IMG/VR virus record: IMGVR_UViG_3300037851_000671 | Location: 154,773 to 218,772 of that record | Strand: one strand, 5' to 3' | Length of the DNA stretch: 64,000 nucleotides | Origin: a virus | Lineage: Duplodnaviria > Caudoviricetes | Shown here: piece by piece, positions 1 to 64,000 of the stretch | How the letters are laid out: each line of letters starts with the position of its first letter | Numbering within the stretch: the stretch's first letter is position 1 | Notes under the pieces: model-generated | Databases searched by the model: none | The model's input: only the letters and a program-made list of their open reading frames with translations | What the model was told of the DNA's origin: nothing | Translations under genes and position numbers: made by a program

Positions 1-41
1 TCACACCGCCAGCCGGTCCCTTCACATATCCATGAGGGTTC

Positions 42-908
42 ATGACTTATTCAACCTTGACAACAAAAGATGCTACAGTGGATGATGGATTGAAATTCTA
101 TGACACTCTTTTCCATTGTCGTGGCAATGGCACTAACGGATCCACTACATTTACAGATATAAGCCCAAATGAAATATCATTGGTAGCATCTGGTCACGCA
201 CAAGTATCAACTGCCGTTACAAAATTTGGCAACGGATCTTTATATGTAGATGGTTATACGGTTGCTGACGGATATTCTTGTGTAGAAGGTGACAACGGAG
301 CTGCTCAAATATACGTGGGTAATTCTGATTATTGTATGGAAACGTGGTTCTATCTAAACTCATGGGGGGCATTTCTTATGGGGGCTGGTTTGGATAGGGA
401 TGGCCAAGGCACCGTATTACACGTTGATGCTGGTGGAACTCATCAGCTTTGCACCACATACCACATAGGAACAACCGGATCTGGTTACAGTTTGTTCGAG
501 TGGAGTATTGCCAGTTCTATTGGTGTTACTTTAAATACCTGGCATCACGCAGCTGTTGTAAGAGATGGTGAAATGGGTGTTATGAGAGTGTTCTTGGATG
601 GTGTTCCTGGTAGTTACTATTCAATTGGAACAAATGAAATACATATGTTTGGTGGTAGACTTTGGTTGGGTGCTTGTCCATTTGGTAGAATCAGTACCAC
701 CATGAATGGTTATCTAGAGGAGATGAGAATCACAGTGGGTAGCCCAATGTATCGCGGTCCATTCACACCTCCAGCGGCCCCATTTTCTGGTAAACAAGCA
801 TATCCGGCTGATGGTGTTACAGGGGAGGTTAGAGATGGTACTATTGGAATGTACGTATGCGATTCCCCTTCGTACAAAAGATGGACACGATTGAATGTGA
901 TAAGGTGA
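42..908 (+). CDS. LamG/concanavalin A-like domain protein, probably tail/fibre associated
   Basis: 'GNGTNGSTTFTD', 'KFGNGSLY', 'WHHAAVVRDG..MRVFLDG', 'MNGYLEEMRITVG..Y..FTPP' are typical phage LamG-like motifs. Confidence 0.65.
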   Translation: MTYSTLTTKDATVDDGLKFYDTLFHCRGNGTNGSTTFTDISPNEISLVASGHAQVSTAVTKFGNGSLYVDGYTVADGYSCVEGDNGAAQIYVGNSDYCMETWFYLNSWGAFLMGAGLDRDGQGTVLHVDAGGTHQLCTTYHIGTTGSGYSLFEWSIASSIGVTLNTWHHAAVVRDGEMGVMRVFLDGVPGSYYSIGTNEIHMFGGRLWLGACPFGRISTTMNGYLEEMRITVGSPMYRGPFTPPAAPFSGKQAYPADGVTGEVRDGTIGMYVCDSPSYKRWTRLNVIR

Positions 909-911
909 AAT

Positions 912-1727
912 ATGACGTATCTTCCTATTGGTAAAAAAGACGCTGAAACGGAACCTCTATTAGACCATCTTTACACTAAGTTTCAACTAAGTGGTGATAG
1001 TTTTACAGATGTTAGTTTAAGTGCATTACCAATAAGCAATACAAGTGTAACCATTGATACTAACATAAAACAATACGGAAATAGCTCTTTGTATTTTAAT
1101 GGTGCGTCAAAACTGTTGATACAAAACTATGCAAAGAAGATTGTGTTTTCAACATATCCATGGACTATTGAGATGTGGTTACGTTGGGGGCAGCCTGGGC
1201 AATATGGGCCAATGATATTTACAGGGACTGGCCAACGTATGACTCCCAATGTGCTTGGTCAAGGAACTGTATTTAATTTCGCCTACACAGCTGCCAACGG
1301 CAATGTAACTTCATTTCTACAAACAACAGAATCTCAGAATGTTTGGTATCATTACGCAATACAGAGAGAAGAAAACAGAATTTACATGTATCTTAATGGA
1401 AATAGAGATTTGAGTAGTAACGCCACAAAGACGGTTGATCAGATTTGGCCGATACTTACAGAGGATGATTTTAGTATGGGTTGGGCACCATCATGGGGAG
1501 GTTTGAGCTGGGCGCATGCAGAGTTCACCGGATGGATTCAAGATTTCAGAATTACCATAGGAAAAAACAGATACACAGGACCCACATTCACCCCTCCAAC
1601 ACAACCATTGCCAATTCCAGTAGCTCCTCCATCAGATCAGATTGGTAAAGTAAAAACAGATCTTGATGGAAAGTTCTGGATCTATGGGCATCTAAACAAT
1701 ACGCAACAAGGATGGCGTTTACTTTGA
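912..1727 (+). CDS. LamG-like domain protein, paralog of 42-908
   Basis: 'KQYGNSSLYF', 'WYHYAIQRE..IYMYLNG', 'FTGWIQDFRITIGKNRYTGPTFTPP'. Confidence 0.65.
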   Translation: MTYLPIGKKDAETEPLLDHLYTKFQLSGDSFTDVSLSALPISNTSVTIDTNIKQYGNSSLYFNGASKLLIQNYAKKIVFSTYPWTIEMWLRWGQPGQYGPMIFTGTGQRMTPNVLGQGTVFNFAYTAANGNVTSFLQTTESQNVWYHYAIQREENRIYMYLNGNRDLSSNATKTVDQIWPILTEDDFSMGWAPSWGGLSWAHAEFTGWIQDFRITIGKNRYTGPTFTPPTQPLPIPVAPPSDQIGKVKTDLDGKFWIYGHLNNTQQGWRLL

Positions 1728-2000
1728 GAAGTCAACGTGTATGACTTTGCCATCGGCTGGTGTAACGCTCTCTACAACTTTCAGTATTGTTTGATAAGGC
1801 TTCTCAAAATTAATGCTAGCGGCAATCTGAGATGATGGTATTTTCAGATCGGTATCACAGGTTTTACACCACAAGTGCAAGGCAAACCCTGACTTGTGAC
1901 CAATGATGTTCCATTGTACTGCTTGTGCCTTGCAAGAGCATATTGGTTCTGAACATGTGATTGTGAAATCTGTAAGCATACCCAGATCTATATCCACCAC
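1719..2000 (-). CDS. hypothetical protein with Cys pairs (possible Zn ribbon)
   Basis: 93 aa ORF with CSEPIC and CKTC. Confidence 0.45.
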   Translation of the reverse strand: MVDIDLGMLTDFTITCSEPICSCKAQAVQWNIIGHKSGFALHLWCKTCDTDLKIPSSQIAASINFEKPYQTILKVVESVTPADGKVIHVDFSK

Positions 2001-2066
2001 AAAACAAAAGAGCCCCCATGAGGAGGCTCTTTCGGAGGAGGCTCTTTCGCTTGTTTGTTGGTTGCT

Positions 2067-2231
2067 TTACTTGGTATTAGCGCCGCCAACCTGGACAGAA
2101 CCAGCTACGCCGCCAGCTCCACCAAAAGACGCACCAGCTACAGAGGTAGCTGGAGCAACTGGGGCAGGAACGGTTTCCTGACATGCCGCAAACACAAACA
2201 AAGAAAGAACTAGAATCGCTATACTTTTCAT
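2067..2231 (-). CDS. small predicted lipoprotein, Gly/Ala-rich
   Basis: start at MKSIAILVLSLFVFAAC (signal peptide plus lipobox); directly downstream of two peptidoglycan hydrolases. Confidence 0.5.
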   Translation of the reverse strand: MKSIAILVLSLFVFAACQETVPAPVAPATSVAGASFGGAGGVAGSVQVGGANTK

Positions 2232-2244
2232 TTGAACAAACTCC

Positions 2245-2970
2245 TTAGTATGGTATTGCATTGGCATCGCTAATCGCTTGCTCAATGTCAACGTAATTTA
2301 ATCCGGCCGTGTCTATTTTGTTTCTTGTTAGATTGTAGTGGTTTACTATTCCACTATAACTTTCAGCGTCTGGTAACACTGTAGTAATCACATTGTCATC
2401 GGAATCGCGAGGGAATTTTGCAGGTACATTTGGGAACAGTTGAGTATACCCTGCAATCAATCGTACAAGAGAATTGATCTGTGCTTCTGTTGGAGTGAAA
2501 ACAAGCATCTGTTGACCATGTACTGTAGCCATTGCTGTTTCGTGTGGCTGTACATTGTACTTCTGTTGATTGGCTTCACTGTAGAGGTTTTTATTCTCCC
2601 ATGCTTGTGGCATGTAAGCAATCTCTACGCCTGATCCAAGGTTGTTGAAAACACCTCCCTGTGACCAGGCTCCATGTGTTATATCCAAACATTGATACAC
2701 TGTAGCATAATTGTTCACACTATCGTCATCTATGATGAAATTTACAGACAGGCCACGAGCCAACAGGCCTTGGAAGCAGCTTTTGGCAGTGTAAGTGACT
2801 GACCAATGAACAGCAAACTGCTTTATGGTATTCTGCAAATCTTCAAAGCTAAGGCTTCTTACATTGTATTTCTTTTTGGGAGTGAAGTCAAAACCACCAT
2901 CTTCATCCCACTTAATTACTGGACAACCTATATCTACAGATTGTTCTCCAGCGTATATGCTTGTTCCCAT
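2245..2970 (-). CDS. N-acetylmuramoyl-L-alanine amidase (Amidase_2-like endolysin)
   Basis: 'FAVHWS', 'LSVNFIID', 'SGVEI', 'IVNHYNLTRNKID' fit the Zn-amidase motif order. Confidence 0.75.
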   Translation of the reverse strand: MGTSIYAGEQSVDIGCPVIKWDEDGGFDFTPKKKYNVRSLSFEDLQNTIKQFAVHWSVTYTAKSCFQGLLARGLSVNFIIDDDSVNNYATVYQCLDITHGAWSQGGVFNNLGSGVEIAYMPQAWENKNLYSEANQQKYNVQPHETAMATVHGQQMLVFTPTEAQINSLVRLIAGYTQLFPNVPAKFPRDSDDNVITTVLPDAESYSGIVNHYNLTRNKIDTAGLNYVDIEQAISDANAIPY

Positions 2971-2973
2971 GCT

Positions 2974-3702
2974 TTATCCTTTTTTCTCTGGTTTGAAATT
3001 CCCTTTCACTATATCAGCCATAGTTATTGGGTATTGAAAATGATCTCTGTCCTTGAATCCGAAGCTACCGTCACCACCCCACTTCAATCCAAGATCCTGT
3101 CCAAATTTCCCAAGACTATCCCACCAGCTCTCTGGTTTTTTCCACGCCATCTGTTCTTTCTCTATCGGAACAACGTCAACGGCTAGACCAAAGTTGTGCA
3201 GTGAGCTTCCTGGTTTGGCGTTGGTAACTATAGTAAGAGCTTTGCCGTTTTTGTCTTCTTTTACGGTACGACCCTGGTCATACAACTCTTGCTGTCTGGC
3301 ATTGCTTCTATACCCTTCAACAATACGAAGCCTGACTCCAACTTGAGCCGCACTCTCCAACAGTTTCTTTACCATTGGTTGGAATCTTGAATCCAACTCT
3401 GACAGCCGTGACATAGACATGGAATCCACCTCAACTGGCGTTCCTGATCCGATGCCCTGGTGTTGAGGTTCTTCCGTTGCTGCCGGTGTCTTGGTGGCTG
3501 AAGAAACCTCTGGCTGCTGTTGTTGAGCAGGCGCTACCTCTGATTGATCGTTTATCGGAGGCGCACCTTGCCAAAACTGTTTCATCAGTGTTGAGACCTG
3601 TTTCTCAACATCAGACATACCTGTATCGGCGGTAGTAGTATTGCTGTCTAATGCGGCTTTATAGAAAGCTGTTGAGTATTGGTATAGGCGCTTAAAATCC
3701 AT
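2974..3702 (-). CDS. M15-family peptidoglycan peptidase (L-Ala-D-Glu endopeptidase-like)
   Basis: 'EGYRSNARQQELYDQGR', 'TNAKPGSSLHNFGLAVD', 'WGGD..F.DRDHFQ'. Confidence 0.87.
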   Translation of the reverse strand: MDFKRLYQYSTAFYKAALDSNTTTADTGMSDVEKQVSTLMKQFWQGAPPINDQSEVAPAQQQQPEVSSATKTPAATEEPQHQGIGSGTPVEVDSMSMSRLSELDSRFQPMVKKLLESAAQVGVRLRIVEGYRSNARQQELYDQGRTVKEDKNGKALTIVTNAKPGSSLHNFGLAVDVVPIEKEQMAWKKPESWWDSLGKFGQDLGLKWGGDGSFGFKDRDHFQYPITMADIVKGNFKPEKKG

Positions 3703-3725
3703 GACAAGATGCTAGAATATACGCA

Positions 3726-4049
3726 TCAACTTAGGGTTGAGGTTTTGTTTTTGCGCTTCTTCACCTTATTGCGCACCAAGCCTTTTTCCAGCCCTCGTTT
3801 GATGTGGTTCAACAGGTTATCAGGTATAGGTGATTTATCAATTGACTCGAAAGAAAAAGGGTACACACAGACAACATAGTCATCTGAATTGTACCCTGCT
3901 TCTTTAATCAGATCGTTGACCTCATTTGTCAGAGCTGTAAACATTGAGACCAGAGAGTGCCTAAGTTCTGTTTTGAACTCAAGCAATTCATCTGGCTTTA
4001 GAACGTCTTTGGTTTTGGCCACACACTCTTCCACAAGTTTATCAGCCAT
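3726..4049 (-). CDS. hypothetical protein
   Basis: 107 aa ORF packed in the minus-strand operon. Confidence 0.5.
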   Translation of the reverse strand: MADKLVEECVAKTKDVLKPDELLEFKTELRHSLVSMFTALTNEVNDLIKEAGYNSDDYVVCVYPFSFESIDKSPIPDNLLNHIKRGLEKGLVRNKVKKRKNKTSTLS

Positions 4050-4055
4050 ACTTTC

Positions 4056-4562
4056 TCATTCTGGAAGATCGTAGACCACAACATTGATATTGCGCTTGAT
4101 CAGTTCGTCATCAATTATTTGCTGAACCTTAGCCCAATCACCTCCAGCCAAACCGCAACCGATACGTGGCATGTGGGCAGTGCCGTTGTACTCGCTGATT
4201 TCATCACCGGCTTTGGACAGACACTTTTTCAGAGCCTCATAACGGATTGGTGGCTCGCCTTTTTCATCTTCACCAATGCCATGCTGTGCAATCATGTTGA
4301 TAATTGCAAGGTCACTGAGAACCTGAATAACCTGAATCTCTCCTAGCGGAATCTTTCCAAACTTCAGGCGCCAGAGGTTACGATACTCTGATTCGGCCTT
4401 TGGCCAGCGTTTTGCCAAAGCTCCTGAAAATCCGGCGCCATATCCGCCTACGTCATTACATACCTGAAGGATGTATCGCATGTTACTGCCCTGAGGCTGT
4501 GTTGCATCACCCTTGATGAACTTGAATGTACCCTGTGGGCCAAACTTGCTTGGTTTTCTCAT
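4056..4562 (-). CDS. macrodomain protein (ADP-ribose hydrolase, TARG1/DarG-like subfamily)
   Basis: 'IKGDAT', 'CNDVGGYGAGFSGAL', 'INMIAQ', 'HMPRIGCGLAGGDW'. Confidence 0.87.
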   Translation of the reverse strand: MRKPSKFGPQGTFKFIKGDATQPQGSNMRYILQVCNDVGGYGAGFSGALAKRWPKAESEYRNLWRLKFGKIPLGEIQVIQVLSDLAIINMIAQHGIGEDEKGEPPIRYEALKKCLSKAGDEISEYNGTAHMPRIGCGLAGGDWAKVQQIIDDELIKRNINVVVYDLPE

Positions 4563-4563
4563 T

Positions 4564-4791
4564 TTACTTTTTCCTGTATATTATACGACCCCTAGTCATA
4601 TTGTATGGATCTAATTCCACTTCTACAATATCACCGTCCACTATCTTTATGTTATGAGTTCTAATCTTACCTGACAATTGACATAGAACTATTGTCGGAC
4701 CTTTTTCTGTTTGAATTGAAACAGTAAAGAACCCATTACCTTTAGCGGCTTCTACTCGGCCGTCGAATCTTGGTTTATCATCTGAAGACAC
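4564..4791 (-). CDS. infA: translation initiation factor IF-1
   Basis: 75 aa S1-like: 'GNGFFTV', 'LCQLSGKIRTHNIKIVDGDIVEVELDPYNMTRGRIIYR'. Confidence 0.9.
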   Translation of the reverse strand: MSSDDKPRFDGRVEAAKGNGFFTVSIQTEKGPTIVLCQLSGKIRTHNIKIVDGDIVEVELDPYNMTRGRIIYRKK

Positions 4792-5330
4792 TTCAATTTC
4801 CTTTTTAAATAATCATCCTCAACGGGAACACCACTCACAAATACTTCGTTGAATATATCTTGTTCCAAAATCGGAATATGTTTCAATGACAGAGAGTTGA
4901 GTTCTCTTGCTTCGTTTTCAAGGTAGGATACAGTTACCATGTTGAGAATAACGTATCCCAACAGCAATGGACTGAAGTTGTATAGCCAACTCGACCCGAA
5001 AAGTGATGACCTGAGTAGACCATCATTTCCCAAAAACACCAATACAGATTTAGAAGAAGAGAAAAAACCAGCCATCCAATAACTATGTTTCATTATCTGG
5101 CCTGGTTTTGATTTCCTTAGGATATCACCCGTTTGATATAACACTGTTTTGGCAGGACAAACCACACCCATGCGATTTTTTGTCAATCGCAAACGGTTCC
5201 CCTCGGCATCCCTCCACTCCATCCACGAATCGTTCGGATGGAGCAAACACATATCAACGATCAAATCAAATGATTCGTTGCCTAAGTAAGCTTTTGCACT
5301 CGCTTTTTCTTTCGTGTATCTATCGCTCAT
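4752..5330 (-). CDS. hypothetical protein
   Basis: 192 aa ORF in operon order. Confidence 0.45.
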   Translation of the reverse strand: MSDRYTKEKASAKAYLGNESFDLIVDMCLLHPNDSWMEWRDAEGNRLRLTKNRMGVVCPAKTVLYQTGDILRKSKPGQIMKHSYWMAGFFSSSKSVLVFLGNDGLLRSSLFGSSWLYNFSPLLLGYVILNMVTVSYLENEARELNSLSLKHIPILEQDIFNEVFVSGVPVEDDYLKRKLKCLQMINQDSTAE

Positions 5331-6004
5331 CCTACCAACGATGTGTTATCACGTATAGGACAAAATGGTTTTGTCAGTGTCTTGTGCCTGGTTGCTTTCT
5401 CCCTGGCGTGCATCATAGCAATCTCTTCTTTCTGTATCTTGTTAAATGTGAACCAGTTTTGAGAAAGATGAGGCAATTGCTCAGATACAATCATACCAGA
5501 CTGAAACTCAATACACCAGTCTTGTGTGTATATTCTTTCATTGAATTTGTCTGTCCAAAGACCAGGCCACAGTTTCTCTGACAGATCTCTAATCTCTGAA
5601 TAATACAGCTCGTATATCGGAAGTATGTCAGTTAGTAAAGCTGATGTTTTTCTATAGCTCCTTGAATACAAACCCTGTGTTCTATCAATTAAACCAAGAA
5701 CAACACCTTGGTTTGCCTCTGCTATATTGCTAAGTTCAATAACTGTGAAATTGTCTTTTGCAATAATGTTGTTGCCAGAAGGGTATGTGTGTTTAAGTAT
5801 GTGTTCTGATTGAGTGTTAAAAACAGGCATCACCCCGATCTTGCCGCCAATCAGTTCTGTTGTTTTACAGGCGCAGTGCAATACAATAGCTGAGTTTCTA
5901 CTGCCATCAAAACCAACCACTAGTTTTTTGAGACCATATTTAGAGGTATAGTCTCCAATCCACTTGGCGATATGAAGGACCAATTGATCAGCGTCGTGAA
6001 TCAT
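5327..6004 (-). CDS. NAD+ synthetase (NadE)-like protein with degenerate PP-loop
   Basis: 'IAKWIGDY..KKLVVGFDGSRNSAIV' and 'DILPIYELYYSEIRDL' follow the NadE layout, but SGGxDS is not conserved. Confidence 0.5.
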   Translation of the reverse strand: MIHDADQLVLHIAKWIGDYTSKYGLKKLVVGFDGSRNSAIVLHCACKTTELIGGKIGVMPVFNTQSEHILKHTYPSGNNIIAKDNFTVIELSNIAEANQGVVLGLIDRTQGLYSRSYRKTSALLTDILPIYELYYSEIRDLSEKLWPGLWTDKFNERIYTQDWCIEFQSGMIVSEQLPHLSQNWFTFNKIQKEEIAMMHAREKATRHKTLTKPFCPIRDNTSLVG

Positions 6005-6270
6005 CGCTTTACATTCTTTAGCGCATTCTCAAGAATGCTTTTCAAATCGAGGCCCTTCATATCTGGAACCTCTGGTTTCTCAACTGTCTTGTATACCTTT
6101 ACGGCTTCCAAGGCTATAGTGGAAGCGTCAATTAACAGTTCATCTCTATTGGGGATGATAGCTCCACGTGCTTGAATGGCTGTGGTAAAAACATGGTACC
6201 AAACCTGAAACTCTTCGTATTTCATATTACCTTCATTTGAATGAAAGAAGCCTTTGGATTTCTCGACCAA
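6001..6270 (-). CDS. hypothetical protein
   Basis: short ORF in operon; true start may be the internal MKYEEF. Confidence 0.45.
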   Translation of the reverse strand: MVEKSKGFFHSNEGNMKYEEFQVWYHVFTTAIQARGAIIPNRDELLIDASTIALEAVKVYKTVEKPEVPDMKGLDLKSILENALKNVKR

Positions 6271-7153
6271 AACGGCTCAAGCCTTCTCCGCCGTGATTGA
6301 GCATAGGAGGCCACCACTTGTCGTCGAACACCCACGCAAACCAACTGTTCAATCCCATGGTGTAATCAAGCTCACGCTCGTACTTTGGATTGATACTCAT
6401 CATCTCTGGAGTCCATCCCGTTTCTGTAATCACAACAGGATGCTCCATACGGCATGTGCCAATCTGCTGAAATGTACGGAACTTGAAATCCGCTACTTCA
6501 CGCAGAAACACAGATTCTGAATTGGTAGGGTGCTCTGGTGGATAAAGGTGAGCTGTATATGCTATGTTTTCACCTTTGACAGGAATCATTATAGATGGAG
6601 ACAAATCATTGCACATAAGCGGTGTGCCAACTAACAACAACTTATCTGTCAGCTGTCTAATATCATATACCAATTCATTCATGAAAGGTATGTATTGGTT
6701 CCAGCTTTTTATCAGAGATGCTTTGACAATTGGCAGACAGTCAGCATTTATAGGCTCATTGAAAACCTCAAAAACTATATTTGGGTCTGTAAACTTTGGT
6801 GCAGCTTCGCGCCAGAACTGTTTAGCCACACCCAGGGTTTGGGCGTTCATATCGTGGATGATATGAAGGTCAATAACAACTTTCAAACCCAAACCAAGAG
6901 CCTCGGATACTATTGGTTCAAGCACCTTTTCAAGGTAGTTTGAATTTGGTTTCCAGGGGTTTGCTGATATGTCTTTGGTATCTTTTGATACCTGTGTGTA
7001 TACAGGCAGCCTAATAGAATTAGCTCCCATTAGGCGTATCTGTTTGATTTTGTCAACGGCATTTGTTTCCTGACCAATGTCCTTTAGGGACACGCCACGG
7101 AACAAGAACAAATCACCATCAAACAGTATGTCATTCTTTACTGTCCGAAACAT
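6233..7153 (-). CDS. glycoside hydrolase family 5 (cellulase-like)
   Basis: 'GANSIRLP', 'VVIDLH', 'FEVFNEP' (acid/base), 'YTAHLY', 'ITETG' (nucleophile). Confidence 0.82.
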   Translation of the reverse strand: MFRTVKNDILFDGDLFLFRGVSLKDIGQETNAVDKIKQIRLMGANSIRLPVYTQVSKDTKDISANPWKPNSNYLEKVLEPIVSEALGLGLKVVIDLHIIHDMNAQTLGVAKQFWREAAPKFTDPNIVFEVFNEPINADCLPIVKASLIKSWNQYIPFMNELVYDIRQLTDKLLLVGTPLMCNDLSPSIMIPVKGENIAYTAHLYPPEHPTNSESVFLREVADFKFRTFQQIGTCRMEHPVVITETGWTPEMMSINPKYERELDYTMGLNSWFAWVFDDKWWPPMLNHGGEGLSRFGREIQRLLSFK

Positions 7154-8141
7154 TTTTCGCCCTCACATATCTTCTCAGGTTGCCGAGGCGAACCTTTGGG
7201 TTCTGAAGAACAGGATCCTCTAGAACGTCTTGAAGTTTAGAGTGTTCTTTGTGGGCGGGCAGATGAACCTGGAACAGCTCTGTGTACTCGCAGCCAAAAG
7301 CAGCCCAATCCTCAGCCCTGTTGAAAAAGATATCATCAGCATTTAGATCAAGACACATTCTGACGAAATCGGGCATCTCATGATAGTTTGGCCTATAGAC
7401 TACGAAAGAAAACTTCAGGTATTCAAGCTGGCCACTTGACCTTAGACTAGATATAAACCTCAGGTTCTCTTGAAGAATCTCCCAAGAGAAACCGCGTCTT
7501 ACATCCTCGTATGTCTTTTTGGAAGCGGCATCTATTGACACCTCTATCTTCTTGGTTTTCTTTCTAATATCTTCTGGTAAAGAGTCCCAGCGTTCTTTGG
7601 TAAGCAGCGTTCCATTTGTATGGAACATGATTTTCTTCGCCGCTACATCCTCTGATTTCAACCAAGCTCTGACATGCGGGCTGGAGAAAGGATCCCCAGA
7701 CCCTATCATGATTATCTCTCCAATATCTCCCATGTCCTGTATTCGTTTCTTCAAGACATCGTGACGTTGGAAATTCATATCAACTATGATGTCTTTCCTA
7801 CAAGACACGCAGTAGAGATTGCATGTCATATCGTATGCAGCATTGACAATCTCTGGTTTGTTACGAACCGTTGGTGGTTCGTCTTCCATTGGAGATCCAT
7901 GTTCATCAGGTGAGTTGAGCCATGGACACTTCTGCTCACAACAGAATTTGTATGAACCATCAAGAATGCTATCACGGAATTCTTTGGCTTTTTCTCCGTG
8001 CCAAATTTCCAGACCGTCTTTAATCTGGAGGTTACCAACATAGGCTGTGTTCTCGTCTTTCAACCAGCCTTTTACACATAGGAATACATTGCCGTTGGTA
8101 GACACATCCATACGGCGGAAAGGCATGCTACAGTATTTCAT
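7131..8141 (-). CDS. radical SAM / SPASM-twitch protein
   Basis: CxxxCxxC 'CNLYCVSC', 'GSGDPF', 'TNGTLL', N-terminal 'YCSMPF..C' twitch motif. Confidence 0.82.
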   Translation of the reverse strand: MKYCSMPFRRMDVSTNGNVFLCVKGWLKDENTAYVGNLQIKDGLEIWHGEKAKEFRDSILDGSYKFCCEQKCPWLNSPDEHGSPMEDEPPTVRNKPEIVNAAYDMTCNLYCVSCRKDIIVDMNFQRHDVLKKRIQDMGDIGEIIMIGSGDPFSSPHVRAWLKSEDVAAKKIMFHTNGTLLTKERWDSLPEDIRKKTKKIEVSIDAASKKTYEDVRRGFSWEILQENLRFISSLRSSGQLEYLKFSFVVYRPNYHEMPDFVRMCLDLNADDIFFNRAEDWAAFGCEYTELFQVHLPAHKEHSKLQDVLEDPVLQNPKVRLGNLRRYVRAKNVSDSKE

Positions 8142-9039
8142 AATGTCCTGTTATACCAAGCTGTTTGGCTATTGACTCATCATCTATCGGCGCCCACTTG
8201 TCACGGTCAGGCCATTTTTTCATGATCTGGGCCGCACGCCATATAGCGGTGTTTACCATATCACCAGTCTCTCTTTTGATTTGGCCGATGACAGGTGACT
8301 CTTCCATATTAGACAGGTCAACCTTGACTGGCTCCATCAAACCATCACACGTACCATTTACAATATCAGGCTCAAACATACCTGACATAAAGAACATGTG
8401 ACCGCTGTTTCCAATCATGATTTCATTATCTGAAATCAACCATGTGTGCTTTGTATTTGGGTATCTGAAATAGCACCAATGATACCTTGATGTTCTGTAT
8501 ATCTTGGCACCATACCCGGCCATCTCACGCACCCATACAAGGTCTTCTCCCCAATCCATGTATGTAAACAGGATTGACTCTTTGACCCTTCCGGTAACGG
8601 TAGGGCCGTGTATGAATGGAAGTTCTGCTTCTGCGTTCTCTGGCCATTTGGTAAGACAATACAACCTACCATCTGTCAAACGCATGAAAGAAGATGTCTT
8701 ACCAACAATATCACCCTTATGTATGTTAGAGGCAATTTCTTCTAGATACACTGGGCCGTAGTAGTCATCATCATCCCAGGTGGTCCATATGTCATCACCA
8801 AAACCGTTGTCTTTCAGATAGAGCAAGGCTTCGTTTTTAGCATATGACTGATGTGGCCTGGATGTTAGAATGACATCAGGTTCAATTCCTGCTTTTTTGC
8901 AGGCGCCTACAGCCTGTCCATTCTCAACTATCAGAAGTTTTTTGTTATGATAGGTTTGAGATTTGAACAGGTCTACGACCCATTGAAGTTGATGTGGTCT
9001 TGAAAAAGGTACCACACACCAAATTGTAGGATTTTTCAT
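8128..9039 (-). CDS. glycosyltransferase family 2-like
   Basis: 'VVPFSRP', 'LLIVEN', 'WDDDDYY' DxD, 'GEDL'. Confidence 0.65.
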   Translation of the reverse strand: MKNPTIWCVVPFSRPHQLQWVVDLFKSQTYHNKKLLIVENGQAVGACKKAGIEPDVILTSRPHQSYAKNEALLYLKDNGFGDDIWTTWDDDDYYGPVYLEEIASNIHKGDIVGKTSSFMRLTDGRLYCLTKWPENAEAELPFIHGPTVTGRVKESILFTYMDWGEDLVWVREMAGYGAKIYRTSRYHWCYFRYPNTKHTWLISDNEIMIGNSGHMFFMSGMFEPDIVNGTCDGLMEPVKVDLSNMEESPVIGQIKRETGDMVNTAIWRAAQIMKKWPDRDKWAPIDDESIAKQLGITGHYEIL

Positions 9040-9659
9040 GGAGGAGGTGGCTCGTATAGGAATACTTCTACTGTTGTAAAGAAATCTTGATGACCGTCAG
9101 CTTGTAATGCTCCGCGTTGGATGGCAAAGCAAATCCTATCAGCGTTGAAAACCTCTTCATCAACACCTGGCATAATTGGTTTAACGCTAGCGCCGGTCGC
9201 AGGATCAGCAGTTGGGTCCTTGGAATTTTGATACCAAAATACGTATTCGCTCATACCCCATCCAAAACAATTTGGAATAGAACATGAACAACTAGGCCAG
9301 TATACACAGTTTTGTTCTACAAGCCTGATACTTGGCGTCAAAAACCCAGGATCAACTGTGGTGGGTTCTCTACCCGAATGATCACCAGGAGCATCCTGAT
9401 CAAGGTTTCTTCCAGTAAAAACAGCTGTACAACGAATGGAACCGCTTGATGACAGTCCAGCTTGATTGTACCAAATTGTAGTAAAATCAATTATGAATGT
9501 GCCAGCTGATATCCTTGTGCTCTCGAACGGTTTCGAGAAATCAAGAATGGTGTTCAGGTGTATCCCAGAGGTAGGTCCGTTGCCAAAAAGAAAAGGCAAC
9601 GGAGGGTATTGAATCCTGTCCTCGTAGGACTTCTTTAACATTAGCTTGTGCTTGATCAT
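9036..9659 (-). CDS. hypothetical protein
   Basis: 207 aa ORF overlapping the GT2 start. Confidence 0.45.
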   Translation of the reverse strand: MIKHKLMLKKSYEDRIQYPPLPFLFGNGPTSGIHLNTILDFSKPFESTRISAGTFIIDFTTIWYNQAGLSSSGSIRCTAVFTGRNLDQDAPGDHSGREPTTVDPGFLTPSIRLVEQNCVYWPSCSCSIPNCFGWGMSEYVFWYQNSKDPTADPATGASVKPIMPGVDEEVFNADRICFAIQRGALQADGHQDFFTTVEVFLYEPPPP

Positions 9660-9701
9660 ATTCTCTCACATGAAGAATGCTTTCCTCCATATATCGGAAT
9701 A

Positions 9702-10454
9702 TCAACCAAGCAGCTTCTTTATCCAGTTCTTGGTGTCATCTATACTTGATACTCTGACGTTATCAAGCCCAATTTCAACAGAAGCATAATCGCACCCTCC
9801 TTCAAATAATGAATCACCAACATAGACAATATCATCTTTTGATATGCGAAGCTGCTGCATCAGCTCGTCAATACCGAACTTCCGGCCACAGGAACGCGGC
9901 GTGAAATCGATGGAGGTCAGGCCAGCTACCTTTACCTCAAAGGTTGGCAATTCCTGCGCAAGGCGAGGCAACACAGCAAGGCGCTTCTTGGCTTCGGGAT
10001 CCCACTTGGCCTTCTCTTCCAGCGGGGCCTTCTGTCCAAGTGCGGAGAAGGTTACCTGTGTTTCGCGGTCTTCTACCTGCTTACCCCAAAGCTTCTCTGG
10101 AGTGAGTTCGGGAACCGCTTTCAACACTGACTCAATAACACGGTGAGCTTTTTCTATCTCCGTCTTTGTTGGGTTGGAATGATATTTAGCTATCCAACCA
10201 TATTTGGACCAAGTTTGATACAGGGCGCCACCAGATGACGCAAGTATGTAAAGGTTATTCAATAGCTTCGTATCTTCGGTACCTATACTTCCAAGGAACT
10301 GTTTCTGGATTGTCTTCCAAGAAAGGCCAGATATAACCGCAACGTTATATTTACCTGTCTCAAGTATTTTCCTTAGCAGTGATGCCATCTCCTTATCGAG
10401 GGGCTGCTTGGACTCAGTAAGCGTACCATTCAAATCAAATACGATTGTTTTCAT
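9702..10454 (-). CDS. HAD-superfamily IIB hydrolase (phosphomannomutase-like)
   Basis: 'IVFDLNGTLTESKQ', 'VAVISG', 'AGLTSIDF', 'YVGDSLFEGGCDY'. Confidence 0.8.
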   Translation of the reverse strand: MKTIVFDLNGTLTESKQPLDKEMASLLRKILETGKYNVAVISGLSWKTIQKQFLGSIGTEDTKLLNNLYILASSGGALYQTWSKYGWIAKYHSNPTKTEIEKAHRVIESVLKAVPELTPEKLWGKQVEDRETQVTFSALGQKAPLEEKAKWDPEAKKRLAVLPRLAQELPTFEVKVAGLTSIDFTPRSCGRKFGIDELMQQLRISKDDIVYVGDSLFEGGCDYASVEIGLDNVRVSSIDDTKNWIKKLLG

Positions 10455-10577
10455 ACTTTGTGCATTTAATTGTGCATGATGTTATTGTTGTTTGAACGGC
10501 CTGTTATCTATCAGGCAGATCAATATCATATGCGTGCCGGGTAGGTTTCTCGACCGGAAAGTTTCTAGCAAGGCCTT

Positions 10578-10620
10578 AAAAGCAAAAGGCCCGTCCGACC
10601 GAAGTCGAGACGAGCCTTTG
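10578..10620 (-). terminator. probable intrinsic terminator ending the Y-RNA/tRNA cluster
   Basis: interrupted hairpin AAAGGC..CGTC.CGAC-cgaa-GTCG.GACG..GCCTTT followed on the minus strand by TTTTGCTTTT. Confidence 0.55.
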
Positions 10621-10641
10621 TTGGTAGCGTGTGTAGTAAAT

Positions 10642-10712
10642 GACAGCGAAAAAAAAGATCCGACCTTTTATTTGGTTTTGAATTCGAGATGAAAGATCGG
10701 TTGCGCGCTGTC
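10642..10712 (-). ncRNA. modular Y-RNA-like element E1 (minimal, no tRNA cargo)
   Basis: GACAGCG-CG..CCGATC-TTTCATC..GGTCGG..TTTTTTTT-CGCTGTC; ends complementary. Confidence 0.75.
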
Positions 10713-10715
10713 TAG

Positions 10716-10788
10716 TCGGGCGGGAGGGATTCGAACCCCCAACTATTCGCTTATGAGGCGACTTTTCTAACCGTTGAAATACCACCCG
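10716..10788 (-). tRNA. tRNA with CAT anticodon (elongator Met or Ile2)
   Basis: acceptor CGGGTGG/CCGCCCG, anticodon loop CTCATAA, T-loop TTCGAAT. Confidence 0.85.
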
Positions 10789-10792
10789 AAAC

Positions 10793-10909
10793 GGCAACGA
10801 AATTATGTAGACAATAGGCCGGCTTTTTACACCGTTTCCAAAGCCTCCGATGGATTCGAACCACCTAGCGCCAATTGATGATAGATGAAATGTCTACGAG
10901 CGCGTTGCC
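10793..10909 (-). ncRNA. modular Y-RNA-like element E2 (T-arm plus hairpin cargo)
   Basis: GGCAACG-CG..GTAGACA-TTTCATC..GGTGGTTCGAATCCATC..TGTCTAC..TTT-CGTTGCC. Confidence 0.75.
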
Positions 10910-10919
10910 AGAAATTAAA

Positions 10920-11054
10920 GAGTAACGAAAATTGCAGGACCACTGTTTTTTGTGCTACAATTACAACACATCCAGCCTTTCGACCGGAGCTGGGATTCGA
11001 ACCCAGACCTCTTAATTCTCAATTTAGGATGAATGATCCCACTGCGCGTTACTC
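10920..11054 (-). ncRNA. modular Y-RNA-like element E3 (circularly permuted tRNA cargo)
   Basis: GAGTAACG/CGTTACTC closing stem; T-arm CTGGG-TTCGAAT-CCCAG; acceptor TCCGGTC/GGCTGGA capped by GAAA; D-arm-like segment follows. Confidence 0.85.
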
Positions 11055-11212
11055 GGTGCTTCGTTCTATGTTTCCACAGAATGAAACGAGAGCGTAAAGT
11101 AAACCGAGAATATTGATAGATTCTCGATTGGGGTTTCTGCACGATGCCTGCTTTTTTGGAGGCAAACGCATATTCTCGGATTGTCTTTGAGACAGTTGAA
11201 AGGTGTTAGAGG

Positions 11213-11413
11213 GTGAGAGCTATGTTTCAGCAATGTACAGCAGTTTCAGATTGTTCTTCTGAAAAAGAGTTAGCCGATTTAGATTCCCACATTCAACAGC
11301 TTAACTTTCGCCTCAGACGTGTTTTGAAGAATGTCAAGACAGTCAGAGAATCTTGCAAAACCACTGCCCAAGTTATTGGTGAGATAAATGGCCACTTCGA
11401 AAACCACAAATGA
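11213..11413 (+). CDS. small coiled-coil hypothetical protein
   Basis: 66 aa ORF overlapping the start of 11388. Confidence 0.35.
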   Translation: MRAMFQQCTAVSDCSSEKELADLDSHIQQLNFRLRRVLKNVKTVRESCKTTAQVIGEINGHFENHK

Positions 11414-12122
11414 TCTTTTCTTAGAGAGACTTGCAGAGGGCTTGGATTCAACATCAAAGCTTACTCATGCTTTATTGTCTGAGATCAGAGATTCTGAAGC
11501 GGATTTTGCCTCCATCAAAACCGAGCTGTCAATACTAAGAGAGAACGTTAAAGGACTGTCAGAGATTGTCAGGGAAGGTAATGGAGCCACATCTATTCTC
11601 ACACGTATTGCGCTTATTGAGGCGCGAATACAGAACATTGAGAAGTGGATGGAAACCCACATCGATCTTCATCAGGAGGAAAACGCTGACGTGAGCAAGG
11701 CTCAGGAACAGCTGAAAGACCTCGATAAGAAGATCGCCGCGTTAACTTCAGTTGTCAATGAACTAAAATCTCACGCCGATGATATTGAGAAGAAGAGGCG
11801 CGAGAGTATAGACCGCGAGCTAGAGCTTCAGCACGAGGACAAGAAGAGCAAGATAGGGGTAGCTGCCGAAAGACAGCAGACCATTATCAAAGTCCTTGGT
11901 GCCCTGTTGTTGGCCGTGCTTGGCGCTGCTGGTGGCTATTTAGCGAATTCTTGTCATGGGACCGCCGGAGCGGCGCAGCCAAGGAGCGTTATTGTTGCCC
12001 CCTCGGCTGCCCCTATCCTAGCTCAACCGGCCGAGCCGATCAAGGAGAATCTGACTCCTCAACCGCCGTCACAGCCGCTTCTTCAGCCTTCGGTTTCTGC
12101 TGTTGCAAAACGAACTCGTTGA
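11388..12122 (+). CDS. coiled-coil protein with C-terminal transmembrane segment
   Basis: heptad-rich body; hydrophobic 'IIKVLGALLLAVLGAAGGYLA'. Confidence 0.55.
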   Translation: MATSKTTNDLFLERLAEGLDSTSKLTHALLSEIRDSEADFASIKTELSILRENVKGLSEIVREGNGATSILTRIALIEARIQNIEKWMETHIDLHQEENADVSKAQEQLKDLDKKIAALTSVVNELKSHADDIEKKRRESIDRELELQHEDKKSKIGVAAERQQTIIKVLGALLLAVLGAAGGYLANSCHGTAGAAQPRSVIVAPSAAPILAQPAEPIKENLTPQPPSQPLLQPSVSAVAKRTR

Positions 12123-13686
12123 GATCAAAATCCCTGATCGCCTTGACAATGTTGATACCAACATACTCAAGGTTCTTGAACAGTGCCGGTGTCATAGTCT
12201 GATACACGGTGACACTACGATCACCGAAATCAGCGCTGTGCCACTGGTAGTTGCTGGCATTGATAACCCAAAGCTCTGCCTCTGGGTTGACCTTCTTGCG
12301 ATACTCAGCCCAAGCCCTTGTCAAAGGAGTGCCAGCGTTCTGCTGCTCATCAGTGATCAAAACCATCAAATCAAGCTTACGCTTGCTGTTGGTTGCGTTC
12401 TCGATTGCCAGAGAAACCGTAGTTCCACCGGCAACCCTGAGAGCCAACAGATTCTTAACCTGATTCTTGCGATTCAGGCCAGTGATCCTTGGGCACATAC
12501 CGCTAGCGTAGCCGTAACGACCTCCGTGACCCTCCTCATACAAGGCGTTATCAAAAGTTGTGAACCAAAGGTTTGTAGCCTTTAGGAATGGCACTGCCAA
12601 CAGACCAGCAGTCTGAAGAGGCTCCCCGTTCATAGAACCAGAGATATCAACAGACACACCAACTCTCTTACCTTCAATGGTAGGCATTGGTACGTCCAAT
12701 GTTGCAACCATTGCATCGATAAGAATGTCCTTGACCTTTTCGTGCTTGGCGAAAATGTATGGCTTTGCAAAGTCAAGCGGAAGAGAGCGGCCATTCTGAA
12801 CCTCTCCCATCTTTAGCTTGAGCGCGGTCAGTCCATCCGTGGTGTCGAAGACATTGCGCTCTTCGAGAGAACGGATGTTGAGCAACAGAGCTGTCAAACC
12901 CATCTGAGTCATCGAGGCCATTGCAAGAGGACCCTTGAGTCCCGCAAAACCCTTAACAACATCCCATGGGATTTCATTTTCCAGCATCATATCAGCGATC
13001 TTCTTTGGATCACTGAGCTTCTTCATCATCTCAACAGCAACCTGCTTGGAACCGGTTGCCTCGGCCTTACGACCGTCCAAGACATACAGAATGACGTTTG
13101 CACGACCGTCTGTATAACGTGGGTGAACCAAACGAACGAGCTGATTCAAAGCAGTTGGATACTTGAGCGTGAAGTTTTCAAGCTTCTTATATCCCCACTT
13201 CTCCATTGCCGCGCGCACCCACTTCTGAGCACGCGAACCAAAACCACGACCCAACTGCTTGCTCTTGCACAGCTCCACGAACTGGATCAATTGACCAGGG
13301 TGGAATGTGCTAAGCAATGCAATAGCTGCCTGCTTATTTACAGGAGAATCCAAGAACTGCTCGTTTGCAGATCCGGCAATGGCAGCAAGAGCTACCTTAA
13401 CCATACCTTTCATATGGCTATTGCGGGCAAAGCAAGCCGCCTTGAGCAGGTACTCAGGGTCCAGCTTCGCGCGGTCAATGAGCAACGGCAGAGCTTCTTT
13501 TGCCGCGTCATCAACAGAGCGATAAAACTGGTTCTTAAGAATACCAGTCAAAAGAACACGAGCAACCGAATCTTCAGGAAGCTCATTCTTGGACAGATAT
13601 TCCGTCTTGGTCACAACCTTCTCAGGCTGACCCAACAGAGCCTTAACAAAAGAAGTGGACTTAACCTTGTTTGTTGTCTTATTCAT
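12040..13686 (-). CDS. rsr: Ro60/TROVE-domain RNA-binding protein with vWA domain
   Basis: 548 aa; TROVE-like helical N-part ('DPEYLLKAACFARN', 'LVRLVHP', 'IPWDVV', 'LTALLLNIRSL'), vWA MIDAS 'VDISGSM', 'GGT', 'LITDEQ'. Confidence 0.88.
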   Translation of the reverse strand: MNKTTNKVKSTSFVKALLGQPEKVVTKTEYLSKNELPEDSVARVLLTGILKNQFYRSVDDAAKEALPLLIDRAKLDPEYLLKAACFARNSHMKGMVKVALAAIAGSANEQFLDSPVNKQAAIALLSTFHPGQLIQFVELCKSKQLGRGFGSRAQKWVRAAMEKWGYKKLENFTLKYPTALNQLVRLVHPRYTDGRANVILYVLDGRKAEATGSKQVAVEMMKKLSDPKKIADMMLENEIPWDVVKGFAGLKGPLAMASMTQMGLTALLLNIRSLEERNVFDTTDGLTALKLKMGEVQNGRSLPLDFAKPYIFAKHEKVKDILIDAMVATLDVPMPTIEGKRVGVSVDISGSMNGEPLQTAGLLAVPFLKATNLWFTTFDNALYEEGHGGRYGYASGMCPRITGLNRKNQVKNLLALRVAGGTTVSLAIENATNSKRKLDLMVLITDEQQNAGTPLTRAWAEYRKKVNPEAELWVINASNYQWHSADFGDRSVTVYQTMTPALFKNLEYVGINIVKAIRDFDLNEFVLQQQKPKAEEAAVTAVEESDSP

Positions 13687-13706
13687 GGTGAATTTCTCCT
13701 ATAAAC

Positions 13707-13861
13707 GCGCCCTGATAAACAGAGCGAAATGAGCCGTTTGCAATCGCCCAACGGCGACGGATTGCTCGCAAACTCTGAAATGGTCACAGCCACTGGAATC
13801 AAACCAGTGTCGGTAAACCCTAGCCATTAACAATAGGTAAATCTATTGTTAAATCAGGCAC
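13707..13861 (-). ncRNA. structured RNA with T-arm-like hairpin immediately upstream of the ro60 gene
   Basis: closing helix CCTGAT/ATCAGG; 10-bp hairpin TTAACAATAG/CTATTGTTAA; ACTGG-TTTGATT-CCAGT; further stems. Confidence 0.6.
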
Positions 13862-13887
13862 TGTGTGTATATCGAATATGCAGTCGA

Positions 13888-14196
13888 TTACTTGCGTTTT
13901 TGACTCTTTGACTTGGACTGTTTAGCCCTTGCCTTCATTGAAGAGTCTTTATCTTTGGCCACATTTCCCTTCGGGGTAGCTCCCTTGGGAGGAGTGGGGC
14001 GCTGCATTTCTAATCTTGGAGTGTTATCCCCACCGAGCCCGAGCATAGCTGGAACCACGGACGGAGGCAAGCCATTTTCCTTCGCCTTGCGCCTTGCGGC
14101 CTTGCGCTTGTTTCTGGCTTGGCGGCGCTTGGTTTGCTGCGCCTCCAATTCAGCAGAAGCTTCACGTATCAACTGATCTACAAGTACGTTGCTCAT
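13888..14196 (-). CDS. basic hypothetical protein
   Basis: 102 aa K/R-rich ORF. Confidence 0.5.
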   Translation of the reverse strand: MSNVLVDQLIREASAELEAQQTKRRQARNKRKAARRKAKENGLPPSVVPAMLGLGGDNTPRLEMQRPTPPKGATPKGNVAKDKDSSMKARAKQSKSKSQKRK

Positions 14197-14236
14197 CTTA
14201 CCTCAACATTCAATTCTGTAGTATGCCCATAACGAT

Positions 14237-14899
14237 TCAAAAATCGTCCATCTGATCTGCGAATTTCGTAATTAGGTTTGACAGGGTATGAGGCTCACGT
14301 TTAATGAGTGCTACATATTCTGTTTTAGAGTTCACAAGCCAGTTCACAAGATCTACTGTGTTTATCGCATCAATCTCAGCAGAGTGCGCCCCAATCTTTG
14401 GAGTTATTCCAATACCAATCAGGAAGTTATTGAGACCAAACTTTACCTTTGGCTCTCCTTGAGCTGCTGCAATTTTTTCAGCAAGTCCATGTTTCTTGAC
14501 AGCTAATTGTGCGTACTGTTTTGTACACAACCAAAGGTCTGCCGGAAATTCTTTGTCACATGACTTCCAGGCCGCGTGACAGAACTTCCTATCAAAAGGT
14601 GCGTTGTGAGCGTAGATACATCTATGCGCTCTGGTTTTGCCATCCTCTTCAAAAAAGGCATCGATTATGTCAATGGCCTCTTTCAATGGGATGCCAACAT
14701 CAAGGTCATCGACAATTTTACCCTGTATTTCGAGGGCTTGTGGACTTGCCCGCTCAGGATTATCAACCTTTATGTCTACTGATAGCTGCTTTCCTGTAGA
14801 AAGTCTTATGACAGAGAATTGGTTAATTTGATGCCATTCACATTTTAGACCAGTTGTTTCAGTGTCTATAATGTAGTATTCTATATCATTCGCGGCCAT
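14237..14899 (-). CDS. DEDDh 3'-5' exonuclease (DnaQ-like)
   Basis: 'IIDTETTGL', 'AHNAPFD', 'HSAEIDA'. Confidence 0.85.
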   Translation of the reverse strand: MAANDIEYYIIDTETTGLKCEWHQINQFSVIRLSTGKQLSVDIKVDNPERASPQALEIQGKIVDDLDVGIPLKEAIDIIDAFFEEDGKTRAHRCIYAHNAPFDRKFCHAAWKSCDKEFPADLWLCTKQYAQLAVKKHGLAEKIAAAQGEPKVKFGLNNFLIGIGITPKIGAHSAEIDAINTVDLVNWLVNSKTEYVALIKREPHTLSNLITKFADQMDDF

Positions 14900-14950
14900 T
14901 GACTATCAACTTTCTAACTTTGAATTGGTTGTCAGACACAACCTCTCGAC

Positions 14951-15214
14951 TCAAAAATTCTTTACGAGCTTGATTAATGAAGATGGGAATTCTTTTACAG
15001 TTGTTTTTATCTTTCTCAACTTTGGCATTGAGAATTCTGGAGGCTGTCTAAGTTTGGCACTTCCTTGCTCTGATATCTTGAGGGCTTCTTTCTCATCCTC
15101 TGCAATAACATCCAAGGTAAGTCTAACAGGAACAATCCCCTCAACAACAACCGTGTATTGCTTTTTCTCTTTGGGTTTATCTTTTGGTTTCTCTTCTTTT
15201 TTCTTTGCGGCCAT
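14951..15214 (-). CDS. hypothetical protein
   Basis: 87 aa ORF in operon. Confidence 0.5.
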   Translation of the reverse strand: MAAKKKEEKPKDKPKEKKQYTVVVEGIVPVRLTLDVIAEDEKEALKISEQGSAKLRQPPEFSMPKLRKIKTTVKEFPSSLIKLVKNF

Positions 15215-15220
15215 GCAAGA

Positions 15221-15607
15221 TCATATACCCCTGGTTATCAGAAAGTTGTCTATTAGATTGGTGAATTCTGAATTGCCGGTGGCTATTGACCTATCTCTGA
15301 GCTGTTGAAGCAGACCAAGATAATGCTTATTCTTTTGCCACTTGTCAGAAAGAAGGCGAAGCTCTTCCTTGAGCTTTCGATTCTCTCTATGCATTTCAAC
15401 AACTGTTTCAAGAGCATCCATCTCTAGTATGTTTAGTTCATAGCAGATGCTTTTTAGTATTGGACCAGCAGCTTTATCATAGTTAGATAACTCATAGTCA
15501 ATAGCCTTAAGCTCTTCTGAGATGGCGTTGTAGACATCATCTCTGACATTTTTCAGAGATTGCTTTGTTACCCTTCTTATTCTTTCCAGTATATCTTCAC
15601 TGATCAT
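15221..15607 (-). CDS. hypothetical coiled-coil protein
   Basis: 128 aa ORF overlapping the thyX stop. Confidence 0.5.
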   Translation of the reverse strand: MISEDILERIRRVTKQSLKNVRDDVYNAISEELKAIDYELSNYDKAAGPILKSICYELNILEMDALETVVEMHRENRKLKEELRLLSDKWQKNKHYLGLLQQLRDRSIATGNSEFTNLIDNFLITRGI

Positions 15608-16566
15608 TTTGCACCGTCCACCGAAGGAATAAACTGTTGGGCAAGGTCAGCAAAATACTCTGGTGTCTTGGCTGTGCTCATGTCCAACTTGAACTTTGGT
15701 TTTTCTATACTGTTGTAAATCTTTTCTCTGAACTCGTCTTGTTCACGTTTACCAAGAACAGGCAAATCAACATTACTAGGCCTATTTTGCTCAAGCTCAA
15801 ATATCATAGTTTGAAGAATTCTCATTTCTTGATAAGAGAATGTACGGGCACAGTAAGCCTGATCCAGCCATCCTTCAAACGCCATTGGAAAACAAATCTT
15901 AACCATGGCCGCCATCACATTGGCAAACTCACGTATCTCCCATTGCGCATGAGAATCGGCACGCAAACCCAACATGTGCAAAAGGTTATGAAGGTCCATC
16001 TTCCAATACCACTCAGTATAGGTCGAAAGAGGAAGATCAATCCTGGCAAGTTCCCTAGCTACTCCACCCTCTATAGCTAAAGAGTACATATCGGAAACTT
16101 CCTTGCGGACGTAAATTGAATCTTCATAGAAATCGTTTATGACATCGTTGCCCAACTCACCATCACGCCCTTGTTTATTACTCTTGCTTTGAGCTTTCAG
16201 ATTCTCTACCTGGGGTGTATAGAACTGAAGTGGCATTACAGAATAACGCCCAGAGTATTCATTCAAGCTTGCTGTTCTATGACGCACAAGCTGTCTTGCA
16301 ACAAAGATAGGAAGCCTCATGTGGAATTTCATTTCCACTTGCTCAAGAGGAGATGTGTGACGGTGTCTAATCAAGTATCTGATGAGTTTTTCATCATCAC
16401 TTGTTGTTTTGGTTCCGGCTCCGTAACTGCAACGAGCCGCCTGAGCAATGGCAGCATCATTGCCGCAATAATCCAGAAGAGCGCAAAAACCGTAATCTAA
16501 TACTGGAAAGTATTTGTTTAGTAAACTTTCTGCTCCTGGGGAGATTGGGCGCAAAGATTCACACAT
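15604..16566 (-). CDS. thyX: flavin-dependent thymidylate synthase
   Basis: 'RHRHTSPLE', 'ARQLVRHRTASLNEYSGRY', 'RELARIDLP', 'HAQWEIR'. Confidence 0.93.
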   Translation of the reverse strand: MCESLRPISPGAESLLNKYFPVLDYGFCALLDYCGNDAAIAQAARCSYGAGTKTTSDDEKLIRYLIRHRHTSPLEQVEMKFHMRLPIFVARQLVRHRTASLNEYSGRYSVMPLQFYTPQVENLKAQSKSNKQGRDGELGNDVINDFYEDSIYVRKEVSDMYSLAIEGGVARELARIDLPLSTYTEWYWKMDLHNLLHMLGLRADSHAQWEIREFANVMAAMVKICFPMAFEGWLDQAYCARTFSYQEMRILQTMIFELEQNRPSNVDLPVLGKREQDEFREKIYNSIEKPKFKLDMSTAKTPEYFADLAQQFIPSVDGAK

Positions 16567-17326
16567 GATTCCACGTCCTTCCATATTTGATATCAGAAAT
16601 TGTACTTGGTGATACGTTGTATTTTTTAGCTAGCATAGGGACCTTGTTTTGTATATCTTGTTTTATAGACAAGACAATGTCTTCGTTTAGTTTTGCGTTG
16701 TGGTGTTTTGAGCCATTTCGCGAGAATGGTTTTATGTGTAGCGTATCAGTGATATGAGTCCAAGAAACTCTTCCAATAATTGAGTGTACTACGGAAATGG
16801 TACACCCAATTTTTTTTGATATGTTTTTTGCGTTTTGCTCACAGTTCCACATATTAACAATTTCTACCACATCATCATCTTTAACAGAAGCGCAATGATG
16901 CTTTTCTCCAGTTTGTGATAGTCCAATTTTGTTTTTTGTAGCCTGTGATAATTTTCTACCAAGATATCGTTTAGATTGCAGATCTCTTCTTTTTTGTGTC
17001 CATGGTATACAATTTGGTGTGTTGGCTTTTTTGCTTGAGTTGAATCCGATTTTGTTATCGTATACTTTAAGGTGGTCTATCCAATACTGCTCCCTATCAA
17101 TTAGGTATTTTGGATCGTTTACCACCTCTACTTTCTCAAAAGTGAAAGAAGCCTCACCATATTTATTCCATGCTCTTTGAAGCCGTATGCAATGATGTTT
17201 GTTTTGTCGTAAACACCTTCTATGCTCATACCATCGTTTATACATGTTTTTAGAAGAGCCAATGTATATTTTACCATTGGATGAACATGTGATCCTGTAC
17301 ACCGCTACAACTCTTGAATTTGCCAT
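16559..17326 (-). mobile_element. GIY-YIG homing endonuclease with NUMOD-like C-terminal repeats
   Basis: 'VYRITCSSNGKIYIGSS', 'EQYWID', 'GEKHHCA', 'GSKHHNAKL'; start taken at MANSR. Confidence 0.85.
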
Positions 17327-17348
17327 ATACCTATGGCAAAATATTACA

Positions 17349-17471
17349 TCAATCAACAAGGCTTACAAATCCATAATCCAATACAGGGAAGTACAGACCA
17401 AACAAAGGCTCTGCAAGTTCGTTCTTACGGAATGTTTTAGCTCTAACATTTGCTATTTCTAACTCAGTCAT
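17349..17471 (-). pseudogene. 40-aa thyX N-terminal fragment
   Basis: translates MTELEIANVRAKTFRKNELAEPLFGLYFPVLDYGFVSLVD*, matching 'KYFPVLDYGFCALLD' of the intact ThyX. Confidence 0.78.
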
Positions 17472-17473
17472 AT

Positions 17474-18502
17474 TCAAACTCCAATCGTTACAACGTCATG
17501 AGGCTTGCTCTCAACAAAACCTGAGTTACTAATCTCAATGAACTCAGGGTTTAGTTTCAAATCTTTCAGATTGTCAACACCTTGATATGACATACCAGAT
17601 GTGATTCCGTCCAAAAGTTTCTCAATCACTTTTTCAGCACTTCCGCGATATGGAACAAGACCAGCAACACCTTCAACGTGTGATGTCTTGTGGGTAGAAC
17701 TCCCTGCGTATTTCTTGTATGATTTGCCATTCAATGTAATGATGTCACCTGGAGCTTCATCAGTCCCGGCTAACAAATTACCAATCATACACAAATCAGC
17801 AAAACACATGGCCTTGACACAATCTCCGCCATTACGAATGCCACCGTCAGCAATAAACATTGGCTGTTCAACATCATCTCGTAAAGCATACCCAATTGAA
17901 TTAGCAACATCATCAAGCGCCGAGAGCTGTGGAACGCCATTGCCAGTTTCAATACGAGTTGTGCAAAGGCTACCGGGCCCAATGCCAACCTTTATTATGT
18001 CAGCTCCAGCTTTCCAAAGGAAATTGGCCCCCTCTGCTGTTGCAACATTACCAGCAATGATTAGAATGTCTTTATGGTTGTCTCTTAGTTTTGAGACAAA
18101 CTTTCCAACACGTTCATGATGACCATGAGCCACATCAACACAGATGATACGACAACCTTTTTCTATGAGCTTGTCTGCAAGCAACTCATCATTTTGCTGT
18201 ATACCAACGGAACATCCTATGTTATTGGTATGGACACCACCATTAGATGCAACAAGCCAGTTTTGAATTATTTCCTGTTGTGTATCAAACCTGTGAAGAA
18301 GCGCTAACCCACCAAGACAAGCGATGGTTTTAGCCATAGAAACCCCAGTAACAGTCTTCATATTGGCAGATATGATTGGTATCCTCAGACCAAAACCTCT
18401 CGGAAGTTTTACTGAAAGATCAACATTTGATCGTGATGGTACACTGCTCTTCTTTGGCTTCAGAAGAACATCATCGAACGAATAGCTTTTAGTAACTTTC
18501 AT
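17474..18502 (-). CDS. guaB: IMP dehydrogenase / GMP reductase family protein (no CBS domains)
   Basis: 'SFDDVLLKP', 'VDVAHGH', 'IAGNVAT', 'KVGIGPGSLCTTR', 'IADGGIR', 'EGVAGLV'; IMPDH vs GMPR cannot be resolved by eye. Confidence 0.8.
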   Translation of the reverse strand: MKVTKSYSFDDVLLKPKKSSVPSRSNVDLSVKLPRGFGLRIPIISANMKTVTGVSMAKTIACLGGLALLHRFDTQQEIIQNWLVASNGGVHTNNIGCSVGIQQNDELLADKLIEKGCRIICVDVAHGHHERVGKFVSKLRDNHKDILIIAGNVATAEGANFLWKAGADIIKVGIGPGSLCTTRIETGNGVPQLSALDDVANSIGYALRDDVEQPMFIADGGIRNGGDCVKAMCFADLCMIGNLLAGTDEAPGDIITLNGKSYKKYAGSSTHKTSHVEGVAGLVPYRGSAEKVIEKLLDGITSGMSYQGVDNLKDLKLNPEFIEISNSGFVESKPHDVVTIGV

Positions 18503-18515
18503 GGCGCTCCAAATG

Positions 18516-18553
18516 AAACGAGGTCGTAACCAATGAAGGCCACGACCTCGTTT
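18516..18553. repeat. 12-bp perfect inverted repeat upstream of guaB-like gene
   Basis: AAACGAGGTCGT-14 nt-ACGACCTCGTTT. Confidence 0.7.
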
Positions 18554-18569
18554 GCTCGACGGGAAACTG

Positions 18570-19853
18570 TTACATCTGCCTACCAGAACCCTTCTTCCTT
18601 AAACTTTCAGCCTCTGGCATCAACTCTCCATCGGCCATTTCTTTAACAAATATCTTTGGAAAATCCCATCTACCATGGTGTTTCTTTCCCTTTTGTTCCC
18701 ATACAATATCAACATCTGATAGTTTTCGTGATTCAATCTTGTCACCACGTACATATTCAGTGACCTCGGCTTTATCAACAATGCCAACATCACCATCAAC
18801 ATGATGAACTCTCATTCCTTTGGTAAAGTTTTCCAAAGGGTAATTGCTAAGTGGCACAGCAGAATCTCTAACAGACCAAGCAAAGGCAGCCCTTACAGAT
18901 GCATCTTCTTCGTGTCTGACACCAACCACTCCGCCATTGAAACTCATTGGATACATTTTGCCGTAGTAGTTCCAAACGAACGGAGCCTCACTCATGCCCT
19001 TTGGAAAATTACCACCAGTAATCCAGTGAGATGAAAAGTCCATTTTCTTGTCATCTGTTAGGTATGGATAGAAAGCAAGTATATGACCATTGATGAACGG
19101 CCCTCCGCTTCCACCACCATCATTATAGAAACCTTTCCAGAAATCAGTATGATCTTTTCCTTGAGCAGCGGAAACAAACTCATCAAGAACAGGCTTTAGT
19201 TTATCTGTCCACCAAGACAGGCCAAGCTCATCAAAAACATTCACTCTATTGCGTATGTTTTTCCAGTCTTCTACAGAGCCTTCAAGGGTTACTCTTGGAA
19301 TACCACAACGGGTTGACATGCCATAGTCAAAATAACTCTTCATTGCGTCCATCAGAGTTATCTCGCTAGCAAGCTTGGCTAGAGGTGTAGTTGTTGAGAA
19401 ATCAGATACTATAAGGTCACGTTTCTTTCCAATGTATTTTCCAATCCTCTCAGAGAATTCAGGGAAAGTATCCTCCCATGGGTTTTGACCACCTTTTACA
19501 AAGTTATCTCTAGATATCTCAATGAATACTTTGCCATCAAAATCAACAAAATGCTTTCTAAGCTCCTCGGCATTTAGATTGATATGTGTGGCAAGTCCTT
19601 TGGTTATGGTCAGCCAAATAGCGTCAGGATCTAGTATTAGCGGGTAGTGACAATCAAATGAAGATTGCACAACGCTATACAGGCCCTGCGTGGACCAGCG
19701 GCGCACCAGCTGATCGGGAGTTGAACAGGCCTCAAGCGCAAACCTGTAATTTTCCTTTAGAGACTCTTTGACGGTACAAAGACTTGTCTTTTCTATTTGT
19801 GTATTGGTTTTGAATGAGCTGTTCTTTTCACAGACTTTGAATGTTACGGTCAT
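18570..19853 (-). CDS. DUF4419-like protein
   Basis: 'HYPLILDPDAIWLTI', 'DFSTTT', 'CGIPRVTLEGSVEDW', 'INGHI'. Confidence 0.65.
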   Translation of the reverse strand: MTVTFKVCEKNSSFKTNTQIEKTSLCTVKESLKENYRFALEACSTPDQLVRRWSTQGLYSVVQSSFDCHYPLILDPDAIWLTITKGLATHINLNAEELRKHFVDFDGKVFIEISRDNFVKGGQNPWEDTFPEFSERIGKYIGKKRDLIVSDFSTTTPLAKLASEITLMDAMKSYFDYGMSTRCGIPRVTLEGSVEDWKNIRNRVNVFDELGLSWWTDKLKPVLDEFVSAAQGKDHTDFWKGFYNDGGGSGGPFINGHILAFYPYLTDDKKMDFSSHWITGGNFPKGMSEAPFVWNYYGKMYPMSFNGGVVGVRHEEDASVRAAFAWSVRDSAVPLSNYPLENFTKGMRVHHVDGDVGIVDKAEVTEYVRGDKIESRKLSDVDIVWEQKGKKHHGRWDFPKIFVKEMADGELMPEAESLRKKGSGRQM

Positions 19854-19892
19854 GATGACAAATCATGACCAGCCTTGTGTTCTCGACCTATT

Positions 19893-20084
19893 TCAACCAG
19901 TTTTACCAATTAAAGCGCTAAGCCAAAGATCGTACAGAGCTTGTTTTCGTTTCTTGAGCTTTTTCTTTCGCCTTACTTTTTCAGGCAACGCTTTGAAGTC
20001 TTTTGTTTTAGATGCCCACTCTTTCGCCATCTCAGGATCGTTAGCGAACATCCACCTCACTTGTTTTTTACTTTGAAATGGCAT
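19893..20084 (-). CDS. small basic phage protein
   Basis: 'MPFQSKKQVRWMFANDPEMAKEW' resembles a common small phage ORF family. Confidence 0.55.
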   Translation of the reverse strand: MPFQSKKQVRWMFANDPEMAKEWASKTKDFKALPEKVRRKKKLKKRKQALYDLWLSALIGKTG

Positions 20085-20610
20085 CTTTCTCCAATACTGC
20101 TACAAAATCATCATACCATTTATTTACCTGACTACGGAAAGGCCACATCCAACCATATTGACCAGTAGTAAAATGATCCAACATGTTCTCTTTGAAAGAT
20201 GGATTTCTCAACATTTCAACACCGTATTCTTCTGCAATACAGCGCATGGTTTCCTGGTATGCCTCCCACTCCAGTTGCGCACGGTACCAGGCCAAACCAA
20301 ATGGTAATGGTATCAGTAAATATAACAAAGAATACAGAAGCATACCGTAACGTTTTTGCTGGAGGAGGTGGACCCGTTCATGTCTAAGAACCTCACTCTT
20401 CAGATTATCATGCCAAGTATACCAGGCATCTGGCACATACATTGTACTACCAATGGTGGTGATGAAGTTAGTCATGAAATCACGATTGAAAAAAAGCAGG
20501 TATGATATGACAATCATTAACCAGCTCTTGGTTTTCTGCTCTACCTTAAATCCAGGGAACTCTTTCTGAACATCACCCAGCAAATCGTCATATGTCATAA
20601 TTTCTCCCAC
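20068..20610 (-). CDS. putative zincin-like metallopeptidase
   Basis: HExxH 'HERVH' and downstream 'EWEAY'. Confidence 0.55.
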   Translation of the reverse strand: MGEIMTYDDLLGDVQKEFPGFKVEQKTKSWLMIVISYLLFFNRDFMTNFITTIGSTMYVPDAWYTWHDNLKSEVLRHERVHLLQQKRYGMLLYSLLYLLIPLPFGLAWYRAQLEWEAYQETMRCIAEEYGVEMLRNPSFKENMLDHFTTGQYGWMWPFRSQVNKWYDDFVAVLEKDAISK

Positions 20611-20628
20611 CTATATTTACCTAATTAT

Positions 20629-21429
20629 TCACTTCCATTTATAAATCATACTATCTACTGGGCATTTCCCAATTACATCAAAAAAGTGTTGAGATTTGGA
20701 TTGTGAAATGCCTATGACATATCCAGTACCACTGTTTGTTTTCTTCAATGACATACCAAGCTCGAAAGACTCGTTGAACAGTGAGCAAAGCATTTCTTGT
20801 TCTGTTTTAGTAAACGATTGTGACGACATGGTTATTGTAATCTGTTTTGTTTTTGACTCCTTTCTCCTGTGAGATGACGATCCGTCATCAAGAAACCAAT
20901 GAAGAAGTGTGGTGGTTGTAACACACACGTTATTTGGAACAACCTTCTTACCAGCCGGATACCAATCTTTGTATAGAGCGTCAAGATTTTCATTGGCAAA
21001 AGATGATAGTTTGTGATATGTAAAAGACTTGCCATTGATGATGTTTGTGTCATCAACAATCCTGTCAGAAACATTGCAATCAAATAATTGATTAGCTACG
21101 AACTCAACATGATCGTAGTTTTTGTTTTTCTTGTAGAAATATGGCATGCTTAGCTGACTGCGCGGGTTAGACTTTTTCAACCCACCATCACCAAGCAAAC
21201 AGCCATGCAACACCTCAAGGTTCAGACGAAACCCATCTGAACGTTTGTGTGTCTGCGCTTTACTTCTATTTCTAATCGGTATGCTGAATCGGGCAAGCGC
21301 TTGACGAACGGAGTTACCAGTCGGAGCACCTATAGACCTTGCGATGTCTAGTGTGCTCCGACCATTGTCTAGGTACTCACGGACAAGCCAGTCCCGATCA
21401 TTTAAGCAAGCGTATTTTCTTGACTCCAT
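20629..21429 (-). mobile_element. LAGLIDADG homing endonuclease with N-terminal HTH
   Basis: two motifs 'LHGCLLGDGGL' and 'LLHWFLDDGSS'. Confidence 0.85.
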
Positions 21430-21458
21430 GCCTAAATGGCATGGTATTAGTATACGGA

Positions 21459-22985
21459 CTATACAATCTCAAGAAGGTAACGTATTCCAGACTGGTTGTT
21501 TGAATCATTGAAATCATATGTAATCATTTCATCATTCCTCAATGTCCCACCATTCATATCGGAGCCGGCTTTTCCGTACACTGAATGGTATCCGTTTGGA
21601 GGACATTTGAAAAACTGAGATCTGTTAGATTTGTGTTGCTTACCCATAGACACATCAAGCAGAAACATGAAACGAGATGAAATTGAACGGTTTCCACCTG
21701 TCCAATAACCTCCGTCGCAATAGTTTAGAGATTTTGTTGACTGCCAAGCAAAATATTTTCCATCACCAAACAAAGATCCAGTGTATACAGCTCCAGTGGG
21801 ACGAATCATCAGACCGCGCCTGGTGATACCAACCAGATTGGCGCTCCTGGTACCGTGCCAGCAAAGCCAGACATTGGCATCGTTGTAGAGCTTGACCAGT
21901 GGCTTATCCAAATCTGGACGCTTCTCAGGAACCCAAAGCTTGCTCTTGTCATGAGAAAGACTCTCGGTTTCGCTGGCAAACGTATGCCTCCCGTTTTCCT
22001 TACCAATACGCTCTGTGGTTTTGATGAAGGCGGCTTCTTTGGCATCCTTGCGCTTCATTGACCAGATGCGAGCTACTTTATTGGCGTCGTATCCATGGCC
22101 ACGAACCTTGGTGTCATTGAAATAGCCAGACAAGAACTTGAACAGGTCGGAAGTGGGATCGACAGTATCAAAGTCACAGTTGAGACTGAGATACTTGTCA
22201 TCAGAGCTGGAGTCCGCCTTGAGCACAGCGTTGACTTGCTTGGCGTCAAGTAGGGTATCCAGGTCCCCTTCTTTGGCAACGATCTTGTCCAGAGTATCCA
22301 GCAACAAATGACTCATCTGACCACGCGCGCCGGCCCCTAGATTGTGGGGAATGGTAGCGTAGAAAGTATTGGTCAGTGCAAGGATCTCTTTTGTATCGTC
22401 AGAAGACAACCTTTTGTTGCCATTGACAATTACCTTGGCTTTATCCAGGGCTTCACGTCCCTTATCAATCTGCTCGTTTGAGAGCTGACCCAAAGGGCAT
22501 TTTAGAGTCTGTGCAACGAAATTGGCCTGAGCACCGAAGAAGATATCTACAATGCGGCGCTGACCTTCGTTGAGTGAGCTTTTGGGTGCTGCATCCAAGT
22601 GTTCGGCATTCTTGAATACCACTGGCTTGGTAATCTGCTTTGCACCATCGCTACCAATAGCACGCTGGGCAACATCAATTCTCGTGTACCCTTTCTTTTC
22701 CTTGCTCTTGATGATCTTGTCCATTTCTTTCTTGGCTTCATCAAAACTGGAAAAACAGCGATACTCACGAGCTTGGACCTTACCAGTGGGGCCATACATC
22801 GTGAAGAGCTGAGCACGCCCACCGTTCTTTTCTACCTGCAACTCGGCATGATAGAACTTATTACTAGTACCTTTGGTGTTTGCCTTCTCGCCGGTCATGT
22901 CGAAGAAATTGAGTTCAACAACCTCTTTGACATCATATGAACCCTCATGAAGGATTGGGGTGTTCTGGCACTTTGCGGCAGCCAT
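21459..22985 (-). CDS. poly(ADP-ribose) polymerase-like protein (WGR + regulatory + catalytic domains)
   Basis: WGR-like 'NKFYHAELQ..LFTMYGPTG', 'CPLGQLSNEQIDKG', 'FYATIPH', catalytic 'WHGT', 'FGDGKYFA..KSLNY', 'NDEMITY'. Confidence 0.88.
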   Translation of the reverse strand: MAAAKCQNTPILHEGSYDVKEVVELNFFDMTGEKANTKGTSNKFYHAELQVEKNGGRAQLFTMYGPTGKVQAREYRCFSSFDEAKKEMDKIIKSKEKKGYTRIDVAQRAIGSDGAKQITKPVVFKNAEHLDAAPKSSLNEGQRRIVDIFFGAQANFVAQTLKCPLGQLSNEQIDKGREALDKAKVIVNGNKRLSSDDTKEILALTNTFYATIPHNLGAGARGQMSHLLLDTLDKIVAKEGDLDTLLDAKQVNAVLKADSSSDDKYLSLNCDFDTVDPTSDLFKFLSGYFNDTKVRGHGYDANKVARIWSMKRKDAKEAAFIKTTERIGKENGRHTFASETESLSHDKSKLWVPEKRPDLDKPLVKLYNDANVWLCWHGTRSANLVGITRRGLMIRPTGAVYTGSLFGDGKYFAWQSTKSLNYCDGGYWTGGNRSISSRFMFLLDVSMGKQHKSNRSQFFKCPPNGYHSVYGKAGSDMNGGTLRNDEMITYDFNDSNNQSGIRYLLEIV

Positions 22986-23001
22986 TGGTTAGTTGACCTT
23001 T

Positions 23002-23229
23002 CTATGCTTTGGCAAACACTTGCCTATTGATCCAGAGGATCTGATCAAATTTCATCTGGTAAGAACAAGTATCGCACTTGTAAGATTTAATCTTGCTCGG
23101 TATGAATGGCATTTTACAGGCCGGACAGGCGGCGAGCATAGAACCCTCTTTAGACATCCTAACAAGCTCTATCCCAACCTTTTGTAATTGATCTGCGTTA
23201 TCTGTCATCAACAATGGATATACCATCAT
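23002..23229 (-). CDS. small Zn-ribbon hypothetical protein
   Basis: CPAC..CDTC. Confidence 0.45.
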   Translation of the reverse strand: MMVYPLLMTDNADQLQKVGIELVRMSKEGSMLAACPACKMPFIPSKIKSYKCDTCSYQMKFDQILWINRQVFAKA

Positions 23230-23257
23230 ATAGAACCGAATATTCCGGAATTAGCGT

Positions 23258-24226
23258 ATGGACAGAGAATTCAGAATAGCTGCCTTTAACCAACTGCGAA
23301 AGAATGCCGCAGATCCTATACCTTCATCCAACTCATTCGCGGAGACGGACTGGTCTGCTGTCGATTGGTCGAAAGCCGGAATCCTCGGAGATAAGATCCG
23401 TCAACAATTCGCAGACAACAAGTTCAAGTACAGTGGGGCTGGAATCGGGCTGAGTGTACCGAACACGCAAGTAATCTGGCCAGGACCACAGTGTATCCAT
23501 CCTGACGGCTCTGTCAATATCCTTTTCTTCTTTCGTGGAGGAGGAGCGGACGTAATGAGCAAATCTTCGACCAATGCAATAGTAGTGATGGCAGATGCTG
23601 GAGGTATTGGTGGAGGAGCTAGTGCTAATCAATTCGGAAATGCTTCATTCGTAAATAGTTCAGTGCAATCAATCATAGCTCAACTAAAGAACAAATTTCC
23701 AGACAAGAATATTCATCTCGGTCATCTTGGTTTCACTGGCTGGTCTGGAGGCTACGCGCCCATTGGAAGAATACTATCCTCTGGAGGTCTAGTGAAACAA
23801 CCAGATCACGTCAGTGTTCTTGACGGCATTCATGAAGGGGATCTTCACAAACCAAATGGGGCATCACTAGACAAGCAATGGAAAGGTATCATTGACGCAG
23901 CAAAAGACGGCAAAACAGAATTCACGTTTGTACACACAGCGGTGAACCCTGGATCTTATGCAAGCACAACTGATGCGGCCAATTACTTCCTGGCACACAA
24001 CAATATGTCACGCCAACCAGTTGAACAATGGGATGGCAAAGGTAAAAAACCGGATTCAATAGCTTCGGCTGGTAACTTCAAAGTGGTGCAACTGTACTCT
24101 GAAGAACAGCCTTATATGGTCAAAGACCCTTCGGGGCAAAACAAACCTAACATACCTGGAACTGCCGGTTATCAGCACATACAGGCTAGAAACTCTGCCC
24201 CGGACTATCTTCCTAACTGGGCTTAA
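23258..24226 (+). CDS. alpha/beta-hydrolase-like protein
   Basis: GxSxG elbow 'GFTGWSGGY', 'VLDGIH'. Confidence 0.5.
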   Translation: MDREFRIAAFNQLRKNAADPIPSSNSFAETDWSAVDWSKAGILGDKIRQQFADNKFKYSGAGIGLSVPNTQVIWPGPQCIHPDGSVNILFFFRGGGADVMSKSSTNAIVVMADAGGIGGGASANQFGNASFVNSSVQSIIAQLKNKFPDKNIHLGHLGFTGWSGGYAPIGRILSSGGLVKQPDHVSVLDGIHEGDLHKPNGASLDKQWKGIIDAAKDGKTEFTFVHTAVNPGSYASTTDAANYFLAHNNMSRQPVEQWDGKGKKPDSIASAGNFKVVQLYSEEQPYMVKDPSGQNKPNIPGTAGYQHIQARNSAPDYLPNWA

Positions 24227-24432
24227 TTAGGTAGGTCATCGTTATCTGGGATGTGTTCGCTTGAGACTGCATGAATCTCAACATCCAAATCATCGTTGAT
24301 AAATTCACAAGTAATCTCTCCCTCAAAGTCTTCGGGTAGATCCCTGACCATTATTGCCCATGCGATAGTAGCTAAAGCCTCATCCCTAGTAAGGGTCTTT
24401 TTAAGTATTGACATCTCATAGGGATATATCAA
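24223..24432 (-). CDS. small acidic hypothetical protein
   Basis: 69 aa ORF; likely start at the internal Met. Confidence 0.4.
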   Translation of the reverse strand: MIYPYEMSILKKTLTRDEALATIAWAIMVRDLPEDFEGEITCEFINDDLDVEIHAVSSEHIPDNDDLPN

Positions 24433-25088
24433 CCTCGTTTTAGCGATTCTATAATTGCTTGCGCTGCCATTTCACCATTTTCGTAGTCATTCAAGTTGAA
24501 AAGTGTTGGCCGCATGAAGCCGCTCATTCTGGCAGCTTCCACGTTCTCTGGCCTGTCATCAAAGAACGGAACGTCAGTCCAGCCGTGAGACAGGAAGAAA
24601 CTCTGAAAATACAACGCCTGAGGTTTCCTAGCTCCAACCTCACATGAAAAATGACGTATGCAATCCGAGAATTCAGGAATCATATGCATCAGCAAACTAG
24701 CATGATCTGTTCCAACGTTGGACAACAAACAGACCACAGTACCGTCTGATATCAAAGATTCAACCATGTTTATCATTGGTTGACATGGCTTTACTGTGTT
24801 CAACCAAGCCTGTTGAATAGTGAGTATGTCAGATTCAGATGCATGTGGTATGGCAGTCAAAATGCACTGCTTCATATTCACAAGTCCCATATCCTGGCTG
24901 GCTTGTATGGAGGAAAGCCAATCGTAGGCGTGCAATATAGTAGGCCACCTGCTCGGATACTGTTTTACAATGGTAACCAAGAACGAATCAATGTCAACAT
25001 AACACAGTACATTACCAATATCAAAGGCAACAACTTTAGCTGAGAATTTCTTCGAGGTATTCATGTAACAATTTTCCTTTTTCAACAA
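24429..25088 (-). CDS. HAD-superfamily hydrolase (YihX-like)
   Basis: 'VAFDIGNVL', 'LLSN', 'ARKP', 'FFDDRPENVEAA'. Confidence 0.8.
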   Translation of the reverse strand: MLKKENCYMNTSKKFSAKVVAFDIGNVLCYVDIDSFLVTIVKQYPSRWPTILHAYDWLSSIQASQDMGLVNMKQCILTAIPHASESDILTIQQAWLNTVKPCQPMINMVESLISDGTVVCLLSNVGTDHASLLMHMIPEFSDCIRHFSCEVGARKPQALYFQSFFLSHGWTDVPFFDDRPENVEAARMSGFMRPTLFNLNDYENGEMAAQAIIESLKRG

Positions 25089-25857
25089 CCAATGGCTTGG
25101 TGGTTGTTTCTTCCGATTTATCTCTTATCCATTTTATTGATTTTGAACTTCCAAAATCAACACCAATTTTAAATCTCTCAACCAATAGACCATTAAGCAT
25201 TGTCTCGATATCTGGTGATGATCTGGTTATCATAGGCACCATGCCACTTGAAACAATATCAGCAACGAAACTAGTTTCACCAGTTGTCAATCTCTCGTTG
25301 CTTTTCAGGACAAGGTCATCGAAAACAGGATCGGGAGAAGAGTAACATAGCTGTGTATTGTTTGTCTCTGTGTATGGTGTAACCAGATCGTATCCATCTT
25401 CCAATCCAATGAATGAATAGACAAAATACCTATCAGCTTTAGGAAGTTTGCTAAGTAGTGTTTTTTGAGAGCGAAAGATTGGCTGGCTAACGCTTTTCAA
25501 CAGAAACAATGGACTACAGTATATCAAAGGCTTGCCAAGTATAGCCGCCATATTTGCTGAGAAGAACTCAACATCACTGATGACAATGTCTGGATCCCAA
25601 TCTATGATGTCGTCAATTATGAACTTTGACAGTTTCTCTGATACGGATGGTGAAAAGAGTCCAAAGTTTTTTCTGAAAAACCCACCAGTCTTAACGTCAA
25701 AGACAGGATCTAGCGCCCAATCTATCCACTGGATATATTTGGAGCGCCTATAGAAAGCCAGTATCTTGACATCGTGTTGGTGTTTGATGTGTGGAAGAAA
25801 TCTCCCACCAAAGATATCAGACCCAGGTCTATCATTGATCCCTAGAAGTATCTTCAT
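25036..25857 (-). CDS. glycosyltransferase-like protein (GT-B, divergent)
   Basis: 'WDPDIVISDVEFFSANMAAILGKPLI', 'GETSFVAD'. Confidence 0.45.
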   Translation of the reverse strand: MKILLGINDRPGSDIFGGRFLPHIKHQHDVKILAFYRRSKYIQWIDWALDPVFDVKTGGFFRKNFGLFSPSVSEKLSKFIIDDIIDWDPDIVISDVEFFSANMAAILGKPLIYCSPLFLLKSVSQPIFRSQKTLLSKLPKADRYFVYSFIGLEDGYDLVTPYTETNNTQLCYSSPDPVFDDLVLKSNERLTTGETSFVADIVSSGMVPMITRSSPDIETMLNGLLVERFKIGVDFGSSKSIKWIRDKSEETTTKPLVVEKGKLLHEYLEEILS

Positions 25858-25861
25858 GTCA

Positions 25862-26506
25862 TCAATAACAATCAGAGAACTTTTCTTGAATCAAAGGCTT
25901 GAAAACCTCAATGATTTTCTCGAACAGGTCTTTGGTCATTTTCACGTCACCATCAGCTCTGTGTGCTTGAGCTTTTGTGATTCCAAATGACTTCACCAGA
26001 GAACCAAGGTTGTATCGTCCGCGATGTTTACCAGTGCATACATCTATGATTCTTACAAGGTCTATCGTATCCAATATCATAGATACGTTTCTCTTGGTTC
26101 CATCCTGATTATCTATCCAATAGCCAAATGGGAAATTGTCTATATCGCCAGAACGTTCCCAGAGTTTCAATAGGAATGAATGATCGAATTCTGGATTTTG
26201 TCCGATGAATATTCTATCTTCGGCGGCGGCACCATCGGCCATGAGCCACATCTCTATGTCTGGAAGAACCTGAGATGGATGGAGATATTTCTCTTTGCCT
26301 GCGGCTGTTTTGTGTAGGATGTCTTCTTTCTTGTGTCCGTTGATTTGAAGGGCTTTATCTTCAATGTTAGCGGCACTTAGTGGTGATAGACACCATGTCT
26401 TGCTTTCTGGATCGCCTATACGCCAGAAGCAGACCTCAATTATGTCATGCTTGTTAGGGTCAGTGCCTGTAGTTTCTGTGTCAATGACGTACTCTACATA
26501 GCTCAT
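25862..26506 (-). CDS. DEDDh 3'-5' exonuclease
   Basis: 'VIDTETTG', 'GQNPEFD', 'HRADGD'. Confidence 0.85.
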   Translation of the reverse strand: MSYVEYVIDTETTGTDPNKHDIIEVCFWRIGDPESKTWCLSPLSAANIEDKALQINGHKKEDILHKTAAGKEKYLHPSQVLPDIEMWLMADGAAAEDRIFIGQNPEFDHSFLLKLWERSGDIDNFPFGYWIDNQDGTKRNVSMILDTIDLVRIIDVCTGKHRGRYNLGSLVKSFGITKAQAHRADGDVKMTKDLFEKIIEVFKPLIQEKFSDCY

Positions 26507-26521
26507 GTGTTTAGGCTCCTG

Positions 26522-26770
26522 TTAATCGGTGGAGCCCTCCCACCCTGATGTCTCGACTGCTTTTTCCTGCGGGGATAGCCTATCAAAATACAGAAGGAAC
26601 ATGGCACATGTATTGCTCTCTACAGGAATCTCTACAACTGATTTGTACTCATTCTCAAAAATCAAGAAAGATTTTCCGCTTACTATCTTTGTGCCTTTGA
26701 ATAATATCATTTTTACTCCTTTGTTATCTTGTCTGCGATATTCCTTTTGAATTCTGCTATCGAGCGCCAT
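26522..26770 (-). CDS. hypothetical protein
   Basis: ORF in operon; likely starts at internal MILFKG. Confidence 0.4.
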   Translation of the reverse strand: MALDSRIQKEYRRQDNKGVKMILFKGTKIVSGKSFLIFENEYKSVVEIPVESNTCAMFLLYFDRLSPQEKAVETSGWEGSTD

Positions 26771-27087
26771 CCAACTCTAAATCCTTCAAGCAAAAAAGAC
26801 ATACCTACAGATGTTTTCATGAAGTCTTTTTCTTTTGATGTAAACCTTGAGCCCTTTATATTGAGTAGTATTTTGTTATCGTTATCAAGAACATTCCAAT
26901 CTTCAAGAGCGCCGCCTTTTTCTACTGGAACGCGTTTGATTCTTAGGACTTTTCCTGGCTTGTTATCATCGTCGTTGAACAGTTCGGTATCATGCTTTGA
27001 TAATGAGTTACCAACCTTACCAGCAGAGCTTCCCTCGTCATATACAAACTCATCATTTTCAACAATGTATTTCTCGTAATTCTTCAT
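26713..27087 (-). CDS. hypothetical protein
   Basis: 124 aa ORF in operon. Confidence 0.5.
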   Translation of the reverse strand: MKNYEKYIVENDEFVYDEGSSAGKVGNSLSKHDTELFNDDDNKPGKVLRIKRVPVEKGGALEDWNVLDNDNKILLNIKGSRFTSKEKDFMKTSVGMSFLLEGFRVGWRSIAEFKRNIADKITKE

Positions 27088-28379
27088 TTCAAGGCTCCAT
27101 CTACAGCTAACACTCCCATAATACCGGCAGCAGCAATACCCTTTATACCGGCGCTTTCACCAGCTACGAACAAACCTTCAACTTCAGTTTCCAAATTAGA
27201 TGCTATGTTTATCTTGGTGGTGTTCGTATCCACATCAGGTACATGGAAATAACCACGGGCAGATAGATTTGGAATGAATGTGTTGATTATCTCAACAGCC
27301 TCTGGCAGCCAAGCGTACTCTGGAAGAAGAGATATCTGATCTGTTTTCTTCAAGAAGCTTTTCAATTTTTCTCTGCCAACCCTATCTCCAGACAGCAGAT
27401 ATGACAGTTTAGCTATTCTATCTGTTTGCTGCCATCCCTCCCCATCTTGTTTGATTTTCTTTTTGATAGAGAAGAACGCCTTATCTGTTTTCCATCTATC
27501 TTCATTTGACCTGAATGATGCGATTGTAACATCAGCATGGTCCTCTTGAATTATAGAACCAAACCAATTTATAGGCCCAACAGATAGACCATCAGAGACA
27601 AACGAACAATGTGACTTGTTGAACTCTTTGAGAGTAGAGGCTGGTAATTCTGCTCTGATTCCGTATGAGGTATAATCGTTCTCAAGCAGTATTCCAAAAC
27701 TTGAGTACAGTTTGTTGACCCATCTCCATCCACTTCTTCCAACACAAAGAATGAGTTTCTTGCAGGAAAAATCACCTTGTGACGTGACAACCTTGAATGA
27801 TTTGCCAGTCTTCAAAATAGTGAAAACATCGGTATCAAACGACAACACGATGTTTCCGGCTTCCTCAATCTTGTCAGCAGAAATCTTTGACAACTGGTGA
27901 ATCATCTCAGGAGACCACTGTTGATATGTGTGGTGTATGAAAGAGAAACCCTCTTCTTCGGCTTTTTTCTTGACTGTCTGGTTTGGCAGCTTTGTCTTGA
28001 TCAGTTTGTCTGTATTGATCTCCTCTATCTGTGACGAGAAGAACTTGGTTGCCATCTTGACCTTGCGACCATCAGCAACCTCAAGAACCTTGTTGGCATC
28101 TTCCTCAACATAAACCTTTCCATCTCCGGTAGGAAAACAGCCAAACCAACCTTCAAGTTGGCGGCGTCTACGTTTGATGTGAATCGGATCTTGACGTAAG
28201 CAGTTTGGAGGAGGTGGACCAAACTCGAATACAATGCTTTTTAAGTTTTTGTGTTTCTCTGCCAGTCTCAGAGCAGCAAAAACACCAGATACCCCCGCGC
28301 CGATTATACCAATATCATAAGTTGAAGCTGTTGTCATATTGTCCTGTGTAAGATTTAACAGCTTTGATATAACGAACAT
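27084..28379 (-). CDS. FAD/NAD(P)-dependent oxidoreductase
   Basis: Rossmann 'YDIGIIGAGVSG', 'LCVGRSG', 'GLFVAGESAG'. Confidence 0.8.
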   Translation of the reverse strand: MFVISKLLNLTQDNMTTASTYDIGIIGAGVSGVFAALRLAEKHKNLKSIVFEFGPPPPNCLRQDPIHIKRRRRQLEGWFGCFPTGDGKVYVEEDANKVLEVADGRKVKMATKFFSSQIEEINTDKLIKTKLPNQTVKKKAEEEGFSFIHHTYQQWSPEMIHQLSKISADKIEEAGNIVLSFDTDVFTILKTGKSFKVVTSQGDFSCKKLILCVGRSGWRWVNKLYSSFGILLENDYTSYGIRAELPASTLKEFNKSHCSFVSDGLSVGPINWFGSIIQEDHADVTIASFRSNEDRWKTDKAFFSIKKKIKQDGEGWQQTDRIAKLSYLLSGDRVGREKLKSFLKKTDQISLLPEYAWLPEAVEIINTFIPNLSARGYFHVPDVDTNTTKINIASNLETEVEGLFVAGESAGIKGIAAAGIMGVLAVDGALK

Positions 28380-28389
28380 TGGACGGCTT

Positions 28390-28421
28390 AAAAGAAAAAA
28401 GCCAAGAGGTTATCTTGGCTT
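28390..28421 (-). terminator. intrinsic terminator after the Ser tRNA cluster
   Basis: AAGCCAAG/CTTGGCTT stem followed on the minus strand by TTTTTTCTTTT. Confidence 0.75.
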
Positions 28422-28425
28422 AGGG

Positions 28426-28514
28426 CGGAAGTGGCAGGATTTGAACCTGCGGTGGGCTGTTAACCACACGACTGTTTAGCAAACAGTTACAATAAGCCGC
28501 TCTGACACACTTCC
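28426..28514 (-). tRNA. tRNA-Ser(GCT)
   Basis: loop TTGCTAA, long variable arm, G73. Confidence 0.9.
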
Positions 28515-28527
28515 ATATGAAAATTTG

Positions 28528-28613
28528 CGGAAGAAGAAGGAGTCAAACCTTCAAGACCTTTTGGGTTCGCCGGAGTTCGAAGCCGGTGCCATCATCTATT
28601 GGCTTGTTCTTCC
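28528..28613 (-). tRNA. tRNA-Ser(CGA)
   Basis: loop TTCGAAC, long variable arm, 31-39 mismatch. Confidence 0.8.
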
Positions 28614-28619
28614 AATCAG

Positions 28620-28707
28620 CGGAAGGTTGCGATCCCGCCTCGCAGTCCATTTATTTGGACCCTTCAAGTTTCCAACTTGAGCTGGTGCCTTGCCCAGTTA
28701 ACCTTCC
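28620..28707 (-). tRNA. tRNA-Ser(GGA) with non-canonical T-loop GGCGGGA
   Basis: acceptor GGAAGGT/ACCTTCC, loop TTGGAAA, variable arm, T-stem TGCGA/TCGCA. Confidence 0.78.
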
Positions 28708-28722
28708 ATTCTATATGCTGCA

Positions 28723-29160
28723 TTATTCCAACATCCAGTGAATTGTCATCTCTGCCAATTCTTCTACTGTTCTTGCTGGGTATAGCTGATGCTCATGAAA
28801 CATCAACCATTCTAGATACTCATTATCTTTAGACTCCTCTATACCTAGAAATATTCTCTCTGTTGTAAGCCAACGTCCAAAATCAACATAATCATGACGA
28901 TTTGTGTAGTTTTTTGGGAACCAGAAAACAATACAGGTACTGAGGGCCATAGCCTCTCGTTCCCAAAGATAATGCTCTGGTTTTCTATCGGAGATAAAAA
29001 GTGTCAGTGTTACTTTTCTTTTGGAACAGTAGGAGCGGAATTTATTTACCCATCCTGTATTAGGTCCGGCTAAAAATATACTTCCAAGTCCATTACTGTA
29101 AATTGACTCAGAAATCTCACTGCCTGCAATACAATCTCTGATGGTCATTGAGAAACCCAA
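28723..29160 (-). CDS. nucleoside 2-deoxyribosyltransferase-like protein
   Basis: 'SIFLAGP', 'WEREAM', 'IVFWFP', 'DFGRW..IFLG'. Confidence 0.6.
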   Translation of the reverse strand: MGFSMTIRDCIAGSEISESIYSNGLGSIFLAGPNTGWVNKFRSYCSKRKVTLTLFISDRKPEHYLWEREAMALSTCIVFWFPKNYTNRHDYVDFGRWLTTERIFLGIEESKDNEYLEWLMFHEHQLYPARTVEELAEMTIHWMLE

Positions 29161-29241
29161 ATTGGTAAAGGGAGCTAGATTGTAATCCGGCTCCCTTCGG
29201 TTTCTCGACTTGTTGCTTCGGTTGAGAAGCTATTTGAAAGC

Positions 29242-30249
29242 TTACTTCTTCGAGTTGCCTTGATTTGTGATTGCTTGCTGAACTGCATCGAGGGCCGTCT
29301 TTCCAGACTGAGCCTGCATCGATACCACAGCAATCTCACGAACCTCTTCTTGTAATCTCTTCACATTTGCTCGGAGATCTGTGTTCTCTGCTTCCTTTGC
29401 GATCAATGCACGCTTCAGTGACTCCAGCTCACTTTGGGCAAGCTTGAGTTCCGATTCGCTTTGCATCTTGGCAAACTTCAACTCGTTATCATGTGACGAC
29501 TTCATGTTAGCCGTCACTATCTTGAGAACCTTATCAGCCTCAGCCTTTACGGTTGCGTCAAAGGAATCCAGTTTGGCCTTCCCTTCAGCAACAATTGCTT
29601 CGGCTTTCTTGAGCGCCTCTTCACGAATCTGCCACGTCTTCTCCAAATCCTCTTCGGTCTGCTTACGCTCGCGATCTCTCTGAGCCACCTTCTGACGATA
29701 GGCTTCCTCATCATTCCTGCGAGCAACCTGCTTCTGGAAAACATAGTCATCATCTTCCCGCTGACGGGTTTTGAGGACTAGATCATTGCGCTCACGAACT
29801 GCCGTGAGATGATCCTGCTCTTCCTTCTGCCAGGCTTTGCGAGCTTCTTCCTGGGCTACAGCAAAAGCAGCTTTCTTTTCCTCGTACTCACGCACAAGGT
29901 CAGCCACTGCCTGGGCCGCAATCTCTTTTCCATGAAGCTCTTCTAGCTCAGTGGTCTTGAGATCAATGGCGTCTTTCAACGTCTGAAGCTCAGCTATCTT
30001 TGCTTCGAAGATCTCTCTGACACTGTTGATTGATCTGGAGATGTCAAGATTCAATCGGGTGAGACCTGTTGCAACCTTCTCAACCGTCAACTCTGTTGCA
30101 TCTTGTTCGATCTTTGCATCCCGTGCCGCTTTCAACGCTTTCGCATTGGCATCGGACTTGTCTTGGCCAGCCGCTGCTACTGCTGCGGTCACTTCGCCAA
30201 TGTTGGATGGGGTTTTTGAACTCGTTGTTGTCTTCTTTTTTGCTACCAT
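29242..30249 (-). CDS. long coiled-coil protein
   Basis: 335 aa E/K/A/R-rich heptads. Confidence 0.6.
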   Translation of the reverse strand: MVAKKKTTTSSKTPSNIGEVTAAVAAAGQDKSDANAKALKAARDAKIEQDATELTVEKVATGLTRLNLDISRSINSVREIFEAKIAELQTLKDAIDLKTTELEELHGKEIAAQAVADLVREYEEKKAAFAVAQEEARKAWQKEEQDHLTAVRERNDLVLKTRQREDDDYVFQKQVARRNDEEAYRQKVAQRDRERKQTEEDLEKTWQIREEALKKAEAIVAEGKAKLDSFDATVKAEADKVLKIVTANMKSSHDNELKFAKMQSESELKLAQSELESLKRALIAKEAENTDLRANVKRLQEEVREIAVVSMQAQSGKTALDAVQQAITNQGNSKK

Positions 30250-30375
30250 TTGTTACACTCCTATTGTCCTAACGGCCGCTCTTTTTCTCAGAGCATTATG
30301 GACATTTTGTTACACGAAACTATTGCTCAAAAGCGGCAAATACCGTTGTTTTGGTTTGGCCGCTCGCGTACAAGA

Positions 30376-30923
30376 TCATATATCAAGCTGGCTCGGTTTG
30401 ACAAGAAAATCAATCACTCTTTGGGTGATTTTTCTATCAAGACCAGAGCTGTCATCTGTCAAAAACAACCACGATGGACTGGTTGGAAAGTTGTATGGTT
30501 CGTCATCAATGGCACAGAATTTATTGATTCTATGCTCTTCCATGAATGACAAAATTTCGGTTTGACGTGACGAATCTTCTCTTGGCAGGCACTCATCTTT
30601 TGGTAGGTACAACCACCCACTCATTCCAAAAAAAAATCTGGCGTTCTACCTATAATCCTACCCATCAGAAAGTCAAGTCTTTCCGGCGCATTATCGAGCA
30701 TGCATGCCAATCTGAGATGCGTCCAGAAATCGCTACCCGCGCCAATACCACTGATACGCCAAGAACTACTGACTACAATTTTGGCATCAGTTTGTTCACA
30801 GATATAGGCCAAGTTCCTGACTAACTCAGGGGCCATATCATGTCTTTTCTTTCTGCTTTCCGCAGTGTTTAGAACGCCATCAACATCAAGTGCTATGACT
30901 GGAAAATCATTGCTCATGACCAA
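30376..30923 (-). pseudogene. HAD 'Swiss-army-knife RNA repair-like' domain gene split at a T9 tract
   Basis: N-half 'IALDVDGVLN', 'IVVSSSWR', 'IGRTPD'; C-half 'KFCAIDDE', 'LFLTDDSSGL'; halves join if one T is added in the T9 run near 30628-30636. Confidence 0.65.
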
Positions 30924-31638
30924 GTTCTTTCAAAGCCTGCTGCAATAGGTATATGTGGCTTTCGCTGTCACTTGCTTGTGACATGATCAGATCATCAAGC
31001 CCAAGTGTAAGAGCATCCTTTTCTTTCAAGGCATCATACACTTTGCTTGCTACTGTCTGGAAAAGCTGCTCTGCGGCCAACGATGACTGAAGGTGTTTTG
31101 CAGGGTTACCCTTGTGCTCTTCAACAATGAACTGTGAGGCAATGTCACCAACCAACTCTTGATTGACTAGCTCACCACAAAGCCCCACCACTCTCTCGGC
31201 GGCATCATCAGCCATTTCTTGAACACCCTCGTATAGGCGCTGAAGAAGAAGGTGATGTTCATAACCAGCAGTTTCAAGATGGTTTTGATGATGTATCAAA
31301 TACATCGCACGAAGAACAGCAGCGTATACTGAAAGCATCTCACAATCATCATTGTCAAGTTTGCTTTCACCACGCTCGGTGCCAATGAAACCGTCAAGGA
31401 TACCTTCTGCAACTACAACAAGCGCACGTCTCTCTGAAGCTTCGCAACGGCATTTCCAACGCCTGAGCGCTTTGTTAATACAACTGTCAGGGTCCTTCTT
31501 AGTCTTGGACTTTGTGTTCTTCTTTTTATGGCCGCACATCCTATCGCAAAATGATTTCTGCTTAGGAGAACCTACAGGGGCTTTCTTTGTCCCTTCACAT
31601 TTTTCAGCGGCTTTGACTAGTTGTTCTAAGATATCCAT
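30907..31638 (-). CDS. ferritin/Dps-like domain fused to a Cys/Lys-rich N-terminal domain
   Basis: 'HHQNHLETAGYEHHLLLQRLYE..DDAAER', 'ESHIYLL'; N-part 'KQKSFCDRMCG..DPDSCINKALRRWKC'. Confidence 0.6.
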   Translation of the reverse strand: MDILEQLVKAAEKCEGTKKAPVGSPKQKSFCDRMCGHKKKNTKSKTKKDPDSCINKALRRWKCRCEASERRALVVVAEGILDGFIGTERGESKLDNDDCEMLSVYAAVLRAMYLIHHQNHLETAGYEHHLLLQRLYEGVQEMADDAAERVVGLCGELVNQELVGDIASQFIVEEHKGNPAKHLQSSLAAEQLFQTVASKVYDALKEKDALTLGLDDLIMSQASDSESHIYLLQQALKELGHEQ

Positions 31639-31673
31639 ACAAGGATCTCAGAATATGCAGTGTATGTATGTTG

Positions 31674-31745
31674 AGTCGAGAGCCCGAATCGAACGGGCGA
31701 TCTTCTAGTTTGCAGCTAGAGGCCTTACCACTTGGCTACCTCGAC
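31674..31745 (-). tRNA. tRNA-Cys(GCA)
   Basis: loop CTGCAAA, U73. Confidence 0.92.
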
Positions 31746-31747
31746 GT

Positions 31748-31822
31748 TGGAGCGGATAGCGGGGCTCGAACCCGCAACATTCTCGTTGGCAACGAGGCAT
31801 TCTACCATTGAATTACATCCGC
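31748..31822 (-). tRNA. tRNA-Gly(GCC)
   Basis: loop TTGCCAA, encoded CCA. Confidence 0.92.
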
Positions 31823-31828
31823 ATGTTT

Positions 31829-31968
31829 TCAGGCAAGATTGGGAATCGACCCACAGTTTGTTGCAAAACTTTTGTGTGGCTGGCCGTGTCACAGCCCTTT
31901 GGACTCACTCCGGTTTTGTTACTCAACAAACCCATTCACGAGATGTTTGGGCATCTCTTGCTTCCTGA
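31829..31968 (-). ncRNA. unassigned multi-hairpin RNA with 3' T-arm-like hairpin
   Basis: ends pair TCAGG..CAAGA / TCTTG.CCTGA; internal hairpins; TGGG-TCGATT-CCCA before the 3' strand. Confidence 0.55.
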
Positions 31969-31969
31969 G

Positions 31970-32041
31970 AGCGGGGTACCGGATTTGAACCGGTGACATC
32001 AAACTTGGAAGGATTGCGTTCTACCGCTGAACTAACCCCGC
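31970..32041 (-). tRNA. tRNA-Gly(TCC)
   Basis: loop CTTCCAA, acceptor GCGGGGT/ACCCCGC. Confidence 0.88.
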
Positions 32042-32050
32042 GTGTATTTG

Positions 32051-32944
32051 TTATGCTACGATATTACCATCTCTCGACATGTATTTTTCCTTGAGATAGT
32101 TTAGATAGTAGTTCCTATCTTCGTTATTTGCTTCTATATCACCAGATTCAATCATCTGCTCAAGAAATTCTTTCATCTTGCCGATTTCTCTACCATCGGA
32201 AACACCAAGCTGTTCCATGATATCATGGCCAAAACCCTTTGGAAGTTTTGACTTTGATTTCTCATCTTCTTCAGCAATGGTTTTGATTCTGTTTCTTAGG
32301 TTTTCAATACGAGCAAGGATAGCGTTTTTCTTTGAGAGATGCTTAGTGGTTATGTCAGCAGCAGAAAGCAGAAGAATATCATCAAGGTATTCTCCCATTT
32401 CTTTTGCGAACCTACGAACCGCAGAGTCAGTCCAAGAAGGTTCGTATCCTTCAATGTACCCAAGATTGTACACAAGAAATTGGATACGCTTGTACAGACC
32501 AGGAGAAAACAACTTGGTTCTAAGAGAGAACTCTTTGAATATCCTAGCGCTGATGTGTTCATGCTGGTGAAACGTTACCTTTCCATCTTTGATTGAAAAG
32601 GCTTTGGCTTTGCCCATGTCATGAAACAAAGCAGCCCAACGAACCGCTAAAGATTGCGGAGCTTGTGACATAACCTGCAACGTGTGAGGCCAAATTTCCT
32701 TGAACTGTTTCTCAGCGCGAAACTCTACAACTTCTTTCAGCTCAGGAAGAAGAGGATATAGGAACCCGCTTCTTTGCAGAGCAGAAAAAACCAGATATAC
32801 GTGAGGTGACAGGATTATCTTGTGGAGTATTGTAAGCTTTTCATGGTCCAAAGACAAAACGTCTTCAGCAGAAGATACAGATTCCAAAACCCCATCAAAC
32901 TTGCCACGCTGAGCAAGTTGGAGTGCCTGTTGAAGAATCTTCAT
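32051..32944 (-). CDS. stand-alone HD-domain protein resembling the C-terminal part of CCA-adding enzymes
   Basis: 'GFLYPLLPEL', 'IWPHTLQV', 'WAALFHDMGK', 'FHQHEHISA', 'GREIGK'; no N-terminal NTase DxD domain seen. Confidence 0.75.
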   Translation of the reverse strand: MKILQQALQLAQRGKFDGVLESVSSAEDVLSLDHEKLTILHKIILSPHVYLVFSALQRSGFLYPLLPELKEVVEFRAEKQFKEIWPHTLQVMSQAPQSLAVRWAALFHDMGKAKAFSIKDGKVTFHQHEHISARIFKEFSLRTKLFSPGLYKRIQFLVYNLGYIEGYEPSWTDSAVRRFAKEMGEYLDDILLLSAADITTKHLSKKNAILARIENLRNRIKTIAEEDEKSKSKLPKGFGHDIMEQLGVSDGREIGKMKEFLEQMIESGDIEANNEDRNYYLNYLKEKYMSRDGNIVA

Positions 32945-33016
32945 ATAACTTTGATTACTTTTGCTGTTTTGTTTGCTATGTCTTCAATCTTAGTATCCAT
33001 CCCAACATAAAACACC

Positions 33017-33730
33017 TTAAGGAAGCATAGATGATATTCTCTTCTGACCAGCTGTTGTCTCGAAAAAACAACCTATCCAGTTGTTAGCGCTTACGAAATC
33101 TTCGGCAAAATCGAGACATTTTTCTGCCATACAAATATCAAAGGCAAACCCGTCCTTTGGTTTGAATCCTTGCAAACATACCCAAGGACTGTCTTTCTCT
33201 TTGGTGAAGTTTTCTTCACTCCAATCAACTATTTTAAACGCACCCTTTTCTGATGGATCCAAAGAAAGTATATCGACTCTTAGATGCTGGTCTTTGATGA
33301 ACTTTGCTATTGGACTATCAGAACTTGGCACAGCTAACACAACATCTTTGTTGATTAGCCTAAGCGCTTTGAGAAGCGTGCCTTTCTCAATTGCTTTATC
33401 GGAAATCAGATCTATTCGTAGCCGGCGAAGGTGGTTCCATAGGTCCGGCCACTCGGAACGCAGGCTGAGAGAGCCACGCCCAAATATGTCAGATTTCCAG
33501 CTGCCGTGCAAGTTTCCTAGCAGCCTTAGTTGCTCCGCATGGCGCAACAGCCCCTCCACCCACGCCAGCGAGCGGTCATCCGGATTTAGATCAATACACC
33601 ATTCAACAAATGGAAATCGTACTGATAGATCTACCAAATCTTCCGGTGATACACTTGCGTCAGCTCCGCATATTGTTACTGTAGAAACCATCTCATTGCA
33701 ATACTTCAATATGCGTGTTGTAATGCCCAC
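33017..33730 (-). CDS. hypothetical protein (possible TIM barrel)
   Basis: 237 aa ORF, 'VTICGAD..RFPFVEW'. Confidence 0.5.
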   Translation of the reverse strand: MGITTRILKYCNEMVSTVTICGADASVSPEDLVDLSVRFPFVEWCIDLNPDDRSLAWVEGLLRHAEQLRLLGNLHGSWKSDIFGRGSLSLRSEWPDLWNHLRRLRIDLISDKAIEKGTLLKALRLINKDVVLAVPSSDSPIAKFIKDQHLRVDILSLDPSEKGAFKIVDWSEENFTKEKDSPWVCLQGFKPKDGFAFDICMAEKCLDFAEDFVSANNWIGCFFETTAGQKRISSMLP

Positions 33731-33794
33731 AAAGGGAATCGAACCCCTATCTCTTCCTTACCAAGGAAGCCTTCTACCATTAAAATATGTGGGC
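33724..33794 (-). tRNA. tRNA-Thr(GGT)
   Basis: loop TTGGTAA, acceptor GCCCACA/TGTGGGC. Confidence 0.85.
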
Positions 33795-33998
33795 TTATAT
33801 GTCTAGCATGTCATCAGCAATCTTGATCCATACGTGTTTATCTGGTGCGTGATCAAAATCACCACCATCAAATGGTTCAAGAACGCTCGGCATAATCCCA
33901 GTATCATCTTCTATACGGGCATCACGTATACCATGCAAATAGTATTCGCGCAGTTTTTCTGCCACAATATTTGTAATTGCCTGTTTTACAGTGATCAT
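33795..33998 (-). CDS. hypothetical protein
   Basis: 67 aa ORF. Confidence 0.45.
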   Translation of the reverse strand: MITVKQAITNIVAEKLREYYLHGIRDARIEDDTGIMPSVLEPFDGGDFDHAPDKHVWIKIADDMLDI

Positions 33999-34024
33999 AC
34001 CTATATGCCGGCATATGCGCGAGT

Positions 34025-34342
34025 TTAGCTTTGGTAACGTTCGATCTTCTCTTCTATTTTGCGCCGAAGCATTTCAATTTTGGATTGAAGCACCGTATCT
34101 ATAATAATTCCTGCACTCTCTGATCCTTTTGACTTCAAATCAAGATATGCTCTTGCAGCAAATGTTGTAAGGTGTTCATCTGTATCATTGAGAATATTAC
34201 CAATGAATTCATCAGCTAGGTCTTCGTCTCGTTTTTGAAGCCTGCCACTTATCTCTATGATTTTGCAGGGGTTAGGTATATTTGCGCTCATATCTTTTTC
34301 CGATACATTCAATAAGCTTCTTTGGATCATACTCTTTACCAT
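34025..34342 (-). CDS. hypothetical protein
   Basis: 105 aa ORF. Confidence 0.45.
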   Translation of the reverse strand: MVKSMIQRSLLNVSEKDMSANIPNPCKIIEISGRLQKRDEDLADEFIGNILNDTDEHLTTFAARAYLDLKSKGSESAGIIIDTVLQSKIEMLRRKIEEKIERYQS

Positions 34343-34595
34343 TTTCTTTCAACCAATCTAACCATTCATGATCTGGCGATTTTAGAATGTATGTGCTTCC
34401 AGAAGCGGTCTTCACAATAAAACCGTCAACGGCTACGATTCTCGACGTAATAACGTGAGAGACTTCACCAGGGTGTGTTGGCCGGTTAAATACATCGCCG
34501 GCCAAACACAACTCTCCGCGCTCAGGTGCTTCGTATTCATTCTTGTACCTGAGTACCGTTGACCAATTGTCTATCTCGAAAACCTCTCCTTTCAT
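34272..34595 (-). CDS. hypothetical protein
   Basis: 107 aa ORF, 'ITSRIVAVDG..VKTASGSTYIL'. Confidence 0.5.
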   Translation of the reverse strand: MKGEVFEIDNWSTVLRYKNEYEAPERGELCLAGDVFNRPTHPGEVSHVITSRIVAVDGFIVKTASGSTYILKSPDHEWLDWLKENGKEYDPKKLIECIGKRYERKYT

Positions 34596-35824
34596 ACCTT
34601 TGCCATAATTGCTTTTATTTCTTCTTTACTATGTGACAATATCATCTTATGCAATTTTCCCTGGTCAACATGTCTAAGAACACGAAATACACAAATCTTT
34701 TTCTTTTTGTCAGATATTTTCTCTGAGAACATAAGATCAAGAACCTGCGCTGGCTCTAGCTGCTCTACAACAGATTGGAAAACAGAAACAGATCTATCAT
34801 TGATGAATTCCTTGATTTTCTCTGACGGAAGGAAACGCATCATAGATTTACGCACATGAGCTTTAGCACCTTTTATCAGGTACATCATATCATCTGTGTT
34901 TCGCAACACTGCCGCAATATCCAGCCGAAGCTGATGATACATTCTATCGTCTTTGGCTGCTGTAATGAACTTTGCCAGTTCAACAACCTTTTCCCTCGGA
35001 ACATTTGAAATGTACCTACGATAGGAATAGTTGCAGAAGAATTTGGCAAGCTCCCCAATAGGCTTGTCAAGACAAAGCAAATCAGGACGCCTCTGCTCAA
35101 CGAAATTCTTGGTTGTCTTAGGCTGAGCTTCCAACCATTCTTTGATTTTTTCAGGCGCAATTTGCTCAAGATTATGACAAATTATCCTGAGCATGTTCTT
35201 CGGAGGTTTGTCAGCAACAATGGCTTGAACAACGCGCCTTAGAGCATCACCCTCTTCTTCCGAGAACTCTCTGGCATAAGAATCTTTGTCATCATAAACC
35301 TCAAATGACAAAAGACCACGCCTTACAACTGCATACTTCTTAGTACGCATCTTTGCATTCGGGGTCTTTCCAACAACTATGTAGAACTCATTGCCATTAG
35401 CAACATAATCCTCATAGTATGTGGCATCTTCCATGGTTGTACACCAACGAGTTCCAGAGCCATAAATGATCATGGCTTGCTTGGTGTCCACACGCATCAC
35501 AAGGAAATCATCATCCTCGAATATTTTTTCAGCGCCATCTTTTTTCTCTTCTTTCTCTTGGCGCTTTGATTTACCCATCTCTTTGATTATGTCTTCAAGC
35601 TCGGTAACAGTCTTGTACTTGAAGATGTCTTTCACAGAGAAACGATCAATGTTCTCGTGAAAGAACTTAAGAGTGGGTGCGATATTTTCTGGTGTCTGAC
35701 CTTCTTTCAACTGTGAGGCAATCCATAGCAGATACTTATTCTTGCCACAGCTAAAGTCTTCAATGGCTAAAGCCTGATCGGCAACCTCGGGGAATTTCTT
35801 GAGCAGGATTTCTTTGCGATTCAT
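34592..35824 (-). CDS. hypothetical protein with 'GTRWCTT' motif and helical C-terminal region
   Basis: 410 aa ORF; WCT motif is common in large-phage proteins. Confidence 0.55.
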   Translation of the reverse strand: MNRKEILLKKFPEVADQALAIEDFSCGKNKYLLWIASQLKEGQTPENIAPTLKFFHENIDRFSVKDIFKYKTVTELEDIIKEMGKSKRQEKEEKKDGAEKIFEDDDFLVMRVDTKQAMIIYGSGTRWCTTMEDATYYEDYVANGNEFYIVVGKTPNAKMRTKKYAVVRRGLLSFEVYDDKDSYAREFSEEEGDALRRVVQAIVADKPPKNMLRIICHNLEQIAPEKIKEWLEAQPKTTKNFVEQRRPDLLCLDKPIGELAKFFCNYSYRRYISNVPREKVVELAKFITAAKDDRMYHQLRLDIAAVLRNTDDMMYLIKGAKAHVRKSMMRFLPSEKIKEFINDRSVSVFQSVVEQLEPAQVLDLMFSEKISDKKKKICVFRVLRHVDQGKLHKMILSHSKEEIKAIMAKV

Positions 35825-35872
35825 GGAACGTCCTCGTTGGATTTGAACGAGAACGCTACCGGTTGCTCGACC

Positions 35873-36136
35873 TCAACTTGCGTGGACCATCTTCAAATTT
35901 ACCCTCACCCGACGCATCGCTGCTTCCTCGGTTATCCCGCTGCTGATGATATTGTGATCGTCTCTCCAATACACACCAACAAATACTATCCCAGGCTCGT
36001 CCGCAATCAGTTCACACTTGGCCCAGCTAGATAGAACATCATTGGATTGACAAGCTATTTCGTCTGGAACATTCAAAGACGAAATATACCAGGCCCCACC
36101 CTCTTCACAAACAATGAAATCTATCTTACCTACCAT
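35873..36136 (-). CDS. hypothetical protein
   Basis: 87 aa ORF. Confidence 0.4.
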   Translation of the reverse strand: MVGKIDFIVCEEGGAWYISSLNVPDEIACQSNDVLSSWAKCELIADEPGIVFVGVYWRDDHNIISSGITEEAAMRRVRVNLKMVHAS

Positions 36137-36138
36137 GC

Positions 36139-36537
36139 TTACCTTAAGTCAAATGTGCATATGATGTTATTGCTGAACCTTGTTTCATCAAAACGATACT
36201 GTATACCAATTCCCCAGCTGACGTTGTTGGCCATGTTTATCTGTATGTTTCCAAATACAAATAAACGCGTATCTATATCATATATAATTGGCTGAAAATA
36301 GACCAGACGAGAAAGTAGTATAGGACCGTTTACAATGGTGAAAGCCTGATTCCATTGGTTATTACTATACTGAAGATCAATGTATGATGATCCAAGAAAC
36401 AGTGACCAGTATCGATTCTTGACCGGCTCTATTCTCCAAGCTTTACCACCAATTGTATTCTTCTGACCATACGCATGAATACATAACGTAAGCAGAAAAA
36501 CAATCGTCAGAATAATGTATCGTATTTTTGAAATCAT
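36139..36537 (-). CDS. secreted/outer-membrane beta-rich protein
   Basis: N-terminal signal peptide, alternating aromatic beta pattern. Confidence 0.45.
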   Translation of the reverse strand: MISKIRYIILTIVFLLTLCIHAYGQKNTIGGKAWRIEPVKNRYWSLFLGSSYIDLQYSNNQWNQAFTIVNGPILLSRLVYFQPIIYDIDTRLFVFGNIQINMANNVSWGIGIQYRFDETRFSNNIICTFDLR

Positions 36538-36540
36538 TGG

Positions 36541-36616
36541 TGGTACGCCTGGTAGGGCTCGAACCTACAACCTCAGCTTTAGGAAAGCTGCACTCTATCC
36601 ATTGAGTTACAGGCGC
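36541..36616 (-). tRNA. tRNA-Arg(CCT)
   Basis: loop TTCCTAA, encoded CCA. Confidence 0.92.
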
Positions 36617-36621
36617 AAAGT

Positions 36622-37425
36622 TTACTTTCTTGATGCTCTCTTTACTGTCTCTGACCGTTTCAAGAGAACAGGATCAACTACCGAATCTGGAGGGAAAGCC
36701 ATAAGCTGGGCAATCTCTTTTCTATCGCTCATCTTTCCAAACTCAGCCAAATCCTCTCTCCTGTAAATGCCAAAAGAATGCCTCATTCTCTTGAAATTAT
36801 CAACATTACTTTGTCTGATATCTTTCATTGGGTAGAATTCTGTACGAAGACCATCACCATGAGGTATGCTGTGAATGTTGGCAGCATCTATACAAACAAA
36901 CTTGAACTTGTGCTTTCCGTATAGCCGCAAACGATACTCAAGATCCTCAGCTCCCCAATTTACAAACTTCTCATCAAATCCACCAGATTCAACATACATA
37001 TCTTTTGATAAGACAAGAAATCCAACCAGATCTTTTTTCTCTTCACATGGCGAAACTATTATGAAATGCTCTTTAGAAATGTGTTCTGATATCGAATCCC
37101 AGAAGCCTTTTGAAACGAGAGTATCAGCATCGAAATACAAAAGATAATCAGCGCCAAGATCAATGGCTTTTTTGGCACCAGCATTCAACGCTACTGTTTT
37201 TCTGAACACATCATCATAAGGTGTCATCAACAAAGCATCAACACGGCCAGGAAACATCTTAGATAGTTCGTCTTTTACCCACTGACCTGTTTTCTGTGGA
37301 CAACCGAAATCAACAAGCAAGTAGTGAACGTTATCCGGTGTTCCCTTCAGAAAAGCCACCGATGTTAGTTTCACATGCTCAAGTCTTCCTTTGCATGTTG
37401 AAATACCATAAACAATATCGTTCAT
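36622..37425 (-). CDS. glycosyltransferase (GT2 / galactosyltransferase-C-like)
   Basis: 'CKGRLEH', 'LLVDFG', 'FDADT', 'GGFDEKFVNWGAEDLE'. Confidence 0.8.
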   Translation of the reverse strand: MNDIVYGISTCKGRLEHVKLTSVAFLKGTPDNVHYLLVDFGCPQKTGQWVKDELSKMFPGRVDALLMTPYDDVFRKTVALNAGAKKAIDLGADYLLYFDADTLVSKGFWDSISEHISKEHFIIVSPCEEKKDLVGFLVLSKDMYVESGGFDEKFVNWGAEDLEYRLRLYGKHKFKFVCIDAANIHSIPHGDGLRTEFYPMKDIRQSNVDNFKRMRHSFGIYRREDLAEFGKMSDRKEIAQLMAFPPDSVVDPVLLKRSETVKRASRK

Positions 37426-37433
37426 GTTGGTAT

Positions 37434-37685
37434 CTATATCCGCTTTCCAAATACCACTGGTCCTTCAACTGGATCGAAAATAACAAATGGTTTCCTTCCA
37501 TTTCTGATTGGCCTGGCGGAACGAGAAAGAATAGGCGCCTGATACCCATCCAGCATGACCGGCATAGGCTCCTGCTGCCGCGCATGAACTTCACTCTCTT
37601 TCGGCTTTTCTTCCGAAGAGGATTCAATACCCAGCATTACTTTAATCAAGTCAATATCAACGCCATCAGTTTCATTATACAACAT
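37434..37685 (-). CDS. hypothetical protein
   Basis: 83 aa ORF. Confidence 0.4.
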   Translation of the reverse strand: MLYNETDGVDIDLIKVMLGIESSSEEKPKESEVHARQQEPMPVMLDGYQAPILSRSARPIRNGRKPFVIFDPVEGPVVFGKRI

Positions 37686-37731
37686 GAAAGATCATGGCTG
37701 TTGCTAAAGATTCTCGACTTGATTTTGAGAC

Positions 37732-38397
37732 TCAAGTGGGATTTAGTCTCAGTTTTTTAAGCCTTCTTTTTACCGAGTTACCGCTAACACCAATAACACG
37801 ACCGGTAGCAGAATATCCGCTGGCTTCAACCATTGAAACAAGATCATTATAACTAGGCCAAGCAATCTTACTTATGACTTTAAATTTCTTTTTGCATTCC
37901 GGTGTACAAAAGAAATGCTTAGCTTTGTTTGATGCGAATTTCCTAACCTCAATACCACACACCTCACAATTAACAATAATTGGTGGTTTTGCTTTGGTGA
38001 GTGGAACAAACTCTCTTAGTTTTGTTTGTTTCTCTATAAACAATGTCTCTGTGATTTCGTGGTGTAGCTCTGCATGACAATTACTACAAACCAAATCACA
38101 TTTGTCAATTTCTGTTTTTACTTTTTCCCACGACCTTGCCACAGAAGATGATATATGAAAATCCTTTTTATCTGGGTCTGTGTGGTGAAACTGTAAAGCG
38201 GCAACACACTTGTCATAACCACAGTGTATACACTTTCCGCCTTTATACTCTACAGCTTTTTTCTTGATATTTCTCCTGTACTGCGATACTGATACGCTGT
38301 TGTACAGGTTTCTTGCATTTTTTACTGGCATGAACCAATGCAAGATTATGCATACATACAACGTAAACCGTTGAGCTTTTGAGTCACGCACTAACAC
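37732..38397 (-). mobile_element. HNH homing endonuclease
   Basis: 'GGKCIHCGY..ALQFHH..KCDLVCSNCHAELH' plus Zn ribbon and C-terminal HTH. Confidence 0.85.
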
Positions 38398-38405
38398 TAT
38401 CTATA

Positions 38406-39230
38406 TCACTGGTTTTGTTTATCTATCAACGTCCAATGTATTTCCCTGCCGAAAGTTGGAGAAGATTTTACAAACCCTTCATTCTCAAAGCTTCTTAGCC
38501 AATAGTGGCATTTTGCCTGAGAACGATTAGTCTTTTCTTCGCCCATATACTTCAGTATATCTGTAACTGATTTGGCTCCGCCCCTCAAAGCAACCAGAAG
38601 TTTTTGCTTGAAACTTGGTTCCTCTGCCGGCTTTTCCACCTTCAGCACGAAAGGATAACGCTGATTCTTATCCACCCTCATGCTTGAATGACCAAGCACT
38701 CTCATCCTGTTGTAGAATTGAGATAGAGCAAGTATTTTGGTTTTTGAACTGTTGCACCATTCAACAAAAGCCACATATAGCTCAGGTGGCTTTACACCAA
38801 ATTGCTTCGTTTCCTCTGGCCCAAGATACTGAGCCTTCTCCTTCAGGAACATAGAAACAATGTCAACTTCTTTCACGGTGGTAGTGGCTGAGTTCTTTAG
38901 ACTATCAGCTTCATCCTGTGTTAGAGTTACATTGGGTATGTCTGGCTTCAATCCTTGAGCCTTGAAAATCTCTGTGTGCAAAATTGCATACACCAAACCA
39001 AGGACGGTCTTTTTGTACCACTCCAAAAACTCAGGTGAATTTGAGCACTTGTCTATAAATACAGCTTCCCAAACCTGATATGGTGCGGTTTGAGCGCCAT
39101 CAGGTGTTAGGTATGCTTCAGTACCCTCTCGAAGCTTTTCCCATATTTTGTTTGTGGTATCATCGGTCAACAGCAAAGGAGATGATGCCAGAAAGAACTC
39201 ACGAAGATTATTGGCTTCTTTGGTATCCAT
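38406..39230 (-). CDS. hypothetical protein with winged-helix-like C-terminus
   Basis: 274 aa; 'ELYVAFVEWC..LSQFYNRM' resembles primase/D5 C-terminal wHTH. Confidence 0.45.
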   Translation of the reverse strand: MDTKEANNLREFFLASSPLLLTDDTTNKIWEKLREGTEAYLTPDGAQTAPYQVWEAVFIDKCSNSPEFLEWYKKTVLGLVYAILHTEIFKAQGLKPDIPNVTLTQDEADSLKNSATTTVKEVDIVSMFLKEKAQYLGPEETKQFGVKPPELYVAFVEWCNSSKTKILALSQFYNRMRVLGHSSMRVDKNQRYPFVLKVEKPAEEPSFKQKLLVALRGGAKSVTDILKYMGEEKTNRSQAKCHYWLRSFENEGFVKSSPTFGREIHWTLIDKQNQ

Positions 39231-39233
39231 AAC

Positions 39234-39893
39234 TCAATCATCCACCATGTGTTGAGAGGTGTAGTCTTTCAGTATGCACACAAGAATCTGAGAATCAGTC
39301 AGGTCATCCCCATACTCATCCTTGGCCATAGAAATGGCCTCATGAATGATGCCGGCCTCTCTATGGGATACATCAAAAGAAAGACGGTTTTGCTTTTTCT
39401 TCTTCTTGGTTTTTTTGGGCCCGCTAAGAACCGCTTTAATCTCTTCTTTGGTAGCGTTTTTAGCAGCAGAAATCATTGCATCTAGATTATCAACACTGAC
39501 ATGCTTCATCAGCAATATCATCTTGTTGATATCTATGCTGTGTTTCTTTGGATCAAAAACACTAGCTAGCTCAATATAGTATTTGGAGTATACATCAGAC
39601 CACTTGCGGGCTCTCTTATACAGAATCCCAAGGTCCTGTGTGACATACTCTTCCCATGAATCATATCCACAGTAGGCAAAGAAAGGAATGGTTGTCCTAC
39701 CATCCTCTATGAATGCTACCCTGGTGTAGAACAAGCGCTGACACATCTCAAGGTCATTGCCAATATTTTCAGCAACAGCCTTTCTGATTTCAGAACGAAG
39801 ATTTTTGGCCTGACTGCGGGGAAGAGTCTCTTTGACAGGATCTAGAATCTTTTCACACGCTGACATGTTCTTGTTCTTTCTTTGAATCGCCAA
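39234..39893 (-). CDS. hypothetical protein (possible DNA-binding)
   Basis: 219 aa ORF. Confidence 0.5.
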   Translation of the reverse strand: MAIQRKNKNMSACEKILDPVKETLPRSQAKNLRSEIRKAVAENIGNDLEMCQRLFYTRVAFIEDGRTTIPFFAYCGYDSWEEYVTQDLGILYKRARKWSDVYSKYYIELASVFDPKKHSIDINKMILLMKHVSVDNLDAMISAAKNATKEEIKAVLSGPKKTKKKKKQNRLSFDVSHREAGIIHEAISMAKDEYGDDLTDSQILVCILKDYTSQHMVDD

Positions 39894-40548
39894 GCCAATT
39901 ACTGATCGCCGGAATGTGAGTGGCTAACAATATCCCTATGGATAGAAGACACCAAATTGCAGGTTGTTCATCCTTGTTACTTGATAATAGAAACATCAAC
40001 AAAGGTCCAAACAACGCGTGGTATAGTACAACCCTCCACGCCCCGTAAAACAACGGCACCACAAATGCCACAAAGATATAACTGAAATAATGCGGGTCTA
40101 GGTTTGATAACTGAAGCATCCAAGCTATGTGCCAGTTACCATGATAGGAACATGTCACCGCTCCACATATAGTCTGATCCGGTGGGCTACAGTTTGCCGG
40201 AAAACCAGGAAACATTAGCATTGACAACATAACCATCGTTGACAATGTACATGCCGATGCAATCATTCCCCAATGCTTCCATGCTTGAGGTTTGAATGAT
40301 AACGCAAACATATTAATGAAGAATGGCTGGAATGCAATGTGTATGTAACTTAGGATTGTCAATACGGTATTGTAGTCATTGCCGCATTTCCCAATCCACA
40401 TATAAGTAAACCCTTGCAAAGCTTCCATGCAGGAGAAGTATGCAAGGGGTAACCAACGGGCCGTGGGATGTTTGTAACGCGCTGAAAGATAAGCTCCAGC
40501 AAATCCAACTGTAGCTAGAGTGAAAGAAGCTTCACCTGACCAACACAT
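39853..40548 (-). CDS. multi-pass membrane protein (DUF5765-like)
   Basis: 'MCWSGEASF', several TM segments. Confidence 0.6.
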   Translation of the reverse strand: MCWSGEASFTLATVGFAGAYLSARYKHPTARWLPLAYFSCMEALQGFTYMWIGKCGNDYNTVLTILSYIHIAFQPFFINMFALSFKPQAWKHWGMIASACTLSTMVMLSMLMFPGFPANCSPPDQTICGAVTCSYHGNWHIAWMLQLSNLDPHYFSYIFVAFVVPLFYGAWRVVLYHALFGPLLMFLLSSNKDEQPAIWCLLSIGILLATHIPAISNWLGDSKKEQEHVSV

Positions 40549-40550
40549 AA

Positions 40551-40886
40551 TTACCTGGCAGATTCTTCAGCAGCTTTAATGAACTCTTCGTCAGTCGGTT
40601 CATGTAGGCCTGTCTTACCGGCTTGATCATATTTCTCTTTCAACTCATCGATATGATAGCAAATTGGAATTTCGTTTTCTCGCTCTATAATTACACGAGG
40701 GAGAGGGCCGCAGTTTTCATTGCAGCCAACATACTCGTATACCCTGATGAAAGAGATGTTGTTCTTTTTCAACAGTTCACATGCTTGTTGTTCAAGCGGT
40801 GTCATTGGTAACCCCGCCCGGATTCCAACCGGGACGCCATTTCTGGCGGCTGATTTTAAATCAGATGCGTCTGGCAATTCCGCCAC
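40551..40886 (-). CDS. hypothetical protein
   Basis: 111 aa ORF. Confidence 0.45.
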   Translation of the reverse strand: MAELPDASDLKSAARNGVPVGIRAGLPMTPLEQQACELLKKNNISFIRVYEYVGCNENCGPLPRVIIERENEIPICYHIDELKEKYDQAGKTGLHEPTDEEFIKAAEESAR

Positions 40887-40899
40887 GGGGTCATACTGT

Positions 40900-41331
40900 T
40901 CAAAACATCACTGTTAATGATGTCACAGGATTGCTTTTGTCATGGTTAACAGCTGAAATTTGTAACGTGCCATTTATGAAAGATTCGGCAAGCCACACAT
41001 TACCATCCTGATCGGTTAGGTTTTTGCCAACAATGTCATCGGTGGTTTCTGCTTTTAGAAACTGCCGCGTGCCAAAAGAACGGCTTTCAATTACCTTTAT
41101 CATTGGTGTATACTTCTCCCATTTAGGAACAATCTTTGGGCGATGTTCACAGTCCCAATTTTCACAAGGACCAGTAGTTACTCTTCCGAACTTTTCCCTT
41201 TGACCATCACAACAAACATCATAGGCGTAACACACATCACAGATCCAGCGTCCGTCCTCAGTCTTGGCGTGTGATAGATAGGAAGCTCCATCTTTACACG
41301 TATCACAAGGACAGAAATCGCAGAATCTCAT
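40900..41331 (-). CDS. Cys-rich hypothetical protein
   Basis: multiple CxxC. Confidence 0.45.
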   Translation of the reverse strand: MRFCDFCPCDTCKDGASYLSHAKTEDGRWICDVCYAYDVCCDGQREKFGRVTTGPCENWDCEHRPKIVPKWEKYTPMIKVIESRSFGTRQFLKAETTDDIVGKNLTDQDGNVWLAESFINGTLQISAVNHDKSNPVTSLTVMF

Positions 41332-41347
41332 GATGTCTTTTCTTGGG

Positions 41348-41421
41348 TGGGACCGGTGGGCTTCGATCCCACGACCTTGGAGTTAAAAGCTCCCTGCTCT
41401 GACCAACTGAGCTACGGACCC
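41348..41421 (-). tRNA. tRNA-Lys(TTT)
   Basis: loop CTTTTAA; T-loop ATCGAAG; one acceptor mismatch. Confidence 0.82.
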
Positions 41422-41509
41422 TAAATAGATCCGTAGTAAAAAAACCTCACGGATCTATCGTAAGTCAGGTTTCAAACGTTTGTAGAGAGCTATAATCATG
41501 TTAACCATT

Positions 41510-41585
41510 TGGTGCTGGAGACTGGCTTCGAACCAGCGACCGCACGCTTACAAGGCGTGTGCTCTACCAACTGAGCTACTCCAGC
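41510..41585 (-). tRNA. tRNA-Thr(TGT)
   Basis: loop CTTGTAA, encoded CCA. Confidence 0.92.
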
Positions 41586-41609
41586 ATATAGTTATGTGTG
41601 TTTATTGAC

Positions 41610-41684
41610 TGGTGTGGGATAACAGGATCGAACTGTTGGCCTCGGATGTGTAAAAACCGCGCTCCACCGCTGAGCTAATCCCGC
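41610..41684 (-). tRNA. tRNA-Val(TAC)
   Basis: loop TTTACAC, encoded CCA. Confidence 0.85.
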
Positions 41685-41881
41685 ATGTGTGATTTTTTGT
41701 GTGCAACGGAAACAATCTCTCGACCTATTTCGCAATTGACACTTGAAAATATACAGACCTATTAGTAGAAACCGATTATTTAAACGCCCTTCTCAAAAAC
41801 AAACCCAAGCCTCCAAGCAAAGGCAGCAGCATGGGGAGATTCATGAAAGCATCATGAAGAGGATTTCCACAGCAATGCATT

Positions 41882-42325
41882 TCAATCTAGACCATTCTTT
41901 TTGAGTTGGTGTGTTTTCCTGGCCCACTGGAAATATAGAAGAACCCAATGCCATTCTTTTGAATCGAAGCCAGCCTTGTCATCGATAAGAACGGAGAAGT
42001 ATGGTTTCACATCAAAACAACCAGTAAGCGTATTTTTGACCGGCGTTTCATTTACGCTCTTGAAATTCACACCAAGAGCAGATAGTTTGTCAGTATATTT
42101 GGGATAGTCTTTCTCATAGCAGCAGGTCCAAAGAACGAGATGAACCTCTGGCATTTTGGATAGCTCGCGCAAAGTGGCGATAGCTTGAGGATAGAAAATA
42201 ACCTCGGCATCTTTGTACGTTGACTCGGCTATTGTATCATGGACATCAACCATGACATAGATGGTATCCCAGCCACGGTCAACGGCGGTCTTATACGCTT
42301 TCTCTATAGATCGTTCAAGACTCAT
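41882..42325 (-). CDS. HAD-like phage protein
   Basis: 'VDVHDTI', 'LVLWT', 'LIDDKAGF'. Confidence 0.6.
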   Translation of the reverse strand: MSLERSIEKAYKTAVDRGWDTIYVMVDVHDTIAESTYKDAEVIFYPQAIATLRELSKMPEVHLVLWTCCYEKDYPKYTDKLSALGVNFKSVNETPVKNTLTGCFDVKPYFSVLIDDKAGFDSKEWHWVLLYFQWARKTHQLKKNGLD

Positions 42326-42332
42326 AATTTAG

Positions 42333-42416
42333 TGCGCAAGGTAGGATTTGAACCTACACGCCCTTACAGGCAGCGAGTTTTGAGCCCGCCGCGTCTGCCA
42401 ATTCCGCCACTTGCGC
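42333..42416 (-). tRNA. tRNA-Leu(CAA)
   Basis: loop CTCAAAA, long variable arm. Confidence 0.92.
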
Positions 42417-42428
42417 TTTGTGAAGAGA

Positions 42429-42674
42429 TCAACTCTTGAGTTTTTCTTTCAGCTCTTCTACCCTTGAGGTCAGTGTTTTTATTACTTCTACAGAGGCCGC
42501 TTGAGCCATTTGCAGCTGCTCAATTTTTTCCACCTCAGGCTTCTCATTGTACACCTGATTAAGACATTGGCAGAAGTAGTTGGTATCAGACGGCAGGATA
42601 CGCTCCCCCGTCTTATTGTCAACGATGACTTTCTTACCGTCAACCACAATCACGGAGAAGCGATCCACCATCAT
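42429..42674 (-). CDS. hypothetical protein
   Basis: 81 aa ORF. Confidence 0.45.
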   Translation of the reverse strand: MMVDRFSVIVVDGKKVIVDNKTGERILPSDTNYFCQCLNQVYNEKPEVEKIEQLQMAQAASVEVIKTLTSRVEELKEKLKS

Positions 42675-42688
42675 ATCATACCACCTTG

Positions 42689-43084
42689 CTACACAGCCCG
42701 CTCAACAGCTACTTCATTATCGAACTCAACATCACGCAAACCATAGTTGATGATCACGGGCTCGCTGTATGTGGTTGATTTCATCCACTTAGGAATATAT
42801 CCCTCATGGTTTGAAAGAAGAAGCTGAAGTGCCTTGTTAAAAGCCTCTCTGATATGTCCACGCATATCAAATGTAACTTTGACGGTGCGAAGGTGGGCCA
42901 ATCGCTTCTCGGCAATCATACGCCCTTTAGCTTTGACAAACTGGTCTACAGGAGAGCAGAAAGAAAAAGCAGCTACATGCGTCTGAGGATTGGCGTCTTT
43001 ATTGGGACGCAACATCGCCACTGTTACATACCCTAGACGGTCATAGCCAGGAACAATCACCCTGAAATATCCAAACTTAGTCAT
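42689..43084 (-). CDS. hypothetical phage protein
   Basis: 'FSFCSPVDQFVKAKGRMIA' motif. Confidence 0.5.
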   Translation of the reverse strand: MTKFGYFRVIVPGYDRLGYVTVAMLRPNKDANPQTHVAAFSFCSPVDQFVKAKGRMIAEKRLAHLRTVKVTFDMRGHIREAFNKALQLLLSNHEGYIPKWMKSTTYSEPVIINYGLRDVEFDNEVAVERAV

Positions 43085-43121
43085 GTTGATTTCTCTTTGT
43101 TGTTTCTTTGTTGAGGGTTAG

Positions 43122-43192
43122 AATCCACTGTCAGATTTGAACTGACATCTTCACCAATACCATAGGTGGCTCTACCGTTGAGCTAAGTGGAT
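43122..43192 (-). tRNA. atypical tRNA, probably Thr(GGT)
   Basis: good acceptor, D and T arms; anticodon arm lacks position 26 and has a 4-bp stem. Confidence 0.55.
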
Positions 43193-43503
43193 GTGAAATA
43201 AGTAAACCACAAGCTTTCTTTTACCAGATTTCTTGCATGTTCTGTCACACGATCTGCAAAACCCTGGATAACTTTCTCGTCAAATGATTCGGCTGGCACA
43301 AACTCACGGATAGTAAGTAGTGGACCGCTCCAGTCAGGTATTTCAGATCCAAGAAGTTTTAGAGTACATGCCACTCTAATTCTCTGTTCATCGTATCGGC
43401 TACTCTCTATGAAACACTCGAAAGGAAAACGCTCTGCATGAGCTTTTAGATAATCACCATTACCTTTGAGTGGTATTTCTTTTCCAAATACAGTTATTGT
43501 CAT
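43183..43503 (-). CDS. hypothetical protein
   Basis: 106 aa ORF. Confidence 0.45.
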   Translation of the reverse strand: MTITVFGKEIPLKGNGDYLKAHAERFPFECFIESSRYDEQRIRVACTLKLLGSEIPDWSGPLLTIREFVPAESFDEKVIQGFADRVTEHARNLVKESLWFTYFTST

Positions 43504-44261
43504 TTTAGTCTTTCAACCATGAGCTGATAATACTCTGGTTCTTTCTCTACCATAATGTATTTACGTCCAAGTTTCTTTGCAGCTAGGGCAGTGCTTCCGC
43601 TACCAGCAAAGAGGTCTAATACATATTCCCCAGGCATGGAGTGTGTCTCGATCAGAATCTCACTCAGTCTGATAGGTTTTTCAGTGGGATGAACTTTGCC
43701 ACGCATTATTTCGGTGACATCTGTCCACACATTTGTTCTGCGCTTGAATTCAGACTTTGCCGGGTATTTTTTATTGTAGCCTGGGTAACCTCTCTTTTCT
43801 TCTAGGAGAGGGATGTTGAACACTCTTGGTTTCTCACCGTAAACAAGCCAAGCCAATTCTTCTCTGGTGAAGAGATAGTCATTGCTTTTTCCGTAGGCTC
43901 GTTTTTTGGACCAAGTGATTACGTTACGAATTCTTAGGTGAGTTTCTTTCTCAACTTTAGAAAGAAACTCAAACCATACACGGTTCATGTGTGTACCAAT
44001 GCCGCCCCACATGAACGCGCTACCACCATCAACCAGTAAGCTTTCGCATAGAGCTGCCCATTTGATGTAGTCTTGGGCAGTGACATCTTTATCCCAATCC
44101 TCGTCTACAATATCGCCGTATGGAGGATCGGTCACAATGAGTTCAACACGTTCTATACCAATTAGTTCTTTGATGAGATCGCGAACATCATTGTGAACGG
44201 TAGCATCACCATTTATGATGAGATTACCGTCATAGTTGGTGTAGTCCATCTTCTGCCACAA
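43500..44261 (-). CDS. DNA N6-adenine/N4-cytosine methyltransferase (beta type)
   Basis: 'VTDPPY', 'HPTEKP', 'VLDLFAGSGST'. Confidence 0.9.
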   Translation of the reverse strand: MWQKMDYTNYDGNLIINGDATVHNDVRDLIKELIGIERVELIVTDPPYGDIVDEDWDKDVTAQDYIKWAALCESLLVDGGSAFMWGGIGTHMNRVWFEFLSKVEKETHLRIRNVITWSKKRAYGKSNDYLFTREELAWLVYGEKPRVFNIPLLEEKRGYPGYNKKYPAKSEFKRRTNVWTDVTEIMRGKVHPTEKPIRLSEILIETHSMPGEYVLDLFAGSGSTALAAKKLGRKYIMVEKEPEYYQLMVERLK

Positions 44262-44664
44262 GCTCTTTTCTAATATCCATCAATATACGGCCGAGATAGT
44301 TTGAGCCTTTTCCGTTACACACTCCCCAGAATGTATCGTTCCATTCATTGAGTTCAACCAGCTCTTCATCACCGATATCGAGGAGCTTTTGCTTCAGTTC
44401 GGGGATTGCGAATTTCAGGCGCAGAATATTTCTCATTACATCAAGGCGTATTGCTGTCCAATCATCTCTAACAGCAATGACCTTACCAAGACGTTTGGCG
44501 TCTGAGGCTGTTTTGGACAGTCTTATACGTTCTCTATCAAAGTCATCTACGGCTTTGGCAGCTTGAAATGCATGTTCGCTGGATTTGTACTCAAGCCCAT
44601 TGTACACCAAAACGCATGGGTAGAAGTTTGAAAGGAAAAATAATTTGCCAGAAAAACTTCCCAT
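44230..44664 (-). CDS. NADAR-family protein
   Basis: 'FLSNFY', 'SSEHAFQAAK', 'AKRLG', 'LRLKF', 'WNDTFWG', 'NYLGRILM'. Confidence 0.9.
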   Translation of the reverse strand: MGSFSGKLFFLSNFYPCVLVYNGLEYKSSEHAFQAAKAVDDFDRERIRLSKTASDAKRLGKVIAVRDDWTAIRLDVMRNILRLKFAIPELKQKLLDIGDEELVELNEWNDTFWGVCNGKGSNYLGRILMDIRKELVAEDGLHQL

Positions 44665-44713
44665 ATAGGATGTCCACTTGTACCTTTTGAGGTGCCCACT
44701 CGCACTTGAAAAG

Positions 44714-44786
44714 TGCCCACTATTGGATTTGAACCAACAATCTCATCTTTACGAAAGATTTGCGCTACCAATTACGCCAAGCGGGC
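44714..44786 (-). tRNA. tRNA-Thr(CGT)
   Basis: loop TTCGTAA. Confidence 0.87.
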
Positions 44787-44795
44787 ATGAGAGTG

Positions 44796-45122
44796 TTATA
44801 CTTTTTTGTATATGTTAGGTGTTGTATTTAGAACACCATCAGCGGCGGCAAGAATGCCATAATCACCATTTGGCCATGTCACAACTATGAGGCGTATATC
44901 ACAATCATCTCCCATAATTGATTTTACCGACGTGACAGCAGAAGCCTTGGAGTTCTCTAGATTTTTGTCATGAATTCTGGTAATAAAAACAGTGTTATCA
45001 AATACTCTTGTTTCGGGAAGCGATGAAATCGTCACAAAAGGCTCAGGCATATCTCGTGTGAAAGAGATCACCTCATCATCAGCGATATTGATGTTTGTTT
45101 GATTTACAATTGTTTTGTGCAT
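44796..45122 (-). CDS. hypothetical protein
   Basis: 108 aa ORF. Confidence 0.4.
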   Translation of the reverse strand: MHKTIVNQTNINIADDEVISFTRDMPEPFVTISSLPETRVFDNTVFITRIHDKNLENSKASAVTSVKSIMGDDCDIRLIVVTWPNGDYGILAAADGVLNTTPNIYKKV

Positions 45123-45197
45123 GGCATCCTGGGAGGGACTTGAACCCCCAACGTTCGATTTAGAAAAACGATACTCTATCCATTGAGCTACCAGGAC
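45122..45197 (-). tRNA. tRNA-Arg(TCT)
   Basis: loop TTTCTAA, encoded CCA. Confidence 0.87.
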
Positions 45198-45201
45198 GTT
45201 G

Positions 45202-45283
45202 CACCCCCGGCAGGATTCGAACCTACGGTGAGTTTCCTCGGAAGATTAGAAATCTTCTGCCTTATCCACTAGGCTACGGGGGC
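45202..45283 (-). tRNA. tRNA-Arg(TCT) with an extra variable-arm hairpin
   Basis: loop TTTCTAA; variable region contains GAG-GAAA-CTC. Confidence 0.8.
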
Positions 45284-45291
45284 GTTGTCTT

Positions 45292-45681
45292 TTACAGTAT
45301 CAGACCGCTTTTTGGAGGCGGTGGAACTTTTCTTGCTATCGTCAGGCCTTCTTTATTGGCCCTGTTTTGAATCATCTGTTCTTGAATCTCTTGAATCATG
45401 GCATCATACTTTCTGCCACGATCAGGCATGTCATTGAAGAACCTGACGTTATCAATAGCGACAGTAACGTCTACAGCGTCCTCTTCGGCATCCACAGGAA
45501 CCATGGTGTTCTTGTGCAAACCGATGGGCCCATTCTGAGTCATTACCATGAACATATCACAGCGCAACTCATAAGCTTTTTCAACTGTCACGACCGTATT
45601 TGGAACAGCGCCATCAGGAACCATTCCAACAAGACGACGATTTCCAGAATTTACAATTGCCATCATTTTATCTTGAGACAT
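45292..45681 (-). CDS. hypothetical protein
   Basis: start taken at MSQDK because the longer track ORF runs into tRNA-Ser. Confidence 0.5.
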   Translation of the reverse strand: MSQDKMMAIVNSGNRRLVGMVPDGAVPNTVVTVEKAYELRCDMFMVMTQNGPIGLHKNTMVPVDAEEDAVDVTVAIDNVRFFNDMPDRGRKYDAMIQEIQEQMIQNRANKEGLTIARKVPPPPKSGLIL

Positions 45682-45696
45682 AACATATACCTTTCG

Positions 45697-45783
45697 AGGA
45701 AGGCAGTGGTCCCGCCCCACAAACCCGTTAAGGTTCATTCGGTGTTCAAAGCCGATCCAGTGCGCTTGTCTGGTTTACCTTCC
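45697..45783 (-). tRNA. tRNA-Ser(TGA) with non-canonical T-loop GGCGGGA
   Basis: acceptor GGAAGGT/GCCTTCC, D-stem CCAG/CTGG, loop TTTGAAC, variable arm AACC/GGTT. Confidence 0.7.
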
Positions 45784-46249
45784 ATGTTCATTTTCTTATG
45801 TTCTACTGTGTGACAATTAGGACAAACAAGTCTAAGGTTTTCTAATTCATCTGATCCTCCGTCACAGCGCCTAATAATGTGATGTATTTCTAGTATATCA
45901 ACATTATCAAGTTTACAAAACTCACAGAGCGCGCCCCCTTTCTGTTATCAGCCTTTGTTTAAGAATTCTTCTTGTTACAACCTTGTTTTTTGTTGGTGCC
46001 CCTGCGTTATTGTATTTGATACCTATTCTTGATTTGTTAGCACAAGCCCTGCTACACGTGTTTTTGTTCAGCCCTTTTTTGAACTGTGTACCGCATATAG
46101 CACATGAAACCATGATTGTGCGGCTTTTGCCATAACAAGCTTTGCTACAATAACACTTACCACTTTCAAGTTCTTTGCTTCGTTTGTAGGTTGGCTTACC
46201 ACAAAATTTACAAGTGCAATTGGGGTTTTCTTGTAAATTTTTCTGGCAT
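45735..46249 (-). pseudogene. HNH endonuclease with two frameshifts
   Basis: pieces MPEKFTRKP / NCTCKFCG..CSKAC..CAICG..CSRAC / CEFCK..LEIHHI..NLRLVCPNCH lie in different frames. Confidence 0.75.
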
Positions 46250-46277
46250 TGGACTCGGTCAACCTTCCGTTATCATA

Positions 46278-47321
46278 TCAAAGACCTACCCTTATGCCTA
46301 GATATAACCCGATGTCTCCATTAAAACCAGCAGAAACGGATGGTCCTACTTGTAAATTCTGGATTAGTGGTATGTTGGCATCATGTAGGTTGTAATTGAC
46401 AGGGGATAGAAAAACAGTCCCTTCTTTGGTTTGAGTTGCGTATCCAAGGCCAACAGTCAAGAAGCTGAACGTTGGATTAGCCTTTGTTTTCCCATAGCTT
46501 AGAAGACTAATACCCAAACCAGGCATTAGCTCAGCCGTCCATTTGTTGGCAACCAACCCTACATCTGTAGAGAGGTAAAGCCGAGGATCAAAACGGAAAG
46601 CAGAATCCGGATATTCTTCTTTGAGCTGTGCCTGAATCGGAACAGAATAGGTTTTATCGCCAACCTTGATGTTGAATTTACTATAGGCGAAGTGGCGGCC
46701 CTCTTCGTCCTGGCCAAGCACTGTAACAGACTGGTAGCTGCGAGGCAAGATCTGAAGCGTCCAAGGCTTCTCGGCCTTCACGTCAAAGCCAACCTCTCCA
46801 AACGGCACTGCTGTCTTGTCACTCATCGGTTCGTCAAGGCGAAGATACTGAATGTTAGCCAGATAATCTTGGGGAACCTGACAATCTCCGCAAGGTATAT
46901 TAACAAATGTTGGAGGTTTTACAGTACCACCATTGTTGGCGCCCACTCCAGAAGATCCGTTATTCACAACAGGTCTTGGGCCTTGGTTTGTGGAAGCAAT
47001 ACCAGTCCCATTGAACCCTGGTGTATAGGCCGTAACAACATTTAGAGCTTTTACATCAGCTCCAAGAATTGCCATATCGTCTTTGATCTTCTTAAGATCA
47101 AGACCATTTTGTTTTATGATTGTTTCAAGGTCCTTCTTTGTGATGTAAGAAGCCTGAGAACGAACCAAGTTATCACCGAGGTCTTTGCTTTCAACAACGC
47201 TCTTCTCAATTACCCGAAGGCGCGCAATCATATCGTATTGTACCTTGATAATAACTACAAGGATTGATAGTACAAGAATTACAACACCACCTATAATTGC
47301 TTTGGTTTTCCAAGAGTCCAT
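46278..47321 (-). CDS. membrane-anchored protein with coiled coil and beta-rich C-terminus
   Basis: N-terminal TM segment; C-terminal beta-strand pattern. Confidence 0.5.
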   Translation of the reverse strand: MDSWKTKAIIGGVVILVLSILVVIIKVQYDMIARLRVIEKSVVESKDLGDNLVRSQASYITKKDLETIIKQNGLDLKKIKDDMAILGADVKALNVVTAYTPGFNGTGIASTNQGPRPVVNNGSSGVGANNGGTVKPPTFVNIPCGDCQVPQDYLANIQYLRLDEPMSDKTAVPFGEVGFDVKAEKPWTLQILPRSYQSVTVLGQDEEGRHFAYSKFNIKVGDKTYSVPIQAQLKEEYPDSAFRFDPRLYLSTDVGLVANKWTAELMPGLGISLLSYGKTKANPTFSFLTVGLGYATQTKEGTVFLSPVNYNLHDANIPLIQNLQVGPSVSAGFNGDIGLYLGIRVGL

Positions 47322-47681
47322 TTATTCTTCATCTTCCTCTTCAATGATAGGGGTTCCGAACGGCGGAGATGGTTTGGTTGGAATATCCGAATATCGAAAA
47401 GTATCCCTATCAAAGAAATCTACTTCAGTATCTCGCTTGCTATTACGTGATGTTTTTCCAACAAGGTTTCTCGACGACAAATCTCTTGGCAACAGAGGAG
47501 GCTTTGGCAGAGGGGGAGGTTTCAGAGCCTCCCCTTTCTGTTTTTTAAGTAGAGCGATAACCGCATCAAGAAGATCTTGCTCTTCAGGCCGAAGAGTACC
47601 ATCAGAATCTCTAAGTATTCTTCTGGCCCATCTATCAGCGGCAACAAGAACATTATGCACCAGCCTTACATCATCGCCCAT
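47322..47681 (-). CDS. hypothetical protein
   Basis: 119 aa ORF. Confidence 0.45.
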   Translation of the reverse strand: MGDDVRLVHNVLVAADRWARRILRDSDGTLRPEEQDLLDAVIALLKKQKGEALKPPPLPKPPLLPRDLSSRNLVGKTSRNSKRDTEVDFFDRDTFRYSDIPTKPSPPFGTPIIEEEDEE

Positions 47682-47695
47682 ATATCAATACGACA

Positions 47696-48415
47696 TCATT
47701 CCTCTATGGCTAATAGATGATCTCCAATATAGTTATGATTCAAAGAGAATTCAGGAATTTCAAAATCTTCCTTTATTCCATCGCCCTTGCAGAATTTCAC
47801 ACACCATCCAACCTTCTGCCATGTAGGCATCGGCCCTCGGTGAATTCCTTTATCAGCTAACATCTGAACCATTTCTGCCTGGTTTTTCTTGTGTAATTCT
47901 TTATGAGAGAAATGTTTTTGAGCAAGGCTTGATATACCATTTCTAATAGCATCTTTCTGACGCCATACAAAATAGTTATTCACTTCTTCTTTTGGTAATA
48001 CAAAAGCTCTTGAATCAAATGTTGCAATTTTCTTGTGAGCTTTGTTGAGTTGCAACATGGCGTGATTGAAAGCAGCTGTAGCGATACTTGCGCTCACGCT
48101 CACAATTTTCTGTAGGCTCTTGTCAAACCAAGCCTGTGTACTGAATGTTTCGTAGTCATTGATAAGAATACTGATCTCGTCTGACTGTATGTAAGCTACT
48201 TTTGCACCGCTTATATTCTTGATTAGTGTTTTTGCTGCCTCGGTCATTGCCTTGTGCATTGTTGGATCGAAAGGCTTATCCAGACCTCTTGTGTAGGTGT
48301 GGAAATGGCATCCGTCCAAACGAATAATTAGCGGCGTTCTTGGGGTCAAATGAATCCTTGGAATGTTTTCGTAGGATTTCATTCTGTTTCCAAGGCTATC
48401 TTTTTCGGGTTTCAT
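47696..48415 (-). CDS. thg1: tRNA-His guanylyltransferase Thg1-like protein
   Basis: 'LGNRMKSYE', 'IIRLDGCHFHTYT', 'YIQSDEISIL', 'FDSRAF', 'WRQKDAIRN'. Confidence 0.92.
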   Translation of the reverse strand: MKPEKDSLGNRMKSYENIPRIHLTPRTPLIIRLDGCHFHTYTRGLDKPFDPTMHKAMTEAAKTLIKNISGAKVAYIQSDEISILINDYETFSTQAWFDKSLQKIVSVSASIATAAFNHAMLQLNKAHKKIATFDSRAFVLPKEEVNNYFVWRQKDAIRNGISSLAQKHFSHKELHKKNQAEMVQMLADKGIHRGPMPTWQKVGWCVKFCKGDGIKEDFEIPEFSLNHNYIGDHLLAIEE

Positions 48416-48451
48416 TTTGTATCTCCTTTGGGAATCTTCTGGTATTGAAGC

Positions 48452-49318
48452 ATGAGCGATATTGACAGGTATGCTACAATTTTTGTAACAGCAGCCTCAA
48501 GAACTATTCAAGAGAGCCTTGAGATTGCCATGGCTCGCCATATGTCTAGCTTGGAAAAAGACCTAGCCAAATCAATGAAGCGTATTGGCTACAAACCAAC
48601 TGTCATAGGGAACATAGAAAATACATTCGCTTCTGAGGATAGTGTACTTCCAATAACGCTATACACGAGAGAGAAGAAAGTTGACGGTCCAACTCTTCTT
48701 GTTGTGGCTGGTTTCCATGGTGATGAACCAGCCGGACCACTAAGTGTTCTCAGTTTTATCGAGAACAACCCAGACTATATATCAAAGGCAAACCTATCGT
48801 TTCTTCCTATTGCTAATCCATTTGGTTGTCTGAAGCTTCGCAGATGGGGTCTGAAAGAGATGGATCCAAATAGAGGTTTCTGTAGAAAGAAAGACAAGAT
48901 CTCAGAAGAGGGTATCGCACTAAAGGCTAGACAAGCTGACTGGGCCGAACTTGCAAAGGATGGATTGATAGACCTTCACGAAGACCCTGATGGCAAAACA
49001 GCTTTCGTATACACATGGAACAGAGGTCCTATAAACAACCTAGCCAAAAGCATGAGCAAGAAACAGAGTATGTTTTTCAATCTTGCTCCTCAATCAGATA
49101 TGAGAAAGAAATCAAATTGGGAAAGTGTTAGCAAGGGAATAATACACAACATGAAAAACGGCGGGTTTGAGGATTGGCTATTTTCAAGCGGTACAGTTCC
49201 TCACATAATCACTACAGAAACACCAGGACTACAGCGTATGAATGAGAGAGTTCAGTGCGGTGCTGAGCTTATCAAACACTTCATAGACTATCACATAGAG
49301 AATAAGGGAAAGATATGA
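48452..49318 (+). CDS. M14 metallocarboxypeptidase/deacylase-like
   Basis: 'AGFHGDEPAG', 'NPFG', 'DPNRGF', 'IDLHED', 'TTETP'. Confidence 0.82.
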   Translation: MSDIDRYATIFVTAASRTIQESLEIAMARHMSSLEKDLAKSMKRIGYKPTVIGNIENTFASEDSVLPITLYTREKKVDGPTLLVVAGFHGDEPAGPLSVLSFIENNPDYISKANLSFLPIANPFGCLKLRRWGLKEMDPNRGFCRKKDKISEEGIALKARQADWAELAKDGLIDLHEDPDGKTAFVYTWNRGPINNLAKSMSKKQSMFFNLAPQSDMRKKSNWESVSKGIIHNMKNGGFEDWLFSSGTVPHIITTETPGLQRMNERVQCGAELIKHFIDYHIENKGKI

Positions 49319-50211
49319 CAGACACACCAGAATATGTATGCGATTTGGAAGAAAGCCAGATACCAGCTTCTGAATGGATACCAACACTAAAAACCAATGG
49401 TGATCACTATAGCGGAACAACCCTTGAGGGAGAGTCCAGGGATCAGCAGGTGATTGATGCCGCTGGAAACACCCCAACATGGCTAAGACGTTGGATACCT
49501 GTGACATGGGAAGAGAACGGACATACGATTACTGTATTTACTCTTCCTGATTACTTCTGTGTTGGAACGGATGTCGATTTTGTGTATCCGTCAATGAATC
49601 CAGTATCTGCTGAGACATTGGGAGCACATATCAAAGCGGTGCTACCAACTAGGAAAATTGTCAATCAGATATACGCAGCGGCAGATAAAAGGGAAGAGGG
49701 CCACCCAATGACGCCAGATCAAGGATATCCATACGATGATAGTATGAGGTATACTTCACGCTGGGCAATCAATGCTGCCAAAATATGGGAGAGCGTTAAT
49801 GCATCTCCAGGTATTTTCCTTCGTGGTCATAAGAAGGTGATGGTGGTCAGTCACGGGCTGGAGAAGAAGCCATCAACGAAGGTCCCATACCAGCTATACA
49901 AGCTCGGATTCTACGGCTGGAGCAAGTCCGGTCAAGCACCTGCACAGCCCTTGGTGAACGGTTCCTGGGCCATTCAGGGCCCTACTGTTGGTGGCAACAT
50001 GATCGCCCATGAGTGGTGGTATGATGATTATGCTCATGCAGCCGAATTCATCCATGAAGATTGTGTGATCGATGATGTTGTCATGAAGGTAAGAGATGTA
50101 ACCAAAGATCCAGAACTGTATAAGTTGGTTCTAGATCCTCCAGGTTGGGAATACCAAGGCTCACCAGATAAGCCTCTTATGTTTTCCAGCTATCACGATC
50201 TACTTCCATGA
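49315..50211 (+). CDS. hypothetical protein
   Basis: 298 aa ORF coupled to the M14 gene. Confidence 0.55.
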   Translation: MTDTPEYVCDLEESQIPASEWIPTLKTNGDHYSGTTLEGESRDQQVIDAAGNTPTWLRRWIPVTWEENGHTITVFTLPDYFCVGTDVDFVYPSMNPVSAETLGAHIKAVLPTRKIVNQIYAAADKREEGHPMTPDQGYPYDDSMRYTSRWAINAAKIWESVNASPGIFLRGHKKVMVVSHGLEKKPSTKVPYQLYKLGFYGWSKSGQAPAQPLVNGSWAIQGPTVGGNMIAHEWWYDDYAHAAEFIHEDCVIDDVVMKVRDVTKDPELYKLVLDPPGWEYQGSPDKPLMFSSYHDLLP

Positions 50212-50246
50212 ATCGGGCAAAGAATCGGGCAATGATAGCCCGATTC

Positions 50247-51398
50247 TCACAAGCTGGTCCATGTGTAAGGTAGCTTTCTGTTCAATGCTCGTAACGCGCT
50301 ACTAACACCCTCTGTCGCTGGCTCGGGCATTATGACAGTGGGAGCTGTTGTGGCTGTTAAAGCAGCTCCAGGTGATTGCTTGCGTTCGTATACTTCAACA
50401 GCATAGAGCCAGGTCTTTCCAGCCTCAGACAATGGGAAACCTTTGTTCTTTGCTTCTTGGAATACAACAGGATCAATCCTTTCACCAGTTGCGCCCTTCA
50501 GATCATGAGGAGCAACACGCAGCTGGTATTCTTTACCATTCCAGTTGACTATCTCTGTGTAACCAACTGGCTTCTGACCAATCCATTCACGTTGCTTTGT
50601 CCTAGCAAGCTCACTCACAGACTGATGATCTTTCACTGGAACAAATTCATTGGATAGAGATGGAGCTGCCGGGGTAACAACCGAATCCTGAGGTGCATCG
50701 CTTGGTTGCCAATTTGGATTTGGTTCAGAGAATGGTGGTGTAGCTTGTCCTTGAATTGATTGTATCGCTTCATCAATCTTGGACTTGATGCCACTTGGAG
50801 GTCCGTTAGCTACCATTGACCTTACCTTGTCTGGCATGATTCTTCCGCCTTCAGCCAAACCAGAGTTCTGTTTGACTGCCAAATCCTGATACTGTGGATT
50901 TTTGAACACCGCCTCTGGGTGTTGTTTCTTGTAGGCTTCTTGGAAAGCGAGAGAGGCATATATTGAACCATCAGGGTTCTTGTACCCTCCAAAGTTCATG
51001 AGATAGATATCACCAGCAGTTTTGTTCTGTACAGGGAAACGCTGAAAGAACTTCTCGGTCCACTTCAAAGACTCTGTTGGCGGAAGGAGATAGAAATTCT
51101 CCCAAAGATGATCTGTGATACCAAGCATTTGAGCTGTTTTCTTGATAAGCTGGTTGAAACCTTGAGCAATGATTTTCCCGCCCTGAATATTACGAGCAGC
51201 AGGATCGAAACCTGATTCATTATTGATAACAGCAGCAATGTTGTATGGGTTAGCATTCAGACGTTGACACATCTGAACAAACTGAATCCAGAACTCTGCT
51301 GGCAAACCAGACCCCTTAGGACCTGAAGAGGAACTAACGGCTGCTTTGTAGAACAGCTCAGAGTGTATTGCTGCTATAGAAGCTTTTCTCATACACAT
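50247..51398 (-). CDS. lysozyme-like / lytic transglycosylase domain protein
   Basis: 'AAVINNESGFDPAARN', 'AQGFNQL', 'DIYLMNF'. Confidence 0.72.
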   Translation of the reverse strand: MCMRKASIAAIHSELFYKAAVSSSSGPKGSGLPAEFWIQFVQMCQRLNANPYNIAAVINNESGFDPAARNIQGGKIIAQGFNQLIKKTAQMLGITDHLWENFYLLPPTESLKWTEKFFQRFPVQNKTAGDIYLMNFGGYKNPDGSIYASLAFQEAYKKQHPEAVFKNPQYQDLAVKQNSGLAEGGRIMPDKVRSMVANGPPSGIKSKIDEAIQSIQGQATPPFSEPNPNWQPSDAPQDSVVTPAAPSLSNEFVPVKDHQSVSELARTKQREWIGQKPVGYTEIVNWNGKEYQLRVAPHDLKGATGERIDPVVFQEAKNKGFPLSEAGKTWLYAVEVYERKQSPGAALTATTAPTVIMPEPATEGVSSALRALNRKLPYTWTSL

Positions 51399-51408
51399 TT
51401 ATGGCTTC

Positions 51409-52626
51409 TTATGCCCTAAGAGCAAGTGACAGCTCCCTGAACGTGTTTCTGAAAGATGTGCCTCTAACATCATCAAAACAATTAGCTTCATTCAAGAAAT
51501 TCTGCACTCCAACATAGTAAGGGTTCCTTAACATGTTGATTACACCAACCAAATCAGAAACCTTTGTGGTTTTCAATTCTTTGTGAGCCATGTAGCTTTC
51601 AATCTTGGCAGCAGCCTTTTCCCTGACATGTGGAGTAAGAGCAACTGGAGAGATTGACTCTCTGTGGTACACGATCTCAAAGTTTAGGTAGTAACCGCGC
51701 TCTTCACACCAATCAACCATTTCAGTAACATTGAAAACATTGAAAGCACAGATGGTGTGGTAGATCTTTCCAAGTTTATGTTTGAAAGAGTCAATGTTGC
51801 GTTCTATTACATCAAACTTGCTTGGGTATCTGATGTAGTCATTTACAGGACCAATACCATCAAGGCTGAAGTTTATGGTTGCGCTGGTAAGCTTTTCAAC
51901 AGCTTCTCTTGCTCTTGGTGATATTGATGTACCATTGGATAGAATGTCAAAATGAACTCTTGGTATTGAGCCAATGCGTTCCAGCAAAGGAACAAACATT
52001 TGGTTGGTAAAAACCTCTCCGCCGCTTATCCACACACTCATACCGAAAGCCTTAGAAGACTCTATTATTGTGCGAATGATCTCTTCAATGAGAGGTTCGT
52101 TTTCAGGCCAAGCCAGATTACCAATAGCAGAGGTACCAGTTAGTATGAGTTTGCCACTATTATCTTTGGCAAAGTTGAAAGTACCATGGCTACGTGCCCA
52201 TTCTGGTATCTTCTGCAACTTGTTCATTTGCTCATACCAACCAGTGCTTGAACTGGGGCTGCACATGACACAAGCTATGTTGCATTTGTTACCAAGAATC
52301 AGATTCATGTTTGTTGGCTTTATGTCTGTTTCACCATCTTCTTTGGTATGAATCTCACATATGTCTTTTGTGGCCCATCTGTTGACTTGTCTTTGGAACT
52401 GTCTTAACGATGGAGGTCCACCTTTCTCTTCAGCGTTCCAGCAATAAGAACATGTGTCAGGTTTCTCGTTGTTTAGAAACTGAAGCCTAACCTTTTTCTT
52501 CTCCGGATGGTTATGGTCTATGTTTTCATACCCAAGAGATGCCGTTGACCTACAGCACAGTTTGTGAGCGCCGTTATTGTCTATGAATGTTTGTAGCCAT
52601 GGAACCGGGCAAAATGAGTCTTCCAT
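51409..52626 (-). CDS. radical SAM / twitch-domain protein
   Basis: 'FCPVPW', 'NKCNIACVMCSPSSST', 'ISGGE', 'SLDGIG..DYIRYPS'. Confidence 0.85.
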   Translation of the reverse strand: MEDSFCPVPWLQTFIDNNGAHKLCCRSTASLGYENIDHNHPEKKKVRLQFLNNEKPDTCSYCWNAEEKGGPPSLRQFQRQVNRWATKDICEIHTKEDGETDIKPTNMNLILGNKCNIACVMCSPSSSTGWYEQMNKLQKIPEWARSHGTFNFAKDNSGKLILTGTSAIGNLAWPENEPLIEEIIRTIIESSKAFGMSVWISGGEVFTNQMFVPLLERIGSIPRVHFDILSNGTSISPRAREAVEKLTSATINFSLDGIGPVNDYIRYPSKFDVIERNIDSFKHKLGKIYHTICAFNVFNVTEMVDWCEERGYYLNFEIVYHRESISPVALTPHVREKAAAKIESYMAHKELKTTKVSDLVGVINMLRNPYYVGVQNFLNEANCFDDVRGTSFRNTFRELSLALRA

Positions 52627-53840
52627 TATCTGCGCCTCTGAATTGTTTCATTTACAATGAAACCATACTTACGTAACTCTATGTAAAGCTCACTAAACAC
52701 ACGTTTGAAAGATGTTCCACGAATGTCATCCAACAACTTTGCATATTTTAGAAATTCTTTCGGATCTCCGTCACCAGGAGTTACCAAAGATCCATAAAAA
52801 CCCATAACATTTTCCTCAGATATTATATTTGGTTTATTTGTATTGTAATAGTCCAAGATTTTGTTAGCTGCCTTTTCTCTGATAGGAAGCGGCAAAACCC
52901 TTGGTGAATATCTATTAAACCCAAATGCGGGATTTATGTTTGCTGAAAAATCATTGGCATTGCACCACTCAAGAACATCAGAAACATTGAAAACATTAAA
53001 CGCTGTAACCGTTATAAATACCTGTTTCACCCACGGCTTTACAAGTTTGGCCGTATTCTCAACAACATTCCATTTACATGGATATCTTTGATATTCAATA
53101 ACATCTCCAACGCCATCTATACTAAGAATTAACTTTACGTTAGTTAATCTACCCAAAAGATCAATTTCTTTTTGGTGTATAGATGTGCCGTTAGAGAAAA
53201 CTTTAACATATACATTTGGAATATTTCCAAAACGCTCTAACACGTATAAAGCGTCTTGGCGCAAAAAAAATTCACCACCAAGAAGTTTAAGGTCCAGTCC
53301 TTTATGCTGAGCCGCAGCCTGACTAACCATTACAAATACTTTTTCTTGTATTTCTGGGTTATCAAACCAATCTGTTCCAATAACCCTCATTTTGTTGTTT
53401 ACTTTTTCAGCAAAAACACCAGTTTGACCAAAATCCCATTTAGATATATGTTCCCAATCATTAGTCCACCCTGTTGAAGATGGTGGCCAACACATAATAC
53501 AAGCAAGATTACATTTATTCCCAAGTGTCAAATCTATACTTTTAGGAAAATATGTAGTATAACCATCTGCTTGTGTTTGTTCCACAAACATAGTTTTTGA
53601 AAATCCTTGTAATAATGTTTGACGAAGAGAAAAACCACCATTATCTTCTATCTCAAAACACTGACACGCCTCTGGAGTTTCATTGTTCAAAAACCTTAAT
53701 CGAAGTTTTTTTTTATTATCGCTATTATGATCAATATCAGCACCCAAGTGCTGTGTTCTATAAAGGCAACATGGTATATGCTTACCGGTTGACTCTATAA
53801 ATGTAGTTGACCACGGCGATGGGCAAAAATTATCTTTCAT
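52626..53840 (-). CDS. radical SAM / twitch-domain protein, tandem paralog
   Basis: 'FCPSPW', 'NKCNLACIMCWPPSST', 'LGGE', 'SIDGVG..EYQRYP'. Confidence 0.85.
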   Translation of the reverse strand: MKDNFCPSPWSTTFIESTGKHIPCCLYRTQHLGADIDHNSDNKKKLRLRFLNNETPEACQCFEIEDNGGFSLRQTLLQGFSKTMFVEQTQADGYTTYFPKSIDLTLGNKCNLACIMCWPPSSTGWTNDWEHISKWDFGQTGVFAEKVNNKMRVIGTDWFDNPEIQEKVFVMVSQAAAQHKGLDLKLLGGEFFLRQDALYVLERFGNIPNVYVKVFSNGTSIHQKEIDLLGRLTNVKLILSIDGVGDVIEYQRYPCKWNVVENTAKLVKPWVKQVFITVTAFNVFNVSDVLEWCNANDFSANINPAFGFNRYSPRVLPLPIREKAANKILDYYNTNKPNIISEENVMGFYGSLVTPGDGDPKEFLKYAKLLDDIRGTSFKRVFSELYIELRKYGFIVNETIQRRR

Positions 53841-54688
53841 ACTCTCCTTATGTTTTTTATATGACGTTTCCTAATTCTTCCATTTCTATCACGAGGATAA
53901 TATTCCCTCATTGAATCTGGAATATCAGGTCTGGTGAAAAATTCTTCATCGGTCACTCTTGGCAGCCAGTCCCAATCTTTCGGCCATACAGACACGTGGC
54001 CATAATCAAGCCATCCTATTGCAACATTGTCAGGGTTATAGGTAGTGTCATCAGTAAGGTTTAATCTCAGATAGTTTCCAGACAAGTGTATGTCTTTATT
54101 ATAGGTCCTAATCTCTGATGCGTGTACGTGGAAACTACGAACCAACTTGGATGGATTTACCGGTAAGAGCCCTGAGTTCATTAGTTCGTATGCAAACCTA
54201 TTATCACAACCTAGCACTCCAACATGAAAATCTACATTAGAAACACTCAAGGGCGTCTTGAACACATAGGTATCAAATGACAGGTTGGCAGAACTACCGC
54301 TCCACCACTTGGCTTGTGCAATTGTATCGCTATTATCTATGTCAATTGGAGGATCCCATCTTGTCAAACAATAGCACATCAATTTGGATTGAAAATCAAG
54401 CAATGACAGTGTATCATCGAAGAATATGTCAGAGTTGGTAAGCGCTACAATAGTATCTGGTGGTATGTTCGCACCAATGTAGTCAACCAGTGTCTTGAAA
54501 GTTGGCCGCTGATCTGTGATGTTTATATGTGTTTTGGGGCTTTTAAATGACAAAACCCTGGAATCCTCGGTGACAATGTGAACCGAATCAACCAGAGGAT
54601 TGTTCAAGTTCTTTGTCAAAGCGTAGGAGAACTCATCGTTCCTACGCTTGTTTTCCGAGAAAGCCAGGGATGTTACTAGATGAACCAT
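53837..54688 (-). CDS. glycosyltransferase-like hypothetical protein
   Basis: 'LTNSDIFFD', 'LTRWD', 'GVLGCDNRFAY'. Confidence 0.5.
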   Translation of the reverse strand: MVHLVTSLAFSENKRRNDEFSYALTKNLNNPLVDSVHIVTEDSRVLSFKSPKTHINITDQRPTFKTLVDYIGANIPPDTIVALTNSDIFFDDTLSLLDFQSKLMCYCLTRWDPPIDIDNSDTIAQAKWWSGSSANLSFDTYVFKTPLSVSNVDFHVGVLGCDNRFAYELMNSGLLPVNPSKLVRSFHVHASEIRTYNKDIHLSGNYLRLNLTDDTTYNPDNVAIGWLDYGHVSVWPKDWDWLPRVTDEEFFTRPDIPDSMREYYPRDRNGRIRKRHIKNIRRV

Positions 54689-54707
54689 ACCTTATGGCAT
54701 ATATCAT

Positions 54708-54896
54708 CTAGTCAGCATCATCCATTTCGTCCAAACTTTTCTTCCAATGCTGCCGTTGTTTCTTGGAGGTTTGGCGCTTGTATATTCTTCTAGCTTCGCG
54801 AGCTTCTTTTTTAGTCTCAAAACGTTGATGGCTCTTTTTCTTTAGCCATTCAATATCTTTCTCCAACTCGTCCATAACAGACCTCTGTGACACCAC
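54708..54896 (-). CDS. small basic hypothetical protein
   Basis: 62 aa ORF. Confidence 0.4.
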   Translation of the reverse strand: MVSQRSVMDELEKDIEWLKKKSHQRFETKKEAREARRIYKRQTSKKQRQHWKKSLDEMDDAD

Positions 54897-54917
54897 CGCA
54901 CATGCTGAATATCTCCG

Positions 54918-54990
54918 TCATCCCACCCAGATTTGAACTGGGGATCTTTTCGATGTCAACGAAACGATTTAGCCGCTAATCTATGGGATG
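54918..54990 (-). tRNA. tRNA-Val(GAC)
   Basis: loop TTGACAT, acceptor CATCCCA/TGGGATG. Confidence 0.82.
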
Positions 54991-54999
54991 TTCTTTTGG

Positions 55000-55074
55000 T
55001 GGTGAGCCGAAAGGGAGTTGAACCCTCAGTCACAGGGTAAGAACCTGCTGGTTTAGCCATTAACCGACCGGCCC
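55000..55074 (-). tRNA. tRNA-Lys(CTT)
   Basis: loop TTCTTAC, encoded CCA. Confidence 0.82.
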
Positions 55075-55079
55075 GAAAT

Positions 55080-55204
55080 AGCAACGAAAGAATCGAAGAC
55101 CTTGCTTGTCGGCTGCTCTACCACTGAGCTATGTGGCGGGAAACCACAGCAGGACTCGAACCTGCGACCCGCTGATTAGGATGAAGGATCCTCTACGCGT
55201 TGCT
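55080..55204 (-). ncRNA. modular Y-RNA-like element E4 (circularly permuted tRNA cargo)
   Basis: AGCAACG/CGTTGCT; GATC-CTTCATC; T-arm GCAGG-TTCGAGT-CCTGC; acceptor TGTGG/CCACA closed by a loop; D-arm GCTC-AGTGGTA-GAGC; GGTC. Confidence 0.9.
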
Positions 55205-55207
55205 TTG

Positions 55208-55279
55208 TCGGGGTGGCCAGGATCGAACTGGCGACTTCTAGTTCCCAAAACTAGCGGACTACCGCTGTCCTACACCCCG
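55208..55279 (-). tRNA. tRNA-Pro(TGG)
   Basis: loop TTTGGGA, C1-G72, A73. Confidence 0.9.
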
Positions 55280-55789
55280 TAAATCTAAATCATGTCCAGC
55301 ATGTAATGCTGCGTGACAGTTTTTGCAAAGAAGAACACATGTTTCAATTTCAGTTTTAACGTTTTCCCAACACCAACCTCTTGAATATTTGAAATTAGGA
55401 TCTTTTTTGGAAGGATCTAGATGATGTATATCTAAAGCTGCTTGATATTTATCATATCCACACGCTTTACATTTACCTCCAAGAAACTCCCTGGCTCTAT
55501 TTTTATTTTCTTGGCCCAGTTTAGTGGTATATTTGTTGTGACACCTACCACAAACTGTTGTTTTGTTACCATAGAATTTTTCTGGATTTGTTTCTCCACA
55601 ACTACATTTACGAGGGCGTGGTATTTTTGAGTCCTTGTTTTCTATTTTCCCATGTGGCCCACGTAACAAAACAAGTTTTTCTTTTTGTACCCAGTATCTA
55701 ATTGTTGTTTGTGAACATTCTAGTTCTTTTGCAAGTTCATTTGTACTATATCCATTTTCAACTAGTTTTTTTAGTTTCTCGATATCCAT
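55259..55789 (-). mobile_element. HNH homing endonuclease with N-terminal HTH
   Basis: 'GGKCKACGY..ALDIHH..CVLLCKNCHAALH'; stop codon lies in the tRNA-Pro D-loop. Confidence 0.85.
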
Positions 55790-55808
55790 AGTTCAATATG
55801 GTGTTGGA

Positions 55809-55932
55809 AACGAACGAAAGTTTTGAAGACCAACGCCCTCCGAAAGTCATGTTTCCTTGGGCCTAAATGATGCCCGCCAATTTAGGACATCGCACTGTCA
55901 TATTGATGAAAGATCTTCGTGACGCGTTCGTT
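55809..55932 (-). ncRNA. modular Y-RNA-like element E5 (non-tRNA hairpin cargo)
   Basis: AACGAACG/CGTTCGTT; GAAGATC-TTTCATC..GGTCTTC; internal CCTAAAT/ATTTAGG stem. Confidence 0.8.
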
Positions 55933-55944
55933 ACATGTATCTGT

Positions 55945-56448
55945 TTATATCACGTGATATGCCGTGAAAGAAGAAAATCTTACGAAAGCTCCGAACGTAT
56001 TTGCAATGGTTGTAATAACCCCAGTGTACTCCTGGTCCATACATCCAATCAAGTCATTGTCACCAAGATAGTCAAGTACCACAATCGAAGTACATTCACA
56101 CATATGACTAAGCTTGTTTTCCTTGAACTTCTTGTTGCAAACCAAGCGCCTGTGATGATGTGGTACTTGCTTTATTTTGTTTTGGGTTCGCCCAATAAGA
56201 GTACCAAATATTGTGCTGAAAAACTTGTCCATAGTATATTCTGGATTGTATTGTTCTGTGGGAAACATCTTAAGAGTAACCCTAGAATTTTCTGTTGGAC
56301 ACTTATCAAACCACACAGGAGATTCTGCATTCAATACGCAAATGTCATTAGAGAAGTCACCAACATCGTAGATTGGTGTAATGGCGGCTGGATCATGAAC
56401 CAGTAACCACTTAGCAGCTTCTCCATACATTTCGTGTTTGTATTTCAT
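55945..56448 (-). CDS. hypothetical protein
   Basis: 167 aa ORF between two elements. Confidence 0.45.
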   Translation of the reverse strand: MKYKHEMYGEAAKWLLVHDPAAITPIYDVGDFSNDICVLNAESPVWFDKCPTENSRVTLKMFPTEQYNPEYTMDKFFSTIFGTLIGRTQNKIKQVPHHHRRLVCNKKFKENKLSHMCECTSIVVLDYLGDNDLIGCMDQEYTGVITTIANTFGAFVRFSSFTAYHVI

Positions 56449-56470
56449 GCGGATACTTATATCAAGAAAT

Positions 56471-56622
56471 AAGGAACGAAAAAGCGAAAGACCAGTTTTT
56501 TCGCGCTCTACCAGACTGAGCTATATGCTGATGTTGGGCTTTATGAGCCTTGTCAGCATAGTTGGATTCGGACCAACGACCTCGATCTCCTAAAGATGAA
56601 TGATCTTTCTAACGCGTTCCTT
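56471..56622 (-). ncRNA. modular Y-RNA-like element E6 (circularly permuted tRNA cargo)
   Basis: AAGGAACG/CGTTCCTT; GATC-ATTCATC; T-arm GTTGG-TCCGAAT-CCAAC; acceptor TATGCTGA/TCAGCATA with inserted hairpin; D-arm GCTC-AGTCTGGTA-GAGC. Confidence 0.9.
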
Positions 56623-56624
56623 TG

Positions 56625-56699
56625 TCAGGGTGAGAGGAATCGAACCTCCAGCCTCCTGGCTCCAGACCAGGCCGTCTACCAAATTGACATTACACCCTG
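56625..56699 (-). tRNA. tRNA-Pro(TGG) with atypical loop (C33, A37)
   Basis: acceptor CAGGGTG/CACCCTG, A73, loop TCTGGAG. Confidence 0.72.
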
Positions 56700-56703
56700 A
56701 AAT

Positions 56704-56771
56704 ACTAACGAAAATAGCGATGACCTTGGTTTTCAATGTTCGGTTGATGAAGGATCATCTTGCGCGTTAGT
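56704..56771 (-). ncRNA. modular Y-RNA-like element E7 (minimal)
   Basis: ACTAACG-CG..GATGATC-CTTCATC-20 nt-GGTCATC..TTTT-CGTTAGT. Confidence 0.8.
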
Positions 56772-56845
56772 TGGTTGTGGTACCCCGATTCGAACAGGGG
56801 AAAAGACCTTCAAAGGGTCCGGTTATACCGCTTAACTATACCACA
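56772..56845 (-). tRNA. tRNA-Gln(TTG)
   Basis: loop CTTTGAA, encoded CCA. Confidence 0.85.
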
Positions 56846-56859
56846 GAATATATCATTTG

Positions 56860-56932
56860 TTAGGGCAGATGGAGTTGAACCATCAGTATTTGCGGTCAGA
56901 GCGCAACATTTTGCCAATTAAATTATGCCCTA
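56860..56932 (-). tRNA. tRNA-Gln(CTG)
   Basis: loop CTCTGAC, acceptor TAGGGCA/TGCCCTA. Confidence 0.85.
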
Positions 56933-57063
56933 GTATAATGGAACGTTTACTGGTGAATATTACTCTTTCCAGATCGTGTCCCTAACGTTTTTGGCAGCGT
57001 TTTGTTGATTGATCTTCAGGTTACAGCGGAAACCTGAATTATCTAGGCAAGTCCTAGCACCAG

Positions 57064-57136
57064 TCGGATATCTGAGAGTTGAACTCAGCGCAAAAATCTT
57101 ATCAGGATTTCCAGGGCAACCGTCCCGTCCTACCCG
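57064..57136 (-). tRNA. tRNA-Ile(GAT), atypical D-arm
   Basis: loop CTGATAA, T-arm CTGAG/CTCAG. Confidence 0.65.
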
Positions 57137-57197
57137 CAATCTAGTAATATCTTGATATATCTCCGAACATAGGTCTTTCAGTTATCGGAGGTATAGT

Positions 57198-57881
57198 ATG
57201 AAGTTCGAAAAGAGACAGAAAGCTAGAGAATTAAGAATTGGTGGAAAATCAGTACCTAACATAGCAAAAGAGCTTGGTGTGGCTAAAAGCAGTGTGAGTA
57301 TGTGGGTACGTGACATTCAGCTAACAGAGGAACAAAGAAAAAACTTTGGCACCAATCAGGGTAAACATTTGTTGGCATTTTCTCAAGAGAGAAAAATTTC
57401 TAGTCTGAAGTTACGACAGAAATATCAAGAAGATGGACGTAAAAGAGCTGCTGAACATGATTTACTACATTGTATGGGCTGCATGCTATTTTGGGCAGAA
57501 GGTACAAAAGATAAAAACACAATAACGTTCACAAACTCAGATGTACACATGTTGCGTATTTTTTTGAGGTTTCTACGAGAGTGTTTTCATGTGACAAACA
57601 ACCAAATCACGGTAAGGATTAATTGCTTCATAAAACATGAAGCAGATTGGGAGTCGGTCAAGCTATACTGGAAAAATGAGCTTGGTATAGATGAATCAAT
57701 GTTTAGAAAACCGACGACTAAAGTTACTGACGTTGTTGAAAATTATGGTGTTTGTGCTTTGACTGTATGCAATACTGAACTAGCCCAGCAAATATATGGA
57801 TCTATTCAGGAGTATGGCGGTTTCAATAACGGAATGTGTTTGGAAAACAAAAGAACAAGACGCTCTAACCAGATGAGCTAA
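57198..57881 (+). mobile_element. HTH + single-motif LAGLIDADG-like endonuclease
   Basis: 'KSVPNIAKELGVAKSSVSMW' HTH; 'MLFWAEGTK..ITFTNSD..LRIFLRFL'. Confidence 0.7.
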
Positions 57882-57887
57882 GGTCCG
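57856..57887 (-). pseudogene. orphan tRNA 5' half (acceptor strand + D-arm)
   Basis: CGGACCT-TA-GCTC-ATCTGGTTA-GAGC-G-TCTTG; no matching 3' half found. Confidence 0.6.
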
Positions 57888-57894
57888 TTTACTA

Positions 57895-58107
57895 TCACTC
57901 TTGCTGTTGTTGCGCTTTCTTAATCAGCTGCACCTCTTTATATGACAAGGACAATGGAATTTCAGACTTGCAACCATCACATATACAATATGCAATAGTT
58001 TCCAATCTCACATCATCATAGTCAAGTTTTACTATTGAAGCGCAACTCGAACATGTAACAAGTTTTCCAAGTTTGCTCTGCTTTGAGCCTTCTTTTACAA
58101 TCTCCAT
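57895..58107 (-). CDS. small Zn-ribbon protein
   Basis: CSSC..CDGC. Confidence 0.5.
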   Translation of the reverse strand: MEIVKEGSKQSKLGKLVTCSSCASIVKLDYDDVRLETIAYCICDGCKSEIPLSLSYKEVQLIKKAQQQQE

Positions 58108-58139
58108 ACCAACAGATATACCGAGAGAATCGTAGAGTT

Positions 58140-58289
58140 AGATAACGAAAAGGGCTCAGACGAAGTTTTTTCCAGCGTCCAGCCGCCGCATGTTGCCCGG
58201 TTTTACCCAGGTGGTGCGGCGCAGGGAAATCGAATCCCTGTCGTTTGAATTATCGGTTCAAGATGAATCGTCCAAAAAGCGCGTTATCT
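58140..58289 (-). ncRNA. modular Y-RNA-like element E8 (permuted acceptor with encoded ACCA)
   Basis: AGATAACG/CGTTATCT; GGACG-ATTCATC..CGTCT; T-arm AGGGA-TTCGATT-TCCCT; GCGCCGC-ACCA-insert-GCGGCG. Confidence 0.82.
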
Positions 58290-58327
58290 GGCGATGCTGT
58301 AAACACCCAAGCTTACAGCGTCATTTG

Positions 58328-58651
58328 TCACCAGTCCCCAAGATTGGAGACCTTTATACCAAGCCTTTCGAAGGCGCTAACAAGATCTGCGTTGTCCATA
58401 AAGGTATTGAAGTTGTACCTATCATCTTCCTCTTCCATTTTCCAATCTTCAATGCATTCTGGATGAGAGCATGTATTACAGTAAACCGGATTGCCATCTT
58501 CATCAAGATCTTCATTCGCTCTCTCACATTCATTTGTGTACGTTTCTGCGTAGTTCTCAACCAAAGCCTTCTGCTCTTCGGTGAGGTCTTTCTTGTACAC
58601 AACGAAAGAACAGCTTGATGAATTTGATACGAAACCTGTTCTTGTCTTCAT
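58328..58651 (-). CDS. hypothetical protein, MKxRxGFVSNSSS family
   Basis: N-terminal 'MKTRTGFVSNSSSCSF'. Confidence 0.65.
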   Translation of the reverse strand: MKTRTGFVSNSSSCSFVVYKKDLTEEQKALVENYAETYTNECERANEDLDEDGNPVYCNTCSHPECIEDWKMEEEDDRYNFNTFMDNADLVSAFERLGIKVSNLGDW

Positions 58652-58657
58652 AATTAC

Positions 58658-58993
58658 CTAGCAGTCACATCCAAGGTTCTCGACCTCTATTCCTTGCGCC
58701 TTGAAATAAGAAATCATATCAGAACTATCACACTCAACTCTATCTCTGTCAGCTGTAAAGACGTAAGCTGGTTCCGCATCACTATCATTTTCTACTCCAA
58801 AGTAAGGGTAATCACCAGAGCCTGGAACATATGAACGCTCGGCACAATCCCAAGAATTCAGATTATAGCACTTACCTTTTAGTTCTAGTTCAAAGTTCTT
58901 TATGAACCCAATCTGTTCATCTGTTAGTCCTTTCTTGATAATAACAAAGGAGCAGCTTGATGAGTTGGAAACGAATCCTTTTCTTGTCTTCAT
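58658..58993 (-). CDS. hypothetical protein, MKxRxGFVSNSSS family (tandem paralog)
   Basis: N-terminal 'MKTRKGFVSNSSSCSF'. Confidence 0.65.
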   Translation of the reverse strand: MKTRKGFVSNSSSCSFVIIKKGLTDEQIGFIKNFELELKGKCYNLNSWDCAERSYVPGSGDYPYFGVENDSDAEPAYVFTADRDRVECDSSDMISYFKAQGIEVENLGCDC

Positions 58994-59189
58994 AATGTCA
59001 CCTATCTTTCTTGAATGCTTTTACCTTGGCCCCTCCAGCTTTAACTTCTCGACGCCAAGCCGCCAGTCTTCGCTCAAGTTTTTTGAAATACTCGTCTGCA
59101 TGCTTTCTGGTTCTTGCGCTATCGTATGCTTCTATCCAAATCCAGTTATGGTTCATTCATCTCCATTAGATGTGATATATACGCGTTTT

Positions 59190-60194
59190 ATGACGAGAGT
59201 TCTACTTACAGGCGCTAGTGGTTTTGTTGGTTCACACATTCTTGAGCACCTTTTACTGAATACAGATTGGCAATTCGTTTGTCTTGCCGCTTGGAAACAC
59301 AAAGGCACACCAGAACGTATCGAAAGAGCTATGAGAGATAACAAGGACCGTGTAACCGTGATTACACACGATTTGGTATCTCCTCTAACAGAACACACAG
59401 TAAATAGGCTTGGCAAGATAGATTACATATTGAATGTTGCGGCAGAGTCACACGTAAACCGTTCAATAGATGAGCCTGTTAGATTCGTTGAGAATAATGT
59501 ACATATCGCACTAACCATGCTTGAACTTGCTAGAAAACTTCAACCATCCAAGTTTTTGCAGTTCTCTACTGATGAGGTTTATGGAGTGGCCCCAGAGGGA
59601 GTGAACCACAAGGAGTGGTCATCTATCATTCCTAGTAATCCATATTCAGCTTCCAAAGCCGCCCAGGAGGCAATCGCTATCTCATACTGGAGAACTTATG
59701 GGGTTCCTCTCATCATCACAAACACCATGAACATCTTTGGTGAAACTCAGGATGGTGAGAAGTACATTGCACAGCTTATCAGGAAGATATCAAATGAAGA
59801 GATTGTCACTGTTCATGGCAACGAGAACAACATTGGATCAAGGTACTACCTACATGCCAGAAACTGTGCTGATGCCATTTTGTTCATCGTCAAGAACATT
59901 GAACCAAGATTGTACTCTGACAGTTCAGAGGTTTTGGTTCCCGAGAGATTCAATATCGTTGGTGATGTTGAGCTGAACAATTTGGAAGTTGCCAACATGG
60001 TAGCCAAGATACTCGGTAAACCATTGAAATATGAGTTGGTTGATTTCCACAAGGGAAGGCCAGGACATGACAGGCGTTATGCTTTGGATGGAACCAAACT
60101 GAGAGAGGCTGGTTGGGCTGCTCCTATGTCATTTGAACAATCTCTTGAGAAATACATTGCGTGGACGTTGAAGCATAAGGAGTGGTTGTTGTGA
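59190..60194 (+). CDS. NAD-dependent epimerase/dehydratase (dTDP-glucose 4,6-dehydratase-like)
   Basis: 'VLLTGASGFVG', 'AAESHVNRS', 'STDEVYG', 'NPYSASKA', 'GRPGHDRRYALD'; start at MTRVLL. Confidence 0.9.
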   Translation: MTRVLLTGASGFVGSHILEHLLLNTDWQFVCLAAWKHKGTPERIERAMRDNKDRVTVITHDLVSPLTEHTVNRLGKIDYILNVAAESHVNRSIDEPVRFVENNVHIALTMLELARKLQPSKFLQFSTDEVYGVAPEGVNHKEWSSIIPSNPYSASKAAQEAIAISYWRTYGVPLIITNTMNIFGETQDGEKYIAQLIRKISNEEIVTVHGNENNIGSRYYLHARNCADAILFIVKNIEPRLYSDSSEVLVPERFNIVGDVELNNLEVANMVAKILGKPLKYELVDFHKGRPGHDRRYALDGTKLREAGWAAPMSFEQSLEKYIAWTLKHKEWLL

Positions 60195-60263
60195 CCCCAG
60201 CGGGATTCGAACCCGCATTGAAGCGCTGAGAACGCTCTCGCCTAACCATTAGCGGATGGGGCC
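60192..60263 (-). tRNA. tRNA-Glu(CTC)
   Basis: loop TTCTCAG. Confidence 0.88.
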
Positions 60264-60269
60264 AAAATC

Positions 60270-60360
60270 GTGATGACATTTGCCAGCGCTGGTCATTTGT
60301 CATCACTAAACCTGGTTGTGGATTCGAACCACTATGCGCGCCTGCCTGCCTGGCTACAGA
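60270..60360 (-). other. tRNA-like fragment (D-arm + T-arm, no anticodon arm) followed by a long hairpin
   Basis: TAGCC-AGGCAGGCA-GGC, GTGG-TTCGAAT-CCAC, then GTGATGACA/TGTCATCAC. Confidence 0.45.
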
Positions 60361-60364
60361 TCTG

Positions 60365-60446
60365 TGCAGATAGTGGGTCTCGAACCCACATGTCCTTAAG
60401 GACTCTACGCTCTGAACGTAGTGCGTTTGCTTTTCGCCATATCTGC
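60365..60446 (-). tRNA. tRNA-Leu(CAG)
   Basis: loop TTCAGAG, long variable arm. Confidence 0.88.
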
Positions 60447-60636
60447 AAAAACCGGGGCTGCTCTATCCATTGAGCTAATCAACTTGTATTCAAACATTTC
60501 TTCGAACGGCACCTTCGCAAAGTGATATCCCTTTGCACTCCAGGCTTTAGCTTTCGCGTAACGTTGAGAGGAAATTGCCTTTGCAGGACTGTCATACATG
60601 TTGATATTGGATTCGAACCAATAACCAACCCCTTAG
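60447..60636 (-). ncRNA. circularly permuted tRNA-like RNA P1 with ~125-nt insert at the acceptor end
   Basis: GGGGT-TGGTT-ATTGG-TTCGAAT-CCAAT-ATCAAC-[insert]-GTTGAT-TA-GCTC..GAGC-A-GCCCC. Confidence 0.75.
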
Positions 60637-60680
60637 GGTGACCAGTTGGTACCGCCCCAACTACGACAGAGCCACAATCT
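60637..60680 (-). tRNA. 3' half of split tRNA-His(GTG)
   Basis: AGATTGTGGC-TCTG, T-arm GTTGG-GGCGGTA-CCAAC, acceptor strand TGGTCAC, C73. Confidence 0.75.
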
Positions 60681-61155
60681 GCCCGCTCACTTCTTGCGTT
60701 TGGTCACATTTAAACTGACGTGCTAGTTTATGTACATGGAACCTTGTGATCCCATAAACCTTACTGATTGATACTGCACTTTCTCCATTTTTGTACCTTT
60801 CAACAATTTCTGTTTTCACATTTGGTTTTAGTGTTTTTCTTACAGGGTTGTAACTATTGATAGCTAGATTTATTTGCTCTTTTCTTCTTAGTCCCATGTG
60901 AGGTTGAAGCTCTTTCATAAGAACCACAGCCCTACCTCCTTTAAGTGCTGTGGCATATGGTGTTTTGTGATGTGCCTTTTGCTTTTTACACTTGCGATAA
61001 GTAGAGCCAAAAAGCATAGCAGCTTTTGCAACAACATCTTCATCAGTCATCATCAATGTAATAGCTGGGCAATTTGGCCTGCTTGGTGGTGATTTTAGAA
61101 AAGAACCCTCACCTTCTAAAAGCCCTGCAAGCCAAATCAAATCGTATTCTTTCAT
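60661..61155 (-). mobile_element. LAGLIDADG homing endonuclease inserted in tRNA-His
   Basis: 'IWLAGLLEGEGSF', C-terminal HTH; last codons read through the tRNA-His anticodon arm. Confidence 0.88.
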
Positions 61156-61195
61156 GAATAATCATATATCAAGCTCAACGACTTATTACAACTGG

Positions 61196-61233
61196 GCCAC
61201 AATCTAGTGCCTTAACCATTAGGCTACGATCAC
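61196..61233 (-). tRNA. 5' half of split tRNA-His(GTG)
   Basis: GTGATCG-TA-GCCT-AATGGTTA-AGGC-A-CTAGA-TTGTGGC; acceptor strand pairs 7/7 (with GU) with 60638-60644. Confidence 0.8.
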
Positions 61234-61235
61234 AG

Positions 61236-61317
61236 TGCTCATGAAGGGATTCGAACCCCCAAGCCCGAAGGCGGCAGTATTTGAAGCTGCTGTGTATACC
61301 AGTTCCACCACATGAGC
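61236..61317 (-). tRNA. tRNA-Leu(CAA)
   Basis: Leu-type D-arm and variable arm; loop TTCAAAT; C31-A39 mismatch. Confidence 0.8.
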
Positions 61318-61336
61318 GTAAGTTTCTGTATCTTTG

Positions 61337-61417
61337 TAGCACCGAAGGGATTTGAACCCCCACGCCCGAAGGCATCAGCTCCTAAGGCTGACGTGTCTGC
61401 CGTTCCACCACGGTGCC
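61337..61417 (-). tRNA. tRNA-Leu(TAG)
   Basis: loop CTTAGGA, variable arm. Confidence 0.9.
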
Positions 61418-61459
61418 ATATTTGTAATTTTGCACATATGCATATTTGCAGATTTACAT

Positions 61460-62401
61460 ATGAACCTAGAGAAGTATATCGTGTTACACGGCAGCCCTAT
61501 CAAGCTGCCCAAGCCTCATGCAGATTTTGTTGACTTTTACTACAACAACATGATGCATGATAAGAAGTTCGGAGTTATCCATATGCGAAAGGCCAGACAG
61601 GTTGGTTTTACCAGTTTGAGTCATGGGCTTTCGTTAGCTTTGGCCATGGAAGAGGTTGTTAGGGTTTATCACCTTCATCCTACTATGGCTATGGCAGCAC
61701 AGTCAGCTCAAAAAATAAACGATATGATTCTTGATGCCCCAAGAGGAATGACCAAGAAGCGCAATGGCCTTCTAAAATCTGTCATTGAAGAAAAGTTGAA
61801 ATGGGGTCCTCAATGCGATACCAAAACCAGAAAAGAGTTTGAGAATGGAAGCTCAATCCTAACAGAGTCAACTGGGAACAATGCCTGCCGTTTGAGGGGA
61901 GGAAGCTGTGACATTTCTTTTTTCCATGAGTCACAGCGCATGGAGCCAGAAGCTATGAGGAACGCAAGTCATCTTTCATCCCATTCACAATTCGGTGTGC
62001 TTGGTCTTGGTGTTCAGACTTATATGTTCACACCACAAGAGGAAGATGATTATTCCGATCATATGTGGAAAGATTCAGACCAGAGGAGGTTCCACTACAG
62101 GTGCGAGAACTGCTCCTGTATGTTCCCAATCATGCAAAGCAATTTCCGTGAGATTTGGTTGTATGGATTTACCATCCGTTGTCCAGAATGTCACAGAGAG
62201 CAGGACAAGAGAAACGCCATGAAACGCGGAGAGTGGATAGCTACAGCAACCGAGTCACATGTTGCTGGATTCCATATGGACCAGTCTACCATGGAGTTTT
62301 TTAGCCGTGAGTCAATTGATGCGTGCTATAATGACAGAACCATGACGGAAAGGAATATCGCTAATGAAGTATGGGGAGAGTCTTTTCCGAAAGAACAGTA
62401 A
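61460..62401 (+). CDS. terminase large subunit (GpA-like) ATPase-domain protein, nuclease domain absent
   Basis: 'MRKARQVGFTS', 'RLRGGSCDISFFHE', Zn ribbon 'CENC..CPEC', 'VAGFHM'; start at MNLEKY. Confidence 0.65.
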   Translation: MNLEKYIVLHGSPIKLPKPHADFVDFYYNNMMHDKKFGVIHMRKARQVGFTSLSHGLSLALAMEEVVRVYHLHPTMAMAAQSAQKINDMILDAPRGMTKKRNGLLKSVIEEKLKWGPQCDTKTRKEFENGSSILTESTGNNACRLRGGSCDISFFHESQRMEPEAMRNASHLSSHSQFGVLGLGVQTYMFTPQEEDDYSDHMWKDSDQRRFHYRCENCSCMFPIMQSNFREIWLYGFTIRCPECHREQDKRNAMKRGEWIATATESHVAGFHMDQSTMEFFSRESIDACYNDRTMTERNIANEVWGESFPKEQ

Positions 62402-62402
62402 T

Positions 62403-62650
62403 AAAACGGGGACTGCTCTACCAATTGAGCTAATCCAACTTTGTTCGATAACTAACGCCTCTTCAAACTCGCACCGTGTGGAAATCGCGTTTTTCCGTGA
62501 CAGGCTTTAGCAACAAGCCATGCAAGACATCCCCTCGCGAGGGAGCTAACACGGACTAACAGTTGCGTAAGAGTTGATAGGAGACAGTCTTATGAAGCAC
62601 TGTTACTTATCGAGTCGAATGCCGGACTCGAACCGGCAACCTTCCCCTCA
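62403..62650 (-). ncRNA. circularly permuted tRNA-like RNA P2 with ~175-nt structured insert at the acceptor end
   Basis: GGGGA-AGGTT-GCCGG-TTCGAGT-CCGGC-ATTCGAC-[insert]-GTTGGAT-TA-GCTC-AATTGGTA-GAGC-AG-TCCCC. Confidence 0.8.
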
Positions 62651-62651
62651 G

Positions 62652-62724
62652 TCCTGATAGCAGAAGTCGAATCTGCAACATCCAGCTTATGATGCTAGCG
62701 CTCTACCAATTGAGCTATATCAGG
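62652..62724 (-). tRNA. tRNA with CAT anticodon (elongator Met or Ile2)
   Basis: acceptor CCTGATA/TATCAGG, loop ATCATAA. Confidence 0.82.
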
Positions 62725-63085
62725 GAATATCATTTTTAGCTTCTTTCAACGCCTCTCTTCTATTCTTGACCTCTTGTCTTTCGTGTTGTACCCTTTTCCA
62801 CTTGAGCGCTCCATGGCCTCTACGATGTTTCAAGTCTCGTCTTACCAAGAATGGAACGTTACCATGTTTTTCAATGTGCATGTTCCAATAGCGTGTTAGA
62901 CGTTTCTTGATACGTGGTATCTTGTTTTCTCTTATGTGTGGCATAGAGAGAAAATCAGACATCAATTCTTCAAGAGTGTTGTATGTATCCTTCAAATAGT
63001 ACATAGTGGCCTCTAAAAAGTAAGTAGAAGTGATGCCATTCCAATTTGGCGGAGATGTCTCTTCGTAAAGAGCAATCGGCATCAT
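62720..63085 (-). CDS. basic hypothetical protein
   Basis: 121 aa ORF in the tRNA array. Confidence 0.45.
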   Translation of the reverse strand: MMPIALYEETSPPNWNGITSTYFLEATMYYLKDTYNTLEELMSDFLSMPHIRENKIPRIKKRLTRYWNMHIEKHGNVPFLVRRDLKHRRGHGALKWKRVQHERQEVKNRREALKEAKNDIP

Positions 63086-63089
63086 ACAT

Positions 63090-63166
63090 TGGTGACCCCA
63101 GTCGGATTCGAACCGACAATAAGCTGCCTGAAAAACAGCCGTCCTGAACCGTTAGACGATGGGGCC
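63090..63166 (-). tRNA. tRNA-Glu(TTC)
   Basis: loop TTTTCAG, encoded CCA. Confidence 0.9.
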
Positions 63167-63175
63167 ATTGAAAAG

Positions 63176-63271
63176 AGGATAACGAAAATTGGTTGACCTT
63201 TTGCCTTACGGCACATTACGTTTCGGTTTTTATTACTGATGTAGATGAAAGATCAAACCTGCGCGTTATCT
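63176..63271 (-). ncRNA. modular Y-RNA-like element E9 (short non-tRNA cargo)
   Basis: AAGATAACG/CGTTATCCT; GGTTTGATC-TTTCATC..GGTCAACC. Confidence 0.8.
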
Positions 63272-63350
63272 TGGAAGCGGGTCTTGGATTTGAACCAAGG
63301 AAACTAGGCTTATGAGACCCAGGAGTTAGGCCAGACTACTCTAACCCGCG
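63272..63350 (-). tRNA. tRNA-fMet(CAT)-like
   Basis: C1-U72 mismatch, loop CTCATAA, encoded CCA. Confidence 0.8.
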
Positions 63351-63359
63351 ATAGTGAAT

Positions 63360-63517
63360 AAGCAACGAAAAGATTTGAGACCCTGCCTTTCGGCTCTGTT
63401 GTGTATACCAATTCCACCATACCGGCGTTTCCACGTTTCCACCGATAGCGGGACTCGAACCCGCAAACGTATTAGGTGACAGTTTTACAAGATGAAAGAT
63501 CTCGGATCGCGTTGCTT
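63360..63517 (-). ncRNA. modular Y-RNA-like element E10 (permuted tRNA-Leu-like cargo)
   Basis: AAGCAACG/CGTTGCTT; GAGATC-TTTCATC; long variable region, T-arm GCGGG-TTCGAGT-CCCGC, Leu-type D-arm GGTGGAATTGGTATACAC. Confidence 0.88.
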
Positions 63518-63519
63518 TG

Positions 63520-63607
63520 TGCCGCCGACAGGATTCGAACCTGCATGAACGTTTTGTGTTCCTCACGCTCTCAACGTGATATGTATACCAAATTCCATCA
63601 CAGCGGC
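63520..63607 (-). tRNA. tRNA-Leu(GAG)
   Basis: loop TTGAGAG, long variable arm. Confidence 0.9.
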
Positions 63608-63609
63608 AA

Positions 63610-63791
63610 AGGATAACGAAAGATTGTCAGACGGGTTTTTCAACACCAGTCTGCCCATTGTTTTCAGAAGAATTGAGACTTGTTTTTACCGGCACAACCA
63701 GCATCTCAATTTGGCGGGCAGCTAAGGAATCGAACCTTAATGTCTATACGTTGGAAATATTAGATGAACCATCTAACTATGCGCGTTATCT
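63610..63791 (-). ncRNA. modular Y-RNA-like element E11 (permuted acceptor with encoded GCCA)
   Basis: AGATAACG/CGTTATCC; AGATGG-TTCATC..CCGTCT; T-arm TAAGG-TTCGATT-CCTTA; GCTGCCC-GCCA-insert-GGGCAG. Confidence 0.82.
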
Positions 63792-63869
63792 TGGTTGCGG
63801 AGAATTGGATTTGAACCAATGACCTTCGGGTTATGGGCCCGACGAGCTACCTGACTGCTCTACCCCGCA
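63792..63869 (-). tRNA. tRNA-fMet(CAT) with C33
   Basis: anticodon stem TCGGG/CCCGA, loop CCCATAA, encoded CCA. Confidence 0.85.
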
Positions 63870-63875
63870 ATAATT

Positions 63876-63994
63876 AGCAACGAAAGGAGCGAGACCCTAC
63901 ATGCCCACATGGGCGATTCCCCAGTGAAAAGAACCCGAAGGTTCGGTGGGGAATTAAGTTTCGAGCTTAGATGAAAGATCCCTAACGCGTTGCT
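63876..63994 (-). ncRNA. modular Y-RNA-like element E12 (multi-hairpin non-tRNA cargo)
   Basis: AGCAACG/CGTTGCT; GGGATC-TTTCATC..GGTCTC; internal TTCCCCA/TGGGGAA and GAACC-TTCG-GGTTC stems. Confidence 0.82.
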
Positions 63995-64000
63995 GGTCCC

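Follow-up and report, generated by a model that had tools for sequence, protein, structure and literature searches.

The Y RNA of the YrlA type from M. smegmatis, whose acceptor stem is 7 bp long, is an RNase P substrate: it is cut at the acceptor 5' strand in vivo, and M1 RNA cleaves it in vitro (Chen et al., 2014, RNA 20:1715, PMC4201824). Its 82-nt 5' half encodes one C, to which CA is added to give a CCA end, and both halves co-precipitate with Rsr; possible aminoacylation of this RNA was explicitly mentioned (PMC4201824). RNase P cleavage, exonucleolytic nibbling and CCA addition were summarised for it by Wang et al. (2018; 10.1101/312249), according to whom most YrlAs mimic tRNA in a closed, circularly permuted form. 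Mimicry of tRNA is seen in many Y RNAs of bacteria and phages, and the only documented cleaved, CCA-ended case is that of M. smegmatis.

The RNAs described here, among which the elements E8 and E11 are the main subject, were compared with M. smegmatis YrlA by its published description (primer sequences from PMC4201824 had no exact match in the genome contig database). They resemble it in being Y RNAs with a permuted tRNA-like head and an acceptor helix of tRNA length, and its one encoded C corresponds to the C74-only state of most open modules in this phage group, whereas E8 and E11 encode the whole CCA. Unlike the plain loop of the mycobacterial RNA, the acceptor is here interrupted by a hairpin-plus-leader cassette; E8 and E11 have no D-arm, the presumed phage docking frame differs from GNCGAAN0-1G, and the genes, known from sequence alone, are phage-borne, multi-copy and placed within tRNA arrays. 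Closed YrlAs (RF02553; S. Typhimurium, Ro60-encoding mycobacteriophages and Gordonia phages) share with the present family a topology of closing stem, variable hairpin, T-arm, acceptor stem, optional D-arm and A-rich return strand, as well as the association with a Ro60/Rsr gene, and two members of the family, E4 and E6, match the RF02553 model; in closed YrlAs, however, a short loop seals the acceptor and there is no RNase P cut (PMC4201824).

The order T-arm, acceptor 3' strand, CCA, insert and acceptor 5' strand is also that of the two-piece tmRNAs of alpha-proteobacteria and some cyanobacteria. Such tmRNAs are matured by excision of the intervening segment; E8 and E11 differ from them in lacking a G3-U70 pair, a tag reading frame and pseudoknots, and in having a Y-RNA-type closing stem distally. 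In the permuted tRNA genes of Cyanidioschyzon merolae (Soma et al., 2007, as cited in 10.1101/312249) the 5' half is preceded by the 3' half, and the junction of the acceptor strands is opened by RNase P together with a 3' endonuclease. The anticodon loop of these tRNAs is restored by a splicing-type circularisation, whereas E8 and E11 have neither an anticodon loop nor a BHB motif.

The processing mechanism proposed below is thus already known for one bacterial Y RNA, that of M. smegmatis, and the phage open-acceptor Y RNAs alone reveal no new mechanism. What is new is the phage setting in tRNA arrays, the trailer-hairpin-leader cassette, a 6+6 design without a D-arm and, in some copies, a fully encoded CCA. 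The opened-acceptor design recurs in phage genes, can bear a fully encoded CCA and appears to be under selection for genuine pre-tRNA flanking signals. It provides defined substrates with predicted cut sites for RNase P, 3' trimming and CCA addition on Y RNAs generally, and bears on the possible importance of a free CCA end for Ro60 function and on the use of Ro60 by tRNA-rich giant phages. Our preferred reading, to which we give a probability of about 60%, is that E8 and E11 are open-acceptor YrlA-type RNAs matured to two-piece RNAs with a CCA end.

A family of YrlA-like RNAs in a giant phage

The window analysed is the terminal 64 kb of an IMG/VR viral contig of 218,772 bases (G000), which derives from an uncultured giant phage of a freshwater metagenome and is 51% complete by CheckV estimate. 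The 31 tRNA genes at 28-64 kb of the window all lie on the minus strand. Interspersed among tRNA genes were 12 minus-strand YrlA-like members with one common frame, all 12 frame copies of the contig falling inside the window, and the elements adjoin tRNA genes at a spacing of 1-4 nt. The 5' part of the frame reads xAACGCG, 5-10 nt and GAYNNTTCATC, and the 3' part consists of the four-base partner of GAYN, 5-9 nt and TTTCGTTx. The inner helix formed in this way covaries within the family, from GAUC/GGUC to GACG/CGUC. The literal GNCGAAN0-1G motif that published YrlAs carry near the 5' end was absent from the frame, with GAYNNTTCATC, a putative variant docking sequence, at the aligned position. 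A D-arm is present in the paralogs E4, E6 and E10 and absent from E8 and E11, and members devoid of any tRNA-like head also occur.

Searches with the Rfam YrlA model (RF02553; gathering threshold of 69 bits) returned E4 at 42.5 bits and E6, over its full length, at 37.8 bits, both sub-threshold, and no match to E8 or E11 at E <= 1. The same model gave 44 and 42 bits for YrlAs located just upstream of annotated Ro-like genes in the Gordonia phages Neville and Cashline, respectively, and the acceptor of the Gordonia phage YrlAs checked (L181 3607-3723; L183 3799-3895) was closed. Scores of 42-44 bits for such Ro-adjacent RNAs indicate that the gathering score is too strict for phage members, which standard annotation would thus miss. 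At E8 and E11 there was no RF00005 or ARAGORN tRNA call, the closing frame standing in place of an anticodon arm. Judged by frame and predicted fold, E8 and E11 belong, as divergent members without a D-arm, to a phage YrlA-type non-coding RNA family.

Outside G000, IMG/VR pattern scans placed the family in three further contigs only, G001 (169 kb), G002 (208 kb) and G003 (336 kb), with chance matches making up most of the result of the frame-pattern scans. Searching a metagenome for the E8/E11-specific 3' frame yielded six chance matches and zero family members, and a BLAST search for orthologs in GenBank phages gave no match. The comparative set is small, consisting of nine modules from four related contigs (G000-G003).

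Architecture of E8 and E11

The E8 element (58140..58289, minus strand), an open-acceptor YrlA-like RNA, is closed by an outer stem in which AGATAACG (58282-58289) pairs with CGTTATCT (58140-58147). The 5' strand of the inner helix, GGACG, and the conserved ATTCATC (58262..58273) belong to the family frame, the presumed Ro60-docking module; GGACG pairs with the 3' strand CGTCT (58158-58162), which is preceded by an A-run (58163-58171). Within this frame, all on the minus strand, lie a T-arm with a 6-bp stem and the loop TTCGATT (58222..58240; pair probabilities of 0.98-1.0), the acceptor 3' strand CGCCGC (58216-58221) and an encoded A73-C74-C75-A76 (ACCA; 58212-58215). These are followed by an intervening cassette (58190..58211), composed of a 5-bp hairpin, CCTGG-GTAAAA-CCGGG (58196-58211), and the leader-like spacer CAACAT (58190-58195), which has A(-2) and U(-1) at its end. 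The acceptor 5' strand GCGGCG (58184..58189) comes next, with the predicted RNase P site between 58190 and 58189; downstream of the strand are CTGG, the A-run and CGTCT, with no D-stem. The minimum free energy (MFE) fold of E8 comprised the T-arm, the acceptor and the hairpin (z = -3.9).

The E11 element (63612..63790, minus strand) follows the same plan, with tRNA-Met abutting upstream and tRNA-Leu downstream. On the minus strand it has a T-arm with the loop TTCGATT (63722..63740), the acceptor 3' strand CTGCCC (63716-63721), an encoded G73-C74-C75-A76 (GCCA; 63712-63715) and the acceptor 5' strand GGGCAG (63651..63656). Its intervening cassette (63657..63711) contains a two-tier hairpin of 41 nt (63671-63711), whose sequence is kept in the G003 ortholog, and an A-rich spacer of 14 nt ending in AAU (63657-63670); RNase P is predicted to cut between 63657 and 63656. 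Folding of the E11 core alone recovered the T-arm, the acceptor and the hairpin, and in the full-length RNA the tRNA-like fold was 1.6 kcal/mol above the MFE.

These analyses bore out the letters and coordinates that the initial annotation had given for the two elements, on the minus strand, together with the permuted order of T-arm, acceptor 3' strand, ACCA or GCCA, hairpin, spacer and acceptor 5' strand, and the missing D-stem. The mismatch that it had described between positions 7 and 66 is real, position 66 being paired instead with the base preceding the T-stem, which results in a 6-bp T-stem on a 6-bp acceptor; the 6+6 stack of 12 bp is that of a tRNA minihelix. The first acceptor pairs are G1-C72, C2-G71 and G3-C70 with discriminator A73 in E8, and G1-C72, G2-C71 and G3-C70 with discriminator G73 in E11. 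In agreement with the earlier statement that the two RNAs are not tmRNA, both have G3-C70 and neither received a tmRNA call from ARAGORN or Rfam. The sequence GGTAAAA, pointed out as common to the two hairpins, does occur in both, but is not kept in the orthologs, and it was discarded as a common functional motif for that reason.

The E8 gene occupies a gap of 220 nt with a small same-strand ORF on each side, and no convincing promoter or terminator of its own was found in that gap. Such a setting, like the spacers of 1-4 nt between the elements and adjoining tRNA genes, would fit a role as processing punctuation, in which the heads are cut so that adjoining tRNAs or mRNAs of a long transcript come apart, with no further role for the released pieces. 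This explanation is most improbable, since neighbouring tRNAs supply cleavage sites already and headless family members occur; moreover, in three genomes a Ro60-like gene is found alongside the conserved closing frame, which argues that the RNA itself is the product.

Open acceptors and their pre-tRNA-like flanks

When all T-arm-bearing elements of the family were parsed, two groups were distinguished by acceptor architecture. In the closed group, a loop of 3-16 nt seals the acceptor stem, as in published closed YrlAs. The open group has a 7-nt acceptor strand pair with a longer insert between the strands, and comprises nine modules: E6, E8 and E11 in G000, four in G001, one in G002 and the E8 ortholog in G003. 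The third open-acceptor member of the window, E6 (56479..56622, minus strand), reads A73-C74-A-A and has a 23-nt cassette and a full D-arm. The insert measures 23-26 nt in seven of the nine modules and follows one common plan, namely N73, C74, 0-2 nt, a hairpin of 4-6 bp and an A-rich stretch of 6-7 nt, which in these seven ends in AU (AC in one). The structure of the cassette hairpin is kept across the open modules and its sequence is not.

Each open core folded alone into T-arm, acceptor and hairpin, and the RNAalifold consensus was the same; the structural alignment used as input was built by segments because MAFFT put the 5' acceptor strands of the open cores out of register. In the nine modules, 60 of 63 cells of the acceptor strands were paired, as compared to an average of 34.9 and at most 53 when partners were exchanged among elements (5000 shuffles), and at least three different Watson-Crick pair types occurred at six of the seven acceptor positions. 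The acceptor/T stack is of 6+6 bp in E8, E11 and the G003 ortholog of E8, and of 7+5 bp in the other open modules.

The flanks of the open acceptors were compared with those of 121 genuine tRNA genes from G000-G003. Position 74 is C in 117/121 tRNA genes and 9/9 open modules, U(-1) is found in 84/121 and 8/9, A(-2) in 71/121 and 8/9, and a full CCA in 21/121 and 3/9, respectively. Against base composition, the probability was about 8e-7 for C74 in all nine modules, about 1e-6 for AU at -2/-1 in seven of them, and about 2e-4 for CCA in three (0.02 given C74). The R73-C74 signature is absent from the closed-loop members of the family. The modules with full CCA are E8, E11 and one in G001 (50762-50908), and one further module reads CCG. 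Complete CCA is encoded by 11/31 tRNA genes in G000, 4/31 in G001, 1/26 in G002 and 5/33 in G003, as compared to two of three open modules in G000 and one of four in G001; overall, its frequency in open modules did not differ from that in tRNA genes (Fisher p = 0.37). By these signals, the open cassette mimics the pre-tRNA 3' trailer and 5' leader of this phage group.

Bacterial RNase P RNA pairs with C74/C75 of its substrate and favours U at -1. Given a C74/U(-1) signature like that of the tRNA genes and an intact 12-bp stack, the machinery that processes tRNA ends is expected to handle the open modules, which are probably substrates of RNase P and of 3' maturation. The alternative is that they remain uncleaved Y RNAs, in which the cassette lengthens a closed acceptor arm for a structural or ligand-binding purpose, as in long-stem cyanobacterial YrlAs, and C74, CCA and the AU spacer are left over from an origin in tandem tRNA genes and do not serve processing. 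It draws on the fact that most published YrlAs are closed and not RNase P substrates (PMC4201824; 10.1101/312249), and on an insert length that varies from 23 to 84 nt in the family and reaches 125-150 nt in P1 and P2, two permuted RNAs that have no frame. We consider it possible, though unlikely: the excess of C74 (9/9) and AU (7/9) over base composition is large (p about 1e-6 each), the closed-loop members lack R73-C74, and neither E8 nor E11 has a recognisable donor tRNA. That C74 and AU are kept in paralogs with otherwise unrelated acceptor and hairpin sequences points to ongoing selection and not to a relic.

A search for a recent donor tRNA or isotype of E8 and E11 among the tRNAs of the four contigs ended without a candidate, the best identity being about 65-70% and mostly due to the T-loop.

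In the tRNA genes themselves, the occurrence of C74 in 117/121 but of CCA in only 21/121 suggests a group-specific 3' processing signal or a reliance on CA addition. The usual 3' continuation of tRNAs in this phage group is C-T/A-A-A (window 28000-64000, loci L173-L179). Tandem CCACCA follows tRNA-Arg CCT (36541-36616) and tRNA-Lys CTT (55000-55074), with the tail ACCACCAA, and E8 reads ACCACC; with about 2 of 11 CCA-encoding genes affected, the tandem may be due to chance.

Two further minus-strand RNAs of the window, P2 (62403-62650) and P1 (60447-60636), are permuted and tRNA-like without a Ro-type frame. Each has a T-arm, an acceptor 3' strand, a structured insert of 125-150 nt, an acceptor 5' strand, a D-arm and a closing remnant of the anticodon stem. 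P2 reads T73-C74, P1 is without C74, and the two inserts have GCTAAAGCCTG in common.

Conservation of the encoded CCA

Clear orthologs of E8 and E11, with nearly identical frames, were identified in G003. In the E8 ortholog the acceptor is kept, one G-C pair having changed to G-U, and is followed by G-CGG without CCA; its insert of 84 nt is unrelated to the E8 cassette. In the E11 ortholog the CCA letters and the hairpin are almost unchanged, with the CCA out of tRNA register: the T-loop is degenerate (TGCGATT), the CCA comes directly after a 6-bp acceptor, and in tRNA register the sequence reads C73-C74-A-A or C73-A-A-A. As these orthologs, the only ones found, have no in-register CCA, the encoded CCA is not a conserved feature, contrary to what the initial annotation had expected of homologs; the parts conserved are C74 and the leader. 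The encoded CCA is best described as a facultative state, as in the phage's own tRNA genes, about one third of which encode CCA, and it does not define a special chargeable class.

The absence of CCA from the orthologs would also be expected if the modules stayed uncleaved, and so would the behaviour of the E11 hairpin, the sequence of which is strongly kept from G000 to G003 next to a drifting tRNA-like part. This better preservation of sequence in the hairpin than in the tRNA-like part of E11 suggests that the hairpin has a function of its own and is not a discarded spacer.

The initial annotation had proposed that the two RNAs are potentially chargeable. Some synthetases can charge minihelices, and E8 and E11 offer a 12-bp acceptor/T minihelix, a discriminator and an encoded CCA, from which a charged tRNA mimic held by Ro60 could arise if the processed CCA end were aminoacylated. 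The same possibility was raised for M. smegmatis YrlA (Chen et al., 2014, PMC4201824), with no charged Y RNA reported there or by Wang et al. (2018; 10.1101/312249). For E8 and E11 nothing indicates aminoacylation, and charging has very little probability: both are without an anticodon arm, a D-arm, G3-U70, G-1 and a long variable arm, their acceptor sequences fit no resident tRNA isotype, isotype identity could not be assigned, the discriminator is A in E8, G in E11 and different again in the orthologs, and the CCA is not conserved. Of the interpretation as a whole, the permuted order, the 12-bp stack and the shared frame were upheld, and the pre-tRNA-like flanks and a phage-encoded protein of the tRNA-nucleotidyltransferase family agree with the proposed processing; the conserved CCA and aminoacylation were not upheld.

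The Ro60-like protein and the proposed maturation

The presumed partner protein of the family is encoded by a gene of 548 amino acids on the minus strand (12040..13686). The predicted protein gave an above-threshold match to Pfam vWA_Ro60, a nearly full-length match to phrog_850 (E 8.7e-15) and a match to PDB RO60, and by tblastn it matched actinophage genes annotated as 'Ro-like RNA binding protein'; the Pfam TROVE model gave no match to this ORF. Orthologs with 71-72% identity adjoin family members in G002 and G003. In G000, E1-E3 follow the ORF on the same strand at a distance of about 1-1.4 kb, within the 4-kb criterion used for YrlA (Chen et al., 2014), and E8 and E11, also on the same strand, lie beyond it, at about 44 and 50 kb from the gene, respectively. 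The closing frame presumably docks on the phage Ro60-like protein.

An E2-type member is kept in 4/4 contigs (10792-10910 in the window; G001 43006-43124; G002 192738-192860; G003 184341-184457), with a T-arm, the inner helix GACA/TGTC and a distinctive acceptor loop in which GGAAA occurs. Because it adjoins the Ro60-like gene in G000 and G003, this type may be the primary partner RNA of the Ro60-like protein.

The contig G001 (IMGVR_UViG_3300035208_002255), which has inverted terminal repeats and was called 100% complete, carries 10 family RNAs and tRNA arrays without a Ro60-like or PolyA_pol gene. A contig from the same sample, G005 (IMGVR_UViG_3300035208_003026, locus L192), has a Ro60-like gene (71% identity) and none of the family RNAs; G001 and G005 may therefore be two parts of one genome of about 380 kb, which would make the completeness call wrong, and the occurrence of the RNAs without Ro60 in G001 is not claimed.

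According to the preferred reading of E8 and E11 as RNAs matured to two pieces, the closing frame, as the presumed docking site of the Ro60-like protein, would carry a circularly permuted head in which the T-arm is stacked on the acceptor helix, and this helix would be interrupted by a cassette arranged like the junction between two tRNA genes, with N73, C74, 1-3 nt, a hairpin and an A-rich leader ending in AU in succession. RNase P would cut 5' of the acceptor 5' strand. The hairpin-containing tail would be removed to the discriminator or to C74 and the end then completed to CCA, or, in E8 and E11, trimmed back to the encoded CCA instead. This would yield a Y RNA in two pieces, joined through the acceptor helix and the closing stem and bearing a free CCA end. 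In some bacteria RNase Z is inhibited by an encoded CCA, and the stable hairpin in the tail of E8 and E11 could block exonucleolytic trimming. That the free acceptor-CCA end of two-piece open-acceptor Y RNAs is functionally used while docked on the Ro60-like protein is a quite improbable extension of this model; such use might consist of charging by a synthetase, or of service as a decoy or sensor for enzymes and host defence toxins acting on the tRNA 3' CCA, and E8 and E11 would be ready for it without CCA addition.

G000 encodes a protein of 249 amino acids of the tRNA-nucleotidyltransferase family (G000:C1:834-1583, L180), with a PolyA_pol head domain and a match to the phrog tRNA nucleotidyltransferase, and a gene of this family is also present in G002 and G003. 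The 249-aa protein is far shorter than cellular CCA-adding enzymes, and in G002 the homolog is part of a 504-aa frame at about 3 kb from the Ro60-like gene of that contig. The ORF at 14237-14899 was considered as an RNase T-type trimmer of tRNA ends and rejected, as it matches the exonuclease family of phage DNA polymerases; RtcB was not found in the G000 contig sequence. An HTH-HNH endonuclease ORF (55259-55789, minus strand; Pfam HNH, 24.3 bits) ends inside or beside tRNA-Pro (55207-55279).

Follow-up and report, generated by a model that had tools for sequence, protein, structure and literature searches.

The stretch of DNA analysed here (the window) forms the final 64 kb of an IMG/VR virus record (G000) of 218,772 bp with an estimated completeness of 51%. 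All 31 tRNA genes that ARAGORN finds in the window lie on the minus strand, and the 190-nt element described here, P1 (60447..60636), is therefore to be read on that strand as well. P1 is a conserved small RNA of a huge freshwater phage, encoded in an array of tRNA genes. Downstream it runs directly into a tRNA-Leu(cag) gene (60364..60446, minus strand), which is called by both ARAGORN and Rfam and starts at 60446. Upstream it is abutted by the discriminator of a non-canonical His-like cloverleaf with a GUG anticodon (60637..60707, minus strand). An earlier reading of the letters alone, here called the sequence-only reading, had taken this neighbour for a tRNA-His; its fold and anticodon agree with that assignment, but its D and T loops depart from the canonical form, and no tRNA is called at about 60707-60637 by either ARAGORN or Rfam.

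The His-like cloverleaf overlaps the 3' end and stop codon of a homing-endonuclease-like ORF (61155-60661, minus strand), which matches phrog_5046 (E 2e-20) and contains a LAGLLEGEGSF motif. Within 60661-61233 (minus strand) this ORF is found between a 5' fragment of tRNA-His (GTGATCG... at 61233) and the cloverleaf. At the same place, contigs of metagenome run X5 carry a canonical T arm and the acceptor strand CGATCAC, which matches the tRNA-His 5' fragment. The arrangement looks like a tRNA-His gene that was invaded by a homing endonuclease.

Several other elements of the array deserve mention. Between tRNA-Leu and tRNA-Glu lies a second non-tRNA element (60264-60363, minus strand), with a counterpart at L003:13000-13100 (minus strand) in the second IMG/VR record that harbours P1, G001. 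It has a closing stem around a T arm, with covarying strands (AGAUCUG/CAGGUUU here versus AAUCUUG/CAAGAUU in G001), and behind it come a long perfect hairpin and UUUU that lead directly into tRNA-Glu. On the opposite strand, between the tRNA genes and the P1 paralog P2, a 349-aa ORF (61352-62401, plus strand) resembles the ATPase part of a large terminase (PF05876, phrog_675); a search of IMG/VR by peptide patterns gave no relative of it. At 45122-45283 (minus strand) two tRNA-Arg(tct) genes stand in tandem; in the first the CCA end is encoded, and its D arm is the same as in P1.

A tRNA core in rotated order

Positions in P1 are numbered as p = 60637 minus the window coordinate, and all of its parts are on the minus strand. 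Read from 60636 to 60447, the order is closing-stem strand, T arm, acceptor 3' strand, insert, acceptor 5' strand, D arm, closing-stem strand and U run. A 5' tail CUAA (p1-4, 60633-60636) precedes the strand GGGGU (p5-9, 60628..60632) of a closing, anticodon-stem-like helix, which pairs with GCCCC near the other end (p179-183, 60454..60458); the U:G pair of this helix is A:U in P2. After a variable stretch of 5 nt follows the T arm AUUGG-UUCGAAU-CCAAU (p15-31, 60606..60622) and then the acceptor 3' strand AUCAAC with an additional A (tRNA positions 66-72; p32-38, 60599..60605). Across the insert (p39-152, 60485..60598) this strand pairs with the acceptor 5' strand (A)GUUGAU (positions 1-7; p153-159, 60478..60484), with an A.A mismatch at position 1:72. 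The dinucleotide U8-A9 (p160-161, 60476-60477) precedes the D arm GCUC-AAUGGAUA-GAGC (p162-177, 60460..60475), to which an A at p178 is appended. Behind the second closing strand, the 3' tail GG-UUUUU (p184-190, 60447..60453) stops at the 5' end of tRNA-Leu. The two arms were assigned from sequence and fold, the acceptor 5' strand from sequence, fold and pair counts, and the closing 3' strand from pair counts. Assignment of the insert is based on a manual model, the alignment of P2 to the covariance model R1 described below, pair counts and natural variants.

The rotated cloverleaf is the minimum-energy fold of the 190 nt of P1, and P2 folds likewise (62651-62405). Nucleotides that make tertiary contacts in tRNA are present in P1, including U8, A14, the D-loop GG, the T loop UUCGAAU, A15/U48 and G46. 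If the insert is removed and the ends are joined in silico, P1, its ortholog in G001 and P2 are called cloverleaf tRNAs by ARAGORN. All parts named in the sequence-only reading are present on the minus strand, and the rotated order is confirmed by sequence and fold. Its estimate of about 125 nt for the insert was too high, since AUCAAC and GUUGAU are separated by 116 nt. Its statement that a Ro stem is missing was correct: P1 carries no Ro-binding handle and its ends pair for only 5 bp.

A canonical tRNA was rejected as an explanation, as P1 in its native order is called by neither ARAGORN nor Rfam and has no contiguous cloverleaf. With neither an anticodon loop nor an acceptor end that is free, P1 cannot decode. 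What it has is the complete L-shape of a tRNA in rotated order, with an acceptor helix that runs on into a conserved domain of 116 nt with two junctions.

The insert, the paralog P2 and natural variants

P2 (62401..62651, minus strand) is a divergent paralog of P1, located 2 kb away and directly after a tRNA-Met. The covariance model R1 was built from P1 and the G001 ortholog only, leaving P2 out; it matches P1 over positions 1-190 at 237.9 bits and P2 over the same positions at 72.1 bits (E 8e-19). R1 aligns P2 along all 190 positions and places its extra 52 nt in the loop of arm 1. The inserts of P1 and P2 align with a score of 62.5, compared to 39.8 +/- 5.5 in shuffled sequences and above all 1000 dinucleotide shuffles. 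The shared sequence that had been pointed out earlier, the 11-mer GCTAAAGCCTG, indeed occurs without mismatch in P2 at 62501-62511; allowing up to one mismatch, the window contains 6 matches to it versus 0.85 expected by chance.

In the alignment of P1, the G001 ortholog and P2, 98.3% of the cells are standard pairs. Changes on both sides were found for 14 of the 58 pairs, compared to 5.3 +/- 1.8 in shuffles (none of 500 reaching 14) and at most 2 in slid controls, where the counts come from three full sequences only, in an alignment fitted to the model, and P2 was consulted when helix B was chosen. Three of the double-sided changes between P1 and P2 are in the T arm. Covariation between the separated acceptor strands, the absence of which the sequence-only reading had regarded as fatal to its proposal, is present: between P1 and P2, two acceptor pairs differ in both partners and another two in one partner. 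The covariation shows that the helix is real; it does not thereby show that the helix is opened.

The hand-derived model of the insert continues the acceptor helix with two extension helices (p39-46 with p142-152), followed by two three-way junctions. The first junction carries arm A (p50-59), which has a GNRA loop, and helix B (p62-75 with p129-141), which is interrupted by an internal loop and one bulge. The second carries arm 1 (p76-90), also with a GNRA loop, and arm 2 (p92-128). The arm-2 loop GGAUAUCA (60523..60530, minus strand) has 8 nt, contains the 6-nt palindrome GAUAUC, and is unchanged in G001 and in metagenome runs X2, X4 and X5; further occurrences of GATATC in the window proved uninformative. 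A rival core of the insert, the one with minimum energy, was discarded; the natural variants G96>U, G97>U, A98>U and G121>U break it without compensation, and in the hand-derived model p96-98 and p121 are loop positions. The fold energy is unremarkable, with a z of -1.07 for the whole of P1 and of -0.08 when the insert is taken by itself. Since thermodynamics gives no signal, the structural support for P1 is entirely comparative. Palindromes were also seen in P2: its arm-2 loop AACGCGA (62482-62476, minus strand) holds CGCG, to be compared with GAUAUC in P1, and its long arm 1 (62556-62506, minus strand) holds the perfect palindrome CCCUCGCGAGGG.

An Rfam scan of P1 and its insert, which had been suggested at the outset, yielded no family at the gathering threshold or at E <= 10, and the sole match, to HTH-XRE with 16.9 bits, is noise. 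Hammerhead-like or other ribozyme cores were not seen in the insert, either with Rfam or by eye.

The ortholog of P1 in G001 (335,988 bp) has 93% identity. It is likewise followed by tRNA-Leu, and it is preceded by a normal tRNA-Met, unlike P1 in its own genome. Contigs from four unrelated metagenome studies (runs X2-X5) cover P1 with few changes. Upstream of P1, X5 has a canonical-looking T arm and CGAUCAC, X4 has another tRNA, and X2 and X3 are as in the own genome. Over these six sources the neighbours of P1 change and P1 itself is retained, in each case adjoining the 3' end of a tRNA.

The T-stem pair U16:A30 is C:G in G001. The tetraloop of arm A changes from GCAA to GGGA in G001, X3, X4 and X5, and that of arm 1 from GAAA to GUAA in G001; both remain GNRA loops. 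Two further changes, C128>U in X4 and C37>U in X3, leave G:U where there was G:C. Run X2 has AUCAGG/CCUGAU in place of the arm-2 stem UGCAAAG/CUUUGCG, a difference of ten substitutions and six indels, and its loop GGAUAUCA is intact. This variant is a single 151-nt contig at depth 2, but sequencing errors do not replace both strands of a stem in so coordinated a manner. A pair is broken by just one change, U159>G in G001. Furthermore, the D loop is one nucleotide shorter in G001 and X2, and the 3' tail reads G-U5 in G001 and G-U6-AA in X2. In X4 one 197-nt contig at depth 23, aligned to 60477-60640, continues after GUUGAU with UCUUUCCUUCCUCUC (15 nt, to the contig end) and has no D arm. It represents either a variant without D arm or a break due to recombination or assembly, and the D arm may accordingly be dispensable or replaced in some relatives.

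The exchange of neighbours bears on the question whether P1 could be a functionless by-product of rearrangements in the array, for example a decaying set of tandem tRNA copies truncated by homing-endonuclease traffic. The homing-endonuclease-like ORF and tRNA-His fragments directly upstream would fit such an origin, as would the weak matches of R1 at tandem-tRNA junctions (45163-45240). Yet P1 is near-unchanged in six sources despite their differing neighbours, the changes that do occur are compensatory or in loops, and the diverged P2 retains the entire architecture, which makes decay extremely improbable. A coding function is contradicted by the in-frame stop in P2 and by the six single-nucleotide indels in X2. 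In particular, a 64-aa ORF at 60405-60599 was rejected as coding because it spans the D arm into tRNA-Leu and the corresponding frame of P2 has a stop. Taken together, the comparisons indicate that P1 is a real, selected RNA.

Exact-pattern scans of IMG/VR found no P element beyond G000 other than the one in G001. Pattern scans returned only two matches in metagenome contigs, both coding and due to chance, and 15 in bacterial genomes, all of which were rejected by R1. A more distant relative found through its Ro60-like ORF, G002, has no P element in its 209 kb according to nhmmer and R1, and the same searches of G000, G001 and G002 gave no further family member.

Proposed release and display, and possible opening of the acceptor helix

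In view of the above, P1 may well be a stable, non-decoding elbow scaffold that is freed by tRNA-processing enzymes and displays its insert, a reading that we consider somewhat better than an even bet. In such a scenario P1 would be transcribed within the tRNA array and released by the enzymes that mature the neighbouring tRNAs. Processing of the upstream tRNA at its 3' side would define the 5' end of P1, giving a 5'-phosphate on CUAA..., and RNase P acting on tRNA-Leu would define the 3' U-tail ...GGUUUUU. The tRNA-like core could serve as a scaffold for folding, processing and stabilisation that is recognised by tRNA-handling enzymes, and the insert would be presented to a protein or RNA partner. 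Its conserved sequence makes the palindromic loop GGAUAUCA a likely point of contact, and this loop possibly engages in a kissing-loop contact with a second copy of itself.

A second scenario, which we regard as possible but distinctly less probable, is that P1 is opened at the acceptor. RNase P would cut 5' of +1 (p152/153) and a 3' nuclease would cut behind the discriminator, leaving a two-piece tRNA-like RNA or a free insert of about 115 nt. In the version with insert release, a single tRNA-like fold would set both ends of the released RNA, and if the acceptor is indeed opened in vivo, P1 would be a processing cassette that fixes the ends of an embedded RNA with one fold. The layout of P2, in which the acceptor has 7 pairs and an unpaired ACAAA stands immediately before +1, is suggestive of such a cut. 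The helix of P1 is, moreover, interrupted exactly at 1:72, a place that shows A.A in the own genome, G.A in G001 and, in X2, a bulged A. However, the P1 helix extends 5 further pairs beyond -1/73, and pairing that is extended past -1/73 disfavours RNase P. Another counterargument is that the acceptor 3' strand is not followed by CCA or C. A precedent for the two-piece form exists in YrlA of M. smegmatis: its acceptor stem has 7 bp, and in vivo it is cleaved by RNase P and CCA is added to it (PMC4201824).

Comparison with permuted tRNAs, tmRNA and Y RNAs

The gene order of P1 calls to mind the permuted tRNA genes found in algae such as Cyanidioschyzon merolae (Soma et al. 2007, reviewed in PMC4090602). 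In both cases the 3' half is located upstream of the 5' half in one transcript, with the break in the anticodon region. By definition the leader and trailer of a permuted tRNA gene pair into a bulge-helix-bulge motif (PMC4090602). P1 lacks this motif, joining of its ends does not give a 7-nt loop, and between its halves lies a long stretch that is both conserved and structured. The phage has a bacterial host, with no known splicing endonuclease.

Still, one may ask whether P1 is a true permuted tRNA, apparently for Arg-UCU, of which the ends are trimmed and ligated and the insert is removed at the acceptor. Apart from the order 3' half, spacer, 5' half, this is suggested by the joined ends, in which the loop of a tRNA-Arg(UCU) can be read, as UUUCUAA here and as UUUCUGA in G001. 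ARAGORN calls the joined P2 a tRNA-Arg(tct) when its tail is cut by hand after GUU, and does the same for a P1 given a 7-nt loop by hand. The natural joins of P1 and its ortholog, on the other hand, are assigned odd loops by ARAGORN. Untrimmed, the joined loops have 11 nt in the own genome, 10 nt in G001 and 13 nt in X2 instead of 7, in variants that are near-identical. The P1 of the own genome would have G33, and in X5 the C of CUAA is part of the upstream tRNA. The tails CUAA and GGUUUUU do not pair, and as P1 is flanked by other tRNAs a bulge-helix-bulge cannot form. A removable spacer would not be expected to retain covarying helices and a fixed loop. The core is no nearer to tRNA-Arg than to tRNA-Thr, and descent from tRNA-Arg(UCU) finds no support because tRNA-Thr(tgt) scores equally well.

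The RNA ligase families RtcB, RNA_lig_T4_1 (Rnl1) and RNA_ligase (Rnl2-type) were not found in three partial genomes; the T4-type control matched nowhere, so that the blank for this type carries no information. We consider a true permuted tRNA very unlikely. Much the same holds for the far-reaching idea that permuted tRNA genes occur in a bacterial virus, with P1 and P2 as the first examples. In that case release by RNase Z and RNase P would be followed by trimming of the tail to three nucleotides, joining of a UCU (Arg) loop by a host ligase or an unrecognised phage ligase and excision of the insert, which with its structure would act as a regulated maturation switch. We give this scheme hardly any weight. 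The sequence-only reading had offered two choices. The elbow scaffold is in line with the complete tRNA core, the conserved covarying insert and the missing Ro handle. The other choice, a precursor closed by ligation in the anticodon region and cut open at its acceptor, is not supported: the joined loops would have 10-13 nt, a bulge-helix-bulge cannot form, and the ligase families were not found in three partial genomes.

A rotated tRNA-like domain, with the T arm and acceptor 3' strand ahead of the acceptor 5' strand, is also a feature of two-piece tmRNA. P1 differs from it by having a full D arm and neither a tag reading frame nor pseudoknots. A two-piece tmRNA was rejected, as ARAGORN and the Rfam tmRNA models detect nothing at P1 and no frame is common to P1 and P2.

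The closest parallel is with YrlA (Rfam RF02553), a Y RNA with a tRNA-like part that is found in bacteria and in actinobacteriophages (Chen et al. 2014, PMC4201824). P1 has the same order of inner stem, variable region, T arm, closed acceptor-like stem, D arm and inner stem. The T-arm and D-arm modules that mark members of this group are present, the tRNA tertiary nucleotides are kept, and the CUA ahead of the inner stem equals the YrlA consensus at that place. The differences are substantial as well. The known Ro-binding motif of YrlA, GNCGAAN0-1G near the 5' end (PMC4201824), is not present in P1, of which the 5' end is CUAAGGGG, and neither is the long terminal stem. In YrlA the acceptor hairpin is closed by a loop of a few nucleotides, whereas P1 and P2 have a conserved branched domain of 116-175 nt. 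P1 is embedded in a tRNA array and does not adjoin rsr. The YrlA model (gathering threshold 69 bits) gives no match to P1 or P2 even at E <= 10. Sub-threshold YrlA matches do occur in the same arrays at 55112-55172 (minus strand, 42.5 bits) and 56482-56610 (minus strand, 37.8 bits); the latter element has a 25-nt insertion in its acceptor-like loop.

As with YrlA, the genome that carries P1 also has a Ro60-like gene. The ORF of 548 aa (12040-13686, minus strand) encodes a protein distantly similar to Ro60 and matches PF25045, the Ro60 vWA domain, with 30.1 bits against a cut-off of 27.7, and Ro60 in the PDB at E 2e-4; Pfam TROVE itself gives no match. RNAs just downstream of the gene have a common terminal handle, stem-CG-CGC ... 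UUU-CG-stem. The handle is repeated at 10640-11060 and 63170-63990 (both minus strand), and its outer stems vary yet stay complementary (GAGUAACG/CGUUACUC, GGCAACG/CGUUGCC, GACAGCG/CGCUGUC). These Y-like RNAs resemble P1 in their location in the same arrays, their strand and their tRNA-like body, and one copy in G001 has an identical T arm. The handle is absent from P1 and P2, which carry the large acceptor domain instead.

It is conceivable that P1 is a Y RNA of the phage Ro60-like protein, bound in a way other than through the common handle. The matches of the ORF to Ro60, the YrlA-like RNAs in the same arrays and the agreement of CUA with the YrlA consensus would be consistent with this. 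[quoted passage not shown] Having no handle, motif, YrlA score or Ro60 proximity, P1 and P2 are not filed as YrlA members.

Whereas the known tRNA-mimicking Y RNAs are short and defined by a Ro60 handle, P1 and P2 demonstrate that the same tRNA-like module can exist without it, and that its acceptor arm can bear a large RNA domain under selection. A literature search on YrlA in phage and on permuted tRNA in bacteriophage gave no report of such an RNA. The two elements broaden the known tRNA mimicry of giant phages, and P1 is a natural case of a tRNA scaffold for another RNA. At 190 nt it offers a defined object for asking what phage tRNA arrays encode beyond tRNAs. P1 and P2 are tRNA mimics that are related in design to the bacterial Y RNAs, and they represent a new variant of that design.

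Follow-up and report, generated by a model that had tools for sequence, protein, structure and literature searches.

A free-standing LAGLIDADG endonuclease gene between two tRNA-His copies in a bacteriophage tRNA array

We find a free-standing, I-CreI-like LAGLIDADG-helix-turn-helix (HTH) gene lodged between two tRNA-His-derived genes in the tRNA array of a giant bacteriophage with a gpA-type terminase, and no gene at this locus is interrupted. The original prediction had described a single tRNA-His gene split by an endonuclease gene, but the sequences on either side belong to two separate copies: a decayed upstream one (copy A) and a downstream one that forms a complete cloverleaf (copy B). 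With two separate copies, one of them complete, neither RNA splicing nor DNA excision is needed at this locus. Overall, the explanation that we judge probable is a free-standing endonuclease between two tRNA-His copies, arranged by SegB-like replacement and involving no splicing. The window (the whole stretch of DNA analysed) covers 64 kb of a 218,772-bp contig with an estimated completeness of about 51% (CheckV), and the tRNA array reaches the end of that contig.

Organization of the locus

The endonuclease gene, which is free of introns and inteins, lies inside an array of 31 tRNAs on the same strand (Table 1). Along the minus strand, tRNA-Leu(CAA) is followed by copy A, the endonuclease gene, copy B and a permuted tRNA-like RNA that begins directly after copy B. 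Copy A begins 1 nt past tRNA-Leu(CAA). A consensus scan returned no promoter or terminator of note. An orphan T-arm at 60605-60630 was considered as the lost 3' part of copy A and rejected, as it pairs instead with GTTGAT near 60481; both elements are parts of the permuted tRNA-like RNA.

Table 1 Features of the endonuclease locus and the Thg1-family gene, with positions in the window
Feature	Position	Strand	Basis or remark
tRNA-Leu(CAA)	61235..61317	-	Upstream neighbour in the same-strand tRNA array
Copy A, 5' two-thirds of a tRNA-His(GTG) gene	61187..61233	-	Direct reading of the sequence
10-mer, upstream copy	61196..61205	-	Positions 29-38 of copy A
Leader from copy A to the ORF start	61156..61186	-	Possible remnants of the copy A T-arm and acceptor 3' strand
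Free-standing homing-endonuclease gene, 164 aa	60661..61155	-	ORF, PHROG 5046, alignment, AF2, Foldseek
Copy B, complete cloverleaf tRNA-His(GTG)	60637..60707	-	ARAGORN permissive mode, MFE and centroid folds, strict cloverleaf scan
10-mer, downstream copy	60671..60680	-	Positions 29-38 of copy B
Thg1-family gene (tRNA-His guanylyltransferase)	47696..48415 (about)	-	PF04446, E 1.9e-34, 115.8 bits, above the curated cut-off

Two tRNA-His copies of different build

The two tRNA-like pieces on which the split-gene proposal was built are indeed present. The upstream piece (61233 to 61196) carries an acceptor strand, a 4-bp D-arm and an anticodon 5' strand with a GTG loop; the downstream piece (60680 to 60637) carries an anticodon loop and 3' stem, a 4-nt variable loop, a 5-bp T stem, an acceptor 3' strand and C73. 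The acceptor strands of the two pieces also pair 7/7, through five Watson-Crick and two G-T pairs. The downstream piece is nevertheless self-contained, with an acceptor of its own that forms seven Watson-Crick pairs, better than its pairing with copy A. The 5' strand of that acceptor, GTGACCA, is located in the ORF, where it precedes the downstream anticodon stem by 17 nt and has a 3-bp D hairpin after it. Because GTGACCA pairs 7/7 with the same 3' strand and is accompanied by a D hairpin, the supposed 3' half is part of a complete cloverleaf.

In copy B, the acceptor (GTGACCA/TGGTCAC) is joined by the 3-bp D stem, a 5-bp anticodon stem with one G-T pair and a TTGTGGC loop, the 4-nt variable loop, the 5-bp T stem and C73. 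All 20 stem pairs form without a mismatch, and the GTG anticodon is in the correct position; the stems have the cloverleaf lengths of 7/3-4/5/5 bp, and the anticodon and T loops are 7 nt each. The minimum-free-energy (MFE) and centroid structures are both the cloverleaf. Copy B shares its first 47 nt, including its 5' acceptor strand, with the 3' end of the endonuclease ORF, whose stop codon TAG (60663-60661) falls inside the variable loop of copy B. The full GCAGA/TCTGT anticodon stem that had been predicted from the last codons of the ORF is thus confirmed, as the anticodon stem of copy B. We rejected a D-armless version of this copy starting at GTGAGCG, as GTGACCA, 17 nt further upstream, is the true 5' strand.

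Permissive ARAGORN searches alone were unreliable, giving 17-27 calls per 2 kb, so a strict scan for mismatch-free cloverleaves was run on both strands of the 219-kb contig and on shuffled sequences. It returned 13 loci, namely 12 ARAGORN tRNAs and copy B, with none on the plus strand and none in 10 shuffled genomes. Copy B stands apart from the other 12, all of which have T8, a D-loop GG and a TTCRA T-loop: it has A8, a D-loop without GG and a GGCGGTA T-loop, and so departs from the conserved U8, G18-G19 and T54-Psi55-C56-A58. ARAGORN in bacterial mode made no tRNA call on its 54-nt core at thresholds down to -ps80, and copy B was not among the Rfam tRNA matches at E<=10. Its anticodon loop is intact (U33, GUG, G37). 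From the tRNA-His identity set it has GUG and C73, while position -1 is T, such that G-1 would need to be added, and CCA is unencoded.

Copy A differs in build. Its 5' part is conventional, with an acceptor 5' strand (GTGATCG), T8, a 4-bp D stem, a GG-containing D loop, an anticodon 5' strand (CTAGA) and a TTGTGGC loop with GTG; its D-arm is canonical, whereas that of copy B is not. Its 3' anticodon strand (CCAGT) is mismatched, the sequence ends with the variable loop and the T-arm is absent. CTAGA pairs with four of five positions of the 3' anticodon strand of copy B, better than with CCAGT. The Rfam tRNA model gives a weak full-length alignment over 61233 to 61157 (16.5 bits, E 1.9). Judging from its sequence, the leader may be what is left of the T-arm and acceptor 3' strand of copy A; the sequence TGATTAT within it (61164-61158) is able to pair with GTGATCG, three G-T pairs included. 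Outside the 10-mer discussed below, the two copies are about 60% alike. The claim that the endonuclease insertion killed the tRNA-His gene is supported in part, in that an endonuclease-linked event left behind a disabled piece, copy A.

The build of copy B recurs elsewhere. A8 or G8, a 3-bp D stem and an NNCGNNA T-loop are found together in tRNAs that ARAGORN calls in related arrays (L011 Phe, L007 His and L041 Phe), which argues that copy B is not simply the result of random decay. The phage also encodes Thg1, as originally predicted, and the gene is relevant here because G-1 is encoded by neither His copy. From its sequence features, copy B is predicted, at slightly better than an even chance, to be a working, though non-canonical, tRNA-His.

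The main competing explanation is that neither copy decodes: copy A would be a relic, copy B a tRNA-shaped RNA serving as a processing signal in the endonuclease mRNA or as a tRNA mimic, and the host, or the half of the phage that is unsequenced, would supply tRNA-His. Copy B lacks U8, G18-G19 and T54-Psi55-A58 and yet keeps all of its stems, a combination that suggests selection on shape and not on a tRNA elbow, and the Rfam tRNA model gives it no score. A permuted tRNA-like RNA follows it directly, and the phage has many Y-RNA-like tRNA mimics. There is also room for a tRNA-His elsewhere. ARAGORN called no tRNA-His anywhere in the contig, in line with the claim that there is no other tRNA-His, but as the contig is about half complete and its end falls within the array, that claim is valid for the contig and not necessarily for the phage. 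Against a non-decoding role, the same non-canonical build occurs in several isotypes of related arrays, the anticodon loop is intact with C73 present, and the phage keeps Thg1, which needs a tRNA-His without an encoded G-1. On balance, we consider it unlikely that both copies are non-decoding.

A predicted homodimeric-type LAGLIDADG endonuclease

The ORF contains a single LAGLIDADG motif (LAGLLEGEGSF, residues 9-19) with the conserved acidic residue at its end. In an alignment of 30 homologues, W8, L9, G11-G17 and F19 are invariant, giving the motif W-L-x-G-L-L-E-G-E-G. An I-CreI-like core (residues 1-100) is followed by a C-terminal HTH, and the last 16 residues, which are non-conserved, are read-through into copy B. 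The ORF matches PHROG 5046 (1.8e-20) and has 179 homologues, some of them with PF14528, and its profile matches I-HjeMI and I-AniI at E of about 1e-4. The AF2 model (pLDDT 91) has the elements H3-16, E17-20, E31-36, H39-49, E53-55, E67-72 and H73-86, and Foldseek matched it to I-CvuI, I-CreI and I-MsoI with a probability of 1.00. The predicted fold is that of a homodimeric-type LAGLIDADG endonuclease (alpha-beta-beta-alpha-beta-beta-alpha) with an added HTH. The protein thus shares one LAGLIDADG motif, acidic residues and the core topology with I-CreI, I-CvuI, I-MsoI and I-CeuI. Members of this group are its best structural matches, yet sequence identity is only 13-18%; they are encoded in group I introns of 23S rRNA genes, whereas the gene described here is intron-less, lies among tRNA genes and encodes an extra C-terminal HTH. 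The contig contains one copy of the gene.

Homologous loci in tRNA arrays

To place the locus in context, we compared it with those of its homologues. The endonuclease is found in tRNA arrays at 17 of 72 distinct loci, and at 14 loci a same-strand tRNA ends just upstream of it. His is the commonest upstream tRNA neighbour (L007, L018, L019 and L093), and a complete tRNA-His directly precedes the endonuclease gene in four related lineages. The end of the ORF overlaps the next tRNA by 1-51 nt at six loci. In the closest homologous loci (L001, L003 and L006), where the endonuclease is 50% identical, a tRNA-His 5' fragment is followed by a GATATAT leader, the ORF and a complete tRNA-His overlapping the stop codon. 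The 5' fragment ends at the same ...CAGTTGT point as copy A, and the GATATAT motif is common to our leader and that of L001. In this layout the downstream tRNA-His scores 28.1 bits with the tRNA model and is called as His by ARAGORN at -ps95. Altered T-loops were not significantly more frequent in endonuclease-adjacent tRNAs than in others (6/23 versus 18/125, p = 0.21), leaving unsupported the idea that altered T-loops next to endonuclease genes confer immunity.

These arrangements bear on a second alternative, in which a [tRNA-His + endonuclease] unit was duplicated in tandem, one endonuclease copy was lost and the upstream tRNA-His decayed, with no overwriting by a foreign cassette. There is precedent in T6, where SegB generates tandem repeats of tRNA-Tyr and a truncated, C-terminally altered segB through microhomology of the 5' end of the tRNA with the 3' end of segB (PMC13096335). 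The 3' end of the ORF is likewise fused into the 5' end of a tRNA here, and the complete tRNA-His genes directly upstream in four related lineages would provide such a unit. However, copies A and B differ in build, with a canonical D-arm in one and a non-canonical D-arm in the other, and their similarity of about 60% is unexpected for a recent duplicate. The single endonuclease copy in the contig also speaks against a tandem duplication, which we regard as distinctly unlikely.

Exact-pattern scans of IMG/VR viral and JGI metagenome contigs, as well as single-protein locus searches, found no close relatives, and no endonuclease-free allele or empty site was recovered from the contigs searched. 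The exact-pattern scans of metagenome contigs gave one chance match, in a coding region. Contigs of four sequencing runs yielded only short pieces apart from the probable source run; short contigs from pond and freshwater runs have 61209-61388 and 60541-60640 in common with the locus. One 151-nt contig from another run matches 60541-60640 at 96% identity and diverges from the window at 60641 and beyond, which hints, and only hints, at a boundary at the 3' end of copy B.

The repeated 10-mer and the case for splicing

The 10-mer AGATTGTGGC is present at both junctions, as the original prediction stated. It occurs exactly twice in 64 kb, compared with about 0.16 occurrences expected, and one of 100 shuffles reaches two; the copies form a direct repeat 525 bp apart. 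This repeat had been taken for a target duplication. It is instead the conserved tRNA-His anticodon stem-loop, 9/10 identical in the unrelated phage tRNA-His genes of L018 and L001.

We consider it very improbable that the locus is a true split tRNA-His, in which a 5' exon from copy A and a 3' exon from copy B are joined by removal of the 525 nt between the loops from the RNA, through an unknown protein or ribozyme mechanism. Some features do fit such a gene. ARAGORN calls the joined product tRNA-His at -ps95, and the product has a cloverleaf as its MFE structure; copy A keeps a canonical D-arm, which copy B is without; the anticodon 5' strand of copy A fits copy B better than itself; and Thg1 is encoded by the phage. 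A potential 11-bp long-range helix between the loop region of copy A and the 3' end of copy B was set aside, as L001 shows no conservation of it and the whole-region fold has a z-score of only -0.9. The supposed intron, however, holds the perfectly pairing 5' strand of copy B together with its D hairpin. In addition, the acceptor strand of the L001 upstream fragment is unable to pair with the downstream tRNA, ruling out a conserved split-gene design.

Searches for an intron or for splicing machinery point the same way. No Rfam match to group I (including RF00028) or group II introns or to self-cleaving ribozymes was found at E<=10 in 6 kb around the locus or in a 701-nt close-up, confirming the predicted absence of a group I core, and only about 40 nt outside the ORF separate the supposed halves. 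Group I introns require a U just ahead of the 5' splice site and a G as their final base, a rule that is satisfied nowhere in the repeat; an exact repeat gives the same base at both positions, and its edges are U/C and C/C. The outer, 4-bp central and inner helices of a bulge-helix-bulge (BHB) formed together in 0 of 11 junction registers, and EndA (PF01974), RtcB (PF01139) and Rnl2 (PF09414) are absent from the roughly half-complete contig. ARAGORN allowing introns of up to 1000 nt found no interrupted tRNA-His, making only two implausible calls, at -ps90. Removal by splicing, as originally suggested, is not supported.

Contigs of the four sequencing runs contained no join across the endonuclease gene. 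Least probable of all is that recombination between the exact 10-bp direct repeats deletes the endonuclease gene and restores an A5'-B3' tRNA-His in part of the population, as recombination over a mere 10 bp would hardly be efficient, the non-canonical T-loop of copy B would remain in the product and the repeat is accounted for by tRNA-His conservation.

Discussion

The closest parallel to this locus, by analogy, is SegB of T4 and T6. SegB lies in the T4 tRNA cluster, recognizes a motif in a tRNA T-loop and carries adjacent tRNA genes with it (PMC2330249). Like segB, the gene described here is a free-standing endonuclease gene in a phage tRNA array; targeting of tRNA-gene DNA and spread with neighbouring tRNA genes are predicted for it by analogy. 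SegB can also duplicate tRNA copies, in which recombination joins the 3' end of the endonuclease gene to the 5' end of a tRNA; the arrangement here is similar. The nuclease folds are unrelated, LAGLIDADG with HTH in one case and GIY-YIG in the other, and only here do two diverged copies of the same isotype, one of them disabled, flank the gene, with the ORF overlapping the downstream tRNA by 47 nt.

Extending this analogy, the endonuclease would cut the tRNA-His region of phages without the endonuclease gene, and double-strand-break repair would copy in the gene together with flanking tRNA sequence. The resident, canonical tRNA-His would be left as the relic copy A (a single genome would fit either copy as the resident one), and copy B would travel with the endonuclease gene or survive beside it. 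We put such an 'overwrite and replace' origin of the two copies at a little short of even. Any tRNA-His from this locus would come from copy B, presumably matured by RNase P, with the phage Thg1 adding G-1 opposite C73. Excision of copy B from the transcript would remove the endonuclease stop codon, such that tRNA processing would limit endonuclease expression. In its fullest form, the proposal is that the endonuclease and copy B make up one mobile overwrite-and-replace cassette that breaks the canonical tRNA-His of competitors and installs a re-coded, enzyme-immune tRNA that is matured with help from Thg1 and represents a new alternative-elbow class, and that processing of this tRNA, which contains the stop codon of the cassette, throttles nuclease expression; this is possible, but well below an even chance.

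Other systems resemble the locus less closely. Group I introns interrupt the anticodon loops of bacterial tRNAs, including tRNA-Leu(UAA) and tRNA-fMet with I-Ssp6803I (PMC3984707). There, as here, tRNA-like 5' and 3' parts enclose an endonuclease ORF and the break falls in the anticodon-loop region, but this locus has no ribozyme core, only 40 non-coding nt, no site satisfying the splice-site rule and a downstream part that is a whole tRNA. Protein-spliced tRNA introns of archaea often adjoin the anticodon, and archaeal introns can contain LAGLIDADG genes; in contrast to BHB introns and split tRNAs, there is no BHB geometry here and no EndA or RtcB in the contig, and the setting is a bacteriophage. 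In mitochondria, free-standing endonuclease insertions such as that in Allomyces atp6 carry a substitute gene end that preserves the function of the host gene, and the displaced original becomes a relic. In the present case a whole tRNA gene, rather than a protein C terminus, is the cargo, and the relic is upstream.

These results remove an apparent exception, as there is no protein-spliced or novel tRNA intron in a bacteriophage at this locus, and they illustrate that two tandem paralogues around a selfish gene can look like a 'split gene'. They also point to the I-CreI-like LAGLIDADG-HTH enzymes as a second nuclease family with a SegB-type lifestyle in phage tRNA arrays, one that favours tRNA-His and overlaps tightly with neighbouring tRNAs. 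Copy B itself is of unusual build, combining perfect stems with the absence of the usual tertiary-contact nucleotides in a phage that encodes Thg1. If the cassette proposal is true, copy B would belong to an undescribed class of working alternative-elbow tRNAs that recurs in the tRNA arrays of giant phages. Should such tRNAs work, they would bear both on how phages sustain translation when host defences target tRNAs and on how tRNA genes linked to an endonuclease avoid self-cleavage.

Two copies of tRNA-His flank a homing-endonuclease gene

At this locus, a free-standing homing-endonuclease gene stands between a disabled copy of tRNA-His (copy A, upstream, 1 nt after tRNA-Leu(CAA)) and a complete, non-canonical one (copy B, downstream). 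The 5′ and 3′ tRNA-His parts that the original prediction placed on either side of the endonuclease gene were both read directly on the minus strand, and the supposed 3′ half belongs to a self-sufficient gene, copy B. From 60680 to 60637 it comprises the loop TTGTGGC, the 3′ stem, a 4-nt variable loop, a 5-bp T stem, TGGTCAC and C73. Inside the open reading frame (ORF) tail, 17 nt upstream of the downstream anticodon stem, lies GTGACCA, which forms seven of seven Watson-Crick pairs with TGGTCAC; AA and a D hairpin of 3 bp come next, so that 60707 to 60637 make up a complete cloverleaf with GTG as anticodon. This cloverleaf was both the MFE and the centroid fold, and the best acceptor partner of the copy B 3′ strand was its own 5′ strand, not that of copy A. 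Because permissive ARAGORN over-calls badly (17–27 calls per 2 kb), we wrote a strict cloverleaf scan with zero mismatches in every stem, standard loop sizes and a required U33. Over both strands of the whole contig it returned 13 loci, namely 12 known tRNAs and copy B, with none on the plus strand and none in ten shuffled genomes.

Between 61233 and 61196, copy A runs from the 5′ acceptor strand GTGATCG and T8 through a D stem of 4 bp, whose loop contains GG, to the 5′ anticodon strand and its loop, TTGTGGC. Past the shared 10-mer, CCAGTTGTA corresponds to the 3′ anticodon strand and variable loop; this strand no longer matches its 5′ strand, the T-arm is absent downstream, and the Rfam tRNA model, aligned end to end (61233 to 61157), gave only 16.5 bits. 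The best description of copy A is a disabled tRNA-His whose first two-thirds, at the 5′ end, are still canonical. The two copies are only ~60% alike beyond the anticodon loop.

The ORF between them is a free-standing homing-endonuclease gene. Its 164-amino-acid product carries the motif LAGLLEGEGSF, matches PHROG 5046 and has 179 homologues. The family alignment shows an invariant motif and, besides it, a conserved MTDED block and an HTH at the C terminus, and the family profile matched I-HjeMI and I-AniI. The AlphaFold model (pLDDT 91) shows the topology of a LAGLIDADG half-domain, followed by three helices at the C terminus, and the homodimeric enzymes I-CvuI, I-CreI and I-MsoI ranked top in Foldseek (probability 1.00). 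The last 16 residues lie beyond the conserved family core and are read-through of copy B.

Features of the locus and tRNAs of the non-canonical build
Feature	Position	Remark
Copy A	61187–61233 (−)	disabled tRNA-His
Endonuclease ORF	60661–61155 (−)	stop codon inside copy B variable loop
Copy B	60637–60707 (−)	non-canonical build
Position −1 of the tRNA-His copies	60708 and 61234	
Permuted tRNA-like RNA	60447–60636	directly after copy B
Thg1-family enzyme gene	47696–48415	
L007 tRNA-His	1391–1466	non-canonical build
L011 tRNA-Phe		non-canonical build; just upstream of the endonuclease gene in L011
L041 tRNA-Phe		non-canonical build
L001 tRNA-Gly(TCC)		non-canonical build
L019 tRNA-Glu(TTC)		non-canonical build

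Copy B has a recurring, non-canonical tRNA build

Alone among the 13 strict cloverleaves of the phage, copy B is missing T8, the D-loop GG and the TTCRA T-loop, and it received no score from the Rfam tRNA model. These absences would fit a tRNA-shaped RNA that serves some other purpose or no purpose, a reading that we consider rather unlikely. Against it, all 20 stem pairs are intact despite at least six changes at normally invariant loop positions, a pattern of whole stems and changed loops that is unlike the product of neutral decay. Copy B also keeps U33, GUG, G37 and C73, and the phage keeps a Thg1. Moreover, the build recurs in ARAGORN-called tRNAs of related arrays (tRNA-Phe of L011 and L041, tRNA-His of L007). 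Across all tRNAs of this build, including those of L001 and L019, it comprises A or G instead of U at position 8, a 3-bp D stem, all stems intact, a D-loop often without GG, and a T-loop of the form NNCGNNA in place of TTCRA (ATCGTAA, ATCGTTA, AGCGTTA, TGCGATA or GGCGGTA). On balance, we favour copy B as a putative working, non-canonical tRNA-His. The recurring build may represent an alternative D/T-loop 'elbow' in giant-phage tRNA arrays. Enrichment of altered T-loops would be expected if endonuclease-adjacent tRNAs were self-immune; their frequency there, 26% versus 14%, was not significantly different (p = 0.21). Of the questions that the locus leaves, the odd build of copy B is the most intriguing.

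Enzymatic addition of G-1 is unusual in bacterial systems, in which this base is genome-encoded. G-1 is not encoded in copy B, and all tRNA-His genes seen (both window copies, L007 and L018) have T rather than G at −1 and C at 73. Because a Thg1-family enzyme is also encoded, as originally predicted, these features suggest phage-encoded G-1 addition to phage tRNA-His.

Genomic context and homologous loci

The window forms the final 64 kb of a linear IMG/VR phage contig (218,772 bp, ~51% complete by CheckV), which has 31 ARAGORN tRNA genes, all on the minus strand, in an array that extends as far as the contig end; ARAGORN called no tRNA-His across this length. The contig carries a gpA-type terminase fragment, an ATPase-domain ORF (PF05876, 5.5e-08; 61562–62401, plus strand) that lies amid the minus-strand array and is short for a large terminase (~280–349 amino acids). 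The permuted tRNA-like RNA consists of an anticodon 3′ strand, a canonical T-arm (60630–60605), ATCAAC, a ~125-nt insert, GTTGAT, a D-arm and GCCCC, followed immediately by tRNA-Leu(CAG); the ATCAAC/GTTGAT pairing and the D-arm were seen by eye. The otherwise orphan T-arm is thus part of this RNA, and a 64-amino-acid ORF inside it (60405–60599) is probably not a gene.

The closest endonuclease homologue (50% identity), found in three loci (L001, L003 and L006), has the same layout: a tRNA-His 5′ fragment stopping at the same ...CAGTTGT point, a short leader sharing GATATAT with that of the window, the ORF, and a complete tRNA-His over the ORF stop codon (28.1 bits with the tRNA model; ARAGORN His at -ps95). 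Other close homologues, too, sit tightly packed in phage tRNA arrays, on the same strand as the tRNAs. Altogether, 17 of 72 distinct loci lie within tRNA arrays, four directly follow a complete tRNA-His (L007, L018, L019 and L093), and in six the end of the ORF runs 1–51 nt into the following tRNA. Other upstream neighbours are Asp, Ala, Asn, Gly, Ser or Phe tRNAs, or tmRNA. In L019 (~1414–1560), the LAGLIDADG motif starts only 20 nt past the end of a complete tRNA-His, so the N-terminal codons must overlap the tRNA 3′ end. L005 (2076–2995, 176-kb contig) encodes a 164-amino-acid homologue 34 nt downstream of a phage tmRNA gene (RF00023, 62.8 bits), and the family thus adjoins tRNA-like genes besides tRNAs.

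The IMG/VR and JGI contigs yielded no close relative of the locus. A different pond metagenome contributed a 151-nt contig that matches 60541–60640 at 96% identity before continuing with 48 nt unlike the window. The point of divergence coincides with the 3′ end of copy B and may be the edge of a cassette in a near relative.

Origin of the locus

By analogy with SegB of phages T4 and T6, the most likely history is break and replacement. The endonuclease would have broken a tRNA-His region, and repair would have copied in the endonuclease gene along with a tRNA-His; the former resident would have been left behind as the relic copy A, and copy B would be the one that stayed functional or was at least maintained. 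The main alternative that we infer is tandem duplication followed by decay of copy A.

A single gene split by the endonuclease gene and rejoined by splicing is unsupported, given a self-sufficient copy B. The acceptor strands of the two parts do pair at seven of seven positions (five Watson-Crick, two G-T), and the joined A5′–B3′ sequence folds as a tRNA, but any two copies of one isotype should give such a fold, and it does not help to choose between the readings. The 10-mer AGATTGTGGC does occur at both junctions and nowhere else in the 64 kb; rather than a target duplication, it is a conserved tRNA-His feature, present with 9/10 identity in phages that are unrelated (the tRNA-His gene of L018 and the fragment in L001). 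Rfam found no group I intron at the locus, in agreement with the predicted lack of a group I core. In group I splicing, the 5′ splice site follows a U and the intron ends in G; an exact repeat puts one and the same base at the two positions, so the rule fails, as it did in the two edge registers. Protein-mediated splicing fared no better, with bulge-helix-bulge geometry fitting 0 of 11 registers and no RtcB, Rnl2-type ligase or splicing endonuclease on the ~51%-complete contig. Nor did contigs of four public runs contain a joint across the endonuclease gene. In L001, the acceptor strand of the fragment is unable to pair with the downstream tRNA, which excludes a split-gene design as a conserved arrangement. 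Separately, GUGGCCCAGUUG in copy A (61191–61202) can pair with CAACUGGUCAC at the copy B 3′ end (60638–60648) in an 11-bp helix with one bulge, present in the whole-region MFE fold. This helix is not conserved in L001 and is probably a by-product of tRNA-His self-similarity.

Break and replacement has a precedent in T4 SegB, which resides in a tRNA cluster, has a recognition site that includes a tRNA T-loop motif, and transfers neighbouring tRNA genes into endonuclease-free phages (PMC2330249). T6 SegB makes tandem units of tRNA-Tyr and truncated segB, by way of microhomology that the tRNA 5′ end shares with the segB 3′ end (PMC13096335). The locus described here is a variant of this SegB-type lifestyle.
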